Source of the DNA: Escherichia phage Ec_MI-02
Sequence record: OP856590.1
Length of the DNA: 64,000 nt
Direction: 5' to 3' (one strand)
A program made the translations under genes and the position numbers. Numbering within the stretch: position 1 is the stretch's first letter; each line of letters starts with the position of its first letter. This document shows positions 1 through 64,000 of this stretch, piece by piece. The notes beneath the pieces were generated by a model. It was not told where the DNA came from and made no database searches. It was given only the letters and a program-made list of their open reading frames with translations.

Positions 1-430
<430 letters not shown>

Positions 431-886
431 TTAAAAGAGGCTGTTCATTATTCGGTAAAGTGAAGGGCCCATCACATATTGCCACTGAGTACGAGGAATA
501 AGAGCAAAAGCATCCATCTCTGGAATCATAACGCCATCTTTATTTTCAAAATAAGACTCGCAATGGCAATTTCTAAACATCTCATGCTCTACTGGAATCG
601 TATAATAAAATAACTGTAAGTCTTTATTACTAGAATATTTAAATACACCTAGGTCTTCTAGAAGGTCTGGATTATAATTGCTAAAGCCAGTCTCTTCTGA
701 GCATTCTCTTCGTGCTGCATCTAGTGCGCTTAAATCAGAACTTTCTACACGGCCCTTTGGAATATCCCAGCGATGTGCCATCATTCCAGGTTTACGAGAA
801 CCAGTAACTCGTCCCATAAATAAATCTTTATCTTCTGTCATAAAGATAATACCAGCTGATAATGTTTTCATTTTAATTTCCTGCAT
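431..886 (-). CDS. nudE: Nudix hydrolase
   Basis: 151 aa; Nudix box GRVESSDLSALDAARRECSEETG (G-x5-E-x7-REUxEExGU pattern); position next to e matches T4 nudE (e.1). Confidence 0.88.
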   Translation of the reverse strand: MQEIKMKTLSAGIIFMTEDKDLFMGRVTGSRKPGMMAHRWDIPKGRVESSDLSALDAARRECSEETGFSNYNPDLLEDLGVFKYSSNKDLQLFYYTIPVEHEMFRNCHCESYFENKDGVMIPEMDAFALIPRTQWQYVMGPSLYRIMNSLF

Positions 887-1356
887 TCAGTGATAAAATT
901 ATTTAAATTTTGAGCATATTTCTTTTCATCAAAAATCTTTTGCTGCCTACGTAACCGCCATGGCATTTCAATGAACACGCACCATATTCCTGATATTACT
1001 GCTGTTATAAAAATATTAACAAGCAGAGTAAAAAGAGCCCAATCTCCTATTCTATCCATTGGATTTTTTCCAAAGAAATAAAATACGAATGATGACACAG
1101 GAAGACTAATGATATACCATAAAAGCATATTCTTGCCTGTAAACCAATCAGCGTTCGTTAACTTAGCACGACCGTTTTGAATACATACGAACTTATCATC
1201 TGTTACAGTAGATGGCTTAGCTGCTTGATATCCCATTCTAAACTCCCTAATTAATCGTTTCTTTGTATCTTCAGAACAGCCGCTCCAGTCAACTCTATCA
1301 ACTGAAATGCCATCGTCCCCATCATCTAAATCATACCAGCGAGTTTTTAAAATCAT
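868..1356 (-). CDS. hypothetical membrane protein (e.x-region small ORF)
   Basis: 162-aa ORF with hydrophobic segments (LLWYIISLPVSSFVFYFF, FTLLVNIFITAVISGIWCVF); tight spacing within a minus-strand gene array. Confidence 0.6.
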   Translation of the reverse strand: MILKTRWYDLDDGDDGISVDRVDWSGCSEDTKKRLIREFRMGYQAAKPSTVTDDKFVCIQNGRAKLTNADWFTGKNMLLWYIISLPVSSFVFYFFGKNPMDRIGDWALFTLLVNIFITAVISGIWCVFIEMPWRLRRQQKIFDEKKYAQNLNNFITECRKLK

Positions 1357-1727
1357 TTGATTTTCCTACAATCACTCACAAACTCTTTCATTGATTCATT
1401 TTCAATATAAGACATGTAGTTATTATATTCTTTTAATTGTATTTTGTAATCCTTTTTTCTTTGCCAATTTATTTTAAAATTATCATAATGAAAATATAAA
1501 ATAATACCAAAGAATGAAAATAATGAAATTACTATAGTATAATGAAGTTCGCTCCAAACTTCTATTATATCTACTATACCGCTGACATTACTGCGGATGT
1601 TTAAAATAAAACAGTCAATTAACAATCCAATAAGACTACCCGCAAGAGCTGCAGCCAACGCCACAGCAAGAATTAATAGTGCCTCAGGAAACGAATATTT
1701 GACTTTATTTAGTTTTGGCTTTTGCAT
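1353..1727 (-). CDS. hypothetical membrane protein
   Basis: 124-aa ORF; TM-like segments ALLILAVALAAALAGSLIGLLIDCFI and IVISLFSFFGIILYF; start overlaps the stop of the upstream gene. Confidence 0.6.
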   Translation of the reverse strand: MQKPKLNKVKYSFPEALLILAVALAAALAGSLIGLLIDCFILNIRSNVSGIVDIIEVWSELHYTIVISLFSFFGIILYFHYDNFKINWQRKKDYKIQLKEYNNYMSYIENESMKEFVSDCRKIK

Positions 1728-2122
1728 CGTGATTCCTTAACAAATTTCATAATTTCATCAAATTCATACGCAGCAAGTTTAAGCTGATGTTCTTTTTTAA
1801 TCTTTTTGCACCGGGCTTTCCAATCACGTACACGTTTACGATAGTGTCTTCCTTGATACCAGTATCCTACCCAATTCACAGGTACTAATAAAAGCGGAAC
1901 TACCAATGGAAGAATTAGTGTTGCTCCAAATATTACACCAGATTCAATATCAGTCATAACGTCTATAACCATTCCAGCAATTAGCAAAATCACAAATGAT
2001 ACAGCTACCACAGGACCTATTAATACATCAGTAGGAATTAGCTGACGCTTTGGTTCATACTTCACAGGTTTACTTGGAAGGTATAGTGATGGCTTTGACA
2101 TATTCTCTACATTCCTTAACAA
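1709..2122 (-). CDS. hypothetical membrane protein (start may be the internal ATG at 2101)
   Basis: 137-aa ORF with two hydrophobic helices; overlaps the 3' end of the upstream gene by 32-53 nt. Confidence 0.55.
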   Translation of the reverse strand: MLRNVENMSKPSLYLPSKPVKYEPKRQLIPTDVLIGPVVAVSFVILLIAGMVIDVMTDIESGVIFGATLILPLVVPLLLVPVNWVGYWYQGRHYRKRVRDWKARCKKIKKEHQLKLAAYEFDEIMKFVKESRCKSQN

Positions 2123-2684
2123 ATTTTTCTAATAATAAATCGCTTTCAAAATTGGGATTTTCTACGAATTTATCAAAAAGATCATCAACAATAGTTAAGA
2201 TATTCTTTTTACTAAGAATACGCTTATTTTCATATTTTGTTTCAGAATCAACTATAAGAGTAAAGAAATATTTCTTTCCCTGAAATTTTACCGTAGTATC
2301 AATATAGAACAAATTTGACTTTTGTAAATTACGTTTAAACCATGCATCACTTAAACTATAAACGCCAAGATAATCATAATCGTCGTTTAAATAACAAACC
2401 GTCCATTCAGGAGAAATGAAATCAGTAAATTCAACATCAAAATCACACGTCAATGAATGAATTGATTCAATACTGTTAATGAGTATTCCAGGACGTATTA
2501 AAGACTTTTTACCTCTAGAAAATCTTCCGGAAAGGCTTTCATCAGTTTCGTATGAAGACCCCCAATAGTAATTACGTCCTTCTGCCATGCGTTTAAGAGC
2601 ATTTAGTAATTGGTCTGGAACATCAACCTGTCTTTGGAACTCTTCAAACATTGAATTGAAATCACTTTGCATTTTCATTTTCAT
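2070..2684 (-). CDS. hypothetical protein
   Basis: 204-aa ORF, no recognisable motif. Confidence 0.6.
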   Translation of the reverse strand: MKMKMQSDFNSMFEEFQRQVDVPDQLLNALKRMAEGRNYYWGSSYETDESLSGRFSRGKKSLIRPGILINSIESIHSLTCDFDVEFTDFISPEWTVCYLNDDYDYLGVYSLSDAWFKRNLQKSNLFYIDTTVKFQGKKYFFTLIVDSETKYENKRILSKKNILTIVDDLFDKFVENPNFESDLLLEKFVKECREYVKAITIPSK

Positions 2685-2703
2685 TCCTATTTACTCCAAG
2701 TAT

Positions 2704-2721
2704 AAGGGGCCGAAGCCCCTT
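2704..2721 (-). terminator. GC-rich UUCG-tetraloop hairpin (ggggc-uucg-gcccc on minus RNA)
   Basis: Inverted repeat taaggggc cgaa gcccctta directly 3' of the 197-aa gene; same 14-mer recurs at 42907 and 63288. Confidence 0.5.
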
Positions 2722-2725
2722 ATCA

Positions 2726-3319
2726 TTATTTCAGAGAATTAATGTATTCCTGAACATCGGCAGAGGTAGTTTCAACCCCAGAAATATTACCGTTAAAGGT
2801 TTCAACTCGAGCAAGGGTATCTTCAATATCAACCTTAGTCAGTGCTGCAATTTCAACTACATCATCGGCAGTACTAATTCCAAGGGCATTTGCTGCACGA
2901 GTTTCACGGATATATTCCAATTTAACTGCAAGTTCTTGGCGAGCATCATCTAACTCAACTACTTTCTTGGCGATTTCAATTCGCATTTCAGCATAACCGT
3001 CAGCCTTAGTAGTCAACTGCTCAGCTGTTCGACGATATAGTAAACCGAGTTTAGCATGCATTGTTACATCTTGACCTTCGGAAAGAAGTTTACGAATTTC
3101 ACGCTCTTTTGATTCGGCCTGTCGATTCTTTTCGACAATAAGTTCACGAATACGTTTTTCTTCATTAATAGATTTAACAGAAGCAGTTTTTAGATCTTTA
3201 ATTTTATCAAGCAGTTTTGCTGCTGCAGCAGTATACTGTTCTTCAACAGATAGATTTTTAGCCATAGCAGAACCAAGTTTAGTGCGAATAAACTCAACAA
3301 TTTTCTTCAGTGTGTTCAT
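2726..3319 (-). CDS. hypothetical coiled-coil protein
   Basis: 197-aa ORF rich in K/E/R/L heptad-like stretches; no enzymatic motif. Confidence 0.6.
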
Positions 3320-3361
3320 AGTATTTCCTTAGGTTGATTAAAAATAAAATCTGTGGAAAAA

Positions 3362-3907
3362 TTATATCATACTATTTAAGAGATGTAAACTATTTTTAAT
3401 TTTACAAATTCGTTCAGCTTCTTCAACGGCGGCGGCGATAATGCTTTTAGCTATAGGAGTACTAATACTAGTAGCTTTTACACTTAACACGATTTCTTTA
3501 TCTTTACTAGGCCAACCCCATGATTTTTCACCATGAGTGCCTTTAATTACAGCAGACACCTCAAGTGAGCATCCACTGTCACATGTTTTTACATTAACAA
3601 CCCAAGGGTCACTTTTCTCAACCGATTTCTCAGCCGGTTTATCCCAGTAAATATTAAGAATACGTGGGACATCAAATTTAGCAGGGCAAATCTTAACTGT
3701 AAGACCTTCGCTTTCTAGCCAATTAATAAGAGGGCGTTCATACATGCGGCGATGTGGGCTTTGGACTCGACAAGCCTTGTGCCCATTGCTTGCGGCTTCA
3801 CTAAGCTGTTCTAATACCTGTTTTTGCATTATTGATAAGATATCATCAAAAGATTTTTCGGAAGTTTCATTCAGTTCGGTATAAAGAGACATAACGGTTT
3901 TCCTCAA
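3362..3907 (-). CDS. hypothetical protein
   Basis: 181-aa ORF, no recognised motif. Confidence 0.6.
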   Translation of the reverse strand: MRKTVMSLYTELNETSEKSFDDILSIMQKQVLEQLSEAASNGHKACRVQSPHRRMYERPLINWLESEGLTVKICPAKFDVPRILNIYWDKPAEKSVEKSDPWVVNVKTCDSGCSLEVSAVIKGTHGEKSWGWPSKDKEIVLSVKATSISTPIAKSIIAAAVEEAERICKIKNSLHLLNSMI

Positions 3908-3948
3908 ATTGTAGGCTCATAATATCTCAATCATGAGCCTATGTAAAC

Positions 3949-4212
3949 TTATTTCATATTATTGAAATATTCTTCTGCGATTTCGTCGTTATCGTGGTAA
4001 ACTTTAGAAGACAGTTTAACATAACCTTCTGCTGTGAACATGTTAATCACAACCTTTACAGTATACCACTGTCCGTCTTCATTACCCATTACTGCGTAAG
4101 TTTCAAACATCGGATGGTCAGGACCGATAACTTTAATATCATTCACTGTACGACCGAAATCTTCTGAAACACATTTCATAAAGAAGTTGAACAGTTCGCC
4201 GTAATTATCCAT
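3949..4212 (-). CDS. hypothetical protein (87 aa; track ORF extends to 4266)
   Basis: ATG at 4212 (MDNYGELF...); the track's N-terminal extension would run through a promoter-like element at 4257-4286. Confidence 0.5.
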   Translation of the reverse strand: MDNYGELFNFFMKCVSEDFGRTVNDIKVIGPDHPMFETYAVMGNEDGQWYTVKVVINMFTAEGYVKLSSKVYHDNDEIAEEYFNNMK

Positions 4213-4256
4213 TTCATTCTCCAAGTTGTTTTTCTGTATCAGTAGTTGATAGTTGT

Positions 4257-4286
4257 ATAGTACCATGGAAGAACAGGGATGTAAAT
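4257..4286 (-). promoter_or_regulatory. sigma70/T4-early-like promoter (ATTTAC -35, 18-nt spacer, TACTAT -10)
   Basis: On minus strand: A/T-rich upstream tract, ATTTAC, 18 nt, TACTAT; about 45 nt upstream of the ATG at 4212. Confidence 0.4.
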
Positions 4287-4419
4287 AGTTTTGTGAAAAA
4301 ATTTTTAAAAAGTTTTAGGGAATTCTAGGGAAGGGAGGGGCAATTAAAAGGTAGGATAATATATTATAAAGGGTATAAACTAAATGATGCCTAGAGAGGC
4401 CAAGAAAGGCCTAGATACC

Positions 4420-4444
4420 AAAAACCCCAACCTTTTGGTCGGGG
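4420..4444 (-). terminator. rho-independent terminator
   Basis: Minus RNA ccccgacc-aaaa-ggttgggg followed by UUUUU; directly 3' of the IP-like gene (stop at 4454). Confidence 0.65.
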
Positions 4445-4453
4445 CTAAGAATG

Positions 4454-4927
4454 TTATTTGATTTGTTTAGCAGACCAAATGCGGTCTTTAATAATTTTTT
4501 GGATGTCTTCAACATACTCAAGAGAGTGAACATGCGGATTATCTTTGAAACTATAAGCACGGGCTAGCTTTTGGCCTTCGGTTTTGATTACTAAAAGCTC
4601 TTTAAGGATAGCTTCATATTTAGAGATAATTCCTTTAACGATATTTTTTTCTTGTGCAGCTTTAGGATCTGCTTTAGGAGCAGGTTTACCCGAAGCCTTT
4701 GCAAAAGCAGCGCCAGTAGCAACTAAACTTTTCCAGGCCATACTAACTGCATTTCCCGTAAATCCTTCTGCTTTCATGTCGCGAGCAAATTGGAATCGTG
4801 ATTCGTCAGAAGCATCTTTATAGGAATATTTACCCGCTGCAATGGCTGCTTTTGCGACAGCTTGAATTTCGGTGCTAGATGCTTCATTTAACACCGCTTC
4901 ATTTAAAAATTGAGCATATGATTTCAT
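4454..4927 (-). CDS. internal head protein-like (capsid-targeting sequence at N-terminus)
   Basis: 157 aa; N-terminus MKSYAQFLNEAVLNE resembles the T4 IP targeting sequence (MKTYQEF...E) with LNE|A prohead-protease-type cleavage motifs; late promoter upstream, terminator downstream. Confidence 0.7.
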   Translation of the reverse strand: MKSYAQFLNEAVLNEASSTEIQAVAKAAIAAGKYSYKDASDESRFQFARDMKAEGFTGNAVSMAWKSLVATGAAFAKASGKPAPKADPKAAQEKNIVKGIISKYEAILKELLVIKTEGQKLARAYSFKDNPHVHSLEYVEDIQKIIKDRIWSAKQIK

Positions 4928-4967
4928 CTTATTTCCTGTTTTAATTCGTGGATTTAATATACTACTA

Positions 4968-4975
4968 TATTTATA
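4968..4975 (-). promoter_or_regulatory. T4 late promoter TATAAATA
   Basis: Plus tatttata = TATAAATA on minus, about 41 nt upstream of the ATG at 4927. Confidence 0.55.
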
Positions 4976-4977
4976 CT

Positions 4978-5003
4978 AAAAAGCCCCAACCTTTCGGTCG
5001 GGG
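4978..5003 (-). terminator. rho-independent terminator (GAAA tetraloop) ending the tRNA/stable-RNA transcription unit
   Basis: Minus RNA ccccgacc-gaaa-ggttgggg-c-UUUUU; near-duplicate of the terminator at 4420-4444. Confidence 0.65.
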
Positions 5004-5057
5004 CTAAGCCTTGCGGTAACCTTGTCGGGGTTCCACCTGCTAAGGCAAGTGTTTGTA

Positions 5058-5214
5058 CGAAACGCCGGGATTCGAACCCGGTTATTAAGCAGTTGACGCT
5101 ACTCAATATTTTTAAAAGGCCATATCTCGACCATATCCGAACGTTCCGTCAAAAACGCTACTCGGCTTACGGCAAAGATATTTCCTCGAATCGATAATTC
5201 TGCGCGCCGTTTCA
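5058..5214 (-). ncRNA. candidate tRNA-like stable RNA (compare T4 stable RNA species 1/2)
   Basis: tRNA-like T-arm ccggg-ttcgaat-cccgg followed by a 7-nt strand (cgtttcg) that can pair with tgaaacg about 150 nt upstream; too long for a tRNA; lies between tRNA-Arg and the terminator. Confidence 0.25.
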
Positions 5215-5321
5215 GCTGTGATGTAAGGGGACATTAACAGATCGTAAAGATTTGATAATGTCAGTCCTTACTCAGGGAACATCAGTCCGACGACTTACCG
5301 GTAGCGACCCGGTTTCTTGTT

Positions 5322-5397
5322 TGGTCGAGGCAGTAGGGATCGAACCTACGACCTAGGACTTAGAAGGTCCTTGCTCTTCCTTCTGAGCTATGCCTCG
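5322..5397 (-). tRNA. tRNA-Arg (anticodon TCT)
   Basis: Cloverleaf read by eye on minus strand: acceptor cgaggca/tgcctcg, anticodon loop CTTCTAA, T-arm gtagg-ttcgatc-cctac, encoded CCA. Confidence 0.88.
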
Positions 5398-5401
5398 TAT
5401 T

Positions 5402-5476
5402 TGGCGGACGTGATAGGATTCGAACCTATAACCAATCGCTTAACAGGCGATCGCTCTGCCATTGAGCTACACATCC
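5402..5476 (-). tRNA. tRNA-Asn (anticodon GTT)
   Basis: Acceptor ggatgtg/cacgtcc, anticodon stem-loop atcgc-CTGTTAA-gcgat, T-loop ttcgaat, encoded CCA. Confidence 0.85.
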
Positions 5477-5480
5477 AAAT

Positions 5481-5567
5481 TGGTGGGGAGTGATGGAGTC
5501 GAACCACCCGAGTCGCAATGACAATGGATTTACAGTCCACACCGCTACCTCTACGGGATAACTCCCC
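5481..5567 (-). tRNA. tRNA-Tyr (anticodon GTA), long variable arm
   Basis: Acceptor ggggagt/actcccc, anticodon loop CTGTAAA, long variable arm, T-loop ttcgact, encoded CCA. Confidence 0.82.
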
Positions 5568-5579
5568 TAATTCTTAATT

Positions 5580-5655
5580 TGGTGGCCCTGGGTGGAATTG
5601 AACCACCATCTGGCGATTATGAGTCGCTTGCTTGAACCTTCCAGCTACAGGGCCA
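5580..5655 (-). tRNA. tRNA with CAT anticodon, most likely tRNA-Ile2 (lysidine type), alternatively Met
   Basis: Acceptor ggccctg/cagggcc, anticodon stem-loop agcga-CTCATAA-tcgcc resembling E. coli tRNA-Ile2 (ggcgaCTCATAAtcgct); encoded CCA. Confidence 0.8.
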
Positions 5656-5662
5656 AATTTTC

Positions 5663-6148
5663 TTATTTTATGTAATATTTATTTAAAAACTTTCTAGCTT
5701 GAGTATGGCTAACATTTATAGCGTTTGCATAATTTTTAATAAAACCTCGTTCATCCATATTAAAATTTTCTAATATTTTTAATCGTCTAGTTATCTCATC
5801 TTGACTTAAGGTACTTGCATTATTTTTAGAAATTTTTTCTAAGGACTGTGCCGAGTGTTTTCGACCATTAAAATTAAAATTTTTAGATTTTGGAGGAAAT
5901 CTAGCATTTAATCTCGCATCTTTTGTATTTTGATTATTAGTTGCGCAATATATGTTATTTAATGAATATGGTCCTTTATCGCCGAAACGGCACATGCAGT
6001 ATTCATGACCCTTTCTTCCGCGCTTATCATAATTTCCCGTTGATTTCCACCAATGCAGCCATTCATCAAAAGTTAAATTCCATTCAATGTTTCTACGTAT
6101 AGCAGAATTCCGCTGAGAAATATATTTTGCATAATCTTCTTTCATCAC
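5663..6148 (-). CDS. putative HNH-like (Cys/His-containing) homing-endonuclease-like protein with C-terminal HTH-like tail
   Basis: 161-aa ORF inserted between tRNA-Ser and tRNA-Ile; basic; core GHEYCMCRFGDKGPYSLNNIYCATNNQNTK resembles a degenerate HNH/zinc motif; positional analogy to T4 segB in the tRNA cluster, but no GIY-YIG motif. Confidence 0.5.
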   Translation of the reverse strand: MMKEDYAKYISQRNSAIRRNIEWNLTFDEWLHWWKSTGNYDKRGRKGHEYCMCRFGDKGPYSLNNIYCATNNQNTKDARLNARFPPKSKNFNFNGRKHSAQSLEKISKNNASTLSQDEITRRLKILENFNMDERGFIKNYANAINVSHTQARKFLNKYYIK

Positions 6149-6192
6149 AAATTTCTCTACTTATTCAATACACTGAGCTAAATCAGCAAAAC

Positions 6193-6282
6193 TGGCGGAG
6201 GCGATAGGATTTGAACCTATGAGTCGCCGGAGCGACTGCCGGTTTTCAAGACCGGTGCATTAAACCACTCTGCCACGCCTCC
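6193..6282 (-). tRNA. tRNA-Ser (anticodon TGA), long variable arm
   Basis: Acceptor ggaggcg/cgcctcc, anticodon stem-loop ccggt-CTTGAAA-accgg, variable arm, T-loop ttcaaat, encoded CCA. Confidence 0.9.
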
Positions 6283-6284
6283 AG

Positions 6285-6358
6285 TCTCCGCGGCAGGATT
6301 TGAACCTGCGACATTCTGCTCCCAAAGCAGACGCTCTACCAAACTGAGCTACACGGAG
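6285..6358 (-). tRNA. tRNA-Pro (anticodon TGG)
   Basis: Acceptor ctccgtg/cgcggag, anticodon stem-loop tctgc-TTTGGGA-gcaga, T-arm gcagg-ttcaaat-cctgc. Confidence 0.9.
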
Positions 6359-6368
6359 TAAATTAAAT

Positions 6369-6442
<74 letters not shown>

Positions 6443-6447
6443 AAATT

Positions 6448-6534
6448 TGGTGCGAGAAGTGGGACTCGAACCCACAAGGAAATCATTCCGCAGCATTTTA
6501 AGTGCTGTGCCTTTACCAATTTGACCATTCTCGC
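6448..6534 (-). tRNA. tRNA-Leu (anticodon TAA), long variable arm
   Basis: Acceptor gcgagaa/ttctcgc, anticodon stem-loop cagca-CTTAAAA-tgctg, encoded CCA. Confidence 0.9.
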
Positions 6535-6535
6535 G

Positions 6536-6608
6536 CTGGGAATAAAGGACTCGAACCTTTGCATCCTGGAATCAAAATCCAGTGCCTTACCAACTTGGCT
6601 AATTCCCA
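6536..6608 (-). tRNA. tRNA-Gln (anticodon TTG)
   Basis: Acceptor tgggaat/attccca, anticodon stem-loop ctgga-TTTTGAT-tccag, T-arm aaagg-ttcgagt-ccttt. Confidence 0.9.
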
Positions 6609-6705
6609 ATTATTAACAAAGGCTCTTAAGCAAGAACCCTTGATGATAGAGGGTATTAATCAGTGCGATATGAGTTAATAATAACAAATAATTCTTAAAG
6701 CATAT

Positions 6706-6993
6706 TTACCATTTATGATAATACATATTTACGATGCATTCAAGACCCAAAGGATTCTTGAAAATATCATATTCAAGAGGACCTTTTTCTGTTTCGATAA
6801 AGAAATCAAAATTTACTGTATTAAATTTACGGTCTTCCTTCACTAATTTAACTTGTGAAGATGAACGGTCAATGTAAACCTTTTCAACTTCAAAATATGT
6901 TAAAATACCATAATCATCAATCAAAGCTTTAGCCGCGTCTTGATCGTATTTATATCCATTTTCAATGGATGATACTTTAGCATAAAGAATCAT
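6706..6993 (-). CDS. hypothetical protein
   Basis: 95-aa ORF adjacent to the stop of the upstream gene. Confidence 0.55.
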   Translation of the reverse strand: MILYAKVSSIENGYKYDQDAAKALIDDYGILTYFEVEKVYIDRSSSQVKLVKEDRKFNTVNFDFFIETEKGPLEYDIFKNPLGLECIVNMYYHKW

Positions 6994-6995
6994 TA

Positions 6996-7376
6996 TCAGC
7001 CTTCATCAACAATAGTGTGAGTATTGGCATTTACAATTTGCCACCAATCAAAGCGATTAGAACCATAATCTGGTTTGTTTTCATTTTCTTTGATAATGTC
7101 ACGGAGTTCATCTTCAGTGGCGGCTTTCGCGATTAAATCAGCATATCCACCACGAGGATAATAATTATCACCTGCAAAAAGTAAAAAGTTTGGTTTAATG
7201 TTATTGAACTCTTCAAGAGTAATAACTTTTCCTGACGGTTGAACAATCTCTACATATTTATATCCCAATTTTTGAGCAGCATCTACTGCTTTAAGCAAAG
7301 TATCATGAGCCCATCCAATTTGACAACCTGGCTTTTCAGATGGATTAGCCTGATAATCCGCATACACTTTGTACAT
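6996..7376 (-). CDS. hypothetical protein (127 aa from ATG at 7376; track ORF extends to 7415)
   Basis: ATG at 7376 lies 1 nt after the stop of the 61-aa gene (7378); the track's N-terminal extension overlaps that gene. Confidence 0.55.
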   Translation of the reverse strand: MYKVYADYQANPSEKPGCQIGWAHDTLLKAVDAAQKLGYKYVEIVQPSGKVITLEEFNNIKPNFLLFAGDNYYPRGGYADLIAKAATEDELRDIIKENENKPDYGSNRFDWWQIVNANTHTIVDEG

Positions 7377-7377
7377 T

Positions 7378-7563
7378 CTATTCACCTTTAGAAATTTTAT
7401 CCATAACGATAGCAATTAAACCAATTAAAAATGCTACTACAAGTGAAAAAACATTTTCTGCTGTAGTCAATAATCCGCATATAAATCCAACAAACATTGA
7501 AAAACTAAAAGCAGAAGCAGAAATTGCAATAGCAACATTTCGAATTAATTCACAGCGTTTCAT
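7378..7563 (-). CDS. small hypothetical membrane protein
   Basis: 61-aa ORF with hydrophobic segments (FSMFVGFICGLL, LVVAFLIGLIAIV); preceded by an early-promoter-like element. Confidence 0.5.
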   Translation of the reverse strand: MKRCELIRNVAIAISASAFSFSMFVGFICGLLTTAENVFSLVVAFLIGLIAIVMDKISKGE

Positions 7564-7591
7564 TTTATTCTCCTCAGTAGTTGATAGGGTA

Positions 7592-7621
7592 ATAGTATCA
7601 CAACTAAAACCCTATGTAAAC
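7592..7621 (-). promoter_or_regulatory. sigma70/T4-early-like promoter (GTTTAC -35, 18-nt spacer, TACTAT -10, A/T-rich upstream)
   Basis: -35, -10 and upstream A/T tract are identical to the copy at 7922-7951; only the 12-nt spacer core differs. Confidence 0.5.
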
Positions 7622-7633
7622 AACTTTGTGAAA

Positions 7634-7891
7634 TTATTTTAAATCTTCTAATCGTTTCTTCATCTTAGAACCATTTTTAGCAATTTCTCCTGCATCTGAG
7701 CATAATGCTAAAAGTGCTTTAACTTTAGTTTGGTCTCCTTTAAAAGATGAAGGATCGACTGCAGCAGCAAGTTCTTTAATACGAGAGAAAAGACGCTCAG
7801 CTTCAGCTAAAGCCATTCCAAGCTTTACTTCCATACCATGAGAAGATTCAGTAATAGTAGTTTTTGTAGCAAACTCTTTGAAAGTTTTCAT
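7634..7891 (-). CDS. ipI: internal head protein I-like (capsid-targeting sequence)
   Basis: 85 aa; N-terminus MKTFKEFATKTTITE|S resembles the T4 IP capsid-targeting sequence with an I-x-E cleavage motif; located next to 57B as ipI is in T4. Confidence 0.7.
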   Translation of the reverse strand: MKTFKEFATKTTITESSHGMEVKLGMALAEAERLFSRIKELAAAVDPSSFKGDQTKVKALLALCSDAGEIAKNGSKMKKRLEDLK

Positions 7892-7921
7892 TTTATTTTC
7901 CTAATTAATTTTGATGAGATA

Positions 7922-7951
7922 ATAGTATCACTACCTCATCAGCATGTAAAC
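7922..7951 (-). promoter_or_regulatory. sigma70/T4-early-like promoter upstream of the ipI-like gene
   Basis: GTTTAC, 18-nt spacer, TACTAT; the upstream A/T-rich tract overlaps the last codons and stop of 57B. Confidence 0.5.
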
Positions 7952-7963
7952 AACTTTGTGAAA

Positions 7964-8660
<697 letters not shown>

Positions 8661-8661
<1 letters not shown>

Positions 8662-9386
8662 TATAGTACCTTTAGTGTATTTTTAATTTTAGAAAAAAGT
8701 TCTTCAAGAGAACCATCGTTTGTAATTACTAAATCGCCATCACGAATTGGCAATCCAGCTTCTGTAATATGTGTATCATTGGATTTTTGACCAGGACGAA
8801 CTACATGAATTACTGTAGCACCCATCGCCCTAGCCGCATCCATTTCATGATCTTGACGAGTATCAGGAACGATATAATAATCATAACCTGAGTTAAATTT
8901 ATCAAGATAATCTAAAGCAAATAATTTTACCCAATACATGCGGTCGAAGTTATTAACAATCAAATCCGTACCTAGGGCTTGCATCAGACGACGGACTGAC
9001 CATTGATCTTCAATATTATTTATAACGTCAATAATCTTGTTAAATGCTACGGAATTAACTGATTCTTGTCCTTCGTCATCAAAAACAAACACGCCTTTAA
9101 TTGGGCTTTTACTATTAAGATAGCAAAATGCTTGTTCCATAATCGTAATTACTTCTAATTTAGTCAGATTTAAATTAGTCTCACGATCATAGTCAATTCC
9201 TTCAAACTCTTTACGAGTTAAGCAAGGATAGTCAGTGTTTGCTGCAAATACGCCCCATGCATAAGCCAATGCATCTTTAATAGGACCAGCAAGTTGATAT
9301 TTAGCTGCAGAATAATTATTCATGATAAAATCTGCAGTAGTATCTTTTCCACTACGCTTTACACCACTTAAAAAGATTAGTTTCAT
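8661..9386 (-). CDS. 1: deoxynucleoside monophosphate kinase gp1
   Basis: 241 aa; P-loop GVKRSGKDT; size and position match T4 gp1. Confidence 0.9.
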
Positions 9387-9435
9387 ATGTTTCTCCTCAA
9401 ATTTAGTTAAGATTATAACACATGAAACTGAAGCA

Positions 9436-9966
9436 TTAAACTTCTGCTATAATTTTGCCATCTTTTTCTACTTGAAAATACGTATAAGGAATCGTTGCTG
9501 TGCATACTAAAGCTGGGTCTGAATCTTCCGTGTAGCTAAATTCTACTTCAGACAGGTCAGAAACCCAGGGCTTATAAAAATTTATTGACATCACGATTTC
9601 AGTTTTACTATTATCTAAAATGTAAAGCGTAATGTATTCAGGACCTGTTTTTTGGGCAGTATTTTCGCCTGTAAGATAGTTACTAGTTCCTAGCATCCAT
9701 TCATACATTCCTATCCACGACTTAAGCTCTTCATCAACTATAAATCTCACGATGAGTGGATCGTACTCAAATGTAACTCCTGGACGCTGTGCTCGGCCTA
9801 GTCCAAACGGCCCAGTCACGGTATCAGTAACAGGTATTCTAATTCCTGGAATAGGAACTGACTGAGCATTTAAAGTAAAAGCAGATGTAGTATTACTATG
9901 TGGTATTGATACTACAAAGTTAGTTGTATTTGCTTGGTTAAAAATTTGTTGCAGTGCTTGCGACAT
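9436..9966 (-). CDS. 3: tail completion / sheath stabiliser gp3
   Basis: 176 aa from the internal ATG at 9966 (MSQALQQIFNQ...), matching the T4 gp3 length; the track ORF extends 27 codons upstream. Confidence 0.85.
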   Translation of the reverse strand: MSQALQQIFNQANTTNFVVSIPHSNTTSAFTLNAQSVPIPGIRIPVTDTVTGPFGLGRAQRPGVTFEYDPLIVRFIVDEELKSWIGMYEWMLGTSNYLTGENTAQKTGPEYITLYILDNSKTEIVMSINFYKPWVSDLSEVEFSYTEDSDPALVCTATIPYTYFQVEKDGKIIAEV

Positions 9967-10072
9967 ATATTCCTCATAATGCTTTATAAATGTTGGTGGT
10001 ATAATGGGTCTAAGTCCCTTCCATTCAATTCCAATTAGAACAAACAATAGAAAAGAATGGAAGATAATAGAA

Positions 10073-10897
10073 TTAGATATTTGACCAGACTTTGTTTGCA
10101 GAGAAACGTTTTCCTTTTGAAACGAACTGCTGAAGTGGCATTAACACAACGTTCGCCCAGTCTTTCGGGGCGATTTCAACAAGGCTACCCATGATATTAC
10201 CGGGTATATATGCCTTAATCATTTGATCTGCACCCCTAAATCCTTTCACTTGACTCCAATCAATTTTTAATTTCGTTTTATTAGTAATAGTAGGTGTATT
10301 TGAATATTGCTTTAAAAGCTCTTCTAGAAATTGCTGACGAGCTTTAGGTGGAATATAGTGCAAGTTCAATCCGTACATTAAATTATGTTTACCTAAACCA
10401 AGGTAAATTATCAAAGGAAATTTATCCCAGTAAGGAAGAGTTTCCTTGTGTTTAGCATCATAAGCAAAAGCATATATTCGTCCCGGCTGCGGGCGAACAA
10501 CTTTATGTCCTTTTACTTGCTTAATAGTTTCAGCAAACCACTTTCTGGTTTTATTATTAATTGCTGCACCTTCATTACGAATTTTATCACGCAATGTTTG
10601 CCTGAATGAATTTATCATAAGCAGTTGTCTTTCTTGCTTATTGAGTTTATTCATTGGTTTTGATTCAAGCTTTTGAATCTTTTCGGCTGTTTTAATTCCT
10701 GAAGCATATTTTGACATTGCCGAAGTAAACGTAGAGTATTTGATTCCTCTTTCTTCAGCAAATTGCTTTCCTGTCATTCCTTTTGCTTTGGCCTTTTTAT
10801 ATTCAAGACCTATCTGAATCCATTTCTTTTCGTTTAATGATTGCTTAACCTTTGGAACTTGGGGAGTGCTTTCATTAATTATTTGAAAAATAGCCAT
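10073..10897 (-). CDS. 2: DNA end protector gp2
   Basis: 274 aa, same length as T4 gp2; position between 4 and 3. Confidence 0.88.
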
Positions 10898-11349
10898 TAT
10901 GCCCCCTTAAAGCCAAGAGCTCGTAATCCATCTTCTGTTAGAATTCTAAATTTTATTCCACGCTTTTCAGCTAAAGCTTGCGCTGCTTTCCATTTGTCAG
11001 TATTAACGGAATATGTATAAATTTCATTCATAAATCTTTTCTTCGCTGCAGTTGTTAGATGTGCTGGTTTAACTGGTGGTTGTGTTTCTTTTTTAGGTTT
11101 TATTTCAATAAAAAATTCTTGTCCAGAAGAATCTTTCATCCAAATATCCATGAAGTATCTACGTTTTTTCCCTTCTGCATTACAAAAATAAGGAATTACT
11201 GCTGTTTCACTACCCCATGCAATAATTTCTGGATTTTTATCTAACCATTCAAAAAAGAATTTTTCCCAATTTGATCTATACGTAATTTTTTTAGGGTCAC
11301 CTCTATATTTTGATATATTTTTAGGAACCCATTTTCCAGAATATGCCAT
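10897..11349 (-). CDS. 4: head completion protein gp4
   Basis: 150 aa, same length as T4 gp4; stop overlaps the gene 2 start. Confidence 0.88.
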
Positions 11350-11360
11350 TGGATTCTCCT

Positions 11361-11368
11361 TATAAATA
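11361..11368 (+). promoter_or_regulatory. T4 late promoter TATAAATA for gene 53
   Basis: Exact TATAAATA 29 nt upstream of the gene 53 ATG. Confidence 0.65.
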
Positions 11369-11375
11369 GATAATA

Positions 11376-11383
11376 TATTTATA
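11376..11383 (-). promoter_or_regulatory. T4 late promoter TATAAATA for genes 4-2-3 (divergent)
   Basis: Exact TATAAATA on minus strand 26 nt upstream of the gene 4 ATG; partly interleaved with the plus-strand promoter. Confidence 0.6.
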
Positions 11384-11396
11384 AACAGGAGGGCCC

Positions 11397-11987
11397 ATGC
11401 TCTTTACATTTTTTGATCCGATTGAATATGCGGCCAAAACGGTGAATAAAAACGCGCCGACTATTCCTATGACAGATATTTTTAGAAACTATAAAGACTA
11501 TTTCAAACGTGCTCTTGCGGGATACCGCTTACGTACTTATTATATTAAAGGTTCACCACGCCCGGAAGAATTAGCAAATGCTATATATGGAAATCCGCAG
11601 CTGTATTGGGTTTTATTGATGTGTAATGATAATTATGATCCGTATTATGGATGGATTACTTCGCAAGAAGCTGCTTATCAAGCATCTATACAAAAATACA
11701 AAAACGTAGGTGGAGACCAAATAGTATATCATGTGAATGAAAACGGTGAAAAATTTTATAATTTAGTATCATATGATGATAATCCATATGTTTGGTATGA
11801 TAAAGGCGATAAAGCTAGAAAATATCCTCAATATGAAGGAGCACTTGCTGCGGTCGATACGTATGAAGCTGCTGTTCTTGAAAATGAAAAACTTCGTCAA
11901 ATAAAAATAATAGCAAAATCAGACATCAATTCATTTATGAACGACCTTATACGTATAATGGAGAAATCTTATGGAAATGATAAGTAA
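11397..11987 (+). CDS. 53: baseplate wedge protein gp53
   Basis: 196 aa, same length as T4 gp53; immediately precedes gene 5. Confidence 0.88.
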   Translation: MLFTFFDPIEYAAKTVNKNAPTIPMTDIFRNYKDYFKRALAGYRLRTYYIKGSPRPEELANAIYGNPQLYWVLLMCNDNYDPYYGWITSQEAAYQASIQKYKNVGGDQIVYHVNENGEKFYNLVSYDDNPYVWYDKGDKARKYPQYEGALAAVDTYEAAVLENEKLRQIKIIAKSDINSFMNDLIRIMEKSYGNDK

Positions 11988-13698
11988 TAACCTTAATTGG
12001 TTTGTTGGTGTTGTTGAAGATAGAATGGACCCATTAAAATTAGGTCGTGTTCGTGTTCGTGTGGTTGGTCTGCATCCACCTCAAAGAGCACAAGGCGACG
12101 TAATGGGTATTCCAACTGATAAATTACCATGGATGTCAGTTATTCAACCTATAACTTCTGCAGCAATGTCTGGAATTGGAGGCTCCGTTACTGGTCCAGT
12201 AGAAGGAACTAGAGTCTATGGTCATTTTTTAGACAAATGGAAAACTAACGGAATTGTCCTTGGCACGTATGGTGGAATAGTTCGCGAAAAGCCTAATAGA
12301 CTCGAAGGATTTTCTGATCCGACTGGACAGTATCCTAGACGTCTAGGAAATGATACTAATGTATTAAACCAAGGCGGAGAAGTAGGATATGATTCGTCTT
12401 CTAATATTATCCAAGATAGTAATCTAGACACTGCGATAAATCCAGATGATAGACCGCTATCAGAGATTCCAACTGATGATAATCCAAATATGTCAATGGC
12501 TGAAATGCTTCGCCGTGATGAAGGATTAAGACTAAAAGTTTATTGGGATACTGAAGGATATCCGACAATTGGCATTGGTCATTTTATCATGAAGCAGCCA
12601 GTTCGTGATATGACTCAAATTAATAAAGTTTTATCAAAACAAGTTGGTCGTGAAATTACCGGAAATCCAGGTTCTATTACAATGGAAGAAGCGGTAACTT
12701 TATTTGAACGTGATTTGGCTGATATGCAACGTGACATTAAATCACATTCTAAAGTTGGCCCAGTTTGGCAAGCAGTTAATCGTTCTCGTCAAATGGCATT
12801 AGAAAATATGGCATTTCAGATGGGTGTTGGCGGTGTAGCTAAATTTAACACAATGTTAACTGCTATGTTAGCCGGAGATTGGGAAAAAGCATATAAAGCT
12901 GGTCGTGATTCATTGTGGTATCAACAAACAAAAGGCCGTGCATCTCGTGTTACCATGATTATTCTTACAGGTAATTTGGAATCATACGGTATTGAAGTGA
13001 AAACACCGGCTAGGTCTTTGTCAGCAATGGCTGCTACTGTAGCAAAGTCTTCTGACCCAGCTGATCCTCCTATTCCGAATGATTCGAGAATTTTATTTAA
13101 AGAACCTGTTTCTTCATATAAAGGCGAATATCCGTATGTTCACACAATGGAAACTGAAAGCGGTCATATTCAGGAATTTGATGATACCCCTGGGCAAGAA
13201 CGATATAGATTAGTTCATCCGACTGGAACGTATGAGGAAGTATCACCGTCAGGAAGAAGAACAAGAAAAACTGTTGATAATTTGTATGATATAACAAATG
13301 CTGATGGTAATTTTTTGGTAGCCGGCGATAAAAAGACTAACGTCGGTGGATCAGAAATTTATTACAACATGGATAATCGTCTCCACCAAATAGATGGAAG
13401 CAATACAATATTTGTGCGTGGCGATGAAACTAAGACGGTTGAAGGTAATGGAACTATCCTAGTTAAAGGTAATGTTACTATTGTAGTTGAAGGTAATGCT
13501 GACATTACAGTTAAAGGAGATGCTACCACTTTAGTTGAAGGAAATCAGACTAATACAGTAAATGGAAATCTTTCTTGGAAAGTTGCTGGGACAGTTGATT
13601 GGGACGTTGGTGGTGATTGGACAGAAAAAATGGCATCTATGAGTTCTATTTCATCTGGTCAATACACAATTGATGGATCGAGGATTGACATTGGCTAA
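11971..13698 (+). CDS. 5: baseplate hub subunit and tail lysozyme gp5
   Basis: 575 aa; lysozyme domain LRLKVYWDTEGYPTIGIGH paralogous to the e product; C-terminal VxGxxxxx beta-helix repeats (VEGNGTILVKGNVTIVVEGNADITVKGDATTLVEGN). Confidence 0.95.
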   Translation: MEMISNNLNWFVGVVEDRMDPLKLGRVRVRVVGLHPPQRAQGDVMGIPTDKLPWMSVIQPITSAAMSGIGGSVTGPVEGTRVYGHFLDKWKTNGIVLGTYGGIVREKPNRLEGFSDPTGQYPRRLGNDTNVLNQGGEVGYDSSSNIIQDSNLDTAINPDDRPLSEIPTDDNPNMSMAEMLRRDEGLRLKVYWDTEGYPTIGIGHFIMKQPVRDMTQINKVLSKQVGREITGNPGSITMEEAVTLFERDLADMQRDIKSHSKVGPVWQAVNRSRQMALENMAFQMGVGGVAKFNTMLTAMLAGDWEKAYKAGRDSLWYQQTKGRASRVTMIILTGNLESYGIEVKTPARSLSAMAATVAKSSDPADPPIPNDSRILFKEPVSSYKGEYPYVHTMETESGHIQEFDDTPGQERYRLVHPTGTYEEVSPSGRRTRKTVDNLYDITNADGNFLVAGDKKTNVGGSEIYYNMDNRLHQIDGSNTIFVRGDETKTVEGNGTILVKGNVTIVVEGNADITVKGDATTLVEGNQTNTVNGNLSWKVAGTVDWDVGGDWTEKMASMSSISSGQYTIDGSRIDIG

Positions 13699-13708
13699 TA
13701 TACTTCCA

Positions 13709-14227
13709 ATGAGCGCTGATTTAGGAGAATCCATGGAAGGTTCTTCTATCGACGTCACCTTTACCGCTCAATTAGAAACAGGTGAAACGTTAGTATCTAT
13801 AAATATAACTAGTTACGAAGAAACTCCTGGGGTTTTAGTAGAAGAAAATCGTTTATATGGAACGTATGAATCTGTGTTTGGATTTGGAAATGATGCGTTG
13901 AAATATCGTTTAGATAATGAATTTAAAACTGCTGCTTCATGGGAAGACCTTCCAACTGATTCTAATACCCAATTGTATTTATGGAAAGCTCCTCAGAACC
14001 TCCAGAAGACATTCACTTACGAAGTAACATTAATATATGACTACCAAGAACAAAGTGAATCTGGAGGTTCTGGTAGTAATTCTAAGTCATCTTCTGATAC
14101 TACTGAACCAACTAATCCTCCAGCTCCAATAAGAAAAACTCTTGTTAAAAATTATACAAAAACTATAGTTGGAAATTGGAGTCGTTGGGCTAATAAATTG
14201 AGAAGCTACGTGTATGAGAGGCCATAA
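13709..14227 (+). CDS. 5.1: hypothetical protein 5.1 (start ambiguous: ATG 13709 or 13673)
   Basis: ORF between 5 and 5.4; the track start at 13670 is TTG; S/T/G-rich C-terminal stretch. Confidence 0.6.
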   Translation: MSADLGESMEGSSIDVTFTAQLETGETLVSINITSYEETPGVLVEENRLYGTYESVFGFGNDALKYRLDNEFKTAASWEDLPTDSNTQLYLWKAPQNLQKTFTYEVTLIYDYQEQSESGGSGSNSKSSSDTTEPTNPPAPIRKTLVKNYTKTIVGNWSRWANKLRSYVYERP

Positions 14228-14521
14228 ATGTCAGGATTAAGTTACGATAAGTGTGTTACTGCCGGCCATGAAGCATGGCCTCCAACAGTTGTGAATGCTA
14301 CACAAAGTAAAGTATTCACTGGAGGAATTGCTGTTCTCGTAGCAGACGATCCAATTACAGAACATACAGAAATTAAAAAGCCATATGAAACACATGGCGG
14401 AGTGACACAACCTAGAACTTCTAAGGTATATGTCACTGGAAAGAAAGCTGTTCAAATGGCTGATCCAATATCATGTGGTGATACTGTGGCTCAGGCATCA
14501 TCTAAAGTATTCATTAAATAG
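14228..14521 (+). CDS. 5.4: baseplate spike tip protein gp5.4 (PAAR-like)
   Basis: 97 aa, same length as T4 gp5.4; small Cys/His-containing protein directly after gene 5. Confidence 0.85.
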
Positions 14522-14529
14522 GATTTAAA

Positions 14530-16512
14530 ATGGCAAATACCCCTGTAAATTATCAATTAACAAGAACAGCAAATGCTATTCCCGAGATATTCGTCGGGGG
14601 TACATTTGCTGAAATAAAACAAAACCTCATTGAATGGCTTAATGGCCAAAATGAATTTTTGGATTATGATTTTGAAGGCTCAAGATTAAACGTTCTGTGC
14701 GACCTTTTGGCTTATAATACATTATACATTCAGCAGTTTGGTAATGCTGCCTTGTACGAAAGCTTTATGCGTACTGCTAATTTGCGTAGTTCAGTAGTTC
14801 AAGCTGCACAAGATAATGGATATTTACCTACTTCAAAATCAGCTGCTCAAACTGAAATTATGCTAACTTGTACAGACGCATTGAATAGAAATTACATTAC
14901 TATTCCTCGTGGTACTCGCTTTTTAGCATATGCAAAAGATACTTCCGTTAATCCTTACAACTTTGTATCTACCGAAGATGTTATTGCTATTCGCGATAAA
15001 AATAACCAATATTTTCCGCGTTTAAAATTAGCCCAGGGACGTATAGTAAGAACTGAAATCATTTACGATAAATTAACACCTATTATCATTTATGACAAAA
15101 ATATAGATAGAAACCAAGTTAAACTATACGTTGATGGAGCAGAATGGATTAACTGGACAAGAAAGTCAATGGTTCATGCTGGTTCTACATCGACAATTTA
15201 CTACATGCGTGAAACTATTGATGGAAATACTGAGTTTTATTTTGGTGAAGGTGAGATTTCTGTTAATGCGGCAGAAGGAGCATTGACTGCTAATTATATT
15301 GGAGGTCTTAAACCTACTCAGAACTCTACGATTGTTATTGAGTACATCAGTACTAACGGTGCGGATGCGAATGGCGCAGTCGGATTTTCATATGCAGATA
15401 CATTAACAAATATAACTGTCATCAATATTAATGAAAATCCAAACGATGACCCAGATTTTGTTGGGGCAGATGGCGGCGGCGATCCAGAAGATATTGAACG
15501 TATTCGCGAATTGGGTACTATTAAACGTGAAACCCAGCAACGCTGTGTAACTGCGACTGACTATGATACATTCGTTTCAGAGAGATTTGGTTCTATTATT
15601 CAAGCAGTTCAGACGTTCACTGATTCTACTAAACCTGGTTATGCATTTATTGCTGCTAAACCTAAATCAGGTCTGTATTTAACTACTGTACAGCGCGAAG
15701 ATATTAAAAATTATCTCAAAGACTATAATTTAGCTCCTATTACGCCATCAATTATTTCTCCTAATTATCTTTTTATTAAGACTAATTTAAAAGTCACATA
15801 TGCTTTAAATAAGCTGCAAGAATCAGAACAGTGGCTCGAAGGTCAAATAATTGATAAAATTGATCGTTATTATACCGAAGATGTAGAAATTTTTAACTCA
15901 TCTTTCGCTAAATCTAAGATGTTGACATATGTAGATGATGCAGATCATTCTATCATTGGCTCATCCGCGACTATTCAAATTGTTCGTGAAGTACAAAACT
16001 TCTATAAAACGCCTGAAGCAGGTATTAAATACAATAATCAAATAAAAGATCGTTCTATGGAATCTAATACGTTTTCATTTAATTCTGGACGAAAGGTTGT
16101 AAATCCTGATACTGGTTTAGAAGAAGATGTATTATATGACGTTCGCATAGTATCAACAGACCGAGATTCTAAAGGAATTGGTAAAGTTATTATTGGTCCA
16201 TTTGCTTCTGGCGATGTTACAGAAAATGAAAACATTCAGCCATATTCAGGCAACGATTTTAACAAATTAGCAAATTCTGATGGACGCGACAAATACTATG
16301 TTATCGGTGAAATAAATTATCCAGCTGATGTGATTTATTGGAATATCGCTAAAATTAATTTAACATCCGAAAAATTTGAAGTTCAGACTATTGAATTATA
16401 TTCTGACCCAACCGATGATGTTATCTTTACTCGCGATGGTTCACTGATTGTATTTGAAAATGACTTACGTCCACAATACTTAACTATCGATTTGGAGCCT
16501 ATATCACAATGA
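14530..16512 (+). CDS. 6: baseplate wedge protein gp6
   Basis: 660 aa, same length as T4 gp6; synteny 5-6-7. Confidence 0.93.
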   Translation: MANTPVNYQLTRTANAIPEIFVGGTFAEIKQNLIEWLNGQNEFLDYDFEGSRLNVLCDLLAYNTLYIQQFGNAALYESFMRTANLRSSVVQAAQDNGYLPTSKSAAQTEIMLTCTDALNRNYITIPRGTRFLAYAKDTSVNPYNFVSTEDVIAIRDKNNQYFPRLKLAQGRIVRTEIIYDKLTPIIIYDKNIDRNQVKLYVDGAEWINWTRKSMVHAGSTSTIYYMRETIDGNTEFYFGEGEISVNAAEGALTANYIGGLKPTQNSTIVIEYISTNGADANGAVGFSYADTLTNITVININENPNDDPDFVGADGGGDPEDIERIRELGTIKRETQQRCVTATDYDTFVSERFGSIIQAVQTFTDSTKPGYAFIAAKPKSGLYLTTVQREDIKNYLKDYNLAPITPSIISPNYLFIKTNLKVTYALNKLQESEQWLEGQIIDKIDRYYTEDVEIFNSSFAKSKMLTYVDDADHSIIGSSATIQIVREVQNFYKTPEAGIKYNNQIKDRSMESNTFSFNSGRKVVNPDTGLEEDVLYDVRIVSTDRDSKGIGKVIIGPFASGDVTENENIQPYSGNDFNKLANSDGRDKYYVIGEINYPADVIYWNIAKINLTSEKFEVQTIELYSDPTDDVIFTRDGSLIVFENDLRPQYLTIDLEPISQ

Positions 16513-19500
16513 CAGTAAAAGCACCTTCAGTCACTAGTCTCAGAATTTCCAAGTTATCCGCAAATCAGGTGCAAGTACGCTGGGATGACGTTGGTGCTAA
16601 TTTCTACTATTTTGTAGAAATCGCTGAGACAAAAACAGACTCGGGGGAAAATCTCCCGAGTGATCAATACCGTTGGATTAACTTAGGATATACTGCAAAT
16701 AACAGTTTCTTTTTTGATGATGCTGACCCATTGACATCATATGTTATTAGAGTAGCTACAGCTGCACAAGATTTTGAGCAGTCTGATTGGATTTATACAG
16801 AAGAGTTTGAAACTTTTGCTACAAATGCTTATACATTTCAAAACATGATTGAAATGCAATTAGCCAATAAATTCATTCAGGAAAAATTTACTCTTAATAA
16901 TTCTAACTATGTTAATTTTAATAATGACACTATAATGGCTGCATTGATGAATGAATCGTTCCAATTCAGCCCATCATACGTTGATGTTTCATCAATAAGT
17001 AATTTTATTATTGGTGAAAATGAGTATCATGAAATACAAGGTTCTATTCAGCAAGTATGTAAGGATATTAACCGAGTTTATTTGATGGAATCAGAAGGGA
17101 TTTTATATCTTTTTGAGCGCTATCAGCCTGTAGTTAAAGTATCCAATGATAAAGGACAAACCTGGAAAGCTGTAAAGCTCTTCAATGACCGCGTAGGATA
17201 TCCTTTATCTAAGACGGTATATTACCAATCTGCGAACACAACATACGTTCTAGGATACGACAAGATTTTCTATGGCCGCAAATCTACTGATGTCAGATGG
17301 TCAGCTGACGATGTCAGATTTAGTTCGCAGGATATAACATTCGCTAAACTTGGCGACCAATTACATTTAGGATTTGATGTAGAAATTTTTGCCACTTACG
17401 CGACTTTACCAGCGAATGTATATCGCATTGCAGAAGCTATTACTTGCACCGATGATTACATTTACGTTGTTGCCAGAGACAAAGTTAGATACATAAAAAC
17501 GAGTAATGCACCTATAGATTCTGATCCATTATCTCCAACATATTCGGAAAGGCTTTTTGAACCTGATACAATGACTATAACCGGAAATCCTAAAGCAGTA
17601 TGCTATAAAATGGATTCTATTGGTGATAAAGTTTTTGCTCTTATTATCGGTGAAGTTGAAACATTAAATGCTAATCCTAGAACATCAAAAATAATTGATT
17701 CTGCTGATAAAGGAATATATGTTTTAAATCACGACACAAAAACATGGAAAAGAGTTTTTGGCAACACTGAAGAAGAAAGAAGACGTATTCAACCAGGGTA
17801 TGCGAATATGTCAACTGATGGTAAATTAGTTTCTCTATCTTCGAGTAATTTTAAATTTTTAAATGATAACGTTGTTAATGACCCCGAAACTGCAGCAAAA
17901 TACCAGTTAATCGGTGCTGTTAAATATGAATTTCCTCGTGAATGGCTAGCCGATAAGCATTATCATATGATGGCATTTATAGCAGATGAAAAGTCTGATT
18001 GGGAAACTTTTACGCCTCAGCCGATGAAATACTATGCAGAACCATTCTTTAACTGGTCTAAAAAATCTAACACACGGTGTTGGATAAACAACTCTGATAG
18101 AGCTGTAGTAGTTTATGCTGATTTAAAATACACCAAAGTTATTGAAAATTTTCCAGAAACATCTCCAGATAGATTAGTTCATGAATACTGGGATGACGGC
18201 GATTGCACTATAGTAATGCCAAATGTTAAATTCACTGGATTTAAAAAATATGCATCTGGGATGCTTTTCTATAAATCCTCCGGCGAAATAATTTCTTACT
18301 ATGATTTTAACTATCGTGTTAGAGACACTGTCGAAATTATTTGGAAGCCAACTGGAGTATTTTTAAAAGCATTTTTACAAAACCAAGAGCATGAAACTCC
18401 TTGGTCGCCTGAAGAAGAGCATGGATTAGCTGACCCTGATTTAAGACCATTGATTGGCACAATGATGCCTGATTCTTATTTGTTACAGGATTCGAATTTT
18501 GAGGCATTTTGCGAAGCATATATTCAATATCTTTCTGATGGATATGGAACTCAGTATAACAATTTACGAAATTTAATTCGTAACAAATATCCGCGAGAAG
18601 AGCATGCGTGGGAGTATTTGTGGTCAGAGATATATAAAAGAAACATTTATTTAAATGCTGACAAACGTGATGCCGTTGCAAGATTTTTCGAATCACGCAG
18701 CTATGATTTTTATTCTACTAAAGGAATTGAAGCATCATACAAATTTCTTTTTAAAGTTCTTTATAATGAAGAAGTTGAAATTGAAATTGAATCTGGGGCT
18801 GGTACTGAATATGATATAATCGTTCAATCTGATTCTTTGACTGAAGACTTAGTAGGACAAACGATTTATACAGCTACAGGAAGATGTAATGTTACTTATA
18901 TAGAAAGAAGCTATTCTAATGGTAAATTGCAATGGACCGTAACTATTCATAATCTTTTAGGAAGATTAATTGCCGGTCAAGAAGTTAAAGCAGAAAGACT
19001 TCCGAGTTTTGAAGGCGAAATTATTCGTGGGGTTAAAGGAAAGGATTTGCTTCAAAATAATATAGACTATATTAATAGAAGTCGATCATATTATGTAATG
19101 AAAATTAAATCCAATTTACCTTCTTCTCGCTGGAAATCTGACGTTATTCGTTTTGTTCATCCAGTAGGATTTGGATTTATAGCAATTACCCTTTTAACTA
19201 TGTTTATTAATGTTGGCTTAACTCTTAAACACACAGAGACTATAATTAATAAATACAAAAACTATAAATGGGATTCTGGATTGCCTACTGAATATGCTGA
19301 TAGAGTAGCTAAATTGACTCCGACTGGTGAAATTGAGCATGATTCGGTAACAGGCGAAGCAATTTATGAACCTGGCCCAATGGCTGGTGTAGAATATCCT
19401 CTTCCTGATGACTATAATGCTGAAAATAACAATTCAATATTTCAAGGTCAATTGCCGTCTGAACGACGCAAATTAATGAGTCCTCTATTTGACGCATCTG

Positions 19501-19607
19501 GAACAACATTTGCACAATTTAGAGATTTAGTTAATAAACGTCTAAAAGATAATATAGGAAATCCAAGAGACCCTGAAAATCCAACACAGGTTAAAATAGA
19601 TGAATGA
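16509..19607 (+). CDS. 7: baseplate wedge initiator gp7
   Basis: 1032 aa, same length as T4 gp7; ATGA overlap with the gene 6 stop. Confidence 0.93.
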   Translation: MTVKAPSVTSLRISKLSANQVQVRWDDVGANFYYFVEIAETKTDSGENLPSDQYRWINLGYTANNSFFFDDADPLTSYVIRVATAAQDFEQSDWIYTEEFETFATNAYTFQNMIEMQLANKFIQEKFTLNNSNYVNFNNDTIMAALMNESFQFSPSYVDVSSISNFIIGENEYHEIQGSIQQVCKDINRVYLMESEGILYLFERYQPVVKVSNDKGQTWKAVKLFNDRVGYPLSKTVYYQSANTTYVLGYDKIFYGRKSTDVRWSADDVRFSSQDITFAKLGDQLHLGFDVEIFATYATLPANVYRIAEAITCTDDYIYVVARDKVRYIKTSNAPIDSDPLSPTYSERLFEPDTMTITGNPKAVCYKMDSIGDKVFALIIGEVETLNANPRTSKIIDSADKGIYVLNHDTKTWKRVFGNTEEERRRIQPGYANMSTDGKLVSLSSSNFKFLNDNVVNDPETAAKYQLIGAVKYEFPREWLADKHYHMMAFIADEKSDWETFTPQPMKYYAEPFFNWSKKSNTRCWINNSDRAVVVYADLKYTKVIENFPETSPDRLVHEYWDDGDCTIVMPNVKFTGFKKYASGMLFYKSSGEIISYYDFNYRVRDTVEIIWKPTGVFLKAFLQNQEHETPWSPEEEHGLADPDLRPLIGTMMPDSYLLQDSNFEAFCEAYIQYLSDGYGTQYNNLRNLIRNKYPREEHAWEYLWSEIYKRNIYLNADKRDAVARFFESRSYDFYSTKGIEASYKFLFKVLYNEEVEIEIESGAGTEYDIIVQSDSLTEDLVGQTIYTATGRCNVTYIERSYSNGKLQWTVTIHNLLGRLIAGQEVKAERLPSFEGEIIRGVKGKDLLQNNIDYINRSRSYYVMKIKSNLPSSRWKSDVIRFVHPVGFGFIAITLLTMFINVGLTLKHTETIINKYKNYKWDSGLPTEYADRVAKLTPTGEIEHDSVTGEAIYEPGPMAGVEYPLPDDYNAENNNSIFQGQLPSERRKLMSPLFDASGTTFAQFRDLVNKRLKDNIGNPRDPENPTQVKIDE

Positions 19608-20604
19608 TTCAAGTGTTATCTATCGTGCGATAGTTACTTCAAAATTTAGAACAGAAAAAATGTTGAATTTTTATAATTCAATTGGAAGTGGTCCGGATAA
19701 AAACACTATCTTTATCACATTTGGAAGATCAGAACCGTGGTCATCAAATGAAAATGAGGTGGGCTTTGCTCCACCTTATCCAACTGATTCTGTATTGGGT
19801 GTAACTGACATGTGGACTCATATGATGGGAACTGTAAAGGTTCTTCCATCTATGCTTGATGCAGTTATTCCTCGTAGAGATTGGGGAGATACTAGATATC
19901 CGGATCCATACACATTTAGAATTAACGATATTGTAGTGTGTAACTCAGCTCCTTACAATGCTACTGAATCAGGCGCAGGCTGGTTAGTATATCGTTGTTT
20001 AGATGTTCCTGATACCGGAACGTGTTCAATAGCATCTTTAACTAATAAGGATGAATGCCTTAAGTTAGGTGGAAAATGGACTCCTTCTGTTAGGTCAATG
20101 ACTCCTCCTGAAGGTCGAGGAGACGCTGAAGGAACAATCGAACCCGGCGACGGTTATGTTTGGGAATATCTTTTTGAGATTCCGCCTGATGTATCTATAA
20201 ATAGATGCACGAATGAATATATCGTAGTTCCTTGGCCTGAGGAATTAAAAGAAGACCCGGCTAGATGGGGGTATGAAGATAATCTCACTTGGCAACAAGA
20301 TGATTTTGGATTAATTTACCGTGTTAAGGCAAATACTATCCGTTTTAAAGCATATTTAGATTCAGTTTACTTTCCTGATGCTGCATTACCGGGAAATAAA
20401 GGATTTAGACAAATATCAATAATCACCAATCCTCTTGAAGCTAAAGTTCATCCAAATGACCCAAACGTTAAAGCTGAAAAGGATTATTATGATCCGGAAG
20501 ATTTAATGAGGCATTCGGGCGAAATGATTTATATGGAAAATAGGCCACCTATTATCATGGCAATGGATCAAACAGAAGAAATCAATATTCTGTTTACATT
20601 TTAA
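19600..20604 (+). CDS. 8: baseplate wedge protein gp8
   Basis: 334 aa, same length as T4 gp8; 8-nt overlap with gene 7. Confidence 0.93.
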   Translation: MNDSSVIYRAIVTSKFRTEKMLNFYNSIGSGPDKNTIFITFGRSEPWSSNENEVGFAPPYPTDSVLGVTDMWTHMMGTVKVLPSMLDAVIPRRDWGDTRYPDPYTFRINDIVVCNSAPYNATESGAGWLVYRCLDVPDTGTCSIASLTNKDECLKLGGKWTPSVRSMTPPEGRGDAEGTIEPGDGYVWEYLFEIPPDVSINRCTNEYIVVPWPEELKEDPARWGYEDNLTWQQDDFGLIYRVKANTIRFKAYLDSVYFPDAALPGNKGFRQISIITNPLEAKVHPNDPNVKAEKDYYDPEDLMRHSGEMIYMENRPPIIMAMDQTEEINILFTF

Positions 20605-20610
20605 ATTAAG

Positions 20611-20632
20611 GGAGCCCATGGGCTCCCTTTTT
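20611..20632 (+). terminator. rho-independent terminator after gene 8
   Basis: Hairpin ggagcc-catgg-gctccc followed by TTTTT. Confidence 0.7.
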
Positions 20633-20635
20633 CTT

Positions 20636-20643
20636 TATAAATA
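20636..20643 (+). promoter_or_regulatory. T4 late promoter TATAAATA for gene 9
   Basis: Exact TATAAATA 25 nt upstream of the gene 9 ATG. Confidence 0.7.
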
Positions 20644-20667
20644 CTATAAACTCATAAGGAAACCGCT

Positions 20668-21534
20668 ATGTTCATTCAAGAACCAAAGAAATTGATTGAT
20701 ACCGGCGAAATTGGTAACGCTTCTACTGGTGATATCTTATTCGACGGTGGTAATAAAATTAATAGTGATTTTAACGCAATTTATAATGCGTTTGGCGATC
20801 AACGTAAAATGGCAGTAGCAAATGGCACTGGAGCAGATGGCCAAATTATTCATGCTACTGGATATTATCAAAAACACTCTATTGCAGAGTACGCAACTCC
20901 AGTAAAAGTTGGCACTAGGCATGATATTGATACCTCTACTGTAGGTGTTAAAGTTATCATTGAAAGAGGCGAACTTGGTGACTGCGTTGAATTTATTAAC
21001 TCAAATGGATCTATATCAGTTACTAATCCTTTAACGATTCAAGCGATTGATTCAATAAAAGGTGTTTCAGGTAATTTAGTAGTAACTAGTCCATATAGTA
21101 AAGTAACTTTACGCTGTATTTCATCTGATAATTCTACGTCTGTTTGGAATTATTCTATTGAAAGTATGTTTGGACAAAAGGAATCACCAGCTGAAGGTAC
21201 ATGGAATATTTCTACATCCGGGTCAGTTGATATTCCACTATTTCATCGTACTGAATACAATATGGCTAAATTGCTAGTTACATGCCAATCGGTAGATGGA
21301 AGAAAAATTAAAACAGCAGAAATAAATATTCTTGTAGATACCGTTAATTCAAAGGTCATTTCTTCTGAATATGCTGTCATGCGGGTCGGCAATGAAACTG
21401 AAGAAGATGAAATCGCTAATATTGCATTTAGTATTAAAGAAAATTATGTAACAGCGACTGTAAGTTCTTCTACTGTTGGCATGAGAGCAGCAGTTAAAGT
21501 TATCGCTACGCAGAAAATCGGGGTGGCTCAATAA
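20668..21534 (+). CDS. 9: baseplate wedge / long tail fibre socket gp9
   Basis: 288 aa, same length as T4 gp9. Confidence 0.93.
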   Translation: MFIQEPKKLIDTGEIGNASTGDILFDGGNKINSDFNAIYNAFGDQRKMAVANGTGADGQIIHATGYYQKHSIAEYATPVKVGTRHDIDTSTVGVKVIIERGELGDCVEFINSNGSISVTNPLTIQAIDSIKGVSGNLVVTSPYSKVTLRCISSDNSTSVWNYSIESMFGQKESPAEGTWNISTSGSVDIPLFHRTEYNMAKLLVTCQSVDGRKIKTAEINILVDTVNSKVISSEYAVMRVGNETEEDEIANIAFSIKENYVTATVSSSTVGMRAAVKVIATQKIGVAQ

Positions 21535-23339
21535 TGAAACAAAATATTAATATCGGTAATGTTGTAGATGATGGTACCGGTGACTACCTGCGTAAAGGTG
21601 GTATAAAAATAAATGAAAACTTTGATGAGCTTTATTATGAACTCGGTGATGGTGATGTTCCATATTCAGCCGGTGCCTGGAAAACTTATAACGCTTCATC
21701 TGGGCAAACACTAACGGCAGAATGGGGAAAATCATACGCTATTAATACTTCGTCTGGGAGAGTAACACTACAACTTCCTAAAGGAACTGTTAATGATTAT
21801 AATAAAGTAATTAGAGCCAGGGATGTATTTGCAACATGGAACATTAATCCAGTTACACTAGTAGCTGCTTCTGGCGATACAATTAAAGGGTCGTCATCAT
21901 CGGTTGAAATTAATATTCAATTTAGTGATTTGGAGCTAGTTTATTGTGCTCCAGGACGTTGGGAATATGTCAAAAATAAGCAAATTGACAAAATTACCAG
22001 TTCAGACATTAGTAATGTAGCTCGTAAAGAATTTTTAGTTGAAGTTCAAGGACAAACTGACTTTTTAGATATTTTCCATGGAACTAGTTATAATGTCAAT
22101 AACATCAGAGTAAAACATCGTGGTAACGAATTGTATTACGGCGATGTATTTAGCGAAAACAGTGACTTTGGCTCTCCGGGCGAAAATGAAGGCGAATTAG
22201 TTCCTCTTGATGGATTTAATATTCGATTAAGACAGCCTTGTAATATTGGTGATACTGTTCAAATTGAAACATTTATGGATGGTGTATCACAATGGAGAAG
22301 TTCATATACAAGACGCCAAATAAAAGTACTAGATTCAAAACTAACATCAAAAACTTCTTTAGAAGGAAGCATTTATGTTACTGATTTATCGGCGATGAAA
22401 TCAATTCCATTCTCCGCATTTGGATTAATTCCTGGCGAACCCATTAATCCTAATTCTCTTGAGGTTCGTTTTAATGGAATTTTACAGCAGCAGGCTGGAA
22501 CAGCTGGATATCCTCTGTTTTTGTGCGAAGGCGCTAATTCAGATACGCAAGAAGGATGTATATCTCTTGGTGGCGAATGGAAAGAATCAAACACCGATTA
22601 TTCTATAGAATATGAAGACGGAAAACCTATCAGTCTTTTATTTGATAGAAAATTTGAATCCGGTGACATTATCGTTATAACATGGTTCAATAACGATTTA
22701 GGAACTCTTTTAGAAAAAGATGACATCATTGAATTGACTGATGACCGTTATGTTAGTAAAGGATCATCTACTGAAGTTACTGGTGATGTGGCCTTAACAG
22801 ATTTTGATAAAATCGGTTGGCCAAATGTTGAAAAAGTTGATTCTTATACTAGAACGTATAATTCAATATCATCTATTTTCGACAGCATTTATCCTGTTGG
22901 TTCAATTTATGAAAATGCTATAAACCCAAATAATCCGGTGACTTATATGGGATTTGGTTCATGGAAATTATTTGGTAAAGGACAAGTTTTAGTAGGATGG
23001 AATGATGATGTTACGGATCCAAACTTTGCTTTAAACAATAATGATTTAGATTCTAGCGGAAATCCTTCACATACGGCAGGTGGAACGGTTGGAACAACAT
23101 CAGTAACGCTTGAAAACGCGAATCTTCCTGCGACTAAAACTGATGAAAGGGTTTTAGTCGAAGACGAAAATGGGTCAGTTATTATTGGAGGTTGTCAATA
23201 TGACCCAGATGAAACTGGTCCTATATATACAAAATATCGTGAAGACTATGCAACAACAAACTCTTCACATACTCCTCCTGCTAATATTAGTAATATTCAA
23301 CCGTCTATTACTGTATATCGTTGGATAAGGATTGCATAA
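21534..23339 (+). CDS. 10: baseplate wedge / short tail fibre attachment gp10
   Basis: 601 aa (T4 gp10 about 602); TAATG junction with gene 9. Confidence 0.93.
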
Positions 23340-23998
23340 TGAGTTTACTTAATAATAAAGCGGGAGTCATTTCCCGCTTAGCAGATTTTCTCGGTTTTAG
23401 AACTAAGAAAAATGATATTTCGGTTATGAATAATCAACCGGTAGGCGCTGTAACAATATCACAAATAGCAAAAGGTTTTTATGACCCAAATGTCGAATCA
23501 GCTATTAATGATGTTAGAAATATGGCAGAGCAACAGGTTGGAGCTGTATTAGTTAATATAAGCGGCGTATCTCCTACTGGCGTGCAACAAACAGACTATT
23601 GGTCATTTGAAGGAACTGTTACTGATACTTCAGCCAAACCAGGTGACCCAGTTATTGTTAACATGTTTGGTATTCCAGTTAAAGCTACTAATGGAATGAC
23701 TTCAATCGAATTCACGAGTGCCGTTAGAACAGCTCTACAGGAAATGGTTGCAAAATTTATTGCAATTGATTCATTTGAAGACCATCCTACCATAGGAAAT
23801 AAAATACAAGTTAAGTATTTAGATAACCAAGAACATATCTTAGAACAATACTCTGATAAAGGAATTACTTTCAAACAAGAAATAATTTCTCCTTCTAAAC
23901 CTGGGTATGGAACTTGGCAATTATTAGGTGCGCAAACTGTTACGCTAGATAGTCACACACAACCTACAGTATTTTATTATTTTGAGAGAATAGCATGA
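23339..23998 (+). CDS. 11: baseplate wedge / short tail fibre connector gp11
   Basis: 219 aa from ATG 23339 ([20 protein letters not shown]...), matching T4 gp11; TAATG overlap with the gene 10 stop; the track start at 23321 is upstream in the same frame. Confidence 0.92.
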
Positions 23999-25545
23999 GT
24001 AACAATACATATCAGCACGTATCAAATGAATCAAAATATGTTAAATTCGATCCAGTAGGATCGAATTTTCCTGACACTGTCACGACAGTGCAGTCTGCAT
24101 TATCAAAAATAAGTAATATTGGCGTAAATGGTATTCCTGATGCAACTATGGAAGTTAAAGGAATAGCAATGATTGCGTCAGAGCAAGAGGTTTTAGATGG
24201 AACTAATAATTCTAAAATCGTTACACCGGCTACATTAGCAACAAGATTATTGTATCCAAATGCTACTGAAACTAAATATGGTTTAACGCGCTATTCAACA
24301 AATGAAGAAACTTTAGAAGGCTCAGATAATAATTCGTCGATAACTCCACAAAAATTGAAATACCATACTGACGATGTATTCCAAAACAGGTATTCATCTG
24401 AATCATCAAATGGAGTTATTAAAATATCATCTACACCTGCGGCTTTGGCTGGTGTAGATGATACTACGGCAATGACTCCATTAAAAACCCAAAAACTTGC
24501 AATAAAATTAATTTCACAAATAGCTCCTTCAGAAGACACAGCATCAGAATCTGTTAGAGGTGTAGTTCAGTTATCAACTGTCGCTCAAACTCGCCAAGGA
24601 ACTCTTCGCGAAGGATATGCAATTTCCCCATATACCTTTATGAATTCTGTTGCAACACAAGAATATAAGGGTGTTATACGTTTAGGAACGCAGTCGGAAA
24701 TTAACAGTAATTTGGGAGATGTTGCAGTAACAGGCGAAACATTAAATGGTCGAGGAGCTACTGGTTCTATGCGCGGTGTAGTAAAATTAACGACGCAAGC
24801 CGGTATTGCCCCCGAGGGTGATGGCTCTGGAGCATTAGCATGGAACGCAGATGTAATTAATACACGCGGTGGACAAACTATTAATGGTTCTTTAAATTTA
24901 GACCATCTTACAGCAAATGGAATTTGGTCGCGCGGTGGTATGTGGAAAAATGGCGATCAACCTGTTGCCACTGAAAGATATGCGTCCGAAAGGGTTCCAG
25001 TTGGAACTATTATGATGTTTGCGGGTGATTCAGCACCTCCTGGTTGGATTATGTGCCACGGTGGAACAGTGTCAGGAGATCAATATCCTGATTATAGAAA
25101 CACAGTTGGAACAAGATTTGGTGGTGATTGGAATAACCCTGGCATTCCTGATATGCGAGGTCTTTTCGTCAGAGGAGCTGGCACGGGCGGTCATATTTTA
25201 AATCAACGAGGACAAGATGGCTATGGGAAGGATAGACTTGGCGTAGGATGTGACGGAATGCATGTTGGCGGTGTTCAAGCACAACAAATGTCATACCATA
25301 AACATGCTGGTGGCTGGGGAGAATACCAAAGACATGAAGCTCCATTTGGCGCGTCCGTTTATCAAGGATATCTTGGAACTAGAAAATATGCCGACTGGGA
25401 TAACGCTTCATACTTCACTAATGATGGATTTGAATTAGGTGGACCGAGAGATGCCCTTGGTACACTTAATCGTGAAGGATTAATTGGTTATGAAACTAGA
25501 CCATGGAATATATCATTAAACTATATTATTAAAATTCATTACTAA
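23995..25545 (+). CDS. 12: short tail fibre gp12
   Basis: 516 aa (T4 gp12 about 527); ATGA overlap with gene 11; position before wac. Confidence 0.9.
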
Positions 25546-25554
25546 GGATTACAA

Positions 25555-27012
25555 ATGATTGAATTAAAAGAGTTACCTTTTGTTGATAGCGTTCCTGGCG
25601 AAGGTCAGGAACGTATTTCATGGATTAAAAATGGTGAAGAAATATTAGGAGCTAGTACTAAGTATGGAAACGATGGGTCAATGAATAGACCAACTGTTTC
25701 CGTGTTTAAAAACGTCGAGGTTCTCGACGAAAATGTAGGAATTCTTAAAACTGCCATTGAAACATCTCAGGAAGATATTAAAACTATTCAAGGCATTTTA
25801 GATGTATCAGGAGATATAGAAGCGCTATCACAGATCAGCGTTAATAAAAATGACATATCAAATTTAAAAACGCTCACAAGTGAACATACTGATATATTAA
25901 ATGGTACAAATACTACGGTTGATAATATTCTTTCTGATATTGGTCCATTTAATTCGCAAGCAAATTCAGTTTATAGAACGATTAGAAATGATTTGCTGTG
26001 GATTAAAAGGGAACTAGGACAATATGCTGGACAAGATATTAATGGTCTTCCTGTTGTAGGAAATAGCAGCACGGGGATGAAGCACCGTATCATTAATAAT
26101 ACAGATGCTATAACTTCCCAAGGAATACGTCTAAGTGATTTGGAAGAAAAATTTATTGAATCTGATGTAGGTTCGCTTACAATCGAAGTAGGAAATCTTA
26201 GACAGGAATTAGGACAAAGACCGCCTTCATTTAGTGAAAGTATATATTCACGTGTGCATAATTTAGATCAATCACAAATTAATCTTAATTCCGAAATTAA
26301 ATCTATCAAAACTTCTATTGGATATCCAGGAAATACTTCAATAATCACAGATGTTAACACTAATACACGAGAAATTTCAGCTTTAACTGATGAGCTAAAT
26401 AAAAGCGGAGGTGTTAAACAGCGATTAACTGTCATTGAAACATCAATTGGCTCAGATGATATTCCTTCTAGTATTAAAGGTAAAATTAAAGATAATACAA
26501 CATCTATTGAGTTTTTAAATGGAATTGTTGGTGAAAACACTTCATCTGGACTACGAGCAAACGTTTCGTGGTTAAACCAAATTGTTGGAACTGATTCTAG
26601 CGGTGGACAACCTTCTCCTCCTGGGTCTCTTTTAAATAGAGTTTCAACAGTTGAAACTTCCGTTAATAGACTGAATAATGATGTTCAAAACTTGCAAGTT
26701 GAAATTGGTAATAACAATTCCGGAATTAAAGGACAGGTTGTAACATTAAATAAATTAGTAAATGGAACAAATCCAAATGGTTCAACTGTCGAAGAACGTG
26801 GATTAACTAATTCAATAAAAGCTAATGAAACTAACATTTCTTCTATTAATCAAGAAATGCGTAGTATTAAAAGTAATGTATCTTCATTACAGGCGGATGT
26901 TCAGACTTTACAGGAAGCAGGTTATATTCCTGAAGCTCCAAAAGATGGTCAAGCTTACGTTCGTAAAGACGGCGAATGGGTATTACTTTCTACCTTTTTA
27001 TCACCAGCATAA
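25555..27012 (+). CDS. wac: fibritin (whisker/collar protein)
   Basis: 485 aa; long heptad coiled coil; C-terminal foldon [27 protein letters not shown]. Confidence 0.95.
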
Positions 27013-27015
27013 CAT

Positions 27016-27031
27016 GGGGCCGCAAGGCCCC
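27016..27031 (+). terminator. GC hairpin with GCAA tetraloop after wac
   Basis: ggggcc-gcaa-ggcccc immediately after the wac stop; no strong T-tract, so possibly an RNA stability element rather than a terminator. Confidence 0.45.
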
Positions 27032-27044
27032 AAAGGATTTTTAA

Positions 27045-28746
<1,702 letters not shown>

Positions 28747-28787
28747 TAAATACTATAAACTAATTAAAGCCCAGATTAGGAGAAATC

Positions 28788-31928
<3,141 letters not shown>

Positions 31929-31956
31929 TATTAAAGCATATTAAAGAGGATTAAAA

Positions 31957-33936
31957 ATGACTTTATTATCTCCGGGCATTGAGCTCAAAGAAACTACGGT
32001 TCAAAGCACCGTGGTTAATAACTCTACTGGTACAGCAGCTTTGGCCGGTAAATTCCAGTGGGGTCCTGCTTTTCAAATTAAACAGGTTACAAATGAAGTA
32101 GATTTAGTTAATACTTTTGGTCAACCTACAGCTGAAACTGCTGACTATTTTATGTCTGCAATGAATTTCTTACAATACGGAAATGATTTGCGAGTTGTGC
32201 GTGCTGTCGATAGAGATACCGCTAAAAACTCATCTCCGATTGCCGGTAATATTGAATACACTATTTCTACCCCAGGTAGTAACTACGCGGTTGGAGATAA
32301 AATCACGGTTAAGTATGTTTCAGAAGATGTTGAAACAGAATGTAAAGTTACCGAAGTAGATGCTGATGGAAAAATTAAGAAAATTAATATTCCTACCGCA
32401 AAAATTATCGCTAAAGCGAAAGAAGTAGGCGAATATCCAGCATTAGGTTCTAACTGGACCGCGGAAATTTCTTCGTCTTCCTCTGGTTTAGCTGCAGTAA
32501 TAACTCTTGGAAAAATTATTACTGATTCTGGTATTTTATTAGCTGAAATTGAAAATGCTGAAGCTGCTATGACAGCTGTTGACTTTCAAGCAAATCTCGA
32601 AAAATATGGAATTCCAGGAGTAGTAGCTCTTTATCCAGGCGAGTTGGGCGATAAAATCGAAATTGAAATCGTATCTAAAGCTGACTACGCAAAAGGTGCT
32701 TCTGCATTACTTCCAATTTATCCAGGTGGCGGAACACGCGCATCTACTGCCAAAGCAGTGTTTGGATATGGACCACAAACTGATTCACAATATGCTATTA
32801 TAGTTCGTCGCAATGATGCTATTGTTCAAAGCGTTGTTCTTTCAACAAAGCGTGGTGAAAAAGATATTTACGATAGTAACATCTATATTGATGACTTTTT
32901 CGCAAAAGGTGGTTCAGAATATATTTTCGCAACTGCACAAAACTGGCCAGAAGGCTTCTCTGGAATTTTAACTCTGTCTGGTGGATTATCATCAAATGCT
33001 GAAGTAACAGCAGGAGATTTGATGGAAGCTTGGGACTTCTTTGCTGACCGTGAATCTGTTGATGTTCAGTTGTTTATTGCGGGTTCTTGTGCCGGTGAAT
33101 CTTTAGAAACAGCATCTACTGTCCAAAAACACGTCGTTTCAATTGGGGATGCTCGCCAAGATTGCTTAGTACTGTGCTCACCGCCGCGCGAAACTGTAGT
33201 TGGAATTCCTGTAACTCGCGCTGTTGATAACTTAGTCAACTGGAGAACCGCAGCAGGTTCATACACTGATAATAACTTTAATATCAGTTCAACTTATGCA
33301 GCAATTGATGGTAACTACAAGTATCAGTATGACAAATATAATGATGTAAATCGTTGGGTTCCATTAGCAGCTGATATTGCTGGTTTATGCGCGAGAACCG
33401 ATAACGTTTCTCAGACTTGGATGTCTCCAGCTGGTTATAATCGCGGCCAGATTTTGAACGTTATTAAACTTGCTATTGAAACTCGCCAGGCGCAGCGCGA
33501 TCGTTTATACCAAGAAGCTATCAACCCAGTAACTGGTACAGGTGGTGATGGTTACGTATTGTATGGTGATAAAACAGCTACTTCTGTTCCTTCTCCATTT
33601 GATCGTATTAACGTTCGTCGTCTGTTTAATATGTTGAAAACGAATATCGGACGTAGTTCAAAATATCGTTTGTTCGAATTAAACAACGCGTTTACTCGTT
33701 CATCGTTCCGCACAGAAACTTCCCAGTACTTGCAGGGAATTAAAGCTCTCGGTGGAATTTATGAATATCGTGTAGTTTGCGATACAACAAATAACACTCC
33801 GTCAGTAATTGATAGAAATGAGTTTGTTGCAACATTCTACATCCAACCGGCTAGAAGCATTAACTACATTACCTTAAACTTCGTAGCAACTGCTACTGGT
33901 GCAGATTTCGATGAGTTAACTGGTCTTGCAGGTTAA
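31957..33936 (+). CDS. 18: tail sheath protein gp18
   Basis: 659 aa, same length as T4 gp18. Confidence 0.95.
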   Translation: MTLLSPGIELKETTVQSTVVNNSTGTAALAGKFQWGPAFQIKQVTNEVDLVNTFGQPTAETADYFMSAMNFLQYGNDLRVVRAVDRDTAKNSSPIAGNIEYTISTPGSNYAVGDKITVKYVSEDVETECKVTEVDADGKIKKINIPTAKIIAKAKEVGEYPALGSNWTAEISSSSSGLAAVITLGKIITDSGILLAEIENAEAAMTAVDFQANLEKYGIPGVVALYPGELGDKIEIEIVSKADYAKGASALLPIYPGGGTRASTAKAVFGYGPQTDSQYAIIVRRNDAIVQSVVLSTKRGEKDIYDSNIYIDDFFAKGGSEYIFATAQNWPEGFSGILTLSGGLSSNAEVTAGDLMEAWDFFADRESVDVQLFIAGSCAGESLETASTVQKHVVSIGDARQDCLVLCSPPRETVVGIPVTRAVDNLVNWRTAAGSYTDNNFNISSTYAAIDGNYKYQYDKYNDVNRWVPLAADIAGLCARTDNVSQTWMSPAGYNRGQILNVIKLAIETRQAQRDRLYQEAINPVTGTGGDGYVLYGDKTATSVPSPFDRINVRRLFNMLKTNIGRSSKYRLFELNNAFTRSSFRTETSQYLQGIKALGGIYEYRVVCDTTNNTPSVIDRNEFVATFYIQPARSINYITLNFVATATGADFDELTGLAG

Positions 33937-33952
33937 TACGGTGCATTCTAAA

Positions 33953-33970
33953 GGCCTGTTTCGGCAGGCC
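33953..33970 (+). other. RNA hairpin after gene 18
   Basis: ggcctg-tttcgg-caggcc inverted repeat directly upstream of a late promoter. Confidence 0.4.
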
Positions 33971-33971
33971 A

Positions 33972-33979
33972 TATAAATA
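33972..33979 (+). promoter_or_regulatory. T4 late promoter TATAAATA (distal, gene 19)
   Basis: Exact TATAAATA. Confidence 0.6.
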
Positions 33980-34030
33980 CACTATATCCTTAATTCTTTA
34001 ATTCTATATGCCCTAGGTTAAACATAGGGA

Positions 34031-34038
34031 TATAAATA
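34031..34038 (+). promoter_or_regulatory. T4 late promoter TATAAATA (proximal, gene 19)
   Basis: Exact TATAAATA 14 nt upstream of the gene 19 ATG. Confidence 0.6.
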
Positions 34039-34052
34039 CTACAGAGGCTAAT

Positions 34053-34544
34053 ATGTTTGTAGATGATGTAACACGAGCGTTTGAATCTGGTGATTTTGCT
34101 CGACCTAACTTATTCCAAGTAGAAATTTCTTATCTTGGACAAAATTTTACGTTTCAATGCAAAGCCACTGCTTTACCAGCTGGTATTGTAGAAAAAATTC
34201 CAGTCGGTTTTATGAACCGTAAAATTAACGTAGCAGGCGATCGTACATTCGATGACTGGACTGTTACAGTAATGAACGATGAGGCACATGATGCTCGCCA
34301 GAAGTTTGTTGATTGGCAAAGCATTGCTGCTGGGCAAGGGAACGAAATTACTGGTGGAAAACCAGCAGAGTATAAAAAGAGCGCTGTTGTTCGCCAATAC
34401 GCTCGTGATGCTAAAACTGTAACAAAAGAAGTCGAAATTAAAGGCCTGTGGCCTACTAACGTGGGTGAACTTCAATTAGATTGGGATTCAAACAATGAAA
34501 TCCAAACCTTTGAAGTAACTCTTGCTCTCGATTATTGGGAATAA
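34053..34544 (+). CDS. 19: tail tube protein gp19
   Basis: 163 aa, same length as T4 gp19. Confidence 0.95.
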   Translation: MFVDDVTRAFESGDFARPNLFQVEISYLGQNFTFQCKATALPAGIVEKIPVGFMNRKINVAGDRTFDDWTVTVMNDEAHDARQKFVDWQSIAAGQGNEITGGKPAEYKKSAVVRQYARDAKTVTKEVEIKGLWPTNVGELQLDWDSNNEIQTFEVTLALDYWE

Positions 34545-34576
34545 AATGAATGGGGAGAAATCCCCATCCTGCTTAA

Positions 34577-36201
<1,625 letters not shown>

Positions 36202-36202
<1 letters not shown>

Positions 36203-36459
36203 TGGAAGGTTTAATTGAAGCTATTAAATCAAACGACCTCGTAGCCGCTCGTAAATTCTTTGCTGAAGCCATGGCTGCAAGAACGATTGATTTAATTAAA
36301 GAAGAAAAAATCGCTATCGCTCGCAATTTCTTAATCGAAGGTGAAGAACCTGATGATGAGGATGATGACGAAGACGAGGATGATGAAGATAGCGATGATA
36401 AAGACGACAAAAAAGACAAAGACTCTGACGAAGATGACGAAGACGAGGATGATGAATAA
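36202..36459 (+). CDS. 67: prohead core protein gp67
   Basis: 85 aa with strongly acidic D/E-rich C-terminus; TAATG junction with gene 20. Confidence 0.9.
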
Positions 36460-36884
36460 TGCTTCTGATCCCTGAAACTCATGAATTAGTTCTCGAGAAT
36501 GTCGAAGCACTTATTCCTGAAGCACAGGGTCGCTTTGACGAATTGTCTTCTGCTTTAAATAAAGACGATATAAATACAATTGTCGAGAATATGCTTGATG
36601 ATGAAACTGATTTAGCGATTGCATTAGCTTCTATTAATGAAGATATGCCGCTAAATGAATTCATCGTTAAACATGTTTCTGCTCGTGGTGAAATTACACG
36701 TACCAAAGACCGCAAAACGCGTGAACGTAATGCATTTCAAACCACCGGGCTGTCTAAAGCAAAACGTAGACAAATTGCTCGCAAAGCTACCAAAACGAAG
36801 ATTGCCAACCCAGCAGGTCAATCTCGTGCTCAGCGTAAGCGTAAAAAAGCTCTTAAACGCCGTAAAGCATTAGGATTAAGCTAA
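36459..36884 (+). CDS. 68: prohead core protein gp68
   Basis: 141 aa; basic C-terminus; TAATG junctions on both sides. Confidence 0.9.
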
Positions 36885-37522
36885 TGAATGAACCCCAATT
36901 ACTAATTGAAACTTGGGGTCAACCTGGCGAAATTATTGATGGTGTGCCAATGCTTGAATCTCATGATGGAAAAGACCTAGGTTTAAAACCTGGTTTATAC
37001 ATCGAAGGAATATTCATGCAAGCGGAAGTCGTCAATAGAAATAAACGTCTTTATCCAAAACGCATATTAGAAAAAGCGGTAAAAGACTATATCAATGAGC
37101 AAGTTTTAACTAAACAAGCTCTCGGAGAATTAAATCATCCTCCACGCGCTAATGTTGACCCGATGCAAGCCGCTATCATTATAGAAGATATGTGGTGGAA
37201 AGGAAATGACGTATACGGACGAGCTCGTGTTATTGAAGGTGACCATGGTCCTGGAGATAAATTAGCAGCTAATATTCGTGCCGGATGGATTCCAGGAGTT
37301 TCTTCTCGTGGATTAGGTTCATTGACTGACACAAATAAAGGTTATCGTATCGTAAACGAAGGATTCAAATTAACTGTAGGTGTTGATGCAGTATGGGGTC
37401 CAAGTGCTCCAGATGCATGGGTAACTCCTAAGGAAATTACCGAATCACAGACGGCGGAAGCCGATACAAGTGCCGATGACGCCTATATGGCTCTCGCAGA
37501 GGCCATGAAAAAAGCGTTATAA
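36884..37522 (+). CDS. 21: prohead core scaffold / protease gp21
   Basis: 212 aa, same length as T4 gp21. Confidence 0.93.
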   Translation: MNEPQLLIETWGQPGEIIDGVPMLESHDGKDLGLKPGLYIEGIFMQAEVVNRNKRLYPKRILEKAVKDYINEQVLTKQALGELNHPPRANVDPMQAAIIIEDMWWKGNDVYGRARVIEGDHGPGDKLAANIRAGWIPGVSSRGLGSLTDTNKGYRIVNEGFKLTVGVDAVWGPSAPDAWVTPKEITESQTAEADTSADDAYMALAEAMKKAL

Positions 37523-37525
37523 ATA
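37518..37525 (+). promoter_or_regulatory. T4 late promoter TATAAATA for gene 22
   Basis: Exact TATAAATA overlapping the gene 21 stop. Confidence 0.65.
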
Positions 37526-37552
37526 TTATTATCTAAACAACAGGACTACAAA

Positions 37553-38362
37553 ATGCTTAAAGAACAACTGATTGCTGAAGCGCAAAAAATTGATGCTTCC
37601 GTTGCTCTTGATAGTATTTTCGAATCAGTTAATATTTCTCCGGAAGCAAAAGAAACTTTCGGCACTGTATTCGAAGCTACCGTCAAGCAGCACGCCGTTA
37701 AATTAGCTGAATCTCATATCGCTAAAATTGCTGAAAAAGCAGAAGAAGAAGTAGAAAAAAATAAAGAAGAAGCCGAAGAAAAAGCTGAGAAGAAAATTGC
37801 TGAGCAAGCTTCTAAATTCATCGACCATCTTGCAAAAGAATGGCTCGCTGAAAATAAATTAGCAGTTGATAAAGGCATCAAAGCCGAACTGTTTGAATCC
37901 ATGCTAGGTGGATTAAAAGAGCTCTTTGTTGAACACAACGTTGTTGTTCCAGAAGAATCAGTTGATGTTGTAGCTGAAATGGAAGAAGAGCTGCAAGAAC
38001 ATAAAGAAGAATCAGCTCGTCTGTTCGAAGAACTCAATATGCGCGACGCATATATCAATTATGTGCAGCGTGAAGTGGCATTGAGCGAAAGTACTAAAGA
38101 TCTGACTGAGTCTCAAAAAGAAAAAGTCTCTGCTCTGGTCGAAGGTATGGATTATTCAGATGCATTCTCAAGTAAATTGAGTGCCATCGTAGAAATGGTG
38201 AAGAAGTCTAATAAAGATGAAAGCACTATTACTGAGGGTATAAATACTCCTGATACTGAAGCAGCCGGACTGAATTTCGTCACTGAAGCTGTAGAAGATA
38301 AAGCTGCACCTGGTGCAGAAGATATTGTAAGTGTATATGCGAAAGTCGCATCTCGTTTCTAA
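37553..38362 (+). CDS. 22: prohead core scaffold protein gp22
   Basis: 269 aa, same length as T4 gp22; acidic coiled coil. Confidence 0.93.
   Translation: MLKEQLIAEAQKIDASVALDSIFESVNISPEAKETFGTVFEATVKQHAVKLAESHIAKIAEKAEEEVEKNKEEAEEKAEKKIAEQASKFIDHLAKEWLAENKLAVDKGIKAELFESMLGGLKELFVEHNVVVPEESVDVVAEMEEELQEHKEESARLFEELNMRDAYINYVQREVALSESTKDLTESQKEKVSALVEGMDYSDAFSSKLSAIVEMVKKSNKDESTITEGINTPDTEAAGLNFVTEAVEDKAAPGAEDIVSVYAKVASRF
38239..38246 (+). promoter_or_regulatory. T4 late promoter TATAAATA for gene 23, embedded in gene 22 coding sequence
   Basis: Exact TATAAATA 135 nt upstream of the gene 23 ATG, inside the 3' end of gene 22. Confidence 0.5.
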
Positions 38363-38380
38363 TTTTAAAGGTTAACACAA

Positions 38381-39946
38381 ATGACTATCAAAACTAAAGC
38401 TGAACTTTTGAACAAATGGAAGCCATTACTGGAAGGTGAAGGTTTACCGGAAATTGCTAATAGCAAACAAGCGATTATCGCTAAAATCTTTGAAAACCAG
38501 GAAAAAGATTTCCAGACAGCTCCAGAATATAAAGACGAAAAAATCGCTCAGGCGTTCGGTTCTTTCTTAACAGAAGCTGAAATCGGTGGTGACCACGGTT
38601 ACAACGCTACTAACATCGCTGCAGGTCAGACTTCTGGCGCAGTAACTCAGATTGGCCCAGCTGTTATGGGTATGGTACGTCGTGCTATTCCTAACCTGAT
38701 TGCTTTCGATATTTGCGGTGTTCAGCCGATGAACAGCCCGACTGGTCAGGTATTCGCACTGCGCGCAGTATATGGTAAAGACCCAATCGCTGCCGGCGCT
38801 AAAGAAGCATTCCACCCAATGTATGGTCCAGATGCAATGTTCTCTGGTCAGGGTGCTGCTAAGAAATTCACAGCTCTGGCTGCTAGCACACAAACCACAG
38901 TAGGTGATATCTATACTCACTTCTTCCAGGACACTGGTACTGTGTATCTGCAAGCTTCTGCTCAAGTAACAATTAGTGCAAGCGCAACTGACGCTGCTAA
39001 ATTAGATGCTGAAATTAAGAAACAAATGGAAGCTGGTGTACTGGTAGAAATCGCTGAAGGTATGGCTACTTCTATCGCTGAACTTCAGGAAGGTTTCAAC
39101 GGTTCTACCGATAACCCATGGAATGAAATGGGCTTCCGTATCGATAAACAAGTTATCGAAGCTAAATCTCGTCAGCTGAAAGCTGCTTACTCTATCGAAT
39201 TAGCACAAGACCTCCGCGCTGTTCACGGTATGGATGCTGATGCTGAACTGTCTGGTATTCTGGCTACCGAAATCATGCTGGAAATCAACCGCGAAGTTGT
39301 TGATTGGATTAACTACTCAGCTCAGGTTGGTAAATCTGGTATGACCCTGACTCCGGGTTCTAAAGCTGGTGTATTTGACTTCCAGGATCCGATTGATATT
39401 CGTGGTGCTCGCTGGGCGGGTGAATCCTTTAAAGCTCTGTTGTTCCAGATTGACAAAGAAGCAGTTGAAATTGCTCGTCAGACCGGTCGTGGTGAAGGTA
39501 ACTTCATTATCGCTTCCCGTAACGTAGTTAACGTTCTGGCTTCAGTTGATACTGGCATTTCTTATGCTGCACAGGGTCTGGCTACCGGCTTTAACACTGA
39601 TACTACCAAGTCAGTATTTGCTGGTGTTCTGGGTGGTAAATACCGTGTATATATCGACCAGTATGCTAAACAGGATTATTTCACTGTAGGTTATAAAGGT
39701 CCGAATGAAATGGATGCTGGTATTTACTACGCTCCATATGTAGCTCTGACTCCGCTGCGTGGTTCCGATCCGAAGAACTTCCAACCGGTAATGGGATTCA
39801 AAACTCGTTACGGTATCGGTATCAACCCATTTGCAGAATCCGCTGCTCAGGCTCCGGCTTCTCGCATCCAGAGCGGTATGCCTTCTATTCTGAATAGCCT
39901 TGGTAAAAACGCTTACTTCCGCCGTGTATATGTTAAAGGTATCTAA
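38381..39946 (+). CDS. 23: major capsid protein gp23
   Basis: 521 aa, same length as T4 gp23; codon usage biased as for a highly expressed gene. Confidence 0.96.
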   Translation: MTIKTKAELLNKWKPLLEGEGLPEIANSKQAIIAKIFENQEKDFQTAPEYKDEKIAQAFGSFLTEAEIGGDHGYNATNIAAGQTSGAVTQIGPAVMGMVRRAIPNLIAFDICGVQPMNSPTGQVFALRAVYGKDPIAAGAKEAFHPMYGPDAMFSGQGAAKKFTALAASTQTTVGDIYTHFFQDTGTVYLQASAQVTISASATDAAKLDAEIKKQMEAGVLVEIAEGMATSIAELQEGFNGSTDNPWNEMGFRIDKQVIEAKSRQLKAAYSIELAQDLRAVHGMDADAELSGILATEIMLEINREVVDWINYSAQVGKSGMTLTPGSKAGVFDFQDPIDIRGARWAGESFKALLFQIDKEAVEIARQTGRGEGNFIIASRNVVNVLASVDTGISYAAQGLATGFNTDTTKSVFAGVLGGKYRVYIDQYAKQDYFTVGYKGPNEMDAGIYYAPYVALTPLRGSDPKNFQPVMGFKTRYGIGINPFAESAAQAPASRIQSGMPSILNSLGKNAYFRRVYVKGI

Positions 39947-39961
39947 TCTTTGACGATTTAA

Positions 39962-39980
39962 GGGACCTTCGGGTCCCTTT
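39962..39980 (+). terminator. UUCG-tetraloop hairpin / terminator after gene 23
   Basis: gggacc-ttcg-ggtccc followed by a T-rich tract. Confidence 0.65.
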
Positions 39981-39994
39981 AGTTGTTTTTATGG

Positions 39995-40002
39995 TATAAA
40001 TA
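39995..40002 (+). promoter_or_regulatory. T4 late promoter TATAAATA for gene 24
   Basis: Exact TATAAATA 27 nt upstream of the gene 24 ATG. Confidence 0.65.
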
Positions 40003-40029
40003 AATCATATAAACCAAAAGGAAAGCGCA

Positions 40030-41313
40030 ATGGCTAAAATCAACGAACTTCTGCGCGAATCAACCACAACGAATAGCAACTCAATCGGTCGCCCAAATCT
40101 CGTTGCTTTGACTCGCGCTACCACTAAATTAATATATTCTGACATTGTAGCAACGCAAAGAACTAATCAACCTGTTGCTGCTTTTTATGGTATCAAATAC
40201 CTTAACCCAGATAACGAATTTACATTTAAAACTGGTGCTACTTACGCCGGCGAAGCTGGGTATGTAGACCGAGAACAAATCACAGAATTAACAGAAGAGT
40301 CTAAATTAACTCTCAATAAAGGCGATTTATTCAAATATAATAATATCGTTTATAAAGTATTAGAAGATACACCATTTGCTGATATTGAAGAAAGCGATTT
40401 AGAATTAGCTCTTCAGATTGCAATCGTTCTTTTAAAGGTTCGTCTATTTTCTGATGCTGCAGTAACAAGCAAATTTGAAAGCTCTGATAGTGAAATTGCG
40501 GATGCTAGATTCCAGATTAATAAATGGCAAACCGCAGTTAAATCTCGTAAACTTAAAACTGGCATCACAGTTGAATTAGCACAAGATTTAGAAGCAAATG
40601 GATTCGATGCTCCTAATTTCTTGGAAGATTTGCTTGCAACCGAAATGGCGGATGAAATCAATAAAGATATTCTGCAGTCTTTGATTACAGTATCAAAACG
40701 CTATAAAGTTACAGGAATTACTGATACTGGATTCATTGATTTGAGTTATGCATCTGCACCTGAAGCTGGTCGTTCATTATACCGAATGGTGTGTGAAATG
40801 GTTTCACATATCCAGAAAGAATCAACTTATACAGCAACGTTCTGCGTTGCTTCAGCTCGCGCCGCTGCGATTCTTGCTGCATCAGGTTGGTTAAAACATA
40901 AACCAGAAGATGACAAATATCTTTCACAAAATGCCTACGGGTTCTTAGCTAATGGTTTACCGCTTTATTGCGATACCAACAGCCCATTGGATTATGTAAT
41001 CGTGGGTGTAGTAGAAAATATTGGTGAAAAAGAAATTGTTGGATCAATTTTCTATGCTCCGTATACAGAAGGCCTTGACTTAGATGACCCTGAACATGTA
41101 GGTGCATTTAAAGTTGTAGTTGATCCAGAAAGTTTGCAGCCATCTATCGGTTTATTAGTTAGATATGCTTTATCTGCAAATCCTTACACTGTAGCAAAAG
41201 ATGAAAAAGAAGCAAGAGTAATTGACGGTGGAGACATGGATAAAATGGCGGGTCGTTCAGATTTGTCTGTTTTATTAGGTGTTAAGCTACCAAAAATTAT
41301 CATTGATGAATAA
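40030..41313 (+). CDS. 24: capsid vertex protein gp24
   Basis: 427 aa, same length as T4 gp24; gp23-like fold paralogue. Confidence 0.95.
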   Translation: MAKINELLRESTTTNSNSIGRPNLVALTRATTKLIYSDIVATQRTNQPVAAFYGIKYLNPDNEFTFKTGATYAGEAGYVDREQITELTEESKLTLNKGDLFKYNNIVYKVLEDTPFADIEESDLELALQIAIVLLKVRLFSDAAVTSKFESSDSEIADARFQINKWQTAVKSRKLKTGITVELAQDLEANGFDAPNFLEDLLATEMADEINKDILQSLITVSKRYKVTGITDTGFIDLSYASAPEAGRSLYRMVCEMVSHIQKESTYTATFCVASARAAAILAASGWLKHKPEDDKYLSQNAYGFLANGLPLYCDTNSPLDYVIVGVVENIGEKEIVGSIFYAPYTEGLDLDDPEHVGAFKVVVDPESLQPSIGLLVRYALSANPYTVAKDEKEARVIDGGDMDKMAGRSDLSVLLGVKLPKIIIDE

Positions 41314-41319
41314 AACAAA

Positions 41320-41340
41320 GGGACCTTTCGGTCCCTTTTT
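41320..41340 (+). terminator. bidirectional rho-independent terminator between gene 24 (+) and rnlB (-)
   Basis: gggacc-tttcg-gtccc + TTTTT on plus; A-run upstream gives a U-tract on the minus strand too. Confidence 0.7.
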
Positions 41341-41342
41341 AT

Positions 41343-42347
41343 TTAACTTACCAATTCAATCCAAGCCGGACGAAGTACATCTTGTACCATTTTAACTAAT
41401 TCCTTCTTAATCAAAGAAGGATTATCCGCTTGAGTTAGAGTAATACCTTCACGAGAAGTTTCTTCCAAAATATCTTGAACAGTTAGTCCCATCACCTTTC
41501 CAAAATCTTTTGGACCAATTTCGCCAATTTTAGAAATAACGTTATTTACTCGGTTCAGTGTAACGTAACAAGCTAAAATTCCCACCAATTTGTTATCAGC
41601 TTCTGACAGTTCAACTTTAGCTTTAATAGGCTTATCAGACTTTTTCTTTTCGCTAAATTTAGAGTTCTTGCATTTGATGGCTACACGATTGCGATTAGGC
41701 AGCCAAGAAGGATAACAAGGTTTCAATACATATCCTTCAGCGGTAAATACTTCGCCTTTTGCTTCGGCATTCCAAACGCATTTATTTGCATCAACTAATC
41801 CAGCGTGGTCTGCTGCAAAATTATAATCTTGGACGACAGAATCTAAATCATTTGGCAATTTAATAAGTTCTTCAAATTTACCGCGACCTAAAAGTGGAGC
41901 CATTTTAAATTTAAATGTATTACAGAATGATTCCATCATATAATCATCGACATAAGTCACATCACCACTTTCTGTAGTAACAATAATGTCAAACACATAA
42001 AAATCTTTATCGCCATAATCGACATTCTTCTGAATGCCAGGTCCGGCGAATTCACCGAAGACTTGATAAGATACAACCGCTGAAGTTTCCATAATATCTT
42101 GTACTGCTTTAATGGAATCAGCGTAATTCTTCAAAATAATTTCATACCCAAAGAAATCTTCAGCAGGAAGAATAGGACCAGTTCGTTTAGCACAAGTTAC
42201 TTTATCACGCTCAATAATCAATGAGAAATTTGTGCCATGAATCTTTTCACGAGCTACCCATTCGCCGCCAGTCAATCCTAAACTGTAAAGTTTTTCAATA
42301 AATTTAGAATTGTAATGATTTTCAAGACTGCTATACTTTTTAAACAT
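41343..42347 (-). CDS. rnlB: RNA ligase 2
   Basis: 334 aa, same length as T4 Rnl2; nucleotidyltransferase motif I KIHGTN (lysine-adenylate site). Confidence 0.93.
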
Positions 42348-42356
42348 AATTAATCC

Positions 42357-42635
42357 TCAAAATGTAATTTCTAACCAATCACCATCACGCTGATCACTAT
42401 TGGCTTTAAAGCTAAATCCTTCTTTTCTCAGCCAATCACCAATTTCTTCAGTAATCAATTTATCGCGAGCAGTACAATAATAACTAAAATATGTTTTACC
42501 TTGTTCAGCTGCTTTATTAGCAAGTTCCGAAAAATCTTTAATAAAACACTCTAGCTTAAACTGTTTACTTTTAAGTGCTTTTTCACGTAATTGATTAGCA
42601 AAAGATTCATTTTCATAAAGATCATACTGTTCCAT
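42357..42635 (-). CDS. 24.2: hypothetical protein 24.2
   Basis: 92-aa ORF between rnlB and hoc, as in T4. Confidence 0.7.
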   Translation of the reverse strand: MEQYDLYENESFANQLREKALKSKQFKLECFIKDFSELANKAAEQGKTYFSYYCTARDKLITEEIGDWLRKEGFSFKANSDQRDGDWLEITF

Positions 42636-42837
42636 TTTTCACCTTTTTATTAATATGCCTTTTTCTATAGACAACTTTTTCTCGAGTTTCAAATTTATTC
42701 TTAGCAGTCATAGCTCGAGCCCATAATACAGCCACTTCCTTTGCCTGTAAGTTCAATTCACGAGCAATTTCAATGAATGACTTTCCAGACTCATGAAGAG
42801 TAAACACCACAACCTCAGTTCTCATAATCAATCTCAT
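42622..42837 (-). CDS. 24.3: hypothetical protein 24.3 (possible HTH)
   Basis: 71-aa ORF; segment GKSFIEIARELNLQAKEVAVLWARA is HTH-like. Confidence 0.65.
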   Translation of the reverse strand: MRLIMRTEVVVFTLHESGKSFIEIARELNLQAKEVAVLWARAMTAKNKFETREKVVYRKRHINKKVKNGTV

Positions 42838-42904
42838 GTTATCGAGTTGGTGCCATTATATACATCATTTTCTGAGTGTGTTTTGTGTGCTTTCAAAATG
42901 AAGA

Positions 42905-42922
42905 AAGGGGCCGAAGCCCCTA
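42905..42922 (-). terminator. UUCG-tetraloop hairpin after hoc
   Basis: Minus RNA aggggc-uucg-gcccc-uuucuu, 4 nt after the hoc stop. Confidence 0.6.
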
Positions 42923-42925
42923 AGA

Positions 42926-44056
42926 TTATGGATAGGTATAGATGATACCAGTTTCTAAAGCAGTTTTATGAATGATGTATCCATTACGTGATTCTTGAAC
43001 ATCAACTTCTGGATAGTCTTTCATCATCTTCTGAAGGGTGTAACGATGCAGGTAGTATTTACTATCTGGATCTTCAGTTTTCCAATCTTTACCTTCTTCG
43101 GTCATTTTTTGGATTTCATCCATAACCCACCAACCGCACCAGATATAAGCCGAAGTACGATGTGGAAGAGGATGAACATAAGGCAATTCACCTTCTGGTT
43201 CTGGAGCAACTTTATCAGTTACCTGAACTTGACCTTCTGCTGTGATAGTTTTGCTATCATAATCAGTAGCGGTAACAGTTGCAGTAACTTCAATAGTTTG
43301 ACTTCCAATAGATGATGTATCAACCGTGTATACATTAGTTGACCCTTCTACTGGAGAAGAATCTTTCTTCCATGAATATTCGATTTGTGCTTCTTCTGGA
43401 GCATCCGTAACATTAGCAGTAAATGTAGCCGAAGCATCTTGCTGAACGTTAATAGAAGGAGGAGTCAATGTAACCTGTGGATTCATTGTTTTCTTATTAA
43501 CTGTTAATGATACTTCATTAGAAGTAACTTCCTTTTCATTGTAATTTTCTGCAGTTACTTGCGCTACACACTTAACTGTTTTAGCTCCAACTGTGGTAGG
43601 AGTATAGTTAAATGTAGTAGTAGTTTCTCCATCGACCAGAGAACCGTCAACATACCACTGATACGTAGCAGACGCTCCTGGTGGCTGTGAAGCCAAGGCA
43701 GCAGTAAATTGAACTGGGGTTCCAATTACTCCGGCAGCAGGATTAGCAGGAGTTACGGCTAACGTAGTTGTCTGTGTCTTATTTTGAACTGTGATAGTTG
43801 TAGTAGTTTCTGCTGTTTCAGGTTCAGATTCTGCAACTTGATTGGTTGCAACCACCTTAATAGTCTTTTGACCGGCAGGTCCTTTTAGTACATAACTAAA
43901 AGTTGCTTCAGATCCATCTTGTGGAACATCGTCTACAGTCCAAGCATATGTAATAGGTCCATCTCCAGTTTGACCACTGGGTGTAGCAGTAAACTGCTGA
44001 GTCTGATCTATAACTCCAGTAGGTGTTTTAGGAGTTATATCAACTGTAAAAGCCAT
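42926..44056 (-). CDS. hoc: highly immunogenic outer capsid protein Hoc (Ig-like domains)
   Basis: 376 aa, same length as T4 Hoc; T/V/S-rich beta-strand repeats typical of tandem Ig-like domains. Confidence 0.92.
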   Translation of the reverse strand: MAFTVDITPKTPTGVIDQTQQFTATPSGQTGDGPITYAWTVDDVPQDGSEATFSYVLKGPAGQKTIKVVATNQVAESEPETAETTTTITVQNKTQTTTLAVTPANPAAGVIGTPVQFTAALASQPPGASATYQWYVDGSLVDGETTTTFNYTPTTVGAKTVKCVAQVTAENYNEKEVTSNEVSLTVNKKTMNPQVTLTPPSINVQQDASATFTANVTDAPEEAQIEYSWKKDSSPVEGSTNVYTVDTSSIGSQTIEVTATVTATDYDSKTITAEGQVQVTDKVAPEPEGELPYVHPLPHRTSAYIWCGWWVMDEIQKMTEEGKDWKTEDPDSKYYLHRYTLQKMMKDYPEVDVQESRNGYIIHKTALETGIIYTYP

Positions 44057-44065
44057 AAGTTATCC

Positions 44066-44746
44066 TTATTTTAATGTTACGAAAGAAGAATTACGTGTTT
44101 CACGAATTAGAACTGATCCGTCACGATTAATGTAGTAAATTAAGCTAAATAAAGTTTGGTGCGCCGACGCGTGTTCAAAACTAGTTGGGTGAGATTTCCA
44201 ATCCGGAGTTTCAGCAATCCACTGGTAAATCCACCAAGGAACAGTGCAGAATCCTGGATTTTTTCCAATCAGCTGAAGATTCGGACTAAAGTTTTCCGGA
44301 AGAGTAAATACAGACGGCTTTTCAGATTCAATAATCTCAGCTACAGCCTGCTCGAATTTTTCTTCAACAAAAGGAGTATCTTCAATCAAAACATCGGTAT
44401 TTTCAGGAATTTTATCCGTTTCTACTACTTCAATTTTAATGTCAGATTTAACTGGAGAATCAATCAGAAGTGCTGCTTCTGGATTGACTTCTTCATCGTC
44501 ATATTTTAATCCATCTGCAGCATCAGCAGCATCTATTAAGTCTTTAATAGATAACCCATCAGTCTCTGGCATAGGTTCACTAGCGAGCTTCTGGAGAGCT
44601 TCTTCAATATCATTAACGATATTATCAAAAGATTTATTCTTTTTGACCTTTATACCAAACTGTTCAGCATATTCAGCTAATTTAGCTTTAGCTTCTTTAT
44701 TATCATCAAGAGCCTTCAGCTCTGCAATATAATCTTTATCTATCAT
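44066..44746 (-). CDS. inh: inhibitor of prohead protease Inh
   Basis: 226 aa, same length as T4 Inh; position between hoc and uvsW. Confidence 0.88.
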   Translation of the reverse strand: MIDKDYIAELKALDDNKEAKAKLAEYAEQFGIKVKKNKSFDNIVNDIEEALQKLASEPMPETDGLSIKDLIDAADAADGLKYDDEEVNPEAALLIDSPVKSDIKIEVVETDKIPENTDVLIEDTPFVEEKFEQAVAEIIESEKPSVFTLPENFSPNLQLIGKNPGFCTVPWWIYQWIAETPDWKSHPTSFEHASAHQTLFSLIYYINRDGSVLIRETRNSSFVTLK

Positions 44747-44759
44747 AATATTTCCTCAG

Positions 44760-44767
44760 TATAAATA
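44760..44767 (+). promoter_or_regulatory. T4 late promoter TATAAATA for uvsW
   Basis: Exact TATAAATA 30 nt upstream of the uvsW ATG. Confidence 0.6.
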
Positions 44768-44796
44768 TAGATATATTTATTACATGGTATTTAGAC

Positions 44797-46308
44797 ATGA
44801 CTGACATTAAAGTACATTTTTATGATTTTAGTCACGTGAGAATTGATTGTGAAGAAAGCACATTTCATGAACTCCGTGATTTCTTTAGCTTTGAAGCTGA
44901 TGGGTATCGTTTTAATCCAAAGTACAAATATGGTCACTGGGATGGACGAATCCGTCTTTTAGATTATAATCGTCTTCTTCCATTCGGCTTAGTCGGGCAA
45001 ATTAAAAAGTTCTGTGATAACTTTGGCTATAAAGCCTGGATTGACCCACAGATTAACGAAAAAGAAGAATTATCAAGAAAAGATTTTGATGAATGGCTTT
45101 CTAAATTAGAAATCTATTCAGGAAATAAAAGAATTGAACCGCATTGGTATCAAAAAGATGCAGTGTTTGAAGGATTAGTTAATCGTCGTAGAATTCTTAA
45201 TCTTCCAACATCCGCAGGTAAATCTTTAATTCAAGCTTTGCTCGCTCGATATTATTTGGAAAATTATGAAGGTAAAATTCTTATCATTGTTCCAACAACT
45301 GCTCTGACAACTCAGATGGCTGATGACTTTGTTGACTATCGTTTATTCAGTCATGCAATGATAAAGAAAATCGGCGGTGGAGCATCAAAAGATGATAAAT
45401 ATAAAAATGATGCACCAGTCGTTGTTGGTACATGGCAAACTGTAGTAAAACAACCGAAAGAATGGTTCTCACAGTTTGGAATGATGATGAATGATGAATG
45501 TCATCTTGCTACAGGAAAAAGTATTTCATCTATCATATCAGGTTTAAATAACTGCATGTTCAAATTCGGTTTGTCTGGTTCATTACGTGATGGCAAAGCC
45601 AATATCATGCAGTATGTTGGAATGTTTGGTGAAATATTTAAGCCAGTAACGACTTCTAAATTAATGGAAGATGGACAAGTAACTGAGTTAAAAATTAATA
45701 GCATTTTTCTTCGCTATCCCGATGAGTTCACTACTAAATTAAAGGGAAAAACTTACCAAGAAGAAATAAAAATTATTACTGGACTCAGTAAAAGAAATAA
45801 ATGGATCGCTAAATTAGCTATTAAGCTTGCACAAAAAGATGAAAACGCTTTTGTCATGTTTAAACACGTATCGCATGGTAAAGCTATTTTCGATTTAATT
45901 AAAAATGAATACGATAAAGTTTATTACGTATCAGGGGAAGTTGATACCGAAACTCGCAATATAATGAAAACCTTAGCTGAAAACGGTAAAGGAATAATTA
46001 TAGTAGCTAGTTATGGTGTATTTTCTACTGGTATTTCAGTTAAAAATCTGCATCACGTCGTTTTAGCACACGGTGTTAAATCTAAAATTATTGTATTGCA
46101 AACAATAGGTCGCGTATTACGTAAGCATGGTTCTAAAACAATCGCAACAGTCTGGGACCTCATCGATGATTGTGGTGTTAAGCCAAAATCTGCTAATACG
46201 AAAAAGAAATACGTTCATTTGAATTATCTTTTAAAACACGGCATTGATCGTATTCAGCGCTACGCAGATGAAAAATTTAATTACGTAATGAAAACAGTTA
46301 ATTTATAA
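44797..46308 (+). CDS. uvsW: UvsW RNA-DNA / DNA-DNA helicase
   Basis: 503 aa (T4 UvsW 502); SF2 helicase motifs: Walker A PTSAGKS, DEAH-like MMNDECH. Confidence 0.93.
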   Translation: MTDIKVHFYDFSHVRIDCEESTFHELRDFFSFEADGYRFNPKYKYGHWDGRIRLLDYNRLLPFGLVGQIKKFCDNFGYKAWIDPQINEKEELSRKDFDEWLSKLEIYSGNKRIEPHWYQKDAVFEGLVNRRRILNLPTSAGKSLIQALLARYYLENYEGKILIIVPTTALTTQMADDFVDYRLFSHAMIKKIGGGASKDDKYKNDAPVVVGTWQTVVKQPKEWFSQFGMMMNDECHLATGKSISSIISGLNNCMFKFGLSGSLRDGKANIMQYVGMFGEIFKPVTTSKLMEDGQVTELKINSIFLRYPDEFTTKLKGKTYQEEIKIITGLSKRNKWIAKLAIKLAQKDENAFVMFKHVSHGKAIFDLIKNEYDKVYYVSGEVDTETRNIMKTLAENGKGIIIVASYGVFSTGISVKNLHHVVLAHGVKSKIIVLQTIGRVLRKHGSKTIATVWDLIDDCGVKPKSANTKKKYVHLNYLLKHGIDRIQRYADEKFNYVMKTVNL

Positions 46309-46323
46309 GGGCTTCGGCCCTTT
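46309..46323 (+). terminator. UUCG-tetraloop hairpin after uvsW
   Basis: gggc-ttcg-gccc + TTT immediately after the stop. Confidence 0.55.
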
Positions 46324-46333
46324 GGAGAAAAAG

Positions 46334-46564
46334 ATGTTACTAGAATTTAAACAATTTCTTTATGAAGCTTCTATTGATGAATTTATGGGTAAAATTGCCT
46401 CTTGTCAAACGATAGAAGGTCTAGAAGAACTTGAAGCTTATTACAAGAAAAGAGTTAAAGAAACTGAATTAAAAGATACTGATGACATCTCTGTGAGAGA
46501 TGCTTTGGCAGGAAAAAGAGCTGAATTAGAAGATTCAGACGATGAAGTAGAAGAAAGCTTTTAA
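46334..46564 (+). CDS. uvsW.1: UvsW.1
   Basis: 76 aa from ATG 46334 (MLLEFKQFLYEAS...), acidic C-terminus; the track start at 46322 is a TTG. Confidence 0.8.
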   Translation: MLLEFKQFLYEASIDEFMGKIASCQTIEGLEELEAYYKKRVKETELKDTDDISVRDALAGKRAELEDSDDEVEESF

Positions 46565-46619
46565 ATTAAAAAAGGCCCAACCAAAAAGGAAGGGCCAAAA
46601 CTATAGACTAAAGGTCACA

Positions 46620-46787
46620 CTATAGCAAAAGTTGTGTTTCATTTAATTGTTCTTCCGAACTTTCTGAAACTGGTAGTTCTTTAATGTAATTATAACAAGG
46701 CCCAGGATGTACAGGACCTTTGTCTGTTTCAACAACCAATGCAGAATCGATTGGAGTTTTACAGACAACGCAAATCTTATCTGACAT
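46620..46787 (-). CDS. uvsY.-2: small Cys-containing protein (uvsY.-2-like), below the track length cutoff
   Basis: 55-aa ORF MSDKICVVCKTPIDSALVVETDKGPVHPGPCYNY... translated by hand; CxxC...C suggests a zinc-ribbon-like fold. Confidence 0.5.
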   Translation of the reverse strand: MSDKICVVCKTPIDSALVVETDKGPVHPGPCYNYIKELPVSESSEEQLNETQLLL

Positions 46788-46815
46788 GATTGTCTCCTCT
46801 AAATTATATATCTAT

Positions 46816-47040
46816 TTATATAACTCTCATATGCATATCAATGCCCATATCTTTAGAATAAAAATATTCATCAAGATATCCAGCAAATTTTCCTTTAACA
46901 TAAAGTACATCTTCACCGCATGGGTGGTCGGCCAGGATACGAATATCCTGACGCTTGAGATTATACTTTTTCATTAAGAATTGAATTTCCGTTTCGAATT
47001 CTTCTTCATAATTAAAAGCATCATCAATGCTATATCTCAT
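46816..47040 (-). CDS. uvsY.-1: hypothetical protein uvsY.-1
   Basis: 74-aa ORF directly downstream of uvsY with stop/start overlap. Confidence 0.75.
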   Translation of the reverse strand: MRYSIDDAFNYEEEFETEIQFLMKKYNLKRQDIRILADHPCGEDVLYVKGKFAGYLDEYFYSKDMGIDMHMRVI

Positions 47041-47453
47041 TATTTTCCAGCCTCAAATGCTCGCATGTCTTGAATATGCTTAATAGCAAATCCGCGTGAT
47101 TTAATAGCATCAAGAGCTCCGCTACAGAAATCCAATAAAATTCCCCAATATTGCAATGAAGTATCAACTTTTAAAACATCCTTATCAGCTGATAGAACTG
47201 TCTTCATTTCTGATTTCTCATAACGGTCCATACTAAATTCATCACCATCTCCTCGTCCCGAGTAGTAGTCTAATTTAGCTTTAAGAGCAACTTTTTTCTG
47301 TGCGTCAATTCTAAGCATTTCCTTTTTAATACTTGAATGCTTATTAAGCCATTTACTATATAACATCACATTATTAGCTGCTTCATACTGTAATTTAGTC
47401 GAATCTATAAACACATCTTTCTTCAATTCTTCTTGAAGATCTTCTAATTTCAT
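47040..47453 (-). CDS. uvsY: recombination mediator UvsY
   Basis: 137 aa, same length as T4 UvsY. Confidence 0.92.
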   Translation of the reverse strand: MKLEDLQEELKKDVFIDSTKLQYEAANNVMLYSKWLNKHSSIKKEMLRIDAQKKVALKAKLDYYSGRGDGDEFSMDRYEKSEMKTVLSADKDVLKVDTSLQYWGILLDFCSGALDAIKSRGFAIKHIQDMRAFEAGK

Positions 47454-47519
47454 ATTGTTCTCTATTCAATTGTTATTGGATGGACTTAGATTCATTATAC
47501 CACGTTTATACGTGAAGCA

Positions 47520-47918
47520 TTATACTCTGTTACTGGAAGCCAGTTGTAGTTTTATCTGCTCAATATCATCAGGGTTATCGATGACTGAAAAGCGTATTTC
47601 TACTATCAGAGTATAATCATCATAAACTGGTATTACATTAACTGCTAATTTATCAATACGAGGCTCGTAGTTTCTTACTGCGCTTTCAATGTTCCGCTCA
47701 ACAGTATCAGCAGTAAGAGGAGTCATATTCTCAAAAAGCTGATCAGATAAATCGCATCCAAATTCTGGGTCAAATGGCCTTGACCCTTTCCTGGTTGTAA
47801 TAATTCCTAAAAGGCTATTTTTAATTGACCTTAATCCAAGGGATCTGGAAACGTCTTTGTCCCAATCCATTTTCATTTCTGGGTCAATGTCAGAATAAAG
47901 CTTATTAATATTTGCCAT
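47520..47918 (-). CDS. 25: baseplate wedge protein gp25
   Basis: 132 aa, same length as T4 gp25; overlaps the gene 26 stop. Confidence 0.92.
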   Translation of the reverse strand: MANINKLYSDIDPEMKMDWDKDVSRSLGLRSIKNSLLGIITTRKGSRPFDPEFGCDLSDQLFENMTPLTADTVERNIESAVRNYEPRIDKLAVNVIPVYDDYTLIVEIRFSVIDNPDDIEQIKLQLASSNRV

Positions 47919-48544
47919 TACAATAGCTCAAAGAATTCTTTGAGTCCTCTTATTACATGAGCGTGAGTTTTTCCACACTCTGGACACTTAATTGGAACAG
48001 CCAAATAAACAGTAGGCTTTAAAAGCATATCTTTTATAGCTACAATATCTGACTCTGTGATGATAGAATATAAATCTTCCAATTCTTTTTCATTTAAGTC
48101 TTCAATTGGAATGCTTTCACCGTTAGCATGAATCGTTTCTATACATGATACTATCATGTGGGCTATATTTTTATCATCAAAAATTTTAGGGTAATGGAAC
48201 TTAATTTTAATGTCACCCAGTGTATACCAGAGGTCTTCTGGTGCATCTATTTGTGTATGTAATAGATTTATATGGGTTGGTATTTCAGTTCCACAGGTGC
48301 ACTTCCAGGAGTTTTCGTGATTAACTTCTCCAAGAGAATGCGCCCATAAATGAATCAACAGTAGTTCTGATTCTTGGCGGTTTAAATCTTTTGCATTTGT
48401 ACAGTCTTTGATTAGCTTTTTAACGATCTCTTCTACTGAACCGTTCTTTTTAGCAGTAATAAGTTCTAGATATTCTTTAAGAGTAAATGCGCGACAGTTG
48501 ATTATTTTAGAACCAACTCTCACATCAAATTTGTATTCATACAT
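47918..48544 (-). CDS. 26: baseplate hub subunit gp26
   Basis: 208 aa, same length as T4 gp26. Confidence 0.9.
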
Positions 48545-48565
48545 ATTTAGCTCCTTTATTTATCA

Positions 48566-48573
48566 TATTTATA
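48566..48573 (-). promoter_or_regulatory. T4 late promoter TATAAATA for genes 26-25
   Basis: Exact TATAAATA on minus strand about 21 nt upstream of the gene 26 ATG; interleaved with the plus-strand promoter. Confidence 0.55.
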
Positions 48574-48577
48574 AATA
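48570..48577 (+). promoter_or_regulatory. T4 late promoter TATAAATA for gene 51
   Basis: Exact TATAAATA 18 nt upstream of the gene 51 ATG. Confidence 0.6.
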
Positions 48578-48594
48578 GAATAAAAGGAGCATCT

Positions 48595-49344
48595 ATGGCA
48601 AACATTATTCGTTGTAAATTACCAGATGGTGTTCATCGTTTTAAACCATTTACGGTAGAAGATTATCGAGATTTTTTGTTAGTTCGAAACGATATAGAAC
48701 ATCGGTCACCACAAGAACAAAAAGAAATAATTGCTGATTTAATTGCCGATTATTTTGGAGACTATCCGAAGACTTGGCAACCATTTATATTTTTGCAGGT
48801 ATTTGTAGGGTCAATAGGTAAAACTAAAGTACCGGTCACATTTGTATGTCCAAAATGTAAAAAAGAAAAGACAGTTCCATTTGAAATATATCAAAAAGAA
48901 TTAAAGGAACCTGTTTTTGATGTAGCTAATGTTAAAATTAAATTAAAGTTTCCTTCTGAGTTTTATGAAAATAAAGCAAAGATGATTACTGAAAATATTC
49001 ATTCCGTTCAAGTAGATGAAATGTGGTATGATTGGAAGGAAATTAGCGAATCAAGTCAAATAGAACTTGTTGATGCCATCGAGATAGAAACATTAGAAAA
49101 AATTCTCGATGCAATGAATCCTATTAATTTAACATTACATATGTCATGTTGTAATAAGTATGTAAAAAAATACACTGATATAGTAGATGTGTTTAAGCTA
49201 TTAGTTAACCCAGATGAAATATTTACTTTTTATCAAATTAATCACACACTCGTAAAAAGTAATTATAGCTTAAATTCAATAATGAAAATGATTCCTGCTG
49301 AGCGCGGATTCGTATTAAAACTGATTGAGAAGGATAAACAATAA
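48595..49344 (+). CDS. 51: baseplate hub assembly catalyst gp51
   Basis: 249 aa, same length as T4 gp51. Confidence 0.9.
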
Positions 49345-50519
49345 TGAGTATGTTGCAACGCCCAGGATATCCAAATCTCAGCGTTAAATTATTTGATAGC
49401 TACGACGCTTGGAGTAATAATAGATTTGTTGAATTAGCTGCTACTATTACCACATTAACTATGCGGGATTCTCTTTATGGCCGAAATGAAGGAATGCTGC
49501 AGTTTTATGATTCTAAAAATATCCATACAAAAATGGATGGAAATGAAATAATTCAGATTTCTGTAGCTAATGCAAACGATATTAATAATGTTAAAACACG
49601 AATTTATGGATGCAAGCATTTTTCCGTGTCAGTAGATTCAAAGGGTGATAACATCATTGCTATTGAATTGGGAACTATTCATTCTATAGAAAATCTTAAA
49701 TTTGGCAGACCGTTTTTCTCTGATGCAGGTGAATCTATAAAGGAAATGCTTGGTGTCATTTATCAGGATCGCACGTTATTAACTCCAGCAATAAATGCTA
49801 TAAATGCATATGTTCCTGATATTCCATGGACTAGCACATTTGAAAACTATTTGTCGTATGTCAGAGAAGTTGCTCTAGCTGTAGGAAGTGACAAATTTGT
49901 ATTTGTGTGGCAAGACATCATGGGAGTTAACATGATGGACTATGATATGATGATAAATCAAGAACCGTATCCAATGATTGTCGGTGAGCCATCTTTAATA
50001 GGTCAATTCATCCAAGAATTAAAATATCCATTAGCATATGATTTCGTTTGGTTGACTAAATCGAATCCTCACAAACGCGACCCAATGAAAAATGCTACTA
50101 TTTATGCTCATTCATTTTTAGATTCTTCATTGCCAATGATTACTACAGGAAAGGGCGAAAACTCTATTGTAGTATCAAGGTCAGGTGCTTATTCTGAAAT
50201 GACTTATAGGAATGGCTATGAAGAAGCTATTCGTCTTCAAACTATGGCACAATACGATGGCTATGCTAAATGTTCTACTGTCGGTAATTTTAACTTGACT
50301 CCTGGCGTTAAAATTATTTTTAATGATAGTAAAAACCAATTTAAAACAGAATTTTACGTTGATGAAGTTATCCATGAATTATCCAATAATAATTCAGTAA
50401 CTCATCTATATATGTTCACTAATGCAACGAAACTGGAAACAATAGACCCAGTTAAGGTTAAAAATGAATTTAAATCTGATACTACCACTGAAGAAAGTAG
50501 TTCTTCCAATAAGCAATAA
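49344..50519 (+). CDS. 27: baseplate hub subunit gp27
   Basis: 391 aa, same length as T4 gp27. Confidence 0.93.
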
Positions 50520-50997
50520 AGAAGTTTCTATTCCTAAAATGGGTCTTAAACATTATAACATTTTAAAAGATGTTAAAGGTCCTGATGAAAATTTAAAACT
50601 TCTTATTGATTCTATTTGCCCGAATTTATCACCGGCAGAAGTTGATTTCGTTTCAATTCATTTATTGGAATTTAATGGAAAGATTAAATCTCGTAAAGAA
50701 ATAGATGGTTATACTTATGACATTAATGATGTTTATGTGTGCCAAAGATTAGAATTTCAATACCAAGGAAATACATTTTATTTTAGACCTCCTGGAAAAT
50801 TTGAACAATTTTTAACGGTGAGCGATATGTTATCCAAATGCTTGCTTAAGGTCAACGATGAAGTTAAAGAAATTAATTTTCTTGAGATGCCAGCATTCGT
50901 TTTAAAATGGGCAAATGATATTTTTACAACTTTAGCAATTCCTGGCCCTAATGGTCCAATAACTGGAATTGGTAATATTATTGGATTATTTGAATGA
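50464..50997 (+). CDS. 28: baseplate hub distal subunit gp28
   Basis: 177 aa, same length as T4 gp28; 56-nt out-of-frame overlap with gene 27. Confidence 0.88.
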
Positions 50998-52766
50998 AAA
51001 AGCCACAAGAAATGCAAACGATGCGTAGAAAAGTTATTTCAGATAATAAACCAACACAGGAAGCGGCTAAATCCGCTTCCAACACTTTATCTGGACTTAA
51101 CGATATATCTACGAAGTTGGATGATGCTCAAGCTGCTTCTGAATTAATTGCTCAAACTGTCGAAGAAAAATCGAATGAAATAATTGGAGCAATTGACAAT
51201 GTAGAAAGCGCAGTGAGTGATACTACTGCTGGTTCTGAGTTAATTGCTGAAACTGTCGAAATTGGCAACAATATTAATAAAGAAATCGGTGAATCACTCG
51301 GAAGTAAATTAGATAAATTAACAAGTTTACTAGAGCAAAAAATTCAGACAGCCGGAATTCAACAAACTGGAACTAGTTTAGCTACGGTTGAAAGCGCTAT
51401 TCCTGTTAAAGTTGTTGAGGACGATACAGCTGAATCTGTAGGTCCTTTATTACCGGCTCCTGAAGCAGTTAATAATGATCCTGATGCTGATTTTTTCCCT
51501 ACCCCTCAGCCAGTTGAACCTAAACAAGAATCGCCAGAAGAAAAACAGAAAAAAGACGCATTTAACTTAAAATTATCTCAAGCTTTAGATAAATTAACAA
51601 AGACTGTTGATTTCGGATTTAAGAAATCTATTTCAATTACTGATAAAATATCAAGCATGCTATTTAAGTATACTGTCAGTGCTGCTATTGAAGCTGCTAA
51701 AATGACTGCAATGATATTGGCTGTTGTTGTTGGAATAGATCTGCTGATGGTTCACTTTAAATATTGGTCAGATAAATTTTCGCAGGCTTGGGATTTATTT
51801 AGTTCAAACTTTACTAAATTCTCTAGCGAAACCGGAACATGGGGTCCTTTATTACAGAGCATCTTTAGTTCTATTGATGAAATTAAAAAATTCTGGGAAG
51901 AGGGAGATTGGGGCGGTTTGACGGTAGCTATTGTAGAAGGGCTCGGAAAGGTTCTTTACAATTTAGGTGAACTTATTCAATTAGGTATGGCTAAATTATC
52001 TGCGGCAATTCTTCGAGTTATTCCTGGTATGAAGGATACTGCTGATGAAGTAGAAGGAAGAGCGCTGGAAAATTTCCAAAATTCTACTGGAGCATCTCTT
52101 AATAAAGAAGACCAGGAAAAAGTTGCGAATTATCAAGATAAACGAATGAATGACGATCTTGGTCCAATAGCAAAAGGATTAGATAAAATTGCTAATTGGA
52201 AAACCCGTGCATCTAACTGGATTCGTGGTGTTGATAATAAAGAAGCATTGACAACCGATGAAGAACGCGCAGCAGAAGAAGAAAAATTAAAGCAACTTTC
52301 ACCTGAAGAAAGAAAAAATGCTTTAATGAAGGCTAATGAAGCACGTGCCGCGATGATTCGTTTTGAAAAATATGCTGATTCAGCTGATATGAGTAAAGAC
52401 TCAACGGTTAAATCAGTTGAAGCTGCCTATGAAGACCTTAAAAAACGAATGGATGACCCGGATTTAAATAATTCACCGGCAGTTAAAAAAGAACTTGCTG
52501 CTAGATTTTCTAAAATTGATGCTACTTATCAAGAGCTCAAGAAAAATCAGCCTAATGCCAAACCTGAAACTTCTGCTAAATCGCCAGAAGCAAAACAAGT
52601 CCAGGTAATAGAAAAGAACAAAGCACAGCAAGCTCCTGTTCAACAAGCATCTCCTTCAATCAATAATACTAATAATGTTGTTAAGAAAAATACTGTCGTT
52701 CATAATATGACACCCGTAACGAGCACGACTGCTCCTGGTGTATTTGATGCGACTGGAGTTAATTAA
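50994..52766 (+). CDS. 29: baseplate hub / tail length determinator (tape measure) gp29
   Basis: 590 aa, same length as T4 gp29; ATGA overlap with gene 28. Confidence 0.93.
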   Translation: MKKPQEMQTMRRKVISDNKPTQEAAKSASNTLSGLNDISTKLDDAQAASELIAQTVEEKSNEIIGAIDNVESAVSDTTAGSELIAETVEIGNNINKEIGESLGSKLDKLTSLLEQKIQTAGIQQTGTSLATVESAIPVKVVEDDTAESVGPLLPAPEAVNNDPDADFFPTPQPVEPKQESPEEKQKKDAFNLKLSQALDKLTKTVDFGFKKSISITDKISSMLFKYTVSAAIEAAKMTAMILAVVVGIDLLMVHFKYWSDKFSQAWDLFSSNFTKFSSETGTWGPLLQSIFSSIDEIKKFWEEGDWGGLTVAIVEGLGKVLYNLGELIQLGMAKLSAAILRVIPGMKDTADEVEGRALENFQNSTGASLNKEDQEKVANYQDKRMNDDLGPIAKGLDKIANWKTRASNWIRGVDNKEALTTDEERAAEEEKLKQLSPEERKNALMKANEARAAMIRFEKYADSADMSKDSTVKSVEAAYEDLKKRMDDPDLNNSPAVKKELAARFSKIDATYQELKKNQPNAKPETSAKSPEAKQVQVIEKNKAQQAPVQQASPSINNTNNVVKKNTVVHNMTPVTSTTAPGVFDATGVN

Positions 52767-52774
52767 GGAATAAT

Positions 52775-53869
52775 ATGGCAATTGTTAAAGAAATAACTGC
52801 TGATTTAATTAAAAAGTCCGGTGAGAAAATTTCAGCCGGACAGAGTACTAAATCAGAAGTAGCAACTAAAACATACACTGCCCAGTTTCCAACTGGGCGT
52901 GCTAGTGGTAATGACACTACAGGGGACTTCCAGGTAACAGATCTATATAAGAATGGATTATTATTTACTGCATACAATATGTCATCTAGGGATTCTGGAA
53001 GTCTTAGATCGATGAGATCTAACTACTCTTCTTCATCTTCGAGTATTTTAAGTACAGCTAGAAACACTATTAGTAGTACAGTATCAAAACTATCAAATGG
53101 ATTAATATCAAATAACAATTCAGGAACAATAAGTAAAGCTCCTGTCGCAAACATTCTTTTACCGAGATCTAAATCTGATGTTGATACATCATCACACAGA
53201 TTTAATGATGTTCAAGAAAGTCTTATCAGCAGAGGCGGAGGTACTGCTACTGGTGTGTTAAGTAATATTGCTTCAACTGCAGTATTTGGGGCACTGGAAA
53301 GTATAACACAGGGTATAATGGCTGATAATAATGAACAGATTTATACGACAGCCAGAAGTATGTATGGTGGTGCTGAGAATAGAACTAAAGTGTTTACATG
53401 GGATTTGACTCCACGTTCAACAGAAGATTTGATGGCTATTATCAATATCTATCAATATTTTAACTATTTTTCTTATGGTGAAACGGGCAAATCTCAATAT
53501 GCTGCTGAAATAAAGGGGTATTTAGATGATTGGTATCGTTCTACGTTAATTGAACCTTTATCTCCGGAAGACGCAGCTAAAAATAAAACACTATTTAAGA
53601 AAATGACATCGAGCTTAACTAACGTTCTAGTAGTTTCAAACCCGACAATTTGGATGGTGAAAAACTTTGGTGCAACATCTAAGTTTGATGGAAAAACGGA
53701 AATATTTGGCCCATGCCAAATACAGAGCATCAGATTTGATAAAACACCTAATGGTAACTTTAACGGATTAGCTATTGCTCCAAACCTCCCTAGTACATTT
53801 ACTCTTGAGATTACTATGAGAGAAATTATCACGTTAAACCGTGCTTCTTTATATGCGGGGACTTTTTAA
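52775..53869 (+). CDS. 48: baseplate tail-tube junction protein gp48
   Basis: 364 aa, same length as T4 gp48. Confidence 0.93.
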   Translation: MAIVKEITADLIKKSGEKISAGQSTKSEVATKTYTAQFPTGRASGNDTTGDFQVTDLYKNGLLFTAYNMSSRDSGSLRSMRSNYSSSSSSILSTARNTISSTVSKLSNGLISNNNSGTISKAPVANILLPRSKSDVDTSSHRFNDVQESLISRGGGTATGVLSNIASTAVFGALESITQGIMADNNEQIYTTARSMYGGAENRTKVFTWDLTPRSTEDLMAIINIYQYFNYFSYGETGKSQYAAEIKGYLDDWYRSTLIEPLSPEDAAKNKTLFKKMTSSLTNVLVVSNPTIWMVKNFGATSKFDGKTEIFGPCQIQSIRFDKTPNGNFNGLAIAPNLPSTFTLEITMREIITLNRASLYAGTF

Positions 53870-54834
53870 TGTATTCTTTAGAGGAATTTAATAATCAAGC
53901 AATAAACGCAGATTTCCAACGTAATAATATGTTTAGCTGCGTTTTTGCGACAACTCCATCAACTAAAAGCTCTTCGTTGATAAGTTCAATTAGCAACTTT
54001 TCTTATAATAACTTGGGTCTAAATTCAGACTGGTTAGGATTGACTCAAGGCGATATTAATCAGGGAATTACCACGCTAATTACTGCTGGCACACAAAAAC
54101 TGATAAGAAAATCAGGGGTTAGTAAATATCTTATTGGTGCCATGAGTCAACGTACAGTTCAAAGTTTATTGGGCTCATTTACAGTTGGTACATATTTAAT
54201 TGATTTCTTTAATATGGCATATAATTCATCTGGATTGATGATATATTCTGTAAAAATGCCAGAGAATAGATTATCCTATGAAACTGACTGGAACTATAAT
54301 TCTCCTAATATTCGCATAACTGGGAGAGAATTAGACCCTTTGGTTATTTCATTTAGAATGGATTCAGAAGCTTGTAACTATCGTGCAATGCAAGACTGGG
54401 TTAACGCTGTTCAAGACCCAGTAACTGGACTGCGTGCTTTGCCGCAAGATGTCGAGGCAGATATTCAGGTTAATCTTCATGCTCGTAATGGATTACCTCA
54501 TACTGCAGTGATGTTCACCGGATGCATTCCAGTGTCAGTGAGCGCTCCTGAGCTATCATATGATGGAGATAACCAAATAACTACATTTGATGTTACTTTT
54601 GCGTATAGAGTCATGCAGGCTGGGTCGGTTGATAGACAAGCTGCGCTTGAGTGGCTTGAATCTGCTGCTATAAACGGTATTCAAAGCGTTCTCGGAAATA
54701 GTGGAGGTGTTACTGGATTATCTAATTCGCTTTCACGACTTAGTAGATTAGGGGGAACTGCTGGAAGCATTTCAAACATTAATACTATGACGGGAATTGT
54801 CAATTCGCAAAGTAAAATATTAGGAGCAATATAA
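53869..54834 (+). CDS. 54: baseplate tail-tube initiator gp54
   Basis: 321 aa; TAATG junction with gene 48. Confidence 0.93.
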   Translation: MYSLEEFNNQAINADFQRNNMFSCVFATTPSTKSSSLISSISNFSYNNLGLNSDWLGLTQGDINQGITTLITAGTQKLIRKSGVSKYLIGAMSQRTVQSLLGSFTVGTYLIDFFNMAYNSSGLMIYSVKMPENRLSYETDWNYNSPNIRITGRELDPLVISFRMDSEACNYRAMQDWVNAVQDPVTGLRALPQDVEADIQVNLHARNGLPHTAVMFTGCIPVSVSAPELSYDGDNQITTFDVTFAYRVMQAGSVDRQAALEWLESAAINGIQSVLGNSGGVTGLSNSLSRLSRLGGTAGSISNINTMTGIVNSQSKILGAI

Positions 54835-54838
54835 CAAT

Positions 54839-54866
54839 GGGGACCGAAAGGTCCCCATATTTTTAT
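54839..54866 (+). terminator. bidirectional terminator (GAAA tetraloop) between gene 54 (+) and alt.-3 (-)
   Basis: ggggacc-gaaa-ggtcccc followed by a T-rich tract. Confidence 0.7.
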
Positions 54867-55153
54867 TTACGGAATGAAATAAAAGCAGCAACTGAAGCAA
54901 CTAAGCTGTCTTCAATATAAACTTCAATTTTTACCGGAGCTTCTGACTCAAATTTACCTGTTACTACACCTTGGAAAATGCTTTCAGTCTGCTCTGGCTT
55001 TGAAAAATTTTCAGAAGGAAAAATTCCGAACTTTTTATCTGTTCCAAAAATTTTGATAAATTCATCATAAACTGCTTCATTAAAAGCGTTATCAGCAGGA
55101 ATAACGCCTTCAACTACAAGTTCTTGACCTAAAAAGCGTAAAGAAGATTTCAT
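54863..55153 (-). CDS. hypothetical protein (alt.-3-like)
   Basis: 96-aa ORF downstream of the alt genes. Confidence 0.65.
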   Translation of the reverse strand: MKSSLRFLGQELVVEGVIPADNAFNEAVYDEFIKIFGTDKKFGIFPSENFSKPEQTESIFQGVVTGKFESEAPVKIEVYIEDSLVASVAAFISFRK

Positions 55154-55213
55154 TTTGTGTTCCTCATGTTATGTCAGTAAAACTATTGTAACACAACACG
55201 AGGGACTTGTAAA

Positions 55214-57271
55214 CTACATCTTGAACTTTTTAGACATTCCGTTGATGTTAACCAAAGAAGCCAAGATTTGAGAAACTTCGTTTTCCTCTTCTTTTGATTC
55301 TTCTACAAGGAATTGATTAAACCCAGCCATTGGACGAACTTCACCAGTTTCCATTAGATGATCGCCATCATATACCGATTCTTCTAATTGTTCAGAAGGA
55401 GGAACGATTGTGCCTTCGATTAGATACTTATTATAAGCAGTTTCTTTCATCATGTACGTGCTCACTTTATTAATCTTCAGCAAAATTCCACGCGGTAAAA
55501 TAACTTCAGCTTCTGATGGAAATCCTGATAAATGACCTGGAACGATAACTTTGATTCGCTCAGCCCCTTTAATTACCATACCTACGCTAGTTTCAGCATC
55601 TTCATTAGCATATGCAGAATGACTACCCATATGCATTAAATCTTCAGCATCAACAGAACCTTCTCCTTCACCAGAAAATACTGCGCCGGAATCATCTAGA
55701 GCCATATAGTTTTTACCATGCTCACCGAAGATATTTGGTTTAAGCGATGTTGATACGAAGTTCTTGAAATAGAACATTTTATTTTCAATATTATGACGTA
55801 AAGTTTTAAAAGTAACTTCTTGTCCACGATAAAGCGTAGTTCCCGGAGGAAGAACTGATCCTTTGGCAAAGGCAGAATCCATTGTCTCGATGTGTTTAAT
55901 AGCTCGTTCCATGTATTCTTCACGGGTAGAATCTGGTTTACCCAAGAGGAACGAGTTCATTTCAACATATGAATCTGCACAATAATCTTCGATTACATCA
56001 GACTCAGCCTGAGTCAGTCCTTTTGGAGTTACTTCGGTGCTTGCATATTCATATGCCTGAGCAGCAGATTCATTAATCAATTTATAAATGCCATTCATGA
56101 CAAATTGAATAATAGCTACCTTTTCGTCTGGTGTGGCTTTAGAACCTTTAACTAAATCATTGATAATTTTCTTAATAACATCAAAGCTATTAGAAATATT
56201 AATGTCAGCGAGATCGCTCAAAATTTTATCGGTTTTATAATCAAAAAATTCTTTATTCTTTAAATATTCTTGAGAACCTTGATGTGTTATATCGCTCTGC
56301 AGTCTGATAGACGGATCACGTAAACGTGCATGGGCCAATGCAATATGATTTCGGAAGCTTTCTAGTTCATAATCGCTAGATTTAAAACGAGAAGCACTTC
56401 TCATACCACCGATAGCTCCTTTTCCGAAGTTTGAACCAATCTGAATAACACCAGAGTTCATTGGTCCTTCTGCTTTATATACCGGAACTTTAGATTCAAA
56501 CTCTTGATATTTCTTGGCAGCGAAGCTATCACCCTGAAGCGAAGCATCTACAGTAGAATATTGAGCTTGTGCTGCCAATCGACGACTAATTTTAGTTTTC
56601 TGAATAACAGCTTGATCCGTGCGCTTATCATTTTCTAAAGCAATAGAAGCAGCAACAGCAACAGCTTTAGGAACAGCATTACCTGTTTTAACATCTACAT
56701 AAACATCACCAACCTTTGATTCAACTTTTGTGAATAACTCAGTTGAAATAGGAGGTACACCTGGAATGTCTTCTAAATTGGCATTTTTACGGTAAACCAT
56801 AATATATGCATACTTTTTATCATAATCCCAGATTTCCTTTAAAAGAACATATCGACCTGCTCCTTTAGTACGTACTAAACGGTCAGCAATAACTTGCATT
56901 TGACGAGCAGCTCCATTTGTTTTACTTTTTAGTACGCGGAATAGGCATGCGTCAATTTTATACTGTTTCATTGTTTGAAGAGCAGTATCAAAAACCGCAT
57001 TAATGACACCAATTGGATTTCCACCCAAGTTTTTAAGTTTAACTAATGATAGTTTCTCATTAACACCTATCATTACGATATGCATCATTTTATCGCCTGG
57101 CTTAACGTTTTTATTTGTATCACCACCAGAGGTGTATGTACAAAATCTAAATCCAGGAAGCACACTTTCTTCGCCGGCTTGAATAGCAAAAATTTGAGGT
57201 ATTTTATGCTTAGGATTTAAGTTAACAATCGGCGCCGAAGCGCCGTCAAATAATTCTGTAATAAGTTCCAT
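55214..57271 (-). CDS. Alt-like ADP-ribosyltransferase, second full-length paralogue
   Basis: 685 aa; N-terminal ~200 aa collinear with the adjacent Alt; C-terminal ART signature R (TLYRGQ), S-T-S (FVSTSL), E-x-E (EAEVILPRG); central region divergent. Confidence 0.85.
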   Translation of the reverse strand: MELITELFDGASAPIVNLNPKHKIPQIFAIQAGEESVLPGFRFCTYTSGGDTNKNVKPGDKMMHIVMIGVNEKLSLVKLKNLGGNPIGVINAVFDTALQTMKQYKIDACLFRVLKSKTNGAARQMQVIADRLVRTKGAGRYVLLKEIWDYDKKYAYIMVYRKNANLEDIPGVPPISTELFTKVESKVGDVYVDVKTGNAVPKAVAVAASIALENDKRTDQAVIQKTKISRRLAAQAQYSTVDASLQGDSFAAKKYQEFESKVPVYKAEGPMNSGVIQIGSNFGKGAIGGMRSASRFKSSDYELESFRNHIALAHARLRDPSIRLQSDITHQGSQEYLKNKEFFDYKTDKILSDLADINISNSFDVIKKIINDLVKGSKATPDEKVAIIQFVMNGIYKLINESAAQAYEYASTEVTPKGLTQAESDVIEDYCADSYVEMNSFLLGKPDSTREEYMERAIKHIETMDSAFAKGSVLPPGTTLYRGQEVTFKTLRHNIENKMFYFKNFVSTSLKPNIFGEHGKNYMALDDSGAVFSGEGEGSVDAEDLMHMGSHSAYANEDAETSVGMVIKGAERIKVIVPGHLSGFPSEAEVILPRGILLKINKVSTYMMKETAYNKYLIEGTIVPPSEQLEESVYDGDHLMETGEVRPMAGFNQFLVEESKEEENEVSQILASLVNINGMSKKFKM

Positions 57272-57274
57272 GAT

Positions 57275-59332
57275 TTATCCTTGAACGAACTTGTAAGGCA
57301 TGTTTGCAATATCTATGCAAGATGCAATAATTCCAAGAGATGATTCTACTTTTTGTTTAACATTTGATGAAACAAATGATGCAAAATCAACTCTGTCTTC
57401 TATTTCAATATCACCTGTCATTGCAACTACTTCACCGGTTTCCATTAGACGGTCACCGTCATAAATTACTGATTCGGTGAGTTCTTCTGTAGTCATAACT
57501 TCAGCTTGAATAAGCTTGTTGTTAGTTTTAGCTGTTCCATCATTGTAAGATGCGTCGGTTATTTTATTGACTTTGACCATCAATCCACGCGGCAAAATGA
57601 CTTCCATTTCATTTGAAGGCGCTAAACTTCCACCTGGTAAAACAACGTTGACTTTATCAGCCCCAGTAATAACCCATCCAATTCCAACTAAATTATCGCT
57701 AGAATTAACAAGTCCTTCATCGTTTTTATCGATAGAAATGTTTAGACGCTTTTCGTCTGGTAAAACACCCACAGCTGAATCAGTCATCCAAGTACCAAAA
57801 ATGTTTGGATATAATGATGTTGATACAAAATTTCTAAAATAAAAAACTCGATTTTTTACCAATGCTTCATATATTGAAGGTAACATTCGCTGTGAACGAT
57901 ATAAAGTAATACCTTTTGGCAGTCGATCACCATTTTTAAAGGCTGAATCTAAATTATCGATGGCTTGTTCTATTTCTGGTGCTGTTAAAATACTTGTACG
58001 CTCATCTGGATTATATAATCCCAAAAGAGCATTATTCATGTCTACATATCCTGAACCTACGTATTCACGAATTCCGCGTTTTTGTGCCGGTGTGTATTTA
58101 GATGAATCTTTATTTTCGACTATAGAATGCAATGACCATCCAACGGTAAGAGCATATCCACGTAATTCTCTTCGAATAATCTTTGTTTTTATTGCATTCC
58201 AAGAATTTTGCACTAACTCATTCGCAGCATCTTGATTTAAATGCGAATGCTTGTTAATATTTCTTTCTAACCAAGCACCTTTATATTTTTCTAAAGTATC
58301 ATCAACTATAGAAGCAATAGTTTCTAAAGTTTTTATTGAAGTAATAGATTCTTTTCGTAATCTTTCTAAAGCTTTATTTTTTATTTCTGCATTAACATCA
58401 GATTCTTTATCTTCAGGAATTATAGAAGCTTCTCTGAATGCCATTCCAGCTGTAACACTATTAAGAGCATTCTCTAATGCAAATCCTGAAGTAGAAATAA
58501 CAGTTAATTCGTTAGCATCAGAAATTAAAGGCGCGTCAGCGGGTTTATTTAATTCTGCTGCTGAAGCCTCAAATTTTTGAAACATTGGTGTTTCAAATCT
58601 AGAAGATTCTAACGATTGACTTTGTGCAATTGCTCTACGGGAAATTTTAACTTTAACGATTACAGCTTGATCAGAACGTTTATCGTTTTCTTGCGCAATA
58701 GATGCTGCAATTGCCTCATTTTTAGTTACTTGAGCTCCAGTATCTTTATTGATATAAACATCACCGACCTTCGATTCAACTTTAGTAAAGAGCTCGGTAC
58801 TAATTTCCGGAACTCCTGGAATGTCTTCTAATGATACATTTTTGCGATGTATAAGAATATATGCGTACTTTTTATCGTAATCCCAGAGTTCCTTAAGAAG
58901 GACGTATCTGCCACCTGAACGACTGCGGATAAGTCTATCAGCAATAAGTTGAATTTGACGAGCTTGACCAGCAGTTTTAGACTTAAGAATACGGAGCATA
59001 CAGGCATCAATTTTATACTGACGCATCGTCTGCATCGCAACAGTAAAAACTGAATTGATGTAATTAATTGGGCTTGGACCGAGACCTTTTAATTTAGCAA
59101 TTGAACCTTTGGCAGTTAATGTAAAAGGAACAATATGCATCATTTTATCGCCCATCTTTAAATCGCGATTAGTATCACCTCCAGATGTATAAGTACATAA
59201 ACGAAAGCCTGGTTGTTCAATTGCGTCATCAACATGAACTGAAAAAATTTGCGGTATTTTCTTCTTTGGATTTAAGTTTGTAATCGGAAGAGTAGTATCT
59301 TCGTCAAATAATTCTGTAATAAGTTCCATCAT
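57275..59332 (-). CDS. alt: Alt ADP-ribosyltransferase (packaged, RNA polymerase-modifying); likely T4 alt ortholog
   Basis: 685 aa (tandem Met start; T4 Alt about 682); ART signature LYRSQ / FVSTSL / EMEVILPRG; N-terminus MELITELFDEDTTLPITNL... matches T4 Alt as recalled. Confidence 0.9.
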   Translation of the reverse strand: MMELITELFDEDTTLPITNLNPKKKIPQIFSVHVDDAIEQPGFRLCTYTSGGDTNRDLKMGDKMMHIVPFTLTAKGSIAKLKGLGPSPINYINSVFTVAMQTMRQYKIDACMLRILKSKTAGQARQIQLIADRLIRSRSGGRYVLLKELWDYDKKYAYILIHRKNVSLEDIPGVPEISTELFTKVESKVGDVYINKDTGAQVTKNEAIAASIAQENDKRSDQAVIVKVKISRRAIAQSQSLESSRFETPMFQKFEASAAELNKPADAPLISDANELTVISTSGFALENALNSVTAGMAFREASIIPEDKESDVNAEIKNKALERLRKESITSIKTLETIASIVDDTLEKYKGAWLERNINKHSHLNQDAANELVQNSWNAIKTKIIRRELRGYALTVGWSLHSIVENKDSSKYTPAQKRGIREYVGSGYVDMNNALLGLYNPDERTSILTAPEIEQAIDNLDSAFKNGDRLPKGITLYRSQRMLPSIYEALVKNRVFYFRNFVSTSLYPNIFGTWMTDSAVGVLPDEKRLNISIDKNDEGLVNSSDNLVGIGWVITGADKVNVVLPGGSLAPSNEMEVILPRGLMVKVNKITDASYNDGTAKTNNKLIQAEVMTTEELTESVIYDGDRLMETGEVVAMTGDIEIEDRVDFASFVSSNVKQKVESSLGIIASCIDIANMPYKFVQG

Positions 59333-59352
59333 ATCCTCTCTAGTGTTTATTC

Positions 59353-59360
59353 TATTTATA
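59353..59360 (-). promoter_or_regulatory. T4 late promoter TATAAATA for alt
   Basis: Exact TATAAATA on minus strand 21 nt upstream of the alt ATG. Confidence 0.55.
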
Positions 59361-59365
59361 AAATT

Positions 59366-59383
59366 AAAGGCCCGAAGGCCTTT
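59366..59383 (-). terminator. UUCG-tetraloop hairpin
   Basis: Minus RNA aaaggcc-uucg-ggccuuu overlapping the stop of the 62-aa ORF. Confidence 0.5.
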
Positions 59384-59570
59384 AATAATCTATTGGTAAG
59401 AGAGTACGGTATATTTCAAACTTTGGACCTTTTTCATAGGCATCAAATGTTTCTGTGAATTTATTATAAGCATATGCATCTATAAATTCAATCATAATTT
59501 GTGATACAGAAGTAGAAACATCTCCACCTTCTTTTTGAGCCACGACAATTGTTTCTAAATAAGCTTTCAT
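59382..59570 (-). CDS. hypothetical protein
   Basis: 62-aa ORF between gene 30 and alt; start overlaps the gene 30 stop. Confidence 0.55.
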   Translation of the reverse strand: MKAYLETIVVAQKEGGDVSTSVSQIMIEFIDAYAYNKFTETFDAYEKGPKFEIYRTLLPIDY

Positions 59571-61030
59571 AGACCAGTTACCTCATGAAAATCACCAAAT
59601 ACATCCTCGAATGTATTAGCTTTAGTTTTATCTTCACGTAAACGAATCGCAATTGGAAGAAATAATTTAACGTAATCGGTGCGGCCATCAGATTTTAACC
59701 AACCATTACATTCGCATTCTAGAATTTTTCCAATATAATAATTTTGGTTTTCCATAATGCGAGTACGGTCAAGTTCATGCGATTTTACACCGGCTTTATC
59801 TTTTAAACCTGAACCAGCATTTACTTTAATTTTTCCACATTCTGATTCAAGAATAAATCCACCCGCTTTAGTAGGGTCTTTACGGTGAGGATAAATTCCT
59901 ACAATTTTTAAATCAACATCAATTACTTCTTTAAATTTATAGAGATTTTTTGAACGAGCATTTTCCCATAATCCATCGATATTTTTGAGAATAATACCTT
60001 CAAGACCTTGGTCAATATACTTTTTATAAATTACCTTAGCTTCATCTAGGTTATTTACTATCTGGTTTTCAATTAAAATTACTTTATCATATCCTGATGT
60101 CATTTGTTCTAGTTTAGAAAAACGTACATCATATTTTAAACGAAACGCTGGAAGACCGTATATTTCTACCAACGGGACATAATCCCAGACCTGAAACTTC
60201 ATGCATTGAGCTTCTTTTTCAGAAATGGTTCCCTTTAAAGATTTATTGGCGATTCCATTAGAAGTAGTACGAGATTCCGCTACTTCGGCGAATTCTTTAG
60301 CTTTACTAATTTCAGGATAAGCATCAAAAAGAAAATCTAGGCCTTCTGGTTCCTTTTTAACTTGCTCATGGTATACCAATTCGCCATCAATTAACACACC
60401 TTCTGGATGAATCTGGCGGGCTTCAGCAGTCATTTTGATTAATTCTTCCTTAAGAAGATCTAATCCTAGATATTCATTACCAGCTCGTGATAAAAGACGA
60501 ACATCATCTAATTCATCGCCTCGGACTTCAGCAAAACACCGGGCTCCATCTGCTTTTAACTGTGCAAAGGCTGGAAATTTGATATTCTTACTAATGCCTT
60601 TTTCATCATAAGAACTTGCCAGCATTTGAGGTTGTTCAGGAATTAAACCTGGCCAAACTTTGTTTGCAATAGATACTGAAGCACCGCATTCAAGGTCTCG
60701 CATCATCACTCGACGCAAAACTTCAACATCATCCTTTTTACCATCAGTGATATATCCAGTTAATTCCTCAATTGCCGCATTTCCAGTCAATTTCCGAGTA
60801 GCTAACGTGAATTCAATGAAGTCAAGCATATCGGTAATAGTCAGCATTCCAAAACTCTGGGTAGCAATACCAGGCTTAGGCCATTTCTTGATATAATACT
60901 GTAACCCACGAGAATAAGTCAGACGATATACTCGTTTAAGCAATTCGTTATCTTTATTCTTTTCAAGAATTGCTTGCTTCTGCTTAGTTGATCCAATAGA
61001 TGCTATTTCATTCAGAATTTTAAGAATCAT
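59567..61030 (-). CDS. 30: ATP-dependent DNA ligase gp30
   Basis: 487 aa, same length as T4 DNA ligase; adenylation motif KADGARC; N-terminus MILKILNEIASIGSTKQKQAILEKNKDNELLKRVYRLTYSRGLQYYIKKW matches T4 as recalled. Confidence 0.96.
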   Translation of the reverse strand: MILKILNEIASIGSTKQKQAILEKNKDNELLKRVYRLTYSRGLQYYIKKWPKPGIATQSFGMLTITDMLDFIEFTLATRKLTGNAAIEELTGYITDGKKDDVEVLRRVMMRDLECGASVSIANKVWPGLIPEQPQMLASSYDEKGISKNIKFPAFAQLKADGARCFAEVRGDELDDVRLLSRAGNEYLGLDLLKEELIKMTAEARQIHPEGVLIDGELVYHEQVKKEPEGLDFLFDAYPEISKAKEFAEVAESRTTSNGIANKSLKGTISEKEAQCMKFQVWDYVPLVEIYGLPAFRLKYDVRFSKLEQMTSGYDKVILIENQIVNNLDEAKVIYKKYIDQGLEGIILKNIDGLWENARSKNLYKFKEVIDVDLKIVGIYPHRKDPTKAGGFILESECGKIKVNAGSGLKDKAGVKSHELDRTRIMENQNYYIGKILECECNGWLKSDGRTDYVKLFLPIAIRLREDKTKANTFEDVFGDFHEVTGL

Positions 61031-61296
61031 TGTTCATCCTTCAGAGTTTGATTTACATTTCTATTATAAATCAATTCATCATTAAGCTCAGGCAAAGACT
61101 TGTGATATGTAGTTCTAACTTTATTTCCTTGCATCCAGTGCTTGACGTAAATGAAACCTTGCTCTACACATTTTTTAAAAATTCGTTCGTCTTTTTGAGC
61201 TCGGAATTCTGGATTGCATCTAAAAAATTGATTTACGTGACCGTAATCACGTGTAGTATTACCTTCATTTTCATAAATAGTATGAACAACAAACAT
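61027..61296 (-). CDS. 30.1: hypothetical protein 30.1
   Basis: 89-aa ORF immediately upstream of gene 30. Confidence 0.7.
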   Translation of the reverse strand: MFVVHTIYENEGNTTRDYGHVNQFFRCNPEFRAQKDERIFKKCVEQGFIYVKHWMQGNKVRTTYHKSLPELNDELIYNRNVNQTLKDEQ

Positions 61297-62135
61297 TAGA
61301 ATGCTCCTTGGAAAATATTATCACCACAAGTAGGTCTATTATACAAATACTCTATACCACCAGGTTTAATATAGTTCCATGTCTGAAATGGATGTGTCTG
61401 ATATGGATGATATAGATGATTATAAGGATTAAATCCAGGCGTTCTCCAGGTAGTGTTCCAAGGAAAAGAATCGTTTTTAACCATCTTCTCAATTAAATCT
61501 TTTATAGCTTTTTCACTATCAAAACTTTCTTTATTTTCCTTTGGTGAAAAAAGCTTATTTTCTATATCATTCCATGTATAAACTCGCTGGGCAGTTTTTG
61601 GAATATTGTCACGCTCTCCTCGAGCCATCCAATACACAGGAACATTTAATATTTCACTCGCATGATCGCAATGGTGAGCGAGATCGTCAATATAACAAAT
61701 TACGCTATATTTCTCTTTTGCCTTTTTGAACAACTCTTCTTTTGAAGAATCATGAACACACATCATTACTTCTGAGAAGGCACCAGGAAAAAGAGCATTC
61801 AAATTAAATTGACGATTCAACAGAGCGTCAATAGAATCACCCAATGCTGTGACAGCTACAAAATTATAATCTTCTTTTAATTTGTTAATTACACACAGGG
61901 CATCTTTATATGGAGACAAGTAACGAATAAAATCTGATCGATTGTATTTTTCAATTAGCTTGACACCGAGTTCTTCATCACAATTAAAGAGTTTACCCGG
62001 AGAAATAAATTTCTCATCTTGGATCATTTTTAAAATATGTTCTAACGGAAGATTATATTTCTGAGCAAAATAAGGAAGGCCTGATTGCCAGCTTAAACAT
62101 ACTCCATCAATATCAGTTAAAATAGTAGGCTTCAT
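61296..62135 (-). CDS. 30.2: HAD-superfamily phosphatase-like protein 30.2
   Basis: 279 aa; HAD motif I DIDGV at the N-terminus, later ICYIDD acidic motif. Confidence 0.7.
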   Translation of the reverse strand: MKPTILTDIDGVCLSWQSGLPYFAQKYNLPLEHILKMIQDEKFISPGKLFNCDEELGVKLIEKYNRSDFIRYLSPYKDALCVINKLKEDYNFVAVTALGDSIDALLNRQFNLNALFPGAFSEVMMCVHDSSKEELFKKAKEKYSVICYIDDLAHHCDHASEILNVPVYWMARGERDNIPKTAQRVYTWNDIENKLFSPKENKESFDSEKAIKDLIEKMVKNDSFPWNTTWRTPGFNPYNHLYHPYQTHPFQTWNYIKPGGIEYLYNRPTCGDNIFQGAF

Positions 62136-62596
62136 AGAGAGTCTCTTAATAGGTTTAACACATCAATAAATTCAGCTTCGGTTAATATTGTATCATCTTT
62201 TGTTAGACCATTAGCCATGCTGTGCTTCAAAACTTTTCCTTTCGAGGCTTGTAATGCATCACGAAAGCCCTTGTTTTGGAACGCTGCTTCAAAATATGCA
62301 TTTGTATATAATTCTTTCCACGCTGGAGAGTATCTTGAAAACGGAACTCCAAGCCAGAAGAGGGTCCCACGGTCCTGAGCTCTAGCATAAGACCTTCCAG
62401 CTTGTTGGGCGGCAAGCCCGGATAACCCAAATATACGACGTTGTTGTTCAATATTTTTCACCTTACACCCTTGGAGGAATCCTTCGAGACCTCCAAATTG
62501 GATACCATCCATAACAAAAGGCCATTGGGCGAAATTACTTAATGCGCATGATGGCCATCTAAAATTGCTTCTAATCTCTAACTCAGACATTTTCAA
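62132..62596 (-). CDS. 30.3: NADAR (YbiA-like) domain protein 30.3
   Basis: 154 aa; LSNFAQWPFVMDGIQFGGLEGFLQGCKV aligns by eye with the YbiA core FSNFAAWPIKVDGKTWPTSEHYFQAQKF. Confidence 0.6.
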   Translation of the reverse strand: MKMSELEIRSNFRWPSCALSNFAQWPFVMDGIQFGGLEGFLQGCKVKNIEQQRRIFGLSGLAAQQAGRSYARAQDRGTLFWLGVPFSRYSPAWKELYTNAYFEAAFQNKGFRDALQASKGKVLKHSMANGLTKDDTILTEAEFIDVLNLLRDSL

Positions 62597-62789
62597 TACT
62601 TATAATTTCAACATCAGCCCAATGACCATAGCAAGGAAGACGAAATTCAACTGGCCAGTTAGGGTCCTTTTCTAATATAATAGACTGTACTTGTGGCTCT
62701 TCATATTCATCGGTATACGGACCTTTATACGTTACTTTATATGTGACCTTAATGTACTGAATTCCAAAAATCTTATTAATTATATTCAT
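62583..62789 (-). CDS. hypothetical protein
   Basis: 68-aa ORF in an overlapping minus-strand array. Confidence 0.55.
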   Translation of the reverse strand: MNIINKIFGIQYIKVTYKVTYKGPYTDEYEEPQVQSIILEKDPNWPVEFRLPCYGHWADVEIISIENV

Positions 62790-62983
62790 ACTAATTCCTT
62801 TAATCCGTAAATAGGAGATAATTCATCGCCCATACGAAGGTCTTCATTTCCATCTACCCAGGAAACAATATAAGCCTCTTTTATTTGAATACCACTCCAT
62901 TTAAATGGAGGTAGAACCTTAGAAATTAATCCAGGTATACCAACTCCCTTTAATTCAACAGTTTGACCTAAAAAGAATTTCAT
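62786..62983 (-). CDS. hypothetical protein
   Basis: 65-aa ORF, stop/start overlap with neighbours. Confidence 0.55.
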   Translation of the reverse strand: MKFFLGQTVELKGVGIPGLISKVLPPFKWSGIQIKEAYIVSWVDGNEDLRMGDELSPIYGLKELV

Positions 62984-63321
62984 TAGAACCTCATCTGAAA
63001 GCCATGCGATTTAACATTACCGCCGCCAATATCAGAAATATTAATTTCACGCGCAATTGAAGGGTCAATGTCAATTTCACGATTGAGTTTAGTGATAGCT
63101 AAAGTATCGCGCCCATTTACAGTACGGAACTCTAAAGGACATACTACATTAACGTAGTTTTTAATCGATTCGCTGGTAGGTTGCAAATGAGCAGGAAGGT
63201 CTTTAGGCGCTTTAGAGAAAACCACTTCACAGAAATTTTTGCGGGTGTCAAAATAAGTAGTCATAAACATAGTATTTTCCTCAGTAAGGGGCCGAAGCCC
63301 CTGTTTTATTTTAAATATCAA
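62983..63321 (-). CDS. hypothetical protein (true start probably the internal ATG near 63271)
   Basis: 112-aa track ORF; its 5' end overlaps the upstream gene and the hairpin at 63288. Confidence 0.5.
   Translation of the reverse strand: MIFKIKQGLRPLTEENTMFMTTYFDTRKNFCEVVFSKAPKDLPAHLQPTSESIKNYVNVVCPLEFRTVNGRDTLAITKLNREIDIDPSIAREINISDIGGGNVKSHGFQMRF
63288..63301 (-). other. UUCG-tetraloop hairpin (third copy of ggggccgaagcccc)
   Basis: Identical 14-mer to 2706-2719 and 42907-42920; lies between two small minus-strand genes. Confidence 0.45.
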
Positions 63322-63676
63322 ATTCGTTAAGAACTACATCAAAGATTGCTTCAAGATGCTCAGGTTTAGCTCTGTTACTCAGAATATGACGAATCCAAGT
63401 TTTAACCAGAAGCTTGCGATTAACGCCATTCCAGCAAGGATGAGTCCCTAAATCGCGTTGACGAAAATCATCATCCAAAGCGATTTTGAAGTTGGAACCT
63501 TCCATTGTGATTGAAACCGTGATGCCATTTTCAAATCGCATATAAACGTAGTTAGGAGTCATATACTGTTCAATTTCGCATACTGATCCATTTTGATGTT
63601 TCCAAAGGCAAATAGTATCAATAGAACCTGCAATACCGTTAGAAACATATTTACGTTCAAAGTTGATGTAGTTCAT
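63311..63676 (-). CDS. hypothetical protein
   Basis: 121-aa ORF. Confidence 0.55.
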   Translation of the reverse strand: MNYINFERKYVSNGIAGSIDTICLWKHQNGSVCEIEQYMTPNYVYMRFENGITVSITMEGSNFKIALDDDFRQRDLGTHPCWNGVNRKLLVKTWIRHILSNRAKPEHLEAIFDVVLNEFDI

Positions 63677-63744
63677 TTTTATTCTCCGAGATGTTTAATT
63701 GCGGTACAGGTATATAATATCATATCCTGTACCAAAGTAAACAA

Positions 63745-63999
63745 TTATTTTACTACTTTCCAGTGCTGCATGTCAAGTTTACCAACTTTTTTCATCTTCT
63801 CAATTAAGCGTTCTGCGCGTTGGCGAGCTGTAACATAATGCCATTCACCTAATTCATTTTGTTCAATTTTTCCAACGATTACTGTATTCAATTCATAAAT
63901 CCAACCAGTAAAGAAATTATGAACTTGAATTGTAAAGGTGAAATCTGTTCCCATACCTTCTGTTGTTTCTACTTCAATAATATCACCTTCAACTGCCAT
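63745..63999 (-). CDS. hypothetical protein
   Basis: 84-aa ORF at the window edge; ATG at 63997-63999. Confidence 0.5.
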   Translation of the reverse strand: MAVEGDIIEVETTEGMGTDFTFTIQVHNFFTGWIYELNTVIVGKIEQNELGEWHYVTARQRAERLIEKMKKVGKLDMQHWKVVK

Positions 64000-64000
64000 T

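Follow-up and report, generated by a model that had tools for sequence, protein, structure and literature searches.

A late-promoter gene cassette between rnaC and e.8 of T4-like phages encodes a putative internal protein

Between e.8 and rnaC, where T4 has no gene, Escherichia phage Ec_MI-02 (OP856590.1) carries one for a 157-amino-acid (aa) protein, which raises the question of what this product does. The source genome belongs to a Tequatrovirus (T4-like), and the window, the whole stretch of 64,000 nucleotides (nt) that was analyzed, has the gene order nudE, e.2 to e.8, the 157-aa open reading frame (ORF), rnaC/rnaD, a tRNA cluster, trna.2 to trna.4, the Ip5 gene, 57B, 57A, 1, 3, 2, 4, 53, 5, and onward through the head genes. 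The internal-protein-like coding sequence (CDS; 4454..4927, minus strand) belongs to the RB32ORF133c family (phrog_2280) and encodes a precursor with a pI of 9.46 that begins MKSYAQFLNEAVLNEASS; its GenBank label is hypothetical (RB32ORF133c). We consider it probable that this is an unlabelled T-even internal protein (Ip), which would be packaged, injected, and most probably used to neutralize host defense.

The upstream flank of the insertion site is marked by a homologue of rnaC (species 1 RNA; 5056..5194, minus strand) with 98.6% identity to the annotated T4 rnaC. An Rfam search of window positions 4300 to 5400 gave tRNA-Arg as the sole match; rnaC and rnaD have no Rfam entries. The 801 bases around the 157-aa gene match 700 phage records, with query coverage of at least 80% at one place in 452 of the 700, and the best identities (95 to 99%) are to phages of Escherichia, Shigella, Yersinia, and Salmonella. 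The nine tRNA genes at 5322 to 6608 (minus strand; Arg, Asn, Tyr, Met, Ser, Pro, Gly, Leu, and Gln) differ in both repertoire and number from the eight of T4 (Arg, Ile, Thr, Ser, Pro, Gly, Leu, and Gln). The cluster is split, where T4 carries the homing endonuclease gene segB, by a 161-aa ORF (5663 to 6148, minus strand) of phrog_16521, a family of unknown function; the ORF has no Pfam match, and phrog_16521 also has a match in a Klebsiella phage, to the C-terminal portion of a homing-endonuclease-like protein. The T4 e.7 position is occupied by a 181-aa ORF (3362 to 3907, minus strand; phrog_6869), and RB32ORF130c, the RB32 ORF at that position, is annotated as “similar to RB69ORF146c, replaces e.7”.

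The ORF at 4454 to 4927 is a genuine gene, and purifying selection on it is strong. Its dN/dS is 0.05 to 0.14, with dS up to saturation, in comparisons with RB32, fD1, VEc20, and two Mosigvirus genomes. The protein was found by tblastn in 511 phage records, and it matches phrog_2280 over its full length (7e-61). Searching 1.84 billion representative proteins with a profile returned 13 relatives, all of one family and with other genera included. An antisense ORF (4584 to 4823, plus strand) was taken as a shadow, lying wholly within the selected minus-strand CDS.

Public records label the family hypothetical, with the exception of one UniRef entry from Klebsiella phage KPKp (“Internal head protein”). 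The annotators of RB32 named Ip4, Ip5, Ip7, and Ip9 but kept RB32ORF133c hypothetical, with the remark “34 bp imperfect direct repeat”. Literature searches by accession or locus tag returned no paper on the gene, and those by leader-peptide strings returned one T4 engineering paper and nothing else; Ips are not discussed in the Petrov 2010 review, and the fPS-2/65/90 paper contains no proteomics. Two variable Ip loci and >30 Ip variants are mentioned, citing Comeau 2007, by Arbiol 2010 (PMC2839356), and the phrog_2280 family may already be among these variants. One homologue lies in the 261-kb record of a Straboviridae phage, Klebsiella phage vB_Kpn_AM_K6 (PP355768.1, L006). Partial tail sheath, tail tube, and SbcD-like fragments are intermingled around this homologue, pointing to a chimeric or misassembled record.

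The original prediction held that the product starts with a leader resembling the capsid-targeting sequence of T4 internal proteins and containing two LNE↓A motifs (arrows denote cleavage sites), and both claims are borne out. Codons 1 to 15 (MKSYAQFLNE↓AVLNE↓A; 4883..4927, minus strand) form a predicted capsid-targeting sequence with two L-x-E prohead protease sites, L-N-E↓A being present at residues 8 to 11 and again at residues 13 to 16. At the DNA level the second motif is a 15-bp tandem duplication (TTAAATGAAGCGGTG / TTAAATGAAGCATCT). The duplication is missing from close alleles, P0029 among them, which have a single site, and the leaders of other alleles have 9 to 14 residues. In T4 and RB32 records, the corresponding leaders are MKTYQEFIAE↓A in IPII and IPIII, MKTYQEFITE↓A in Ip4, MKTYQEFISE↓A in Ip9, and MKTFKEFINE↓A in Ip7, all of which the 157-aa protein matches, and MKTFKEF...ITE↓A in IPI and MKTFKEF...ITE↓S in Ip5. 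According to a review (PMC9026906), mutagenesis of IPIII mapped targeting mainly to residues 4 and 7 and processing to residues 8 and 10. MKSYAQFLNE holds all four mapped positions, with Y4 and F7 for targeting and L8 and E10 for processing.

Conservation of the leader extends throughout the family. M1, F7, and the Glu that precedes the mature N terminus (E15, P1) are invariant in 7 to 9 aligned homologues, down to 39% identity. Homologue leaders include MKSYAQFLNE↓AS, MKTYAQFLMTE↓AS, MKSYAEFLTE↓QS, MLEYSEFLKELFCE↓AS, and MKFKEFLAE↓AS, as well as MLKFNEFLAE↓G, MINFSDFLNE↓G, MKSFSSFLNE↓G, and MISFNEFVDGNLITE↓S. All 13 family members from the profile search have the leader start M-x-x-[F/Y]-x-x-F-[L/V] and an [L/I/F]-x-E site at the leader end. 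Leader length varies by indels (9 to 15 aa) and the protein body diverges, with the mature N terminus E↓AS.SDV retained; in the leader itself, dS is high and dN is low. Among the 1089 candidate start sites in the window, the strict pattern ^MK[ST][YF].[EQ]F[ILV].E was matched by the 157-aa ORF only, with no match in 100 shuffled windows, and a looser leader pattern added solely the neighboring Ip5 gene (7634 to 7891).

Genes for the machinery that would act on such a leader are present in the same window. The gp21 prohead core protease (36884..37522, plus strand; Pfam Peptidase_S77, E = 1.5e-111) is predicted to remove the leader in trans, and gp22, the scaffolding core protein (37553..38362, plus strand; Pfam T4_CASP, E = 9.5e-90), forms the core to which capsid-targeting leaders direct cargo (PMC9026906). 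The genome also encodes gp67, and the phage's own gp23 and gp24 carry the cleavage sites FLTE↓A and LRE↓S, respectively. An internal L-K-E at residue 108 of the 157-aa protein could be another protease site.

The predicted mature protein (residues 16 to 157; 4457..4882, minus strand) has a mass of 15.5 kDa and a pI of 9.59. In an AF2 model (mean pLDDT of 73), it consists of a helical N-terminal domain (residues ∼18 to 71), a basic Pro/Lys linker (76 to 87), and a C-terminal helical hairpin (88 to 154); pLDDT is <50 for the leader, compared to 70 to 89 for most of the body. When alleles of Tequatrovirus and Mosigvirus are compared, dN is 0.2 to 0.36 in the N-terminal domain and 0.03 to 0.045 in the C-terminal half. 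The contrast reflects differential constraint, because dS is similar (∼1 or more) in both parts. Recent recombination as the source of C-terminal conservation is ruled out by the dS of ∼1 there, and the cause is constraint. The N-terminal domain is the part still recognizable at longer range. With the 157-aa protein, Pfam gave nothing above noise and PADLOC gave no match; with the mature protein, a PDB sequence-profile search gave no match, the best Foldseek E value against PDB was 2.6, and Foldseek against BFVD gave no matches outside the protein's own family. The mature part therefore has no similarity to known anti-defense proteins or solved structures that was detectable by these sequence and fold searches.

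The original prediction also described the gene as a self-contained unit with its own late promoter and terminator, and this description stands, the unit being a promoter-gene-terminator insertion relative to T4. An exact T4-type late promoter motif, TATAAATA, lies where it had been placed (4968..4975, minus strand), 40 nt upstream of the ATG, and a Shine-Dalgarno sequence, AGGAAA, can be read at 4932..4937 (minus strand). The window contains 24 copies of TATAAATA, compared to 9.6 ± 3.0 expected, and 24 was reached in 0 of 100 shuffles. Downstream, a hairpin followed by UUUUU is present as claimed, although its coordinates (4420 to 4444) require correction: the stem occupies 4423 to 4446 (10 bp, G+C-rich, loop of 4, −17.1 kcal/mol, z of −3.3). 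This terminator-like stem-loop is the gene's own, and the repeat copy to which it belongs (4420..4449, minus strand) forms the right cassette boundary. Overlooked in the original prediction was a near-identical hairpin directly upstream of the promoter (stem at 4982 to 5005, −20.3 kcal/mol), within a repeat copy (4979..5008, minus strand) that forms the left cassette boundary and closes the tRNA-rnaD-rnaC unit with a terminator-like stem-loop. Together the two hairpins constitute a 30-nt direct repeat, 93% identical, with the copies 559 bp apart. With a late promoter and hairpins on both sides, the 157-aa gene is therefore predicted to be a late-only, insulated unit, and this timing fits prohead assembly.

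Upstream of A-type genes (the 157-aa gene, carried by cassette A, and its homologues), TATAAATA directly after a hairpin is kept in Tequatrovirus, in a Klebsiella phage whose protein is 42% identical, and in Yersinia phage fHe-Yen9-01; Mosigvirus alleles carry AATAAATA in its place. TATAAATA is absent upstream of all seven classic ip genes examined (ipI, ipII, ipIII, and those for Ip4, Ip5, Ip7, and Ip9), each of which has an upstream σ70-like promoter, TTTAC(A/T)-N17-TA(C/T)(T/A)AT, with an embedded hairpin. Elsewhere in the window, two exact TATAAATA motifs (408 to 415 and 421 to 428, minus strand) lie 13 nt apart just downstream of nudE and face a gene that runs off the window start and is, by synteny, the lysozyme gene e.

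Alignment with T4 defines the insertion. In the 284-nt T4 spacer, bases 1 to 83 align to window positions 5055 to 4973 and bases 49 to 284 to positions 4448 to 4213, with a 35-nt overlap; an insertion of 559 bp is thus present in the window, with a hairpin segment (30 to 35 nt) duplicated at its ends. The locus exists in four states. It is empty (span of ∼243 bp) in T4, PST, and SHFML-11; carries cassette A (∼800 bp) in the source window, RB32, AR1, and fD1; carries cassettes A and B (∼1490 bp) in pSs-1 and many others; and carries B only (∼910 to 930 bp) in HY03 and in RB69, where B is frameshifted.

Cassette B occupies the same rnaC-e.8 site and encodes a protein of 187 aa (MKTYAEFLTE↓AAKLP...) that occurs in 165 phage records. 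Its gene (pSs-1 gp150/RB14ORF136/RB69ORF148c-149c) lies at 2273 to 2836 in L003 (pSs-1) and at 814 to 1376 in L007 (RB69), and in the RB69 reference sequence a frameshift splits it into ORF149c and ORF148c. Pairwise BLAST of mature A against mature B detected no similarity. The B protein matches phrog_2280 end to end (2e-53), as does A, and the two are therefore diverged paralogues. They share the locus, the leader type, and a layout of leader, N-terminal domain, basic linker, and helical C-terminal domain; cassette B differs in its upstream motif, AATAAATA, and in its terminator hairpin. In phage genomes that are otherwise intact, both cassette genes repeatedly appear as truncated or frameshifted alleles (P0006, P0008, P0009, P0018, P0033, P0035, P0049, P0069, P0073, and P0077). 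This pattern is compatible with dispensability under fluctuating selection or with sequencing errors at the A-run in AAAAAAATATC.

The equivalent region of fHe-Yen9-01 (L011) contains three consecutive leader-bearing ORFs: one of 52 aa (MKTYIEFINE↓I; 2700 to 2858), a phrog_2280 member of 189 aa (MLQYNEFLKESLISE↓A; 3422 to 3991), and an A-type homologue of 178 aa, also of phrog_2280 (4001 to 4537). The phrog_2280 pair is separated by 10 nt and lies behind a hairpin and TATAAATA. This trio suggests a putative Ip cluster in a distant genus.

How far does the gene resemble known Ip genes? With T4 IPII and IPIII and with Ip4, Ip7, and Ip9 of RB32, T2, and K3, it shares a 10-residue leader of the type MK(T/S)Y.(E/Q)F(I/L).E↓A. 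Like them, it encodes a small, basic, nonessential protein, shows presence/absence polymorphism among close relatives, is a cassette bounded by repeated regulatory elements, and has a mature part unrelated to other Ips. It differs from them in having a canonical late promoter, rather than a σ70-like promoter with an embedded hairpin, and a duplicated cleavage site in its leader. Its locus is also different: recognized Ip loci lie next to 57B (ipI) or between denV and e (ipII/ipIII), and the 157-aa gene is outside both. IPI and Ip5, the latter encoded in the same genome, are the same kind of protein, with MKTFKEF leaders ending in ITE↓S or ITE↓A; however, these leaders are 15 to 19 aa long, their genes lie at the ipI locus between 69-nt promoter/stem-loop repeats, and for IPI both the target (GmrSD of strain CT596) and the structure have been established. 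The Ip5 gene of the window (7634 to 7891, minus strand; 85 aa, identical to RB32 Ip5; phrog_3499, “internal head protein”) lies between two such repeats (7581 to 7649 and 7911 to 7979), 83% identical, each containing TTTACA-N17-TACTAT with an embedded hairpin. Cassettes of the ipI locus classically have this arrangement, and a weaker third copy of the repeat lies upstream of e.8 (4246 to 4314).

The insertion also resembles the shuffling cassettes known as promoter-early stem-loop (PeSL) cassettes (Arbiol 2010, PMC2839356; Comeau 2014, PMC4122927). Both comprise a single gene with its own promoter and terminator, flanked by stem-loop repeats, and both leave one repeat element at the empty site in relatives. 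Recombination between the repeats is therefore implied. Unlike in PeSL cassettes, the repeat at rnaC-e.8 is a plain intrinsic-terminator hairpin without a promoter, and the promoter is the gp55-dependent late TATAAATA, not σ70-like and early.

The analogy with T4 Ips also bears on function. T4 Ip1, Ip2, and Ip3 each inhibit a distinct GmrSD type IV restriction enzyme; ip4 to ip10 were tested too and had no reproducible partner among the GmrSD variants tried, and the authors describe two Ip loci (PMC12373910). The 157-aa family is not among the Ips tested (ip1 to ip10) in that study.

Virion data are available for one homologue. The protein g140 of fD1 (98% identical) was found by LC-MS/MS in virion preparations and listed as particle-associated at the strict threshold, from impure preparations and with no N-terminal peptide reported. 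The same preparations held 672 host proteins, DenV, lysozyme, and NudE, and 113 to 137 of 277 phage proteins were called particle-associated. Because of this impurity, the detection mainly proves expression and is weakly informative on packaging.

Three other accounts of the gene were weighed. That it is merely a chance ORF in a regulatory intergenic insertion is refuted and has practically no probability: the uniform “hypothetical protein” labels, and nothing else, speak for it, whereas the dN/dS at saturated dS and the detection of fD1 peptides rule it out, and the protein is encoded in hundreds of phage records, with profile homologues in other genera. A late cytoplasmic protein that is never packaged, its leader-like N terminus being a nonfunctional relic of descent from or recombination with ip genes, is improbable, though much less so. 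Locus and promoter type are indeed unlike those of classic ip genes, and the fD1 proteomics was not stringent. A relic would decay, however, and here the critical leader residues and the P1 Glu are kept across genera even though identity in the body falls to 39%; the low dN at high dS in the leader and the predicted strictly late expression, which suits prohead assembly, also argue against it.

Somewhat better placed than a cytoplasmic protein, but still unlikely, is a packaged internal protein with a structural job, either in core or head assembly or in neutralizing or organizing DNA, and with no specific anti-defense target. The protein is basic (pI of 9.5) with a Lys/Pro-rich linker, T4 IPIII mutants assemble heads more slowly and have a smaller burst (PMC9026906), and the low dN of the C-terminal half at a dS of ∼1 points more to a conserved phage-internal partner than to an arms race. 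Against this, T4 and many relatives have normal heads without the gene, frameshifted alleles are common, and all three T4 Ips now have defense targets. An Ip that is packaged, injected, and directed against host defense therefore remains the preferred reading. Packaging and processing of the 157-aa protein are likely on the strength of its leader, and from the behavior of known Ips we infer injection and a probable anti-defense role, the latter now with more reason, given the reported inhibition of GmrSD enzymes by all three T4 Ips (PMC12373910).

The preferred reading predicts the following course of events. The gene would be transcribed only late, from its own TATAAATA, with the upstream hairpin insulating it from the tRNA/rnaC unit and its own hairpin insulating the downstream e.8. 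The leader of 10 to 15 residues would bring the precursor into the prohead's gp22 scaffolding core, where gp21 may cut after Glu10 and/or Glu15 to give a basic, 15.5-kDa, two-domain helical protein. The processed protein would stay in the head with the DNA and be injected at the next infection, and there it most probably would neutralize a host defense; by analogy with Ip1 to Ip3, the likeliest target would be a variant modification-dependent (GmrSD-type) nuclease. The 559-bp cassette would carry the gene from one T4-like genome to another, its duplicated terminator hairpins serving as the sites of recombination.

A bolder proposal, which we regard as conceivable rather than probable, is that rnaC-e.8 is a third, unrecognized Ip hotspot, organized unlike the two known loci, where late-promoter cassettes are exchanged via terminator hairpins. 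Under this proposal, the phrog_2280 proteins A and B would be injected and would inhibit a defense other than the GmrSD variants matched by Ip1 to Ip3, with the rapidly changing N-terminal domain conferring target specificity and the conserved C-terminal hairpin a common function.

The 157-aa gene is best described as belonging to a two-paralogue family (phrog_2280) at a third cassette site with a late-promoter/terminator architecture. The result is incremental, in that it extends a known class of proteins and a known theme of cassette shuffling and invokes no new mechanism. Internal proteins that are injected act in the cell before any other phage protein. The phrog_2280 family occurs in ∼500 sequenced T4-like phages employed for therapy and biocontrol, where it is almost everywhere labelled hypothetical. 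A correct label adds two candidates, the 157-aa gene and its paralogue B, against orphan defense systems, and T4, which naturally lacks both genes, offers a ready-made recipient.

Follow-up and report, generated by a model that had tools for sequence, protein, structure and literature searches.

What does a T4-like phage encode between the last gene of its tRNA cluster and the terminator that follows? In the 64,000-nt stretch of Escherichia phage Ec_MI-02 analysed here (OP856590.1; hereafter the window), positions 5004–5321 fill this interval, and an earlier interpretation made from the letters alone (the sequence-only reading) proposed that it carries stable RNAs, possibly counterparts of the two encoded by phage T4. 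The T4 molecules, rnaC and rnaD, are small stable RNAs that have been familiar since the 1970s. The genome in the window is that of a Tequatrovirus (T4-like), and the minus strand of 5004–5321 holds several elements rather than one: rnaD, a 6-nt spacer, rnaC and a trailer of ~50 nt.

Identity and distribution of the two RNAs

The final tRNA of the cluster, tRNA-Arg(UCU), lies on the minus strand at 5322–5397 (ARAGORN; Rfam tRNA, 68.1 bits). A single nucleotide separates its 3' CCA from the start of an rnaD orthologue (T4 species 2 RNA, ~120 nt), which alignment to T4 rnaD places at 5201–5320 (minus). The spacer GAAUUA (5195–5200, minus) runs from the rnaD 3' end to the rnaC 5' end and coincides with the mapped gap between the T4 annotations. 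The rnaC orthologue (T4 species 1 RNA, ~140 nt; minus) comes next, at 5056–5194 according to the T4-annotated ends and at 5054–5194 according to the covariance model. A conserved 3' trailer (AACACUUGCCUUAGCAGGUGGAACCCCGACAAGGUUACCGCAAGGCUU; ~50 nt, 5006–5053, minus), 92% identical to that of T4, then leads into the intrinsic terminator of the tRNA/rnaD/rnaC unit (4975–5005, minus), which has a 10-bp stem, a GAAA loop and a U-tract and was located with a terminator scan, the mapped annotation of the related phage GiZh and its fold. The minimum free energy (MFE) stem of the trailer (GCCUU/AAGGC) is disrupted in T4 and was dropped; an alternative hairpin (CACUUGC/GCAGGUG) had zero variation, so we claim no structure for the trailer.

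The order of tRNA-Arg, rnaD, rnaC and terminator is identical in T4 (NC_000866), on the same strand relative to the tRNA cluster. T4 rnaC (70908–71046) aligns to 5056–5194 with 137 of 139 positions identical (98.6%). Just two substitutions separate the two versions (window 5130 and 5090 region), and the trailer and terminator are shared; furthermore, the rnaC of the window scores 157.1 bits with our covariance model (R1). T4 rnaD (71053–71171) aligns to 5201–5320 with 101 of 121 columns identical (83.5%) and also begins 1–2 nt past the tRNA-Arg CCA. Its 5' block (~50 nt) and 3' block (~21 nt) are essentially the same in both phages, whereas compensatory changes and 1-nt indels set the distal arms apart, and the window has GCGCGCA at the 3' end where T4 has GCGCACC. 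In the record of phage GiZh, the stretch equivalent to 5004–5321 is annotated as rnaC plus terminator. The alignment to T4 rnaC and rnaD and the GiZh annotation bear out the proposed kinship with the two stable RNAs of T4, and the region almost certainly encodes this phage's orthologues of both. They are the already known T4 RNAs, correctly identified rather than discovered, and their ends in this phage are carried over from the T4 annotation.

Both RNAs are widespread in phage tRNA arrays. We identified rnaC in at least eight genera of Straboviridae as well as in Marfavirus, and rnaD-like structured spacer RNAs in the tRNA arrays of Straboviridae and Vequintavirinae. The rnaC of Karamvirus, Gelderlandvirus and Winklervirus has tRNA genes on either side, as if it were itself a tRNA of the array. 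The rnaD-like RNAs exactly fill tRNA-to-tRNA spacers: the one in KM16 spans 573 to 683, for example, and that of CR9 ends at 683, with tRNA-Asn starting at 684. In phages without rnaC the trailer comes straight after rnaD and, therefore, rnaC is a clean insertion or deletion. A metagenome scan with an rnaC pattern recovered 9 loci, all near the T4 type and adding little diversity. A 17-mer from the rnaD core matched 9 extra loci in IMG/VR that had no 3' block, and these were set aside as chance matches. The rnaD core pattern had no matches in a scan of bacterial genomes, and blastn against 5,426 E. coli genomes returned no match and, thus, no host or prophage copy.

Related GenBank records are mostly unannotated in this stretch or carry spurious 'hypothetical protein' or tRNA calls. 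ARAGORN called part of one rnaC homologue as a 95-nt tRNA-Met. The covariance-model search of Rfam that had been suggested for the locus matched neither RNA to any family; run at the gathering threshold and at E <= 10 on the window and six related loci, it yielded tRNAs and sub-threshold noise only. The identification has practical value for this reason, as rnaC and rnaD are commonly unannotated or misannotated in related records and have no Rfam model.

Comparative structures of rnaC and rnaD

Comparative analysis adds covariation-supported secondary structures for rnaC and rnaD. The sequence-only reading had named folding of the minus-strand transcript and conservation of secondary structure among relatives as ways to check the locus, and both came out in favour of structured RNAs. 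MFE folding gave −50.2 kcal/mol for rnaC (z = −3.63) and −36.1 kcal/mol for rnaD (z = −2.77), and conserved structure with covariation was found in each. The MFE fold of rnaC is also its comparative structure, which was derived from an alignment of 25 rnaC sequences (A6) and has 51 pairs, with 96.2% of cells paired and compensatory change in 30 pairs. None of 500 shuffles was equally good and slid controls reached 12 at most.

Judged from these alignments, rnaC is a putative tRNA mimic of cloverleaf topology, with a 7-bp acceptor stem, a canonical T-arm and a U-NCA tail. The acceptor-like stem pairs the 5' strand CGAUUCG (5187–5193, minus) with CGUUUCG (5058–5064), which continues into a discriminator-like U (5057) and ACA (5054–5056) to complete the 3' element (5054–5064, minus). 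This stem (helix 1 of A6) is paired in 99% of cells, and pair 4-138 is A-U in 13 sequences and G-C in 12. In Tegunavirus, two U.U mismatches are replaced by U-A and C-G and all 7 positions pair. The tail always has its U and its CA; what lies between varies, with A in T4-type sequences, U in Tegunavirus and C in Marfavirus, whose rnaC therefore encodes U-CCA. The T-arm CCGGG-UUCGAAU-CCCGG (5065–5081, minus; helix 7 of A6) also covaries, pair 119-131 being G-C in 13 sequences, U-A in 10 and A-U in 1. The T-arm had been noticed in the sequence-only reading and is indeed present, on the minus strand from 5081 to 5065; its interpretation, together with the acceptor strand, as tRNA-like is correct for rnaC. 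Searched with one mismatch or none, GGTTCGAATCC has 7 matches in the 64 kb of the window, where 0.59 would be expected; six of them are inside ARAGORN-called tRNAs and the seventh is the rnaC T-arm. In a competing arrangement, the 5' strand of rnaC would pair with the T-loop (5069–5075 with 5186–5192); this pairing is disrupted in Tegunavirus and was therefore rejected as a by-product of the palindromic UUCGAA.

The remaining arms take the places of the D-arm and anticodon arm of a tRNA. A long arm (5117–5186, minus; helices 2–4 of A6) stands at the D-arm position and has changed on both sides in 17 of its 25 pairs. Hairpin 2 (5083–5108, minus; helix 6 of A6) stands at the anticodon-arm position, with compensatory change in 8 of the 10 pairs of its stem. 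The apical loop UUGACG (5147–5152, minus) complements the hairpin 2 loop CGUCAA (5093–5098), and these two strands could form a 6-bp kissing loop. They are complementary in all 25 aligned sequences (100% paired) and in 4 further sequences checked for this interaction, and variants such as UUGGCG/CGCCAA in Marfavirus and UUGAUG/CAUCAA in Tegunavirus keep the match; two of the pairs have changed on both sides, through just two independent compensatory events. The resulting model of rnaC is a four-way junction in which the two non-tRNA arms would be locked by the covarying kissing loop. Across genera, the loops and linker are nearly invariant while the stem sequences change.

rnaD is predicted to fold into an irregular rod with an invariant core. 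Its hairpin 1 (5297–5313, minus), in which ACCGG and CCGGU enclose the 7-nt loop GUCGCUA, is predicted in all 15 T4-type sequences. The stem has changed in sequence but kept its pairing in W70 (UCGGG/CCCGA) and CR9 (GCGG/CCGC), and likewise in KM16 (AUCAGAA/UUCUGAU) and L014 (UCCAUGA/UCAUGGA). Helix P2 joins GUCGUCG (5288–5294, minus) to CGGCG-C-GC (5202–5209, minus). The core alignment (A7) shows no variation in the inner 5 pairs of P2, and pair 9-44 occurs as G-C in 15 sequences but as C-G in 3; an A-to-G change in the window preserves a pair (U-A to U.G). Helix P3 joins GAUGUU (5278–5283, minus) to AGCUGA (5212–5217), with a tandem G.A/A.G at its base. A7 pairs 16-39, 18-38 and 19-37 covary, and P3 is entirely Watson-Crick in the Karamvirus and Moonvirus versions. 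The core (26 + 21 nt) is nearly invariant in sequence across two phage families, while the neighbouring tRNAs change. T4-type phages carry 3 unrelated versions of the variable distal arm (5223–5271, minus), and W70, CR9 and Karamvirus share a fourth; the comparison of window, GiZh and T4 reveals compensatory changes in this arm.

The distal arm also holds the second copy of GGACUGA. Direct GGACTGA repeats had been pointed out in the region and do exist at 5261–5267 and 5282–5288 (plus strand), but their occurrence is at chance level: seven families of direct repeats of at least 7 nt lie within 371 nt, and the second copy is missing from T4, which has AAGGAATTG there. Words in rnaD that resemble the 3' end of 16S rRNA (AAGUCGU, AACAAG) and 5S rRNA were likewise judged coincidental, because the rnaD 5' tail is unconserved in W70, KM16 and CR9.

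Probable biogenesis and possible functions

In T4, RNAC has been seen by Northern blot and both rnaC and rnaD are classed as late (PMC9697503); both are said to belong to a tRNA precursor of ~1.75 kb whose end lies past species I (PMC2330249). We found no TATAAATA or sigma-70-like site on the minus strand of the window from 5322 to 6608, and the tRNAs, rnaD and rnaC probably form one transcription unit here, ended by the terminator at 5005–4982. The original papers on species 1 reportedly describe processing by RNase P and RNase III and the presence of T and pseudouridine in this RNA.

A biogenesis based on RNase P is likely for both RNAs. rnaD and rnaC would be co-transcribed with the tRNAs and excised by the host tRNA-maturation machinery. 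The stack of the 7-bp acceptor stem on the 5-bp T-arm, the U that precedes the stem and the U-NCA tail lead us to expect an RNase P cut at the 5' end of rnaC, which would simultaneously make the 3' end of rnaD. The rnaD 5' end would be what is left by 3' processing of tRNA-Arg, and the rnaC 3' end would be shortened by exonucleases as far as the acceptor stem. The stability of the RNAs would come from their compact folds, the kissing-locked four-way junction of rnaC and the irregular rod of rnaD. The rnaC annotated in T4 includes the U before the stem at its 5' end and stops at U-A at its 3' end. Mature rnaC would therefore not be CCA-ended, which weakens decoy ideas that need CCA. Taken jointly, the identity of the RNAs and this outline of their biogenesis are very probably correct.

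Reviews list T4 rnaC and rnaD without an assigned function (PMC3014915). We tentatively suggest that both may bind proteins and act in trans. Lacking an anticodon, rnaC could serve as a decoy or a competitor for factors able to recognise an acceptor/T-arm minihelix, and rnaD could act via its invariant internal-loop core. Any such effects would depend on the host and would not be essential. T4 mutants that have lost all of the tRNA region grow on laboratory strains, which weighs against this suggestion. When phage BW-1 was adapted to a semi-permissive host, one convergent SNP, located in the rnaD region, was the sole change common to 3 of 3 lines (PMC12685909). This experiment hints at a host-specific phenotype; the SNP, whose position is approximate, appears to be in the variable arm and could act at the level of DNA or processing. 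A bolder proposal, and an unlikely one, is that rnaC and rnaD are the founding members of two uncurated families of phage tRNA-array RNAs that serve as host-specific counter-defence or host-takeover factors. rnaC would then be a kissing-loop-locked decoy that soaks up a host factor, immune nuclease or transferase recognising the acceptor/T-arm end of tRNAs, and rnaD a protein sponge working through its invariant core. If so, the BW-1 SNP, which raised the activity of the phage against ECOR34, would provide the first phenotype of this kind.

Action in cis only is a doubtful alternative. The RNAs would be structured punctuation of the tRNA transcript, offering entry to RNase P, RNase E or RNase III or a 3' shield to upstream tRNAs, and would accumulate merely because they are hard to degrade, with no function after release. 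This would fit the location of both RNAs, always within or at the end of tRNA arrays and with ends that coincide with tRNA processing sites, and a literature that names no target or partner for either. However, sequence drift would be allowed in a purely structural role, and very little has occurred in the rnaD core or in the loops and linker of rnaC. Furthermore, rnaC retains its elaborate body and kissing loop both mid-array and at the array end, and a convergent SNP with a host-specific gain in virulence suggests an effect beyond the processing of neighbours. It is improbable, too, that the two are base-pairing regulatory sRNAs that target phage or host mRNAs through the rnaC linker (UUUUAAAAAUA) or through the 5' tail and internal loops of rnaD. 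One paper does term them 'small regulatory RNAs' (PMC9697503) and the A/U-rich rnaC linker is conserved, but the best-conserved rnaC loops are already engaged with each other in the kissing interaction, the W70, KM16 and CR9 versions do not keep the rnaD 5' tail, and T4 has no functionally characterised regulatory sRNA (PMC3014915).

The comparative data also bear on whether the RNAs have a selected function at all. Decayed tRNA genes or neutral leftovers of tRNA-cluster rearrangement would fit the tRNA-like acceptor and T-arm of rnaC and its absence of an anticodon arm, the 95-nt tRNA-Met that ARAGORN miscalled in a homologue, and the mosaic nature of tRNA clusters in these phages. We consider this very improbable: the adjacent tRNA-Arg is just 52.6% identical between window and T4, against 98.6% for rnaC, and 30 compensated pairs over at least eight genera indicate purifying selection on a specific fold.

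The architecture envisaged in the sequence-only reading, one large tRNA-like RNA whose acceptor stem (5208–5214 with 5058–5064) encloses an insert of ~150 nt, has hardly any chance of being right. The two 7-mers are complementary as described, and the match extends to 8 of 9 nt (5059–5067 with 5205–5213), but the conserved partner of 5058–5064 is 5187–5193 and, therefore, the acceptor-like stem closes the 139-nt rnaC alone and does not reach into rnaD. Positions 5208–5214 correspond to rnaD nt 108–114, and fall within rnaD's own P3 and P2 helices (the P2 3' strand overlaps the 7-mer); these helices are kept in phages that have no rnaC. Conversely, Karamvirus, Tegunavirus, Gelderlandvirus and Marfavirus have rnaC without an adjacent rnaD, yet with a compensated local acceptor stem. 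T4, in which two separate RNAs are annotated, has an A-G mismatch at the first pair of the proposed helix. Least credible of all is the coding of small proteins implied by the CDS calls ('hypothetical protein') of many GenBank records: the only overlapping ORFs have 34–50 aa (none exceeds 50 aa, in agreement with the earlier view that no ORF fits), indels of 1 and 2 nt separate homologues, substitutions follow the pairing of the stems instead of codon positions, and in other genera the flanks are swapped for tRNAs that directly adjoin the elements, so no reading frame is conserved.

As candidate protein-binding RNAs acting in trans, rnaC and rnaD offer experimental handles in the tRNA-type minihelix of rnaC, its covarying kissing loop and the invariant rnaD core common to two phage families.

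Relation to known RNA classes

The P3 region of T4-type rnaD is reminiscent of box C/D kink-turns. The likeness includes UGAUG opposite CUGA, a tandem G.A/A.G followed by G-C, and a variable 3b.3n position (U.U, U-A, A-U or A.G). In contrast to these motifs, rnaD has two extra A residues and a 4-nt bulge before the closing helix, and the junction is non-canonical. The T4, W70 and CR9 types of rnaD have the tandem G.A/A.G, where Karamvirus and Moonvirus have Watson-Crick pairs. E. coli is not known to have an L7Ae-type protein. A hammerhead ribozyme was considered as well and rejected: rnaD has no helix I to accompany its CUGAUGU and GAAAC, U occupies the seventh core position, both words are missing from the KM16 and Karamvirus versions, and Rfam gave no match.

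For rnaC, a tmRNA was rejected, as ARAGORN called none, the T-arm alone scored 10.1 bits against tmRNA_permuted, and the RNA has neither a tag ORF nor G3.U70 (pair 3:70 is A-U or G-C). The bacterial YrlA and other Y RNA-like mimics resemble rnaC in that they are stable non-coding RNAs containing a tRNA-like module with a canonical T-arm. The termini of rnaC themselves form the acceptor-like stem, unlike those of YrlA, and there is no Ro-binding terminal helix; nor was an Rfam match to YrlA or Y RNA-like families found, even at E <= 10.

The tRNA-like substrates of RNase P, a set that includes the tRNA-like domain of tmRNA, mascRNA and the plant mitochondrial t-elements, provide a further comparison. 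rnaC is not a tRNA cloverleaf in the strict sense: 5004–5321 contains no Rfam tRNA (RF00005) match and no ARAGORN tRNA or tmRNA call, and the best Rfam match of rnaC, tRNA-Sec, reaches 16.6 bits where the threshold is 47. Unlike tRNA, it has no anticodon arm or D-arm and carries two long arms with kissing loops instead; its two non-T loops have 6 nt each and pair with one another, rather than including a 7-nt anticodon loop, and CCA is encoded only in Marfavirus. As in tRNA, however, the 7-bp acceptor is contiguous with the 5-bp T-stem and capped by a UUCGAAU T-loop of the UUCRANY type, and the two helices involved (1 and 7) covary. The predicted four-way junction, the U before the stem and the U-NCA tail further align rnaC with the tRNA-like substrates of RNase P.

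The rnaD-rnaC locus of the phage

The window comes from a T4-like phage: 769 Tequatrovirus-type records match it, with Shigella phage pSs-1 first at 99.3%. Nine tRNA genes form one cluster on the minus strand (5322–6608) that ends with tRNA-Arg(UCU) (5322–5397), and an intrinsic terminator (5005–4982, minus) bounds the studied stretch on the side opposite this tRNA. The T4 reference record has two misc_RNAs directly after tRNA-Arg: rnaD (“small, stable RNA; species 2 RNA”, 71053–71171) and rnaC (“species 1 RNA”, 70908–71046). Aligned together, the window, T4 and the related phage GiZh are collinear throughout the region; the alignment places rnaD at 5201–5320 and rnaC at 5056–5194 (both minus), with the terminator annotated in GiZh at 4973–5004. 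The window rnaC is 98.6% identical to its T4 counterpart, rnaD 83.5% and the 50-nt trailer 92%, versus only 52.6% for the adjoining tRNA-Arg. Because the T4 features map collinearly with these identities, we assign the region 5004–5321, by alignment, to the rnaD-rnaC locus. The sequence-only reading had guessed at counterparts of T4’s two stable RNAs, and this mapping bears it out.

The same reading had found no ORF to fit the region. Indeed, none longer than 50 aa overlaps it, and 1-nt and 2-nt indels distinguish homologues from one another. Many GenBank records place a “hypothetical protein” over rnaC and rnaD, one has a tRNA-His and few annotate RNA; a role of the locus in encoding small proteins is among the less likely explanations. 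The direct GGACTGA repeat that had also been singled out is real (5261–5267 and 5282–5288, plus strand) but is one of seven repeat families of at least 7 nt in 371 nt. Its second copy, which T4 lacks, sits in the variable arm of rnaD.

Within the tRNA cluster, a 161-aa ORF (5663–6148, minus) interrupts the array where T4 has segB, a homing endonuclease gene. The ORF has no Pfam match, and its PHROG match is 16521 (unknown function).

tRNA-like architecture of rnaC

To collect rnaC homologues, we scanned IMG/VR and metagenomes with patterns and ran blastn on phage genomes; a covariance model confirmed them at 93–160 bits (tRNAs, ≤23 bits). They occur in Tequatrovirus, some Dhakavirus, Karamvirus, Winklervirus, Tegunavirus, Gelderlandvirus, Kanagawavirus, Moonvirus and the Klebsiella Marfavirus group. 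The RNA lies mid-array, typically between tRNA-Trp and tRNA-Gly, in Karamvirus, Gelderlandvirus and Winklervirus. The consensus from 25 distinct sequences has 51 pairs, with 96.2% of cells paired and two-sided changes at 30 pairs; 500 column shuffles produced nothing as good, and structures slid by 1–3 columns gave at most 12 such pairs. Folding of the window rnaC alone returned the consensus structure as the minimum free energy fold (-50.2 kcal/mol, z = -3.63). Covariation supports this fold among the relatives.

The fold has the topology of a tRNA, built on a four-way junction (all coordinates minus strand). A 7-bp acceptor-like stem (5187–5193 with 5058–5064) is contiguous with the stem of a T-arm (CCGGG-UUCGAAU-CCCGG, 5081–5065; 5-bp stem and UUCGAAU loop), which is present as first noticed. 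A long irregular arm (5117–5186) takes the D-arm position and a 10-bp hairpin (5083–5108) the anticodon-arm position. Allowing at most one mismatch, the motif GGTTCGAATCC occurs 7 times in the 64-kb window versus 0.59 expected; six occurrences lie inside called tRNAs and the seventh is the rnaC T-arm. The acceptor strand 5058–5064 had been paired with 5208–5214, and the two are complementary (extendable to 8/9 nt), but the conserved partner is 5187–5193, the 5′ end of rnaC; 5208–5214 falls within the rnaD 3′ block, as part of that RNA’s own helices P3 and P2. The T4-type stem (CGAUUCG/CGUUUCG) becomes CGGUUCG/CGUUCCG in Karamvirus (A-U to G-C) and CGGUCCG/CGGACUG in Tegunavirus, where both U.U mismatches are replaced by U-A and C-G.

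In every sequence, the long arm ends in an apical loop (UUGACG, 5147–5152) that is perfectly complementary to the hairpin loop (CGUCAA, 5093–5098). The loops covary to UUGGCG/CGCCAA in Marfavirus and UUGAUG/CAUCAA in Tegunavirus and look like an intramolecular kissing loop, on the basis of only two independent compensatory events. Furthermore, a U directly precedes the stem in 24 of the 25 sequences, and U-N-C-A follows it in all homologues (N is A in the T4 type, U in Tegunavirus and C in Marfavirus). The Marfavirus RNAs of two Klebsiella phage loci (L039:1201–1342 and L062:151–292) therefore encode a tail, U-CCA, that resembles a tRNA 3′ end. On account of its topology, preceding U and U-N-C-A tail, rnaC is a tRNA mimic without an anticodon.

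We rejected assignment of rnaC as a tRNA or tmRNA, neither of which is called by ARAGORN or Rfam. An annotation problem arises in a related phage locus, where ARAGORN reports a 95-nt “tRNA-Met” inside the rnaC homologue (L004:1551–1645).

The rnaD core and neighboring elements

T4-type rnaD has invariant 5′ and 3′ blocks; the distal arm between them comes in at least three unrelated versions. The core (rnaD minus this arm) also occurs downstream of tRNA-Met in the Vequintavirinae phage W70 and its relatives, and in Cronobacter phage CR9, Karamvirus, Moonvirus KM16, Marfavirus and others. Copies outside the T4 type usually fit the tRNA-to-tRNA spacer exactly. The rnaD-like RNAs of Escherichia phage W70 (L044:790–900) and CR9 (L055:575–683), with cores identical or nearly so to the T4 type, sit directly after a tRNA, and the CR9 copy abuts the next one. 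Finding a T4-type core in a phage family not related to that of T4 suggests either horizontal transfer or strong selection.

For 18 distinct cores we built an alignment in which a GAAA placeholder stands for each distal arm. The alignment has one G-C to C-G exchange in P2 and three covarying pairs in P3, and 79.7% of cells are paired versus at most 41.5% in slid controls; hairpin 1 varies in sequence and keeps its pairing. Covariation thus gives the predicted core structure moderate support. P3 (5278–5283 with 5212–5217, minus) sets UGAUG opposite CUGA and, in the T4, W70 and CR9 types, starts with tandem G.A/A.G pairs. Its third position covaries (U-A seven times, A-U six, U.U twice and A.A never). 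The tandem pairs, in a box C/D-like arrangement, resemble a box C/D kink-turn. We withheld that label because the junction is non-canonical and Watson-Crick pairs replace the motif in other types.

A conserved trailer (5006–5053, minus) separates rnaC from the terminator. In several phages with rnaD and no rnaC, rnaD is joined straight to the same trailer, which is why rnaC is best described, from these junctions, as a clean insertion or deletion. No covariation supports any fold of trailer 5006–5053, which includes CCCCGAC-AAGGUU, a sequence that partly copies the terminator 5′ half (CCCCGACCGAAAGGUU). Near-identical terminators (4423–4446 and 4982–5005, minus; AGCCCCGACC-RAAA-GGUUGGGG) lie on either side of a 157-aa gene (4454–4927; PHROG 2280, unknown function), and a late-promoter consensus, TATAAATA, stands at 4968–4975, immediately after the upstream one. 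The tRNA arrays of Karamvirus and Marfavirus hold more conserved blocks (L003:500–640 similar to L039:770–900; L004:760–880 similar to L039:900–1040) that are not tRNAs, are not obviously coding and have no Rfam match. These may be further structured RNAs carried in the arrays; one (..GTTCCCACAG..CTGTGTTCT..) is similar to one of the distal-arm versions of rnaD.

Probable processing, possible roles and relation to T4 RNAs

A minus-strand scan found no promoter-like site between the tRNAs and rnaD/rnaC; the nearest late-promoter consensus on that strand (6947–6954) is upstream of the tRNA cluster. Early work reportedly showed that RNase P and RNase III process species 1 and 2 RNAs, and T and pseudouridine are said to have been found in species 1 RNA. 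RNase P would cleave the rnaC minihelix at its 5′ end, as in tRNAs, a cut that would also release rnaD. The rnaD 5′ end would be freed by 3′ processing of tRNA-Arg, and exonucleases would shorten the 3′ end of rnaC as far as the stem. In T4, both RNAs belong to the tRNA precursor transcript (PMC2330249), RNAC was seen by Northern blot, and the two are classed as late and of unknown function (PMC9697503, PMC3014915).

We tentatively favor a role in trans through protein binding, because across genera and families the cores keep their sequence as well as their structure. The chief alternative is a role only in cis, in processing of the tRNA transcript, against which rnaC retains its elaborate body at any array position. 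Action in trans is also favored because the single mutation common to three independent lines of phage BW-1 adapted to a semi-permissive E. coli strain falls in the rnaD region (PMC12685909). A base-pairing sRNA and a relic tRNA are less likely.

No Rfam family covers rnaC or rnaD, and no copy was found in bacterial genomes with the rnaD core pattern or by blastn in 5,426 E. coli genomes. In the literature searched, which excludes the original 1970s–80s papers, the covariation-backed models, kissing loop, Marfavirus-encoded CCA and extension of rnaD-like RNAs to Vequintavirinae appear undescribed. These structural handles make the old question of the role of species 1 and species 2 RNAs more directly testable. 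The rnaD-rnaC finding itself is already known, and the identification will not surprise a specialist: the nearest known entities are T4 rnaC and rnaD themselves, whose testable features the window RNAs share.

Follow-up and report, generated by a model that had tools for sequence, protein, structure and literature searches.

An intact second Alt-type gene, alt2, in the alt region of a pSs-1-like Tequatrovirus: most likely a further head-packaged ADP-ribosyltransferase

The DNA analysed here (the window, 64,000 nt of Escherichia phage Ec_MI-02, OP856590.1) carries on its minus strand two adjacent open reading frames at 57275-59329/59332 and 55214-57271 (Table 1). As described in the initial annotation, they are separated by 3 nt, which read ATC, and the spacer is conserved in AR1, RB32, SH7, JoYop, T2 and T6 and also in L007, a distant contig. 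Both frames had been given as 685 aa; this holds for the downstream frame, but the upstream one (57275-59332 from its first ATG, 685 aa) likely starts at the second ATG at 59329, giving a protein of 684 aa (MELITE...) as annotated in T4 and pSs-1. The pair lies behind a late promoter between gene 30/alt.1 and alt.-3/gene 54, a position that marks members of the T4 Alt family. The upstream gene had been matched to T4 alt, and its product is indeed 96% identical to T4 Alt, an ADP-ribosylating enzyme whose host targets include RNA polymerase alpha (Arg265). The downstream gene, here called alt2, bears the name 'alt.-2' in the records of RB32 and T6. The two proteins of the window share 42% identity (E=3e-158), and their resemblance is therefore not due to chance.

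The late promoter noted ahead of the pair was found again at 59360-59353(-). This TATAAATA motif is the sole copy within 54-60 kb and is therefore probably the common promoter of alt and alt2; over the whole window the motif occurs 24 times against 9.6 expected. A hairpin just upstream of it may act as a terminator or stability element of the upstream early transcript, and a terminator scan did not call it. A Shine-Dalgarno-like AAGGA lies within the 3' end of alt, 6 nt before the alt2 ATG, and together with the 3-nt spacer this suggests that translation of alt2 is coupled to that of alt.

Table 1. Features of the alt-alt2 locus, in window coordinates
Feature	Position	Strand	Remarks
Hairpin AAAGGCC-TTCG-GGCCTTT	59366..59383	-	overlaps alt.1 stop codon; just upstream of late promoter
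T4-type late promoter motif TATAAATA	59353..59360	-	21 nt upstream of alt start
alt orthologue	57275..59329	-	96% identity to T4 Alt; PF03496 4.7e-34; phrog_802 4e-263, end to end (full length)
Alt gp21 site ITE-6	59312-59320	-	
Alt R478	57896-57898	-	
Alt STS 503-505	57815-57823	-	
Alt EME 574-576	57602-57610	-	
Alt gp21 site LTE-619	57473-57481	-	
Alt C-terminal propeptide	57278-57472	-	
alt-alt2 spacer, 3 nt, ATC	57272..57274	-	alt stop to alt2 start
alt2, intact Alt paralogue, 685 aa	55214..57271	-	42% identity to Alt; PF03496 3.2e-20; phrog_802 4e-255, full length; dN/dS 0.027-0.060; ART fold
alt2 N-terminal alpha/beta domain, residues 1-238 (PF26846 Tevenvirinae_ADPRT)	56558..57271	-	68% identity to Alt N-domain
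alt2 gp21 site ITE-6 (predicted)	57254-57262	-	
5' copy of 9-nt direct repeat CTAAAAAGT	56924..56932	-	T4 deletion breakpoint
Conserved box IWDYDKKYAYI in alt2	56801..56833	-	alt partner 58856-58888
alt2 central all-helical region, residues 239-415	56027..56557	-	most divergent module, 11-25% identity to Alt
alt2 ART catalytic domain up to predicted gp21 site	55379..56026	-	
alt2 R482	55826-55828	-	
alt2 STS 507-509	55745-55753	-	
alt2 EAE 587-589	55505-55513	-	
alt2 LEE 629-631	55379-55387	-	
alt2 predicted C-terminal propeptide, residues 632-685	55217..55378	-	disordered in model
3' copy of 9-nt direct repeat CTAAAAAGT	55225..55233	-	other T4 deletion breakpoint

Both proteins consist of three modules, an N-terminal domain (PF26846), a helical centre and an R-S-E ADP-ribosyltransferase (ART) domain. 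The PF26846 plus PF03496 architecture is precomputed for P0001, a cluster representative with 99% identity, and for the two L007 genes; NCBIfam gave no family for either protein. Identity between Alt and Alt2 varies widely along their length: 68% over residues 1-238, 25% in the pairwise and 11% in the family alignment over residues 239-415, 35-37% in the ART region and 38-42% at the C-terminus. The strong divergence noted in the centre is therefore real, but it spans about 180 aa and not the roughly 250 aa first given. A second divergent, indel-rich loop lies inside the ART domain (around residues 516-556), between STS and ExE. The helical centre of Alt2 is a candidate substrate-recognition module.

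The complete R / S-T-S / E-x-E signature reported for both copies is present and in order, as TLYRSQ (R478), FVSTSL (STS 503-505) and EMEVILPRG (EME 574-576) in Alt and as TLYRGQ (R482), FVSTSL (STS 507-509) and EAEVILPRG (EAE 587-589) in Alt2. PF03496 matches Alt with 117.9 bits and Alt2 with 72.8 bits against a gathering cutoff of 23.4. A structure model of Alt2 (pLDDT 75.9) has a C3/VIP2-type ART fold, for which Foldseek matched Vis, C3bot, CDTa, VIP2 and iota toxin (each at probability 1.00; target TM 0.6-0.70). In the model R482 lies in strand 480-487, STS in strand 506-509 and ExE just before strand 590-592, so that for Alt2 the proposed check by modelling found the ART fold, with the catalytic residues on the expected elements; Alt itself shares 96% identity with T4 Alt, whose activity has been shown by experiment. 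A sequence search of PDB chains gave no match for Alt2 and only weak CdtA matches for Alt, with CdtA aligning at LYR and ExE. In T4 Alt the second Glu of ExE is essential, and E577A abolishes activity (PMC11404850). With its full length, complete signature, PF03496 match and ART-fold model, the downstream copy is the intact Alt paralogue that it had been taken for.

T4 Alt has been reported to number about 40 copies in each head and to be ejected (PMC9958956; PMC9026906), and to be cut at ITE-6 and LTE-619 to 68.2 kDa (PMC5694885). For residues 7-619 of the upstream protein the computed mass is likewise 68.2 kDa. Both of these experimentally mapped gp21 sites are kept in Alt2, where ITE-6 recurs and LEE-631 aligns with LTE-619. 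Alt, Alt2 and the family as a whole (19/19 members) keep the motifs in register, all 19 fitting [LIM]-x-E-[SA] at the C-terminal site, and the predicted propeptide of Alt2 starts with the family-invariant S-V-Y-D-G-D-x-L-M-E-T-G-E. Because L/I-x-E tripeptides are frequent (7-8 per protein), motif conservation is only suggestive; since both mapped sites of T4 Alt are conserved in Alt2, it suggests that the two proteins are both packaged, and this idea gains support. A review has reported that the classical CTS is not conserved in Alt (PMC9958956), whereas another paper has stated that all internal proteins use a CTS; head entry of Alt through a classical IP-type CTS was considered and dropped in view of the former report. 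For a Morganella T4-like phage, the only Alt homologue that it has has been reported in virions, and a literature search found nothing specific on virion proteomics of two-gene phages.

The alt2 gene is under strong purifying selection. Its dN/dS is 0.027-0.060, with dS up to 0.33, and is low in all four regions (0.036 in the ART region); the six alt2 genes compared are all exactly 2058 nt long and without stop codons. Each of the two L007 genes has its orthologue in one member of the pair (Alt 61%, Alt2 74%), and the JS10-type Alt is Alt2-like in its centre, ART domain and C-terminus; judged from this, alt2 is an old tandem paralogue conserved across the lineage split. Modularity is seen in the alt allele of RB32, T2 and T6 and in N-domain chimeras. 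By these comparisons the centre and the STS-ExE loops appear as cassettes that are swapped between alleles, with the N- and C-termini kept constant.

The tandem pair is standard in the closest relatives, an outcome that the initial annotation had named as counting against its proposal. Alt2 is present in 401 phage records, including T2, T6, RB32, AR1 and pSs-1, against 91 records with a T4-type remnant, and the alt and alt2 pair with the 3-nt spacer is found in about 80% of sequenced Tequatroviruses as well as in the more distant T4-like contig L007. The existing annotation of pSs-1, which is 99.1% identical to the window, already names the two gene products as Alt-like ARTs. The pair is an already known and normal state of T4-type phages, the observation is correct but ordinary, and the window contains a usual Tequatrovirus alt region of the pSs-1-like kind. 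A third, rare state is the single alt::alt2 hybrid gene of ECML-134, which lacks Alt's own catalytic module and was made by unequal crossover at the IWDYDKKYAYI box. Single-hybrid contigs were considered as metagenome assembly artefacts and this was rejected, as the complete genome of the cultured phage ECML-134 has the same layout. Alt2 is missing from T4 and from about 90 further records, and ECML-134 does without the catalytic module of Alt. Given this natural loss of either module, either enzyme is dispensable and their functions may overlap.

The state in T4 is derived, most of its alt2 having been lost. When T4 alt.-1 and alt.-2 were aligned as had been proposed, both proved to be the decayed N-terminus of Alt2: Alt.-1 (NP_049810) matches residues 1-56 (93%) and Alt.-2 (NP_049809) residues 62-116 (98%). 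Relative to the window, T4 has a 1-nt deletion causing a frameshift and a 1,699-bp deletion between the two CTAAAAAGT repeats.

Overall, we consider it probable, with some reservation, that this pSs-1-like alt locus encodes in Alt2 a late, packaged, gp21-trimmed and injected arginine ART whose targets differ from, or partly overlap with, those of Alt. In the proposed sequence of events, alt and alt2 would be transcribed late from the single TATAAATA promoter, with alt2 translationally coupled to alt, and both proteins would enter the prohead core. There gp21 would trim both at ITE-6 and at the L-x-E before Ser (Alt 619, Alt2 631), yielding products of 68.2 kDa (Alt) and 69.1 kDa (Alt2), predicted sizes so close that resolution on SDS gels is probably hard. 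Both would then reach the next host together with the ejected DNA and catalyse NAD+-dependent mono-ADP-ribosylation of arginines (E-x-E type), Alt2 recognising host proteins that differ from the targets of Alt or coincide with them only in part. Purifying selection and the conservation of both gp21 sites indicate that Alt2, like Alt, is most likely an arginine-specific ART that is packaged in the head and injected. Because the helical centre and the STS-ExE loops are the most diverged parts, its targets most likely differ from those of Alt or overlap with them only partly, and the possibility of different host targets raised in the initial annotation is plausible; a literature search found no paper on the function or targets of Alt2.

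An alternative that we regard as unlikely is that Alt2 serves as a redundant back-up or dosage copy, packaged and active on essentially the same host targets (RNA polymerase alpha and others). The common architecture, E-x-E arginine-type motif, promoter and processing sites would suit such a copy, as would the loss in nature of either catalytic module (Alt2's in T4-type phages, Alt's in ECML-134). However, the copies stay only 11-25% (centre) and 35-37% (ART) identical, each under strong purifying selection, and both are kept in about 80% of genomes and across the lineage split; redundancy would predict loss or homogenisation over the whole length, not of the N-domain alone. It is less likely still that Alt2 is made late, stays unpackaged and acts on host or phage proteins in the producing cell. 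The reported lack of a conserved classical CTS in Alt (PMC9958956) would agree with this, but the N-domain of Alt2 is 68% identical to that of Alt and has been exchanged between the copies by recombination, Alt2 keeps both gp21 sites, which are of use only within the prohead, and the model gives mostly low confidence (disorder) to the stretch beyond the predicted cleavage site up to the C-terminus, as expected for a propeptide. A last alternative, which the broken remnant in T4 might suggest, is that Alt2 has no catalytic activity and serves only as a structural internal head protein, or that it is a duplicate in decay. We hold this to be very improbable in the face of the intact R/STS/ExE, the PF03496 match of 72.8 bits, the modelled ART fold, an ART-region dN/dS of 0.036 and six of six genes at 2058 nt with no stop codons.

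Beyond the reading of Alt2 as an injected ART with at least partly different targets, a further step can be entertained only tentatively, and we hold it to be rather doubtful: Alt2 may be a second injected effector with a main substrate other than that of Alt (such as a component of host defence or of translation), with alt and alt2 forming a cassette system. If so, constant N- and C-terminal modules for packaging and processing would carry interchangeable 'warheads' of centre plus ART, exchanged by recombination among alleles as well as between alt and alt2, and Alt2 would have gone unstudied as a second effector because the model phage T4 carries the alt2 deletion. The gene pair itself can be found in the annotations of hundreds of genomes, and mention of the duplication goes back to 2003-2006. 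T2, T6 and most other natural T4-type phages probably deliver two distinct ADP-ribosyltransferases into the host. Nearly all biochemistry has been done on T4, which has one only, and an effector may therefore be overlooked where work on host takeover or anti-phage defence extrapolates from T4.

Among known systems the closest is T4 Alt itself (gpAlt; NP_049811), a packaged NAD+:arginine mono-ADP-ribosyltransferase of which the upstream gene is the orthologue (96%). Alt2 resembles it in the three modules, R/STS/ExE, late promoter, synteny and both gp21 motifs, and differs in its overall identity of 42%, its helical centre (11-25%) and its indel-rich STS-ExE loops. The alt2 gene of the window is orthologous to the alt.-2 genes (685 aa) that RB32 and T6 carry. 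The RB32 and T6 records label this gene 'insertion in alt.-2', whereas the present comparison makes T4 the deletion-derived form; likewise, the T4 record labels alt.-1/alt.-2 an 'old duplication of the first part of alt', whereas here they are the remnant of alt2. Nolan et al. (2006, PMC1524935) have described full or partial duplicates adjoining alt, 44RRORF187c/188c and RB49ORF183c, as paralogous duplications; these stand in tandem beside alt as here, but in other genera. The T4 ModA and ModB proteins are early, single-domain ARTs of about 200 aa from the mod locus, whereas Alt and Alt2 have about 685 aa, an extra N-domain, the alt locus and a late promoter motif. The C-terminal domain of Alt2 has its ART fold and catalytic triad in common with C3bot, Vis, VIP2, CDTa and iota toxin (R-S-E clade, PF03496). 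Unlike Alt and Alt2, the C3-like and binary toxins have neither the Tevenvirinae N-domain nor delivery by a phage head, and C3 carries Q-x-E (asparagine-specific) where both phage proteins carry E-x-E.

Two adjacent full-length genes of Alt-type ADP-ribosyltransferases (ARTs), separated by 3 nt on the minus strand and preceded by a late promoter, had been proposed in the initial annotation, and the ORFs, the alignment and PF03496 confirm the pair. The spacer between the upstream gene, alt, and its downstream paralogue, alt2, is ATC. AAGGA stands 6 nt ahead of the alt2 ATG, and the late promoter motif TATAAATA, which is over-represented in the window (24 copies vs. 9.6 expected), lies ahead of the pair. 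Both proteins had been given as 685 aa, which holds for Alt2, but the upstream protein has 684 aa when read from the second of two adjacent ATGs (59329, MELITE...), the start used in the T4 Alt and pSs-1 annotation and the one better spaced from GAGG. In the literature on T4 Alt, E577 fits a count from the first ATG and the N-terminal processing site 'ITE-6' one from the second. The neighboring genes (gp48, gp54, alt.-3, alt.1 [Phage_blade], DNA ligase, and 30.1) identify the locus as the alt region of Tequatrovirus. Over 4.8 kb, the region matches that of Shigella phage pSs-1 with 99.1% identity, and in the RefSeq record of pSs-1 both genes already have the label 'Alt-like RNA polymerase ADP-ribosyltransferase'. 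Identity with T4 Alt is 96% for the upstream protein, in line with its earlier identification, and 42% for Alt2. The gene alt.-3 is probably expressed apart from the late alt pair because it has an early-like promoter of its own; this promoter-like site overlaps the alt2 stop codon. C-terminal extension mutants of T4 Alt.-3 evade the CmdTAC defence system (PMC11618068). Genes 54 (+) and alt.-3 (-) converge on a perfect hairpin with a 9-bp stem and T-runs on both strands, which looks like a bidirectional terminator.

Coordinates of features at the alt locus, in the window unless another phage or contig is named
Feature	Position	Strand	Remarks
alt2 ORF	55214-57271	-	685 aa
alt ORF	57275-59332	-	685 aa if counted from the first ATG
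Adjacent ATGs at alt start	59327-59332	-	
Promoter motif TATAAATA	59360-59353	-	sole copy within 54-60 kb
alt.-3	54863-55153	-	DUF5498, phrog_1739
alt.-3 early-like promoter	55213-55185	-	GTTTACA-N17-TACAAT with TG extension, T4-early-like
Hairpin	54837-54858		ATGGGGACC-GAAA-GGTCCCCAT
Direct repeats CTAAAAAGT	56924-56932; 55225-55233	-	T4 deletion breakpoints; about 5100 in L002 (T4)
C-terminal propeptides (predicted in alt2)	55217-55378; 57278-57472	-	
LWDYDKKYAYI boxes	58856-58888; 56801-56833		hybrid crossover box
Second alt allele	L004 (RB32) 733-2826; L011 (T6) 4363-6456; L012 (T2) 5798-7891		697 aa, protein P0106
alt::alt2 hybrid gene	L010 (ECML-134) 1742-3802; L009 (likewise with a single hybrid gene) 5001-7055		

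Alt and Alt2 align from end to end with 42% identity (E=3e-158). Identity varies by region, from 68% at the N-terminus (residues 1-238) to 25% pairwise, or 11% in the family alignment, in the center (239-415), with 35-37% in the ART domain and 38-42% at the C-terminus. The center is divergent as first described, but over about 180 rather than 250 aa, and an extra divergent loop lies inside the ART domain. Both proteins pass PF03496, and the full R / S-T-S / E-x-E signature claimed for both copies is present as quoted, with R478, STS503-505, and E574-x-E576 in Alt and R482, STS507-509, and E587-x-E589 in Alt2. T4 Alt activity requires the second Glu of its E-x-E, as the E577A mutant has shown (PMC11404850); this residue is E576 in the numbering used here and aligns with Alt2 E589. 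Every sequence-level defining feature of the Alt family and the R-S-E ART clade that was tested here was found, and the two proteins are members of both (phrog_802; PF26846+PF03496). The identification as an Alt-family ART pair was correct. PDB sequence searches and an NCBIfam search with the two proteins were uninformative. The divergent helical center and the loops between STS and ExE would determine which substrates are chosen, and Alt and Alt2 may thus have distinct targets. Redundancy of Alt2 with Alt, with which it shares the catalytic signature and little of the center, is unlikely, though it is the strongest of the alternatives to the mechanism proposed below.

About 40 copies of T4 Alt are present inside the head and leave it with the DNA on ejection (PMC9958956, PMC9026906). 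Mass spectrometry has mapped its cleavage by the protease gp21 to ITE-6 and LTE-619, with the loss of 63 C-terminal residues and 68.2 kDa left (PMC5694885). The computed mass of Alt residues 7-619 is likewise 68.2 kDa. Both gp21 sites are in register in Alt2 (ITE-6 and LEE-631, then Ser), the predicted mature form of which has a computed mass of 69.1 kDa, and all 19 aligned family members have a C-terminal site of the form [LIM]-x-E-[SA]. An AlphaFold model of Alt2 (from a 19-sequence alignment, pLDDT 75.9) is of low confidence near the predicted cleavage site (residues 629-634) and in the tail (639-685). Sequence and model together give indirect but specific support to the view that Alt2 would be packaged and processed like Alt. 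Action of Alt2 late inside the cell, without packaging, is improbable with gp21 sites conserved at both ends of the protein. The C-terminal propeptides carry a Y-D-G-D core and then a conserved acidic segment, E-T/S-G-E. Present in the two paralogues and in each of the 19 aligned homologues just past the C-terminal gp21 site (mapped in T4 Alt, predicted in Alt2), this stretch could serve in targeting, tethering, or auto-inhibition.

In all six Tequatroviruses compared, alt2 has a length of 2058 nt and the 3-nt spacer is kept. The gene is under strong purifying selection, with a pairwise dN/dS of 0.027-0.060 (dS up to 0.33) that is low in each region (N-terminus 0.017, center 0.089, ART 0.036, C-terminus 0.029). 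In the Alt2 model, an alpha/beta N-domain is followed by a helical center, the ART domain, and a disordered tail, and the catalytic residues are on the expected strands of the ART domain. Foldseek matched this domain to Vis, C3bot, CDTa, VIP2, and iota toxin with a probability of 1.00 and a target TM that reached 0.70. That Alt2 is an inactive or structural protein is very hard to reconcile with these results. Literature searches found no functional study of Alt2. In the proposed mechanism, alt and alt2 would be co-transcribed late and their translation coupled; both proteins would be incorporated into the prohead core, trimmed at both ends by gp21, and ejected into the next host, where arginine-directed mono-ADP-ribosylation (E-x-E) would follow.

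T4 Alt.-1 matches Alt2 residues 1-56 at 93%, T4 Alt.-2 matches residues 62-116 at 98%, and the PHROG families made from these fragments match Alt2 far better than Alt. Compared with the window, T4 has a 1-nt deletion in an A-run that separates alt.-1 from alt.-2. A separate deletion between the two copies of the 9-nt direct repeat CTAAAAAGT has taken out 1,699 bp; the junction keeps one copy, with an out-of-frame tail. The gene alt2 is thus intact in the window and a decayed remnant in T4. The junction is not a laboratory artefact, since 91 records in the phage collection have it, including T4 variants, RB55, RB59, and many natural isolates, e.g., HY03, SG1, and vB_EcoM_112. The T4 record describes alt.-1/alt.-2 as an old duplication of the first part of alt, and RB32 (2006 record) and T6 have alt2 annotated as 'alt.-2; apparent insertion in alt.-2; similar to alt'. 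The gene alt2 is the full-length form of all of these.

The layout ligase-Alt-3 nt-Alt2-DUF5498-gp54 recurs in a distant T4-like contig (L007), where each copy is nearest its own orthologue (Alt 61%, Alt2 74%); the duplication is therefore older than the split from L007. At least two alleles of alt proper exist, the T4 type and the RB32/T2/T6 type, with 97-99% identity at the N- and C-termini, 33% in the center, and 65% in the ART domain. The second allele, the protein cluster of which has 641 member sequences, is a cassette-like mosaic with center and ART replaced. In several database proteins, the center, ART, and C-terminus of Alt2 are joined to N-domains that range from Alt2-like to Alt-like. 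In place of the pair, cultured ECML-134 and vB_EcoM_SCS4 and a 65-kb metagenomic contig have one alt::alt2 hybrid gene. The crossover maps to the conserved LWDYDKKYAYI box, as would be expected of unequal homologous recombination between tandem copies, and the hybrid-gene phages are without Alt's own catalytic module. The locus thus occurs in nature in three states, intact (alt+alt2), with a remnant (alt plus remnant), and hybrid (alt::alt2), and loss can affect either catalytic module.

A search for the central part that is unique to alt2 found it in 401 records of the phage collection, all with full coverage and at least 92% nucleotide identity, including RB32, RB27, RB10, AR1, PST, phiD1, and fPS-65; T2 and T6 have an intact 2058-nt alt2. 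The initial annotation had named, as a ground against its proposal, a two-gene arrangement already standard in the closest relatives. The arrangement is standard there (401 records vs. 91 with the T4 junction; T2, T6, pSs-1) and the norm for the genus, and the pair is already known as gene content and annotation. Added here are the direction of the change in T4, a deletion and not an insertion in its relatives, together with its breakpoints, the conservation of the gp21 sites in Alt2, and the recombination states of the locus. Nolan et al. (2006, PMC1524935) have listed alt paralogues in T4, RB49, and 44RR, one of them full-length, and the 'Alt' of JS10-type phage is Alt2-like in the center, ART, and C-terminus.

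Follow-up and report, generated by a model that had tools for sequence, protein, structure and literature searches.

T4-like adfN and an adjoining gene for a putative HAD-superfamily phosphatase upstream of the DNA ligase gene of Escherichia phage Ec_MI-02

The window analyzed here is a stretch of 64,000 nucleotides of Escherichia phage Ec_MI-02 (OP856590.1). The region shares ~98% DNA identity with T4-like (Tequatrovirus) phages, for example Shigella phages ESh16 and Sf24; at the DNA level, its matches comprise 733 phage records. Between 55 and 64 kb, the minus strand carries a paralogue of alt, then alt, alt.1, 30 (DNA ligase), 30.1, 30.2, 30.3, 30.4, 30.5, 30.6 and 30.7, which is the gene order of the T4 map. 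The two open reading frames singled out by the first-pass annotation (62132-62596 and 61296-62135) are present on the minus strand at these positions and correspond to T4 genes 30.3 and 30.2, respectively, each encoding a product 97% identical to the T4 protein. The genes considered below are the following.

62583..62789, minus strand: gene 30.4, 68 aa (phrog_2042), the last 8 nt of which overlap the start of adfN.
62132..62590, minus strand: adfN (T4 gene 30.3), 152 aa, phage-clade NADAR, predicted DNA ADP-ribosylglycohydrolase (PF08010, E 2.8e-69; 97% identity to T4 gp30.3).
61296..62135, minus strand: gene 30.2, 279 aa, HAD-superfamily phosphatase-like domain predicted at residues 1-200, with a helical C1 cap.
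61027..61296, minus strand: gene 30.1 (DUF3045), 89 aa, between 30.2 and the ligase gene (PF11243, E 4.5e-62).
59567..61030, minus strand: gene 30, ATP-dependent DNA ligase (PF01068, E 3e-32; phrog_114, E 5e-170).
57275..59332, minus strand: alt, ADP-ribosyltransferase (PF03496, E 4.7e-34; phrog_802, E 1e-263), given as context and outside the AdfN mechanism.
55214..57271, minus strand: second full-length alt paralogue, also context (42% identity to the first over 685 aa).

The true start of adfN is the ATG at 62590, which yields a 152-aa protein beginning with MSELEIRS, because the T4 annotation as well as the published expression construct and primers begin with these residues. The TTG at 62596, from which a 154-aa frame results, is merely the first possible start codon. 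Reading frames overlap throughout the series, by ATGTCTGA between 30.4 and 30.3, ATGA between 30.3 and 30.2, TAATG between 30.2 and 30.1, and ATGA between 30.1 and 30, and a promoter and terminator scan found no terminator-like hairpin on the minus strand. Cotranscription with the ligase gene is plausible because of these overlapping frames and the lack of such a hairpin, and the 30.4-30.3-30.2-30.1-30 run probably forms one early transcription unit. The scan also returned 28 promoter-like sites where 27.7 were expected, a count that does not rise above shuffled sequences and is uninformative on transcription units. The MotA-box middle-promoter pattern had no minus-strand site at 59-64 kb, and the T4 GenBank record holds no promoter features for the 30.x region.

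The pair had been described as lying directly upstream of the ligase gene; this does not hold, as gene 30.1 (61027-61296) intervenes between 30.2 and gene 30. The mention of two Alt genes nearby was accurate: both are full-length paralogues of 685 aa (55214-57271 and 57275-59332) with 42% mutual identity, whereas T4 has a single full alt gene and remnants. The ligase and Alt neighbours represent conserved T4 synteny and are not partners of AdfN.

A match to the Pfam family PF08010 (Phage_30_3) covers the whole of gp30.3 and all 138 profile positions, with a score of 231.7 bits against a cut-off of 36 bits, far above chance. The block that had suggested a NADAR-like core, ALSNFAQWPFVMDGIQFGGLEGFLQGCKV, is present, and the AlphaFold2 model of the protein, built on 41 homologues (mean pLDDT 93.4), adopts a NADAR fold. 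When this model was compared to the PDB using Foldseek, the only significant matches were the three NADARs of solved structure. YbiA of E. coli (2b3w) ranked best (E 2e-5, TM 0.66), ahead of the proteins of Geobacter lovleyi (8bat) and Phytophthora (8bau). The first non-NADAR match had an E value of 4. YbiA was also the only PDB protein matched by the gp30.3 family profile (E 0.0045), in an alignment that contains the LSNFA...EGFLQ..K block spotted in the first pass; SNFA...DG...E..FQ..K is common to YbiA and gp30.3. A single-sequence search of gp30.3 against the PDB gave chance-level matches only, gp30.3 did not match PF08719 (NADAR, DUF1768) at E values up to 0.1, and NCBIfam returned no matches for gp30.3 or gp30.2. 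One homologue (P0186) carries both PF08010 and PF08719. In the Pfam check proposed in the first-pass annotation, neither protein matched the NADAR or HAD profiles. This formal failure stems from gp30.3 constituting a Pfam family of its own and from the strong divergence of gp30.2; the assigned folds are not at fault.

The codons of adfN for E36, K43 and H123 are the following.

62483..62485, minus strand: codon GAA for E36, predicted catalytic glutamate of AdfN, invariant in 41 homologues.
62462..62464, minus strand: codon AAG for K43, predicted catalytic (phosphate-binding) lysine of AdfN, at least 90% conserved in 41 homologues.
62222..62224, minus strand: codon CAC for H123, the defining residue of phage (gp30.3-type) NADARs, located where other NADARs have a last-strand Glu/Asp, invariant in alignment A2.

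In NADAR proteins, the Glu and the Lys are catalytic. At the last-strand position, YbiA proteins carry Glu, DarT1-linked antitoxins carry Asp and phage gp30.3 proteins carry His (PMC11125620, PMC11543638). Judging from its predicted fold and its catalytic residues, gp30.3 of Ec_MI-02 is a member of the NADAR superfamily.

T4 gp30.3 has been renamed AdfN, for anti-DarT factor NADAR, and was shown to be a DNA ADP-ribosylglycohydrolase that is both required and sufficient to counter DarTG1 (Johannesman, Carlson and LeRoux 2024, PMC11257639). Deletion of adfN lowered the plating of T4 and T2 on DarTG1 ~10^4-fold, expression of AdfN rescued RB69, the E36A and K43A mutations abolished function, and purified T4 AdfN stripped ADP-ribose from DarT1-modified DNA (PMC11257639). 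The natural allele of RB69, a DarTG1-sensitive phage, is inactive as a frameshift deletes its last helix (PMC11257639). Furthermore, an independent study found that AdfN hydrolyses guanine-ADP-ribose in vitro but not thymine-ADP-ribose (PMC11125620), and AdfN does not act on the thymine adducts of DarT2 (PMC11257639; T4 HIDEN-SEQ study).

The Ec_MI-02 protein is identical to its T4 orthologue at 148 of 152 residues, has the same length, and its gene overlaps its neighbours 30.4 and 30.2 as in T4. None of the residues E36, K43 and H123 is changed, and the C-terminal helix is kept: the protein is intact to residue 152, and helix 138-151 is present in the model. The four substitutions (V47I, I104F, I125M and S127N) affect no known functional residue. 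By orthology, this gene is AdfN, a phage-clade NADAR, with a function transferred from the 97%-identical T4 protein. DarT1, the toxin of bacterial DarTG1, ADP-ribosylates guanine in phage DNA and so blocks its replication; in the mechanism that we propose, AdfN would cleave the N-glycosidic bond between ADP-ribose and guanine through E36, K43 and H123, and removal of ADP-ribose would restore a replicable template. The initial suggestion that the NADAR-like enzyme removes ADP-ribose as a counter-defence against DarT-type modification matches the role of T4 AdfN against DarTG1 (PMC11257639, PMC11125620). It is correct, but was already established for this gene family in 2024-2025. Reversal of DarT-type DNA ADP-ribosylation by a phage NADAR is a real and important counter-defence, to which this window adds one more orthologue only.

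DarG1, the DarT1-associated NADAR antitoxin (BC4488 family; G. lovleyi 8bat, E. coli C7), has the fold of AdfN and likewise hydrolyses ADP-ribosyl-guanine in DNA (PMC11125620, PMC11543638). AdfN differs from DarG1 in that it has no N-terminal extension, bears His where the last strand of DarG1 has Asp, has no toxin paired with it, and fails to rescue uninfected E. coli cells from DarT1 toxicity (PMC11257639, PMC11125620). YbiA differs from AdfN by its last-strand Glu, has been linked to a riboflavin-intermediate N-glycosidase activity and to swarming, and does not protect from DarT1 in vivo (PMC11125620). In phages outside the T-even group, protection by AdfN is only partial, and its authors allow that modified DNA or a second phage factor may be needed (PMC11257639, PMC11125620).

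The presence of two alt genes near adfN could also suggest that the main substrate of AdfN is not DarT1-modified DNA. AdfN would instead act on soluble ADP-ribose-derived immune signals, or on protein or RNA ADP-ribosylation by phage Alt, ModA and ModB. A comparative-genomics survey that preceded the experiments predicted that phage NADARs prefer soluble ADP-ribose derivatives, and noted early NADAR expression alongside ADP-ribosyltransferases in T4-like phages (PMC9503650). We consider such a main substrate very unlikely, as direct genetic and biochemical evidence obtained with T4 designates DarT1-modified DNA. Moreover, in the T4 transposon (HIDEN-SEQ) data, 27 of 28 insertion sites in 30.3 were tolerated on K-12 without DarTG1, hence the gene is non-essential there and any housekeeping role toward phage transferases is therefore without fitness effect in this host. 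Insertions in alt had no DarTG1 phenotype.

Regarding the 279-aa frame, the HAD motif I noticed at its start (MKPTILTDIDGV) was correctly read at the superfamily level, as borne out by motifs I to IV and by Foldseek. These motifs are located as follows.

62100..62114, minus strand: motif I, D8-I-D10-G-V, with the predicted nucleophile Asp and, as is typical of phosphatases, a general acid/base at Asp+2; neither D8 nor D10 varies in alignments A1 (35 sequences) and A3 (72 sequences).
61848..61850, minus strand: motif II, T96, at least 90% conserved (few Ser), at the end of strand 91-96.
61740..61742, minus strand: motif III, K132, invariant in A1 and A3.
61683..61688, minus strand: motif IV, D150-D151, at least 90% conserved, at the end of strand 145-150.

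gp30.2 matched phrog_420 (E 5e-92) and has over 100 homologues. Used alone, its sequence matched neither Pfam (E up to 1) nor NCBIfam, and its PDB sequence matches were at chance level. Among 72 diverse relatives, D8, D10, R108 and K132 never vary, and W16, N111 and D151 do so only rarely. Residues 1-200, for which the model is confident, comprise a Rossmann-like (Rossmannoid) HAD core and, inserted after motif I and before motif II, six short helices (cap helices 16-86), which form a C1 cap; the C-terminus consists of a helix (202-220) and a low-confidence tail (residues ~229-279). Foldseek returned 120 significant matches, the best 50 of which are all HAD enzymes, headed by the mouse cytosolic 5'(3')-deoxyribonucleotidase (E 7e-9). 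On the strength of this model and of the conserved motifs, gp30.2 is a real HAD-superfamily enzyme and a putative phosphatase whose motifs are catalytically intact.

The family of gp30.2 is large, with 1497 representatives at E up to 0.001 in a protein library clustered at 50% identity. The Pfam family NT5C (PF06941) matched 25 of 72 distant relatives (best E 4.2e-10) and 5 of 35 close relatives but not gp30.2 itself, and relatives also gave sub-threshold matches to PF00702 and PF13419. The gp30.2 profile matched 2jao with an E value of 0.018, and a broadened profile matched the bacterial deoxyribonucleotidase-like protein 3bwv (E 6.7e-5) and a yeast pyrimidine nucleotidase (E 1e-4). The 5'(3')-deoxyribonucleotidases cdN and mdN and their bacterial NT5C-like counterparts (PF06941; 2jao, 3bwv) provided the best Foldseek and profile matches. 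They share with gp30.2 a HAD core with a helical C1 cap, a catalytic domain of similar size, and an aromatic residue after the DxDGV motif I. In the alignment, W16 of gp30.2 (at least 90% conserved) faces the Phe found after motif I of cdN. In the structures of cdN and mdN, the aromatic residue after motif I stacks on the base. In HAD enzymes, an Asp at position +2 and a C1 cap point to a small-molecule phosphatase. gp30.2 would be a C1-capped HAD phosphatase separate from AdfN and nearest to the 5'(3')-deoxyribonucleotidase (NT5C) type, most likely dephosphorylating a substrate of the small phosphorylated nucleotide type; we give even chances to its being a nucleotidase-type phosphatase. A literature search found neither a publication nor an assay on gp30.2.

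The first-pass annotation implied a functional link of the NADAR-like and HAD-like genes with the ligase and Alt genes. A rival reading is a two-step pathway in which the HAD phosphatase would process the ADP-ribose or phosphorylated product released by AdfN, or in which gp30.2 would be the extra T-even factor that fully activates AdfN. The ATGA overlap between 30.3 and 30.2 is consistent with such a pathway, and a helper factor was left possible by the authors of the AdfN study (PMC11257639). Furthermore, the NADAR-HAD-ligase order is found again in close relatives as well as in T4-like clades that are very distant (39% ligase identity), suggesting that the arrangement is old. The T4 HIDEN-SEQ data argue otherwise. 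Insertions in 30.3 were strongly depleted on DarTG1 (log2FC -7.25, adjusted p 0), compared to no depletion for 30.2 (71 sites, log2FC -0.12, p 0.61); the DarTG1 table was recognised by the 30.3 depletion given in the text of that study and by sheet order. Insertions in 30.1 and alt likewise had no DarTG1 phenotype, while those in 30.4 were mildly depleted. Insertions in 30.2 were tolerated at 72 of 72 sites and showed no difference between M9 and LB (log2FC -0.10, p 0.61), and gp30.2 is absent from the anti-defence genes reported in the HIDEN-SEQ paper.

A survey of loci points in the same direction. Of 60 viral loci with a gp30.2 homologue, 28 have a gene for a gp30.3-type NADAR in the 5 kb upstream of it, and there was one further, marginal match. 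After clustering at 90% identity, NADAR is found upstream in 10 of 28 gp30.2 clusters, and the 18 others have no NADAR gene within 5 kb. The six distant members of the gp30.2 family that were looked up are not beside NADAR genes, and purified AdfN is active alone in vitro (PMC11257639, PMC11125620). gp30.2 as an AdfN helper was rejected on the T4 transposon data, and we regard the two-step pathway as most improbable. The implied functional unit of AdfN, HAD protein, ligase and Alt is unsupported, and the transposon data together with the loci survey indicate that gp30.2 is not part of DarTG1 counter-defence. Altogether, AdfN is very probably a single-domain NADAR of DarTG1 counter-defence, gp30.2 a separate C1-capped HAD phosphatase, and their neighbours a matter of T4 synteny.

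The same 60 loci revealed a tighter association of gp30.2 with DNA ligase. In each of them, the gp30.2 homologue is followed by a ligase gene in the same orientation (ligase identities of 35-99%), whereas the small genes 30.1, 30.3 and 30.4 are variably present, and one gp30.2 homologue is fused to a 30.1 domain. These observations would fit a phosphatase linked to DNA ends or ligation that works with DNA ligase, either as a 3'-phosphatase making nicks ligatable or by clearing an adenylated or AMP product. The predicted structure of gp30.2 is at odds with this proposal. Among HAD enzymes, a closed helical C1 cap is the mark of phosphatases that act on small molecules; those that act on polynucleotides, Pnkp for example, lack a cap. 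The gp30.2 model has this closed cap, and its alignment with Pnkp is restricted to the core (126-131 residues); a Pnkp-like DNA-end phosphatase was judged unlikely on account of the cap. In addition, the nearest sequence families are nucleotidases, T4 ligase is essential whereas 30.2 is fully dispensable, ligase is not beside the six distant relatives looked up, and the gene order of T4-like phages may be plain inheritance. We find a ligation-linked phosphatase quite unlikely. The tight adjacency of gp30.2 and ligase could reflect either a functional tie or an inherited T4 gene order. A broader form of such a tie, also unlikely in our view, is that gp30.2, instead of being a generic nucleotidase, would assist the T4-type DNA ligase or the small protein gp30.1 as a dedicated partner and handle phosphorylated nucleotide or DNA-end species tied to ligation or to a further host defence. 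This partnership would account for the adjacency to ligase in every sampled T4-like lineage despite the dispensability of 30.2 on laboratory E. coli K-12.

Six distant relatives of gp30.2 were looked up, and none had an adjoining NADAR or ligase gene. Two were located on short, uninformative contigs. The four others had informative neighbours: ribonucleotide reductase and thymidylate synthase in one case, PhoH in another, a deoxynucleoside kinase with UDG and RecA in a third, and a Dam-like methyltransferase in the last.

Insertions in gene 30.4 were mildly depleted on DarTG1 hosts in the published T4 transposon data (log2FC -1.79, adjusted p 0.014). Because gene 30.4 (62583-62789) overlaps by 8 nt the start of adfN, the gene for the NADAR DNA ADP-ribosylglycohydrolase, this depletion is most simply read as a polar effect or as one of translational coupling. 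Alternatively, 30.4 itself might act as a helper.

We also observed a 74-aa ORF located within adfN in a different frame (62227-62451, minus strand). Its product is 92% identical to T4 'gp30.3 prime', which the T4 annotation describes as translated internally, from another reading frame. Conservation of this ORF may simply reflect constraint on adfN.

The C-terminal tail of the HAD phosphatase-like protein gp30.2 (residues about 229-279, 61296-61450 in the window) was predicted with low confidence in the structure model. Many of the aligned homologues nevertheless carry G-I-E-Y-L-x-x-(Q/R)-P-T as a shared motif close to the C-terminus, and other lineages have no tail at all. This tail could be a short docking motif. 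In one homologue, P0012, an in-frame fusion joins the HAD core to DUF3045, the domain of gp30.1 (residues 230-295, E 8e-15). This fusion hints at a functional tie between 30.2 and 30.1; P0012 was found on a metagenomic contig of 1378 bp, and the fusion may instead be artefactual, through misassembly or a frameshift.

The interval between 30.7 and 30.6 contains a tetraloop hairpin, GGGGC-UUCG-GCCCC (63287-63302, minus strand), a short distance ahead of the 30.6 ATG and its GAGG ribosome-binding site. It is of the very stable intercistronic type first described in T4. Mechanical ORF calling placed the start of 30.6 at a TTG (63321), from which translation would read through the hairpin; therefore, 30.6 probably begins at the ATG at 63270 instead, matching T4.

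Two full-length Alt ADP-ribosyltransferase paralogues of 685 aa each, sharing 42% identity, are encoded in tandem on the minus strand (55214-57271 and 57275-59332). In contrast, T4 carries a single alt gene along with alt.-1 and alt.-2, short remnants that its annotation attributes to an old partial duplication. Between alt and the ligase gene sits alt.1 (59382-59570, 62 aa), which overlaps the ligase stop codon and matches the Pfam profile PF24647, 'Phage blade protein' (E 7.5e-29).

Finally, a search of the whole window for MotA-box middle-promoter-like sites (TGCTTNA, a spacer of 11-13 nt, TANNNT) returned 13 sites versus 4.4 expected, a count reached by none of 100 shuffles. This excess fits middle transcription of the T4 type in other parts of the window.
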